DNA from: Octopus bimaculoides
Lineage: Eukaryota
NCBI RefSeq assembly: GCF_001194135.2
Contig: NC_068988.1
Coordinates: 72,453,422-72,509,786, forward strand
DNA: 56,365 nucleotides
Reading direction: 5' to 3'
In this document: positions 1 through 56,365 of the stretch, piece by piece
How positions within the stretch are numbered: the first letter of the stretch is position 1
Layout of the letters: each line of letters begins with the position of its first letter
Position numbers and translations under genes: made by a program
The notes under the pieces: model-generated
What the model saw: only the letters and a program-made list of their open reading frames with translations
Databases searched by the model: none
Told to the model about the DNA's origin: nothing

Positions 1-13638: not shown

Positions 13639-16600
13639 ACCATCGCTTGACAACTGATGTCGGTGTGTTTACGTCTCCGTAACTTAGCGGTTCGGCAAAA
13701 GAGACCAATAGAATAAGTTCTAGGCTTCCAAAGAATAAGTCCTGGGGTCGATTTGCTCGACTAAAGGCGTTGCTCCAGCATGGCCGCAGTCAAATGACTG
13801 AAACAAGTAAAAGAGTAAAAGAGAGTATAAGAAAGGCTTACATAAATTTCGTAATGTATTTGAAAACAATGTATTAATACTTAAAATATGTTGTAACAAA
13901 ATAGTTTTATAATAGTAAATATTATAATACTTGACCTCTTTAATCATGAAATATCCTTTTGGTCGGATTATACTACTGCTTAGACATCGATTCTCAACCA
14001 GACGACGTCTAACATCGCAACGAGCATGATTAACATCATCAAATTCCTGCCAATGTCAATGTATTACATTATGTTAGAAATCAATACTGATTCGTAACGT
14101 AACAAATCTATAGTAATACCAAGTTAAAACAAATTATGGATTCGTTTACAAAAATTAATCTAGGTTTTATATAAATTTCCTCTGTTGAATATTCAGTTGA
14201 ATATTCTGTCTTGCATTATTTCATACAATTATTGGCTGTATTGAGCACCAATATCACATTGACTTAACACAGTAGGGATTTGGAAAACCAAACTAACTTT
14301 TAAATATCCATATGTTGAAAGAATTGTTGTGATTACAGAGAGATTAATACTCTTGTGGTTTTCCGATATAGAAATAAAAAGAAAATCTTCCAATATTGGT
14401 TGTTCATAACTAAATAAATCCTGTTGTATTTTCTACAAAGATTAGTTTTTAACATTAGCACATCATACATGAAGACTATAGCTGATTGAAGCGAATTCAA
14501 TGCATGGCTGTTGCATATTTAATGGATCCCCCCCGCCCAAAGAATGGAAGACAAAGTTCACTCTAATGTATTTTGGAATCAAAATGATGAGAGGCAAAAT
14601 TAAATAGTTCCACATGCTACCATTTCTGTCGCACCATTTTCTATAATCATTTAATTCCGATACTGTTTTATAAGGCCACAAATGTGTAGGATGTGAATAG
14701 CTGATTGATTCAGTATACATCAGTTTATGACCAATACTTATTTTCTCTGGAATAACAAAAGTTAAAGTTAGCCCGTGAGAAACCTAAATTTTGCTCAAAA
14801 GTGAGACAGGGTTAAATACTATTGTAAATTTGGTCCAGTGATGTACTGAGATGGCCAACTTTACAGTTCTATTTCTGAAGAAAATTTAACCCTTTTGATA
14901 CCAACCCGGCTGAAACCGCCTCTGGCTCTGTAGTACAAATGTCTTGTTTTCAAAAGTTCTGAATTAAAATCTTCCACCAAATCTTAGTTACAATTTATGT
15001 TCTTAACACTAGCTTAATGATAACTAGGGTTATTTTATTAAATTCTTTGTTATATTTAAAGTTAATTGAAAGAAACACAGCGCGTCTCAAAAGAAATATG
15101 GTAACAAAAGAGTTAAATAAAGTTATTTTATAGAATCCAAAAGTATACATGAGATGAGACTAGTACCATAACCTAAGCATTAATGAAGTGTAGCAATGAA
15201 CAAGTTTATTACATTATCTGCAATCTCAGACTGTAATATTAGTAATAATATACCTGCTGGGAGCACCAATAACAAGAGGGTGATGCCGAAATACAGCTTC
15301 CACATTTCATATGAACCTTGCAAAAGTCTGTAAAAATTAAATGGCATAATGAATTACCTTCTATAGATTTCAGTCGGTTCATAATATCTAAATACTCTCA
15401 ATTTCTCTGTGAGATATAGCGATTTTCCAAACGGTAAACTCTTATAAATTATCATTCTTTCTAATTTTCTATAAATACAGTAAGGATACGCTATAAAATT
15501 TAGTTTTTACATTTCCAGTATTTATACCTACACTCTGTTTTGATTTCTGATCACCATGGTTCTTGGTTCCAGATTGAATTGTAAATAGAGTAATATCTTC
15601 GTGAACTATAGAAGAATTACTGTGAGAAGTGAAGAATCTGGCGTTTCGGGCTGTCATCCGAAATAAAGGAAGAGAGAGGAAGATAAAGAGATACTATTGC
15701 TTGGATTGTGAACAAGAAAGTAGTGAATGATGAAGAAACTGAAGTAACGATGATTGGACGATGGTAGAATGAAATAATGCCAACAGTCAAACAATAAAAA
15801 GGTGATACTTTAGATAAGGGAATCAGCGGAGGAAACTATTAAGTAAGGGGAGAAAACAAAGAATAAACTTATCTAGAAAAGATATTTGGGAAAAGAAGCG
15901 CCAAAGAAATCCTGCTTATAACAGAGCTTACGTAAGTTTATCGACTGAAATGTTAACATCTCTTTCTCACCAGTAGCATAGCCTCCCTAAGTATCTCATA
16001 CCTAATACTGACTCTCACATCAACCACTTCTCCGAAATAGTGAAATAGAAGTCGTGATAGAGAATGTGAGTTGGTTTCTGGCTGGTGAGTGTATCATCAG
16101 GTATGCCTGTCGTATCACCGCCTAAAATATTTTCCTCCATGTTATTTGACGTTAACATGTCAGCTAATCTTCATGATCAACAACAGTCACTCAACCTACT
16201 CATCAAAGATGGAAAATCTTTATATCACATCCTAACGACTTAACTAAAGAATATATTTGAAAATGTATTTTCTTATATGAAAATGACGTATATTGTTAGT
16301 ACGTCCACTGTCTGGAGTTAAATGTCATGAGTTAGCGAGTTATCAATGTTTTGGCCACAATTTATGTCAATCAAGACATAATCTCTCCACAACAGAGGAG
16401 CTGAAGCGAGATACTTCAACAAGATATGAACTGCTGGATCCTTGGACGATATGATAACTGAATCTTTGTTCAGTACGCAACGGAATGATGATTAAAACTG
16501 CTAGAAGTAGGAAAGAGGAAACGGAAAGATATCAAAGAAAAGCTAATGCCCGAGATTCCAGAGATGAAGAATATGAATGTTGCTATATTTTTAGAAATAC

Positions 16601-17376
16601 GCATCAAAGTCATAAGTGCATAATTAAGTGTATCTTCTTACATATTCAATTATCAAATATAATGCTGTTTTGTGTTTTATAACTTAATGTTTGTAGAATG
16701 ACAAACGTAAGTTTACTAACCTGATGTTTCTGAATTCATATAATTACTAATGTTTTCATCAAAAGTTTCTTCAATTGTACTTGAAAAATCTGAAAAAGAA
16801 ATCGCAGATTATATATGATCTGTAAATAACTATGTACACGAAAATTATACAAATATACTTAACAAGCATATCTTTAGTTTCGCTTTGAAAATATATAGAG
16901 TATATAGAAGTCACAGGAACTTCAGCAGGAAAACATGATGATCATCGCCTTTCATTAAAGATTCGTCGGGGATCGCTTACTTTGGTTTCTGTCTGATGAG
17001 GTTAAGAGGAGATCTTGTGAATAATATAAGCAAACTAATACTGGAGCAAAGAAATTCACATAATGGCTAATGCCCAGGATTTCATACCAAAAGTGCAAAT
17101 ACAAAGGAAGGGAAGCGATCGCTGATGAATTTTTTATGAAACGCGAACAAGTCAGAATGATCCATCTTACTGTCTGCTGAAGACCGAGCAGGTTATCTTT
17201 GAGTATATTTTCACGGCGAAAGTAAATATATGATTATTAAATTTATATAAGCAATTCTTCATAACCTGACTATGTTAGTACTTTTGTCATTACATAATCT
17301 GTAGAAGTTAACAGAAACAGAGAGGCGAGAACAGAGGAAATATTTTGGAGTATTCGTGATGATTATCCTCATCAAC

Positions 17377-17442
<66 letters not shown>

Positions 17443-17522
17443 ATCACTGCCGGGTAAACGGCGTAGTGGTTAAGAGCGCGGGCTACTAACCCCAAGATTC
17501 CAGGGTCGATTCCAGGTAGTGA

Positions 17523-17576
<54 letters not shown>

Positions 17577-18841
17577 CAACAACATCGAAAATACCTTAGG
17601 AATGAGAACCCATGTTCGAAATTTCCCCAATACACCTGATGAAGGCTGGAGGGCATATCAGCCGAAACGTTGTGTTAACAACAAACAAGATGAGGACAAT
17701 TATCTGTCAAATGTAAATAATGTAAATAATGTACATAATTCCTCATCTCTTAAATATAGAACTGTATTATCTAATACTTTCCTGATTATTCTGGCCGTGC
17801 CTAGGAGGAAAACCTTTTGTAACAGTTCTACTGGGCAATCTATATTATTATTATTATTATTCAGTATTGATGGGTAAGGGCTTTGTCAACATTGGCATTA
17901 TTAAGTTCTCTTTGGGTATTTGCTATTGAGAGGTTTTTCTTGCCATTTATCAGTAAGAGTATCTAAGGCAGCAGTTCTAGAACAGGTTTTCATACGCTTA
18001 GCTTTTTCTCTGCTTGTTTCTAATGTCTAATTCTGGAATTTGTTGTATTTGGAATTCACTTATATATTCCTTTGCCTGTTTTGTTATTGAGTATGATGCT
18101 TTCTTGTTTTCATGTTTTGAGACAAGTTTTAATATCTAGTCCTCAGAGTTTTTCAGGTAGGTGTCTAGGCCAATTGCGGCAATCTTCATTGTTAATTCCA
18201 GTTGTAAAAGTCCACGACCTCCCTCTTTTCTTGGCAAATAAAGTCGTTCTATATCTGCCTTTGTGTGATGCATTCTGTGCATTGTCAACAATTTTCGTAT
18301 TTTTCAGTCAAGATTACGTATTTCAGTAATTGACCAGTTAATGATATTGCCTTCCCCTTTTTGTTCATTACCTTTTCCGGTGTATGTTGGTACCTAGCAC
18401 CCGTAACCTCATATCCATACTTATGGCATAGTAGCCTCATATCCATACTTATGGCAATGTAGCCCCAAAAAGTGGAGGTTTGGGGCTATAATTGTTGTGT
18501 CTACGTTTGTACTGTTTCTGCGCAAGACATTCACAAGCACTAACAATGTGAGTCATGCTTTCGACCCTCTTTCCACACATTCTACAGAGGTCCGTTGCGC
18601 TTGTGTGGTATATATTCTTTTATTATTAACGCAGCGAGCAGGCAGAATAGTTAGCACACCGGGCAAAATGCTTAGCGGCATTTCTTCCGTCTTTACGTTC
18701 TAGATTCAAAATTCCGCCGCGATCGACTTTGCCTTTCATCCTTTTGAGGTCGATAAATTAAGTACCAGTTGAGCACTGGGGTCGATATAATCGACTTAAT
18801 CCCGCCTAAAAGTTTCAGGCCTTGTGCCTATAGTAGAAAGG

Positions 18842-18913
<72 letters not shown>

Positions 18914-19207
18914 TCTCTTTATCACAGATTTTGTTGGAGCTCCTGGAGTCTAACATGCGTAGCGAGCTTGTACCTGCAGCCTACGGTACCATGCTATCCA
19001 TTCTTTTCAACTATCTAATACTTTCCTGATTATTCTGGCCATGCCAAGGAGGCAAACCTTTTGTAACAGTTCTACTGGGCACTCTATTCCAACTTCCTTT
19101 ATATTCCCCTTGATGCCTTCTGATACTGTTCCCAAGAAACCAACAATAATTGATACTATCTTTACCTTCTTTATTTTCCATAATCGGGCTATTTCCTACT
19201 TAAGAGG

Positions 19208-19266
<59 letters not shown>

Positions 19267-21373
19267 GCTGAACTGTGAACCACAGTTTTATTATCAATGC
19301 GTACATTTGTCACATTTGTTCTCAGTCTTTCTCAATGCTATATCGTCTAATGAAGTCGATCATCGTTATTTAGTGATGGTGTTCGGTTAAAGAGTTTTGT
19401 TCACGTTTTCTGAAGCTATATGGCTTCAGTGTATTGACGTATCTGCTCCGTATTGAACGAACTAAATGGCCATCGTTGCTTTGGAGATTCACTTGAATAC
19501 AGGAATATGGGAAAGCAGTATCAGTTGACAAAGACGGTGTCAGCAAAATAGAGCCGGAAACTACAGAAATCGAAGTAGTTAGTACTTAATGAATCAAGAG
19601 CAGACTGAACACCTAGCATCTGGAAATTCTACCCAGGCCTCATACTTCTCAGTCACTTTGGTAATATAGCTAGTTGTACGTCAACTACATTTTCATCTAG
19701 CCATCTTCTTTACTGATATTCATAGTGACTGAACCATAGACTTAGAGGTAACAACAACAAAGACGTTCTCGGGGCAAATCCGTACGTCTATAAATGTTAA
19801 CTGAACAGTCTATTCCGAAGGCTGTAGATAACTTCCCACATTCTTGGTCTTGCAAAAATAGTAATACTGCTTCGGAATAACCTTTACAAGTATGGTGGTT
19901 TTATCAGCTAGGCCGGCGGGAGATGAAAGCAGAACAACGAAACTTTTCTGCACACAATCATTTAGTGTTCAAACATCACTGAATTGTGGAGTTATATTGA
20001 GTTATATTATAATTGTGCGGAAGACGAATATGGTTCTCGGCCGTTTCTGAAGAGAATCAATAAAGTGAAGTACCAATAAAGTACTGTGGTTGATATTATC
20101 GACTTTGCTCCTCACCCATATTTTTGGCTTTGTGCCTCTGTATGAAGCTGATTTGTTTACAAAAATAGGTTTTATGGCCTGTTAAAGACGTCTGATTCAC
20201 TCTCCAAAGACCCGTTCGCAAAATATTGGTTGGTAAAAATGTTTTGTATGAATCTGAAGAAAAAGATATTTTAAGACTATTCTGCCTGCAAAAGAAAATT
20301 TCTCATTAAATCTCACCAGCTGAAAACAATTCAGTGCACCAGGTTTTACAATTGTTAAAAATTGTCCTTAAACGAATACTTGAAAAAGACAAATATTAGC
20401 AAGTTTTTGAATCGATTAAATCAGTCATATTGTTTAAGAAACGAAGAAAAATCATGAAAAATTTCCCTTCCTTAGGGAATCATATACTCCTGCAGATAAT
20501 AGCTTTTGTTTTAAAACTGAACTGTGTATCGTCACTTTTTCTACACCTTTTCCCTCCTAAAACGGGACTTCTGTAAATGTAATTCTGATCCCTTTTTTGT
20601 CTCAAGGTCAAGCATTTTTCTGAACTTTTAACTTCTGATTCAATACTTTCTAAACAATTCCACTAATAATTCCGGAAGCTAATAAAAGCAAATGTCTTTT
20701 GGATTAATCTGTATAATTTTTATGTAAATTATCTAATTATGCTGTTGCATTCTTGATACATTTATATTTGTCACTTATGAAGCACAGACTGTCTGAAATA
20801 AGTTGTAATACAACACCAGCATGAAAAAAAAAGATAGTCTGATGTTTTTCACTGCTTTCTACTCATTCTTAAGCTGCTGCCACTTATTGCAAGTTTCAGG
20901 TCCATGCCAATAGTTGATTTAATTGTTTCAATATTTGAGATTTCGATGTCTAAAGATAACGTTGACAGTCGAATATATATAATCTTACACTCGTTGTTAT
21001 CTACTTAAATAATTCACACTGTCAAAGTACTTAGTCTTTCATTTCGAGTACTTCCACGATGATATATGTATATATGTAACCATTTCATACAGAACAACAA
21101 TAGAAATTAATCCTTTCTACTTACATTCTGAGGTCGGGTGAATTTTGTTATCCATGAATGCCCCGAACCATTGTGTTCCTGCTGTTAAAGTAAATTAAAA
21201 CAAATATGTATCAAAGAGAACATCACACACAGGCATATATATAAACACATACACACACGTTCCTAGTTACTCTTAATTAAAATAATTCATGTTGTTTTGT
21301 TTTCATTTTTCTGTGCAAACTTCAGAATTTTTTTCCTGAATCAGTATCTCTAAAATAATTTTAATTACCAACT

Positions 21374-21437
<64 letters not shown>

Positions 21438-23329
21438 GTGCGCGCGCGCGCCTGCCTGCCTGCCTGCGTGCGCGCGTATGTCATTTATATACTCTCCAAG
21501 ACTGGTAAATCAGAGTTTCACCAAATAGTTACAGAATTTTCCTACGAGAATTCTACGATTTCCGAAGTGTTTACTTCCTGCTATGTGTAATGTAAGTTAC
21601 GAGATTTCATTTGCTTATGAGGTTGTGCCAGATTCTGGAGCTAATTTCTATTATTAGGGGTCAACATTATATTGAACAGCACTTAATGCTGTCCAATATA
21701 ATGTTCTTTGTCGTTGTCTTTCCTTGCACTGTTTATGAACGGATTGCTGCGTTACAGTATTTTTCATTATATTTCCATGTTGTGACATTTTCTTTCAGCT
21801 GCTAGTTGGCTATGATTTTCTTATTGATTTGCCTAAAAGAAGTAATGTGGTTAATGTATAATTCCTTGAACTTGCTCTCTGCCATTCTTATGCAATGTTC
21901 ATAACGATTTGTTAGTTAGACAATGGAAAATTCGACAAAGATGCCATTGTTCGGCTGTGGTGAGGGTAAGAGTTGGCCGTAATCCGATCTTTTATCAGTG
22001 TCCACATGTGTCTGTACGTATGTATATGTATAAAAGGTTGGATTACAACCACCTCATGCGCTAACTACATATAGCCCATCAATGATGCCCCTTTGCCCTG
22101 CATTTATCTAACTACTCACATGTACATACATACATGCTTTTTGGGGTAAACGAAACTACAAATACCACCATATAAAAGTAGATTTATAGCAGAGGCTACT
22201 TGGAGTACGAATAAAGGAATAGTTATTTTCGTTAATGGTGCATTGAATTTTGCTCGATATTGTAATTCCATTTACTGGAATCCTAGTGTTAGTTTGATGT
22301 TCAGTAAAAGGTCTAGCTCGAAATTTATTATACAAGTATGTAACAGTTTGGTTATGCGAATGGTTATACAGGGTTTTAAAATGAGTTGAGAAATTTAAGG
22401 GTAATCTAGACATACATAATTATATTTTGAGTAAATCTGGAAAGATTTCTCCTTTTCAGCTCGAAGATGAATTGAAAGTTTAAAATGATAAAAGATCGTT
22501 GGTGGTTCCCTTAATTATAATCCGGTTAAAAGTATTAAGCTTTTATATTCCCAGTCAGCGTTAGATTATATGTTCCTAAGGTTATTTGATACTGACCGAA
22601 GGAGTAATCTCGCCTATGTGTTCGAAACCGGGTTGATATCCGTTAGACAGCTGAAGAAGGAATTCCTGGTTTTCTTCAGTTTATTCCTTATCTAAATATG
22701 TTTCTAAGTATATATGATAGAGTGAATACTATATATTGGTAGGTATGGCTGCTTACATGCTTATAAACTTTAATAATGGAGTTTGTTATTTGTTTGTGAT
22801 GTTTATCTGTACACTGATTTTAGTGTGACAGAGGCTCTTAGACATTTGATTCTGGAAATTTTAGAAGTTCTTGATTGATTCCATGTCCATTTTGGATTGT
22901 ACTGCTGTCAGCTTATTTCAATTGATGAAGACAGATTTTAAGTTAGAGGCATGACTTAACCTGGATATTTAACGATATAGAGCAGTGAATGTGTGTGTGG
23001 AGGGGCGTGTTTGCGTTTATGCGTGTATATGTGTATGTATTATGTATGTATAAAGTTTTTTTGTTTGCTTTTATTATTCAATGACTAAATATTTTTCAGT
23101 TCTTCGAATCTTCTCGGGTTGTCACAGTGAATACTCGAAAACAATTGGAATTAGAAAATAAAATTTTGGCACATATTTGCTACACTATGCATCTAAAATA
23201 GTCTGTCATGTGTCCATTTTAGGTATTATCATATCAAAAGAACTTACATGGAAACGTGGTTTCATTCGCATACACCGTGTCAGATATACCTGTACCTGTG
23301 AAAACAAACATCACAAATCAACGTTTCTT

Positions 23330-23413
<84 letters not shown>

Positions 23414-26400
23414 GGGAGAATTAATGAATTTTGGAAGATAAATGAAATAGGTTTTGTTAAGTAAAAATACTCGTTAAATTCATGTTGCCATGTAGAGAAA
23501 AGCAATAGGATTCTTTCTCTACATATTGATGTAATTTATATTAGCGAAATGCCATATAGACTATGAGAAGGGCGTAAGACAATTGAAATAACTGCAGTAT
23601 ACGCTCATCATTATTTTGTCGTCGTCGCTGAGGTATGTGAAGTCGAATTATAAATGAATATAGGAAAGGGTTTTGTCTCGTCCTCAATCATTACAAGCAA
23701 TTCATCTCCTTTAGCTGTGATAATTTCTTGTAGAGTCACAATATTCCTGGGAGAGTTTAGTCGGTAAAACCTAACTCAGTACTTGGTTGGTACTTAGACC
23801 AAGTCGCAATCAGATTTGTACTCAGTACTGTAACTAAGTTCTATACTCTGCCGTCTTTAACATCCATAAGTTTTAGCTATTATAGAATACTGGGCAGATC
23901 TTAATTTGACAGTTCATGAAATTTTCTCCTTTTTAATGTATCAGATAAGAAAGACGAAACGTCTATCACTTTAAACATAAATGACAATAATTATAGTATT
24001 ATTTTCACTTACTTCCACTGAACTCAGCTTTGGTATTTTTCAGAGACATCGTTGTTAATTCGATTGTTGCTAAATTAATTTTAAAATATATATAGAAGCA
24101 TTAATGTTCATAGTTGCATGTGTATACAAATGCATTGCATATTGATGCATATATAAAGACAATATTACCGGTTTCGATGTTTCTAATCTTATCAAATATC
24201 AGTAAAAATTTATAAAAATTTGAAGTAAAAACATTTTATCTACTGTCTGGTGGGTGGTCAAGCATGAAGAAAGACGTAAAGTATTAGGGATGGAAAGAGA
24301 GAGAGAGAAAAAGTAGGAGGAAGGCAAAAGTGAGGCAAAAAAAGAGAAAGAAACATATATAGATGTCGTACAAAATATATTCGAAGAATATTTTATATAT
24401 ATGTATCTATATATATAACAGAGAGGATGTGTGTGTGTGTGTGTGTGTACGTGAATGTAGTTTATGCACGTCCACAAATTAGCACGCATGTCGCTCCAAT
24501 TTTAGGAGGTGATGTGTCATGACATTATGTGCATTTTCGCCAAATATTTCTCTCAGAGGCACCCGCGTATAGCTGTAAAAATCGATAAACTATTACCAAT
24601 TTTGAAGTTTGATGATATGGCGAAGTCAAATCTGTGCGTACGCGCGTGAAGGAGAGAGACAGACAGACAGAGAGACAGACAGACAGAGAGATAGATAAAG
24701 AAAGAAAGAAATAGTGTGTTTGTGACAGGGGGGAATACAGAGTGTTTGCTAGCGTCCAAAAACAAAATTTAAAAAGTGGGTAAGGCAGACAGAAATCAAA
24801 GCAAATTTTTCTAAGCAAGACAGAGTTTACTTTGCTAGCGTCTAACAAAAAAAAAAGAACGAATAAGTGGAAGAGGGAGGCAGAGAGCGTATTAGGAATG
24901 AAAATGTAGTTAAGGAAGACAGTAAGTGTAAAATGTAAAAGGCATTTTTTTTCTTAAACATGAGATGTAGTTTAAAATATACGATGTTTTTGAAAGACAC
25001 TATATTCTATAATGAGATTATATATACTTTCTCACACAACAATTCAAATATATTTATTTTAAATCATTTATTTGTTTTAAATCGTTCATCTTTCTCCCCC
25101 CCTCTCACTCTCACACACACGCACATATACAACTTTGGGGGCGAAAGAGTTTTGTTTATATTTCACAACTATGAAGCAAAAACGTATGTAATAATTTGTC
25201 AGTCACCCCCACCCAACCCGTTTTTCGGACCACAAAAAGGGTCTTGTAATTTTTCAGATTAACAACCGCACGATTTCCACTAGGGTGTTACGGTTAGGGT
25301 TTTAGGGTTAGGGTTAGAGTTTTACGGTTAGGATTAGGGTTAGGGTTAAGGTTAGTGTTAGGATTACGATTAGGGTTGGTGTTAGGGTTACGGTTTTAGG
25401 GTCAGGGTTAGGGTTACGGTTTAGGGTTAGGGTTAGAGTTAACCTAGAAGGGACAGGCCCCTTATTTTTTGGTTAAGGCTGTTGGTAAGTTTTCCTAAGT
25501 TACTCCAATCCACATCCCCAATGCAAACCTTCAGATCAACCTTTTCCTATGCAGATCTCTAATGCAACTTTAAAAAAACAGTCAATGAGTGGAAATAACC
25601 AATAAACTGATTCCTTATGGGATTTCCCAATCAAATTGCCAGCAAACCATTTTCAGCCAAACCAATTTCAACGGATTTCGCTCAAATCTGATGTCCATGT
25701 TACTTATTTTGGTTTGAAATAAAGCACTTGATCACTTAATAATCCTAGCTTAATCCCGAGCAGCGCCGGGCTATACTGCTAGTTTAAAAAAAAAACAAGA
25801 TACATGGATCATTCGCAGCCGATTTCCTCACCGGTCGGAATCCGGAAAGTCCTTGTAGTTTCGCACCCATTATCTCTGAGACTACTGGAATATATAATGC
25901 TATATATATTCAATGTAAACTTGCACAGTTAATAAAACATAAACTTGGAAGTAAAACAAGTCATCTGCTAAAAAAATAACAAATATATACAATAACTGAA
26001 TTCATTGTGTATGTGTGACTTGTGTGCATACGTGCGTGTGTGTATGTGTGTGAGTGTTTGAGAGTATTGTATATGAGTGTGTTTAAACTTCGAAATCCCT
26101 GTAGTTTATTATAGTAGTACAAGAACTACATTCGTACACTATAATTTGTGAAGTTTGCTGCATCCTTCGTCGATTTCGACGATAGGCCTTATGTTGTTGA
26201 ATCAACTGAATTTCTACACCCAAAATAGATATGTAATAAGCTGAGTGTACTCATAATGCAATTTTTATGTAGAAACTGCGTGACACCAAAACGAGACGAG
26301 ATATTTGGACAAAAAGACAGAGAATGGACAAAAGGGAAAGAGAAAAGAATTGAGTCCAATACGGGACTGGTAATTCATTTATCGACCCCGCAAGGACGAA

Positions 26401-26475
26401 AGTGGAAATTAATACCGTGAATTTGAACTGTAAGCCATTCTCTTCCACACACAAGCAACTCTGCCACCTAGCTAT

Positions 26476-26515
<40 letters not shown>

Positions 26516-27013
26516 GTTTACACTAATACTTCCGTATACGTTACTTGCTGTTCTGCTTACCATAACGATCAATATTATGTGAGATTAGACTGTCATTGAA
26601 TTTAACAAATTACTTTCAACTTTTCTTCATCAGAATAAAGAGAAAGAAATTAAAATTGAATGAAGAAGTAATTAAAATCATCTAAAGCCAAGAAAAAGAT
26701 GATTGTTTAGTCAAAGGTTAATGTGGTTTCTATTGAAGATAGAGAAAACGTAACTTACGTTGATATGTCGAATTTTCTTTGACTGAAACAGATACAACTA
26801 CTGGCTCAGAAGTTACTTTATCTGTAAAATAATTACATGGAAATTATGAAAATGACAATAAAGATAACTAGAAAGACAACGTGACTACAATTTCTGAAAA
26901 CCTGATAATCCAAGGCAATAGGTGAATAAAATTGTTTCTTTGCAAGTTGTCTCGAAAGTTGTCTCTGAACACTATGTTCATGAGTGTGTATATGTATCAA
27001 TGAGTGTGTGTGT

Positions 27014-27079
<66 letters not shown>

Positions 27080-27772
27080 NNNNNNNNNNNNNNNNNNNNN
27101 NNNNNNNNNNNNNNNNNNNNNNNNNNNNNNNNNNNNNNNNNNNNNNNNNNNNNNNNNNNNNNNNNNNNNNNNNNNNNNNNNNNNNNNNNNNNNNNNNNNN
27201 NNNNNNNNNNNNNNNNNNNNNNNNNNNNNNNNNNNNNNNNNNNNNNNNNNNNNNNNNNNNNNNNNNNNNNNNNNNNNNNNNNNNNNNNNNNNNNNNNNNN
27301 NNNNNNNNNNNNNNNNNNNNNNNNNNNNNNNNNNNNNNNNNNNNNNNNNNNNNNNNNNNNNNNNNNNNNNNNNNNNNNNNNNNNNNNNNNNNNNNNNNNN
27401 NNNNNNNNNNNNNNNNNNNNNNNNNNNNNNNNNNNNNNNNNNNNNNNNNNNNNNNNNNNNNNNNNNNNNNNNNNNNNNNNNNNNNNNNNNNNNNNNNNNN
27501 NNNNNNNNNNNNNNNNNNNNNNNNNNNNNNNNNNNNNNNNNNNNNNNNNNNNNNNNNNNNNNNNNNNNNNNNNNNNNNNNNNNNNNNNNNNNNNNNNNNN
27601 NNNNNNNNNNNNNNNNNNNNNNNNNNNNNNNNNNNNNNNNNNNNNNNNNNNNNNNNNNNNNNNNNNNNNNNNNNNNNNNNNNNNNNNNNNNNNNNNNNNN
27701 NNNNNNNNNNNNNNNNNNNNNNNNNNNNNNNNNNNNNNNNNNNNNNNNNNNNNNNNNNNNNNNNNNNNNNNN

Positions 27773-27831
<59 letters not shown>

Positions 27832-51391: not shown

Positions 51392-52716
51392 TATCTTCTT
51401 TTATGAATTAACAAATATATACTCTTTTATTCTTTTACTTGTTTCAGTCATTTGACTGTGACCATGCTGGAGCATCGCCTTTAGTCGAGCAAATCGACCC
51501 CAGAGCTTATTCTTTGTAAGCCCAGTACTTATTCTATCGGTCTCTTTTGACGAATCGCTAATGCTACGGGGACGTAAACACACCAGCATTGGTTGTCAAG
51601 CGATGTTGGGGAGACAAACACAGACACACAAACATACACACACGTCCGGCGTGGTGGCGGCCTGAGCTTTGGTCTGTNNNNNNNNNNNNNNNNNNNNNNN
51701 NNNNNNNNNNNNNNNNNNNNNNNNNNNNNNNNNNNNNNNNNNNNNNNNNNNNNNNNNNNNNNNNNNNNNNNNNNNNNNNNNNNNNNNNNNNNNNNNNNNN
51801 NNNNNNNNNNNNNNNNNNNNNNNNNNNNNNNNNNNNNNNNNNNNNNNNNNNNNNNNNNNNNNNNNNNNNNNNNNNNNNNNNNNNNNNNNNNNNNNNNNNN
51901 NNNNNNNNNNNNNNNNNNNNNNNNNNNNNNNNNNNNNNNNNNNNNNNNNNNNNNNNNNNNNNNNNNNNNNNNNNNNNNNNNNNNNNNNNNNNNNNNNNNN
52001 NNNNNNNNNNNNNNNNNNNNNNNNNNNNNNNNNNNNNNNNNNNNNNNNNNNNNNNNNNNNNNNNNNNNNNNNNNNNNNNNNNNNNNNNNNNNNNNNNNNN
52101 NNNNNNNNNNNNNNNNNNNNNNNNNNNNNNNNNNNNNNNNNNNNNNNNNNNNNNNNNNNNNNNNNNNNNNNNNNNNNNNNNNNNNNNNNNNNNNNNNNNN
52201 NNNNNNNNNNNNNNNNNNNNNNNNNNNNNNTTTCAGTCTTCTGTGCAGATGTTCAGTTTTTCGTGGTTGATTGTAGCCGCCGACGCAAAACCGCGACTTC
52301 CTCTGTTCAATGTTTTTTGGTATTTTTCGCTTGGGTGACTAGTGTTAGTAGCTTTCGGGTTTGTGATAATAGTATTAACTTTTGAAACAGCTGGGTTCTC
52401 CTCCTTTCTCTCTCCACAAGGAAGAGGCGGGAATTCCTCTTCATAACCTTCCGATAGGGAGGCGCAGTCCTTCCTCAGCTTGGTTTCCATGTTGTCAAAC
52501 GATATTTGAGTTTCGAAAACAAATGTTGGATTTTCCATCATACTCATGGGGTGGCAATTCGCCTCCAAAACGGCAAATTTTCAAGTTTGGTGAACTTTAA
52601 CCGTCAAGCGGGTTCCGTTTCACAAAGGTGCAAGAGTACAAGAAATTCACAAATTACAATTCGAACAACCAAGTAAAACACAGGGCAGGAAATAACACGT
52701 CCGTTCGCGAGAAATT

Positions 52717-54935
52717 TGTTTGTTCTTTTATTCACCATAAAAGGCTAATACACAGAAGGCACAATATAGAACAGACAAAACATGGGGGTCAGAATAACGC
52801 ATGGATAATGAAAGAGTTGAAATGATGAAAATGGAGTGATGGATACGGGGACCCCGACAAACCACGCATAATCACTGGTTTTCCTTTAGAATCACTGGTA
52901 GTTACGTTCAAGTCATCTCACTAACACATGTAACAAGGCATACACTCTTCATTCACAAATCAAGACAGACAAAATGGGTTGGGGCAACATATCTTTAGAT
53001 AGCATGTAACAATTGATGAAAAAGTAATGTCGCATTGTCTTTTGAGTTCGCTGGTGTTCGGGTGTGAAGGGGCTAAATATGGGGTAACACGTGAATTTCT
53101 GTATATATGTTTAGCTAGGGTGTTTTTTCTCCCCGGTGTTTCTGGCGGTGATATGTCTTGTATGAATGGATTATATGTGACTTAGTTTGGAAAAAATGAG
53201 TAGGATGTTTGTGGTTTGTGTGTGCATGTTGTGGATATGGGTTTTTGGTTGACTTTGGTGGTCTTTCTTGTGTGCGAGGGGGGGAGGTTACCTTTCCTTT
53301 TTCGTCTCTTTTTGACCATTGTCCGTCCGTCGTCACTCTCCTTGAACAAGGTTGGTGGTGGTTCCTTNNNNNNNNNNNNNNNNNNNNNNNNNNNNNNNNN
53401 NNNNNNNNNNNNNNNNNNNNNNNNNNNNNNNNNNNNNNNNNNNNNNNNNNNNNNNNNNNNNNNNNNNNNNNNNNNNNNNNNNNNNNNNNNNNNNNNNNNN
53501 NNNNNNNNNNNNNNNNNNNNNNNNNNNNNNNNNNNNNNNNNNNNNNNNNNNNNNNNNNNNNNNNNNNNNNNNNNNNNNNNNNNNNNNNNNNNNNNNNNNN
53601 NNNNNNNNNNNNNNNNNNNNNNNNNNNNNNNNNNNNNNNNNNNNNNNNNNNNNNNNNNNNNNNNNNNNNNNNNNNNNNNNNNNNNNNNNNNNNNNNNNNN
53701 NNNNNNNNNNNNNNNNNNNNNNNNNNNNNNNNNNNNNNNNNNNNNNNNNNNNNNNNNNNNNNNNNNNNTGTGGTGGGTTGATAGGTTGTTCTGTCGCGGT
53801 GCTGGTTGGCTCCCTCTTGCTTTCTTTCGGGTCGTCGGACTGTGGTGGGTTACTAGGTGGAGGGTGTGCTTCTGGTTGTAGGATCTGTGGACACGTGGTT
53901 TTTATGTGGCTCTTTTGCCCACACTTAAAGCACCTTGGACTTCTTCCTTCCACCATGACTCTTAGTGTGGTCTCGTCCGGAAGTATTATTTGCTCTGGTA
54001 TTTCTTCCAAGTCTCTCTGGGTGGCCTGGATTATTAGCTCCAGACCTTGGCCCCACTAGTTCTGCTGGTGCAGCCTGGTGGCCTGAAGGATAGTGACTCT
54101 ATCTTCTAGCTACAGCAGCACGGCCGCCACCAGCCACACCACATGAATTTCTGATGGGACCTCCTCTATCCTTATTTTCGATGTTCGCCTTCCAAGGTAA
54201 GCCGACAGTAACACCAGATCTGCCGACTTTAAGGGAGACGTAGAGTGTTCTTTTGCCTCCTCTTCGGAAGCGAATTTCACCTCTACTGTACCAAAGCGCC
54301 TTCCTCTATTTACGTATTTTATATCGCACCAAATTGGTAGTAGGCACTTTTCGATGGCAACCTTAGATGCCATCTCTATCTTTTTTGCTATCAGGGACAG
54401 CGTACTATAAACTATCGTTTTGTGTTTTGTGTTTTATATCACTTCTGGGAGAGTCAGTTTCATATTCGCTCCCCCCATCACTCTGCAATAAGCTTTTATA
54501 TTTTTCGAGGTCGCCCGGGTCGACTTGCACTGTTTCACCTGTGATACCGGCCACGGACGCGTAGTTCATTTTTCTATAACCATTCTATTTAAATTCAGAG
54601 GACGGTTTTATCATTCTCTAGTATGTTTTTCTCTTCCTTCATTTGGCAAAATGGGAGGGAGGGTAACATTTGTTTGCACAATTACTCCAAGGAGTAGTCT
54701 GGAATTACATATTGGGAGGCGTCAACTTCCCATGTTGAACTGGTTGTGTAAGAAAACTTACCACAAAGGAAAACAGTTTGCCTCTAAGCAGGGGGATTTC
54801 GCACAAAAAAACGAGCCTGCGAAAGCAGGCAATGTATCCAAAAGACACAGAAAACAGCAAAAGTTGTATAATAGTTTTTTAAAAAACAGTAATCTCAAAA
54901 GGGAAAACCTACAATTAAATGAGTGCCACAGAAAC
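52717..54935 (-). mobile_element. Tx1/L1-like element carrying only a disrupted ORF1 (RRM-like region plus CCHC knuckle)
   Basis: KTIVYSTLSL...FGTVEVKF...EGRSPRCFKCGQKSHIKTTC with in-frame stops; AATAAA plus A-rich tail; 22-bp direct repeats at 52695-52716 and 54936-54957. Confidence 0.7.
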
Positions 54936-55069
54936 ACACGTCCATTCGCGAGAAATTGACGAATCATTATACATCGTCTAACGACAGGAAAGTCCATGAT
55001 AATAAGTCTAGTCCACGCTAGATATGAAACCAATGGAATTTCTCTAAAACTGTTACTTTACACATATAA

Positions 55070-55106
<37 letters not shown>

Positions 55107-55242
55107 NNNNNNNNNNNNNNNNNNNNNNNNNNNNNNNNNNNNNNNNNNNNNNNNNNNNNNNNNNNNNNNNNNNNNNNNNNNNNNNNNNNNNNNNNNNNNN
55201 NNNNNNNNNNNNNNNNNNNNNNNNNNNNNNNNNNNNNNNNNN

Positions 55243-55257
55243 ACGCTCTTCCGATCT
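55243..55257 (+). other. Illumina adapter remnant at contig edge
   Basis: ACGCTCTTCCGATCT directly after an N gap. Confidence 0.9.
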
Positions 55258-55621
55258 TATGTAAGTATATTTGTATGTGCGTATGTGTGTATGTATGTGT
55301 GTGTGTGTGCGTGCGTGCGTGCATCCGTGTGTGCGTGCGTGTGTGTGCATACATATATACACATATATATGCATGTATGTGTATGTATGTATGTATGTAT
55401 GTATGTATACACGTAAGTGTGCGTGTGGAAAGAGAGAGAGAGAGAGGGAGGGGAAATGATACAAAGCATATCTACTCAATATAAGAGCTCGATTAATAAC
55501 TAAATAGGAATGAGTTGGCGTCGGGATAAATTTGCTAAAATGGTTTTGTATGTGTGGTTTGTTGTGTATATGTGTGTGTGTGTGTGTATATGTATGTATG
55601 TGTTCGTAAGGGGGGTGTATG

Positions 55622-55669
<48 letters not shown>

Positions 55670-56246
55670 CTCTATGATGTGTGTGTGAACTATGATGTTA
55701 TTTGAAGACCAAAGTTAGTGACGTTAAAGATATCTGTCAAGGGAAGTAAGTCAAGAGTAAAAAAATTGAGTTATTTCCCTTCCTTCATAATCGCTTCATC
55801 TATATTTAATTGATCAGATGTTTATGATATGTACGTAGTTGTAAAAATAGTACATTGGTATGTTTTTATCAAAACCTTTTCTTCTGATTTCTAACTTTGT
55901 GAAATATGTTACTAAGTAGATTATTTAGGAAAATTTGGTTGTATTAAATAGTAGGATGCGTAGTTTATGGGGTGATGTACACCAAGCTGATATTTATAAA
56001 GGATTGTTGGAAACCATTTAGGGATGAAATGTCAGTGAATGAACTTCTGAGTCCTTCTGCGTTTCTCACTGTTGCTGTCATCAGATTGTTATTAATGTGC
56101 TTGGCGGCATTTCTTGCAGCTTTAATTTCAGAGTTCGAAGTCCGCCGAGGTTGACTATGCCTTTCATCTTCTAGAAGTCGATGAAATGAGTTCCAGTCGC
56201 TCACTGCCCTTCCCAAAATTTCAGGCCCTGTGCCTATATCAGAAAG

Positions 56247-56247
56247 A

Positions 56248-56310
<63 letters not shown>

Positions 56311-56328
56311 TTTGTTGTTGTTGTTGTT
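56247..56328 (+). repeat. (TTA)n/(TTG)n microsatellite after SINE tail
   Basis: Direct reading. Confidence 0.9.
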
Positions 56329-56365
56329 CAGTAGTTTTATTTTTATAACGTGCTTTCACTTCACT

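What the first reader, a model, noticed from the sequence alone, without database searches (positions are those of the whole stretch)
15254..49990. Integrin beta with a ~250-290 aa mucin-like N-terminal extension ahead of the PSI domain
Seen: a signal-peptide exon (49930-49990, phase 1) lies about 35 kb upstream of the PSI exon (15254-15327, phase 1). Between them are at least nine AG/GT-bounded, open, phase 1-1 exons; most have GTAAGT donors. They splice without a stop and encode an S/T/P/E-rich chain with several N-glycosylation sequons (NSS, NST, NET, NFS, NIS). Established: in the integrin betas I know, the PSI domain follows the signal peptide within a few residues. Inference: this beta chain carries a glycosylated mucin-like arm attached at the PSI/knee, which could shield ligand access, act as an anti-adhesive or lectin-binding element, or affect bending. 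I know of no description of this architecture but cannot search.
Basis: partly seen in the sequence, partly recalled or inferred. Interest (0 to 1): 0.85.

Follow-up and report, generated by a model that had tools for sequence, protein, structure and literature searches.

The report
Integrin beta gene with extra N-terminal exons
Between the signal-peptide exon and the first domain exon of an animal integrin beta gene lies a chain of short, frame-compatible exons that would add an acidic, serine/threonine-rich arm of about 250 residues to the receptor's N-terminus; sequence statistics support the exons, but no transcript or ortholog data could be reached.

Summary
On the minus strand, a signal-peptide exon (49990-49930) and the integrin PSI exon (15327-15254) both sit at phase 1. 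All nine are open, have lengths divisible by 3, and splice into a stop-free 249-aa insert.

This is more than chance. Seven of the nine internal GTAAGT sites on this strand close an open phase 1-1 exon with a pyrimidine-rich acceptor. The other strand gives 1 of 10, and 300 Markov simulations gave a mean of 0.76 and a maximum of 4. The eight small exons share an unusual composition (S+T 0.32 against 0.15 for random open windows). Exon 2 is an 18-nt, six-codon minisatellite that is open only in the claimed frame. No exon spans an assembly gap, and six of them share a gap-free block with the PSI exon.

Three things are not shown: that the exons are spliced into integrin mRNA, that they are constitutive, and that the arm is glycosylated. 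The signal-peptide exon can also splice directly to the PSI exon in frame, giving a canonical integrin beta. The likeliest reading is therefore a set of symmetric cassette exons, as in CD45. Three exons (17040, 24069, 21181) are weak. The protein databases at hand hold no animal integrins, and no publication describing this architecture was found.

The parts
49930..49990 (-). First coding exon: ATG plus a hydrophobic signal-peptide-like segment MLKLVFSLLLIIKTMHSFTS, donor CAG|gtaagt, phase 0->1
   Evidence: It is the best of all ATG/hydrophobic/phase-1-donor candidates upstream of the PSI exon (KD 3.32).
38673..38969 (-). Extension exon 2 (297 nt, phase 1-1). It encodes TITSGANSSISPLETDEPAETAEPVETVKP…(VQTVEP)n…EKTSISQ; acceptor tttcaaag, donor AAC|gtaagt
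   Evidence: Only this frame is open; the other five frames have 4-14 stops. Exon GC is 0.40 against 0.26 in the flanks.
38691..38927 (-). 18-nt (six-codon) tandem repeat inside exon 2: 13.2 copies, 79% matches, with five identical core copies GTT CAA ACA GTT GAA CCA (VQTVEP)
34964..35002 (-). Extension exon 3 (39 nt, phase 1-1): TSSEVEDKQIST; acceptor ttattttaacag, donor gtaagt
   Evidence: best-scoring acceptor for this donor.
33538..33594 (-). Extension exon 4 (57 nt, phase 1-1): PSESEVISTTSKQSSIYL; acceptor tttctatttctttag, donor gtaagt
26759..26821 (-). Extension exon 5 (63 nt, phase 1-1): KVTSEPVVVSVSVKENSTYQ; acceptor attattttacag, donor gtaagt
24013..24069 (-). Extension exon 6 (57 nt, phase 1-1): TIELTTMSLKNTKAEFSG; donor gtaagt, but a poor A-rich acceptor tract (aaaattaatttag). 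Weaker member.
   Evidence: It fails the py>=7/12 filter.
23248..23295 (-). Extension exon 7 (48 nt, phase 1-1): TGISDTVYANETTFP; acceptor tgtttgttttcacag, donor gtaagt
   Evidence: Exon GC is 0.44 against 0.23 in the flanks.
21125..21181 (-). Extension exon 8 (57 nt, phase 1-1): GTQWFGAFMDNKIHPTSE; tandem NAGNAG acceptor (aacagcag), donor gtaagt. Not S/T-rich, so a weaker member by composition.
16981..17040 (-). Extension exon 9 (60 nt, phase 1-1): LVCLYYSQDLLLTSSDRNQ; strong acceptor, donor gtaagc. Hydrophobic, with an unpaired Cys. The least convincing member.
16721..16789 (-). Extension exon 10 (69 nt, phase 1-1): FSSTIEETFDENISNYMNSETS; acceptor tttctttttcag, donor CAG|gttagt
15254..15327 (-). 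PSI-domain exon of integrin beta (phase 1->0): (D)FCKVHMKCGSCISASPSCYWCSQQ
   Evidence: (PF17205 2.6e-10).
13936..14046 (-). Second PSI/hybrid exon: EFDDVNHARCDVRRRLVENRCLSSSIIRPKGYFMIKE
10344..10475 (-). Start of the betaI (VWA) domain: GENQNFPFELRMSTDYPLDVYFVMDCSVTMKGHRKNLASVTQEL. The 5' boundary is uncertain.
   Evidence: (PF00362 3.6e-35).
5190..5277 (-). betaI exon: AKSLGKISKNFLVGFGTFVDRAELPFTHD
2957..3043 (-). betaI exon: TEMNKDIIGRSEDEPEAGLDAVLQAILCR, donor gtaagt
2073..2156 (-). betaI exon: DIIGWRKYSRKLLLLFSDAFVHFAGDGK. The gene continues beyond the window's left end.

Best explanation
The 34.6-kb interval between the signal-peptide exon and the PSI exon of this integrin beta gene is not a plain first intron. 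It carries a chain of short, symmetric (phase 1-1) coding exons on the gene's strand. Spliced in, they place an acidic, Ser/Thr/Glu/Val-rich, low-complexity segment of up to about 250 aa between the signal peptide and the PSI domain. That segment includes a six-residue VQTVEP-type tandem repeat.

Every one of these exons is symmetric, and the signal-peptide exon can also join the PSI exon directly in frame. The most likely mode of use is therefore as cassette exons. Isoforms would range from a canonical, arm-less beta chain to one with a long N-terminal arm, in the manner of the variable O-glycosylated N-terminus of CD45.

Shown: the exons exist as sequence features far beyond chance; they are frame-compatible with both ends; they share a composition.

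Inferred: they are included in integrin mRNA; the arm is disordered and glycosylated; and, sitting at the PSI/knee, it acts as a steric and charge spacer that modulates access, clustering or the bent-to-extended equilibrium.
For: 1. Enrichment of exon-like units. In 15328-49929 on the minus strand there are nine internal GTAAGT sites. Seven close an open, length-divisible-by-3, phase 1-1 unit behind an acceptor with >=8/12 pyrimidines. Every other phase class on this strand has 0-3, and the plus strand has 1 of 10. In 300 second-order Markov simulations of the same strand the mean was 0.76 and the maximum 4. The largest count for any phase class in any simulation was 6.
2. Composition. The eight small exons pool to S+T 0.32, against 0.154 for 1742 random open windows from the region (0 of 20000 resamples reach it). 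D+E is 0.14 against 0.06.
3. Exon 2. It is open for 98 codons only in the claimed frame; the other five frames have 4-14 stops. Its repeat period is 18 nt, which is six codons.
4. All junctions join without a stop.
5. Seven of nine mini-exons have the full U1-complementary donor GTAAGT, against 2 of 7 for the gene's ordinary exons. That is the expected compensation for very short exons.
6. No other signal-peptide-like first exon with a phase-1 donor lies between 16720 and 15328, and none as good lies anywhere upstream.
7. No transmembrane-like exon was found that would let the mini-exons form a separate membrane mucin gene.
8. The exons are single-copy in the window and do not lie inside dispersed repeats.
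9. Most have higher GC than their flanks, as the PSI exon does.
10. Six extension exons and the PSI exon lie in one gap-free block.
Against: - There is no transcript, ortholog or cross-species conservation evidence of any kind. The protein collections searched hold no animal integrins, and the exon-2 ORF is not on record.
- Direct splicing of the signal-peptide exon to the PSI exon is in frame and gives the canonical architecture.
- Individual exons are weak: 17040 (hydrophobic, free Cys, gtaagc donor), 24069 (poor acceptor tract), 21181 (W/F-rich) and 16789 (gttagt donor, GC below its flanks).
- A comparable phase 1-1 pseudo-exon (9413-9381) occurs in a betaI-domain intron, where an insert would be disruptive. 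False positives therefore do occur.
- The 46967-46887 unit counted in the statistics is probably also chance.
- The exons show no sign of arising by duplication of one another.
- The signal-peptide exon and exons 2-4 are joined to the rest only through scaffold gaps.
Confidence: 0.55

Rival explanations
1. This is a canonical integrin beta. The signal-peptide exon splices directly to the PSI exon across a 34.6-kb first intron, and the mini-exons are pseudo-exons: chance or decayed sequence, or rarely used non-productive exons that contribute nothing to the protein.
For: - The direct junction is in frame (G+AC=Asp; …HSFTSDFCKVHMKCGSC) and places the first PSI cysteine a few residues from the predicted mature N-terminus, as in human beta1.
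- Long first introns after signal-peptide exons are common (general knowledge).
- Some exons look poor.
- A similar pseudo-exon exists at 9413-9381.
- No publication describing such an arm was found.
Against: - Seven of nine GTAAGT sites give phase 1-1 open units, against 0.76 expected.
- The shared S/T/acidic composition is not reached in 20000 resamples.
- Exon 2 has a 98-codon frame open only in the right phase.
- Non-coding decoy exons would not need to be open or divisible by 3.
Confidence: 0.2
2. There are two genes. The signal-peptide exon and the S/T-rich exons belong to a separate secreted or mucin-like gene lying upstream of, or overlapping, the integrin gene. The integrin's own first exon was not recognised: it may be weakly hydrophobic, hidden, or upstream of the window.
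For: - Small secreted S/T-rich proteins built from phase 1-1 exons are common (general knowledge).
- The three exons nearest the PSI domain differ in character from the upstream ones. The true gene boundary could therefore lie between them.
- An in-frame ATG at 15382 lets the PSI exon be read as MNRLKSIEGNSLCHLIFTDFCK… without any upstream exon.
Against: - No signal-peptide-like exon with a phase-1 donor lies in the gap-free 11.6 kb upstream of the PSI exon. The only marginal one is 22171-22120, MVVFVVSFTPKSMYVCT.
- The 15382 start has no signal peptide, which an integrin beta requires.
- No transmembrane-like or obvious terminal exon was found.
- Every mini-exon leaves the frame in exactly the phase that the PSI acceptor needs.
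Confidence: 0.15
3. This is an assembly artefact. The scaffold wrongly joins contigs, so the signal-peptide exon and exons 2-4 come from another locus.
For: - Seven N runs (10-693 N) lie between 49930 and 26821: six between 27080 and 44099, plus a 10-N run at 49338-49347.
- Most gaps abut microsatellites, which typically break short-read assemblies.
Against: - All exons are on one strand, in one order and in one phase.
- Six extension exons plus the PSI exon are in one gap-free block, so the core of the finding does not depend on scaffolding.
- The 34-N gap at 39462 is flanked on both sides by the same octamer inside a dispersed repeat, so it looks like an unmerged overlap.
Confidence: 0.05

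Closest known systems
Canonical integrin beta subunits (vertebrate beta1/beta3, insect betaPS)
   Same: PSI domain with the C…CxxC…C.WC motif, followed by hybrid and betaI (VWA) domain exons. Best PDB match is human beta1 at 6.6e-33. A signal-peptide exon ends in phase 1, followed by a phase-1 PSI exon.
   Different: In solved beta1 the first PSI cysteine is about residue 7 of the mature chain. Here up to 249 residues of low-complexity sequence may intervene. The ADMIDAS Asp-Asp is replaced by Gly-His, and the second MIDAS Ser by Thr (alignment).
CD45 (PTPRC) variable N-terminus, exons 4-6/7 (A, B, C)
   Same: An N-terminal region of about 200 aa, Ser/Thr-rich and O-glycosylated, directly after the signal peptide and ahead of the folded ectodomain. 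It is encoded by small cassette exons whose inclusion sets the length (PMC8380896). The gene layout here is the same: a signal-peptide exon, then symmetric S/T-rich exons, then the first folded domain.
   Different: A different protein family. Alternative splicing and glycosylation are documented for CD45 and untested here. The arm here is more acidic and Val-rich, and less Pro-rich.
Mucin-domain adhesion molecules (MAdCAM-1, PSGL-1, GPIb-alpha)
   Same: A low-complexity Ser/Thr-rich segment with tandem repeats attached to an adhesion receptor. For MAdCAM-1 the mucin-like domain modulates integrin-mediated adhesion through charge repulsion (PMC7767916, abstract).
   Different: In those molecules the mucin segment is a membrane-proximal stalk or lies on the ligand. 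It is not at the N-terminus of the integrin itself. S+T (29%) and P (7%) here are below typical mucin domains.

Membership tests
Integrin beta subunit | N-terminal PSI domain with the conserved cysteine pattern | tested here: met
   PF17205 PSI_integrin, E 2.6e-10, covering 3-46 of 47 profile positions. It aligns to the beta1 PSI domain.
Integrin beta subunit | betaI (VWA) domain with MIDAS DxSxS, E220-equivalent and D251-equivalent | tested here: inconclusive
   PF00362 matches at 3.6e-35. The motif is D-C-S-V-T (second Ser -> Thr). EDEPEAG keeps the Asp, Pro and Glu, and SDAFVHFAGDGK keeps the Asp. The ADMIDAS DD is replaced by GH. Only part of the domain lies in the window.
Integrin beta subunit | Hybrid domain flanking the betaI domain | tested here: inconclusive
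   About 25-30 residues between GYFMIKE and GENQNF are unplaced. The exon is unresolved between 13936 and 10475, a stretch that holds two N runs.
Integrin beta subunit | Four I-EGF repeats, beta-tail domain, transmembrane helix, cytoplasmic NPxY motifs | not testable with these tools
   The gene runs off the left end of the window after exon 2156-2073.
Integrin beta subunit | Cleavable signal peptide | tested here: inconclusive
   MLKLVFSLLLIIKTMHSFTS has a 9-residue hydrophobic core and is the best candidate upstream. No SignalP-type predictor was available, and the -3/-1 positions are not classic.
Mucin-like (O-glycosylated, PTS-type) domain | High Ser+Thr+Pro content | tested here: inconclusive
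   S+T is 72/249 (29%) and P is 17/249 (7%), 36% together. That is twice the local random level but below classic mucin domains.
Mucin-like (O-glycosylated, PTS-type) domain | Tandem repeats in the coding sequence | tested here: met
   18-nt period, 13.2 copies, in frame, within exon 2 only.
Mucin-like (O-glycosylated, PTS-type) domain | Dense O-glycosylation | not testable with these tools
   No glycosylation predictor or experimental data were available.
CD45-type variable N-terminal cassette-exon array | Symmetric exons between the signal-peptide exon and the first folded domain, each removable without a frameshift | tested here: met
   All nine exons are phase 1-1. Direct splicing of the signal-peptide exon to the PSI exon is also in frame.
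CD45-type variable N-terminal cassette-exon array | Documented alternative inclusion of the exons | not testable with these tools
   No transcript data could be reached.

The most novel reading that the evidence does not exclude
An integrin beta subunit carries, on its PSI domain at the knee, a cassette-spliced, glycosylated, acidic arm of variable length (0 to about 250 aa). This would be a built-in piece of glycocalyx that sterically and electrostatically tunes ligand access, clustering or the bent-to-extended equilibrium of the receptor. It would be analogous to CD45 isoforms and has not been described for any integrin.
Probability: 0.35. Interest if true: 0.75.

Novelty: new variant of a known kind. 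Interest (0 to 1): 0.55.

Why it matters
Integrin beta chains are among the most conserved metazoan receptors, and their N-terminus is taken to be the PSI domain itself. The PSI/knee region changes exposure on activation: a tag inserted in the beta7 PSI domain becomes antibody-accessible in a Mn2+-dependent way (PMC7413538, abstract). Bulky glycocalyx is known, from my own knowledge of the literature, to influence integrin clustering and activation. A beta chain with its own variable-length glycosylated arm would be a natural experiment in cis-acting steric regulation of an integrin. It would also be a new example of exon insertion into the phase-1 intron after a signal peptide. If it is instead a prediction artefact, it is a useful warning for annotating long first introns in AT-rich, gap-ridden assemblies.

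Tried and rejected
- Ortholog or transcript evidence through the protein collection. The query of signal peptide + arm + PSI gave only low-complexity bacterial hits. The PSI->betaI query gave no hit at all. The collection therefore holds no animal integrins, and I did not spend the third search or the representative-library job.
- Exact look-up of the exon-2 ORF: not on record.
- Literature: searches on integrin beta, octopus, cephalopod, mollusc, mucin-like and N-terminal extension, plus literal peptide strings, found no description. One query was rejected for syntax.
- Rfam: no RNA family anywhere in the window.
- Exon duplication: pairwise alignment of the mini-exons with flanks gave scores of 27 or less, which does not exceed the null 99th percentile. 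The only shared strings are splice consensus and a 9-mer. Rejected.
- Recursive-splicing (ratchet) exons. These need a 5' splice site re-formed at the exon start. Only 2 of the 9 exons start with GT and none resembles GTRAGT. Rejected.
- Alternative signal-peptide exon near the PSI exon: none.
- Transmembrane exon for a separate mucin gene: only microsatellite translations.
- A generic acceptor weight matrix ranked the true acceptor of a known exon only third, so I did not use it for inference.
- Pfam on intronic ORFs gave only a sub-threshold reverse-transcriptase hit.
Full report
**What is there**

The window is AT-rich (36% GC), with 16 N runs. Its minus strand carries the 5' half of an integrin beta gene.

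- The PSI exon is 15327-15254 and encodes (D)FCKVHMKCGSCISASPSCYWCSQQ.
- It is followed by exons at 14046-13936, 10475-10344, 5277-5190, 3043-2957 and 2156-2073.
- Joined, these match Pfam PSI_integrin (2.6e-10) and Integrin_beta (3.6e-35).
- They also match solved human beta1, beta3, beta2, beta6 and beta8 chains; the best is beta1 at 6.6e-33.
- The gene leaves the window at its left end.

**Signal-peptide exon**

It runs from the ATG at 49990 and encodes MLKLVFSLLLIIKTMHSFTS, with donor CAG|gtaagt at 49930, phase 1. I scanned every ATG upstream of the PSI exon for a hydrophobic stretch and a phase-1 donor. This exon is clearly the best candidate. None exists in the 1.4 kb between the last mini-exon and the PSI exon.

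**The nine intermediate exons**

Each exon ends at a GT donor, has a length divisible by 3, and is open in phase 1. Seven donors are GTAAGT. The eleven exons concatenate to 882 nt without a stop, giving a 249-aa insert.

**Assembly gaps**

No exon touches an N run. The frame is carried by splicing, so it does not depend on continuity across gaps.

- From 26821 down to 15254 there is no gap, so six extension exons and the PSI exon are physically linked.
- The signal-peptide exon and exons 2-4 are linked only through scaffolding.
- The gaps could also hide further exons.
- The 34-N gap at 39462-39495 has the same octamer on both sides inside a dispersed repeat. It looks like an unmerged overlap.

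**Is it more than chance?**

- Splice-site test. On the minus strand between the two end exons there are nine internal GTAAGT sites. Seven of them close an open phase 1-1 unit behind an acceptor with at least 8 of 12 pyrimidines. Every other phase class on the same strand has 0-3, and the plus strand has one such unit among ten GTAAGT sites.
- Simulation. In 300 second-order Markov simulations trained on this strand, the phase 1-1 count averaged 0.76 and never exceeded 4. The largest count in any phase class was 6.
- Composition. The eight small exons pool to S+T 0.32, against 0.154 for 1742 random open windows from the region. None of 20000 resampled sets reached that value. D+E is 0.14 against 0.06.
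- Exon 2. It is open for 98 codons only in the claimed frame; the other five frames have 4-14 stops. It is built on an 18-nt, six-codon repeat with 13.2 copies at 79% matches and five identical VQTVEP core units.
- Repeats and GC. The exons are single-copy in the window and do not lie in dispersed repeats. Most are GC-richer than their flanks, as the PSI exon is.
- Donor strength. The mini-exons have stronger donors (7 of 9 GTAAGT) than the gene's ordinary exons (2 of 7). Very short exons are expected to need this.

**Limits of that evidence**

- One of the seven counted units (46967-46887, acceptor gaag, not S/T-rich) is probably chance.
- A similar unit (9413-9381) sits in a betaI-domain intron, where an insert would be harmful. 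False positives therefore occur at roughly one per 20-30 kb.
- Exon 24069 has a poor acceptor tract.
- Exon 17040 encodes LVCLYYSQDLLL with a free cysteine.
- Exon 21181 is W/F-rich.
- Exon 16789 has a gttagt donor and low GC.
- The exons are not detectably duplicates of one another.

**What could not be tested**

The two protein searches returned no animal integrin at all, so no ortholog or transcript-derived protein could be examined. The exact look-up of the exon-2 ORF found nothing. I could not verify the species.

**Interpretation**

The signal-peptide exon ends in phase 1 and the PSI exon begins in phase 1. Direct splicing therefore gives …HSFTS-D-FCKVHMKCGSC…, a canonical integrin beta N-terminus. 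In beta1 the first PSI cysteine is about residue 7 of the mature chain. Every intermediate exon is symmetric, so any subset can be included without a frameshift.

The best-supported reading is a cassette-exon array. It would add a variable, acidic, Ser/Thr-rich and probably disordered and glycosylated arm ahead of the PSI domain. The closest known gene architecture is the variable N-terminus of CD45, about 200 aa of S/T-rich, O-glycosylated sequence encoded by alternatively spliced exons 4-6/7 (PMC8380896).

Any function is inferred. The PSI/knee region changes exposure with integrin activation (PMC7413538, abstract). A bulky charged arm there could bias bending, access or clustering.

I rejected recursive-splice exons because the exon starts do not re-form a donor. 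I also rejected a separate membrane mucin gene, because no transmembrane or alternative signal-peptide exon was found.

**Comparison and novelty**

Membership in the integrin beta family is met for the PSI and betaI domains. It is untestable for the C-terminal half. 'Mucin-like' is only partly met: S+T+P is 36%, and tandem repeats occur in exon 2 only. Literature searches found no integrin beta with an N-terminal low-complexity arm, though the library is incomplete. If real, this is a new variant of a known kind.

**Verdict**

- Observation: confirmed.
- Interpretation: partly supported.
- Confidence that at least some of these exons enter integrin mRNA: about 0.55.
- Interest: 0.55.

Noticed in passing
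window 10344-10475 (-) and 2957-3043 (-): The betaI metal-binding motifs are divergent. DLSYSMKDD of beta1 reads DCSVTMKGH here: the second MIDAS Ser is Thr, and both ADMIDAS Asp residues are replaced by Gly-His. SGNLDSPEGG reads GRSEDEPEAG. From memory, vertebrate beta8 also lacks ADMIDAS ligands. This beta chain may be regulated atypically.
   Followed up: partly
window 13936-10475 (-): About 25-30 residues of the hybrid domain (between GYFMIKE and GENQNF) have no identified exon. The phases do not match: exon 14046-13936 ends in phase 0 and exon 10475 starts in phase 1. The frame upstream of 10475 stays open (…IKIFDTFTKCFDFMIFKGENQ) and resembles the missing beta-strand. The 3' end of exon 14046-13936 (TTTCATGATTAAAGAG) nearly repeats the sequence just upstream of 10475 (TTTCATGATTTTTAAAGGAG). 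Two N runs lie in this interval.
   Followed up: partly
window 9381-9413 (-): A 33-nt phase 1-1 open unit with acceptor tatatccag and donor CTT|gtaagt lies in the phase-1 intron inside the betaI domain. It is probably a pseudo-exon, and I used it as a false-positive control.
   Followed up: partly
It lies 0.7 kb downstream of the signal-peptide exon.
   Followed up: no
window 21178-21181 (-): A tandem NAGNAG acceptor (aacag|cag|GAA) at extension exon 8. Both choices keep the frame and differ by one residue.
   Followed up: no
window 15382 (-): An in-frame ATG 55 nt upstream of the PSI exon lets the exon be read as MNRLKSIEGNSLCHLIFTDFCK… without any upstream exon. An automatic annotation could start the protein here, but it has no signal peptide.
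   Followed up: partly
window 3970-4230, 12857-12997, 13375-13520, 39496-39626, 42676-42849, 44273-44362, 45162-45325: Seven copies (74-84% identity, both orientations) of a dispersed SINE-like element of about 150-170 nt, often next to microsatellites and assembly gaps.
   Followed up: partly
window 28436-31270 (+) and 39805-40206 (+): Antisense ORF fragments that look like a decayed LINE. There is a sub-threshold reverse-transcriptase match (PF00078, E 0.006) at 29528-29938. The minus-strand ORFs at 47601-48311 look transposase-like by eye but have no Pfam hit.
   Followed up: partly
window 39462-39495: A 34-N gap flanked on both sides by the same octamer gtttctgt inside the SINE-like element. 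It is probably an unmerged overlap rather than missing sequence.
   Followed up: no
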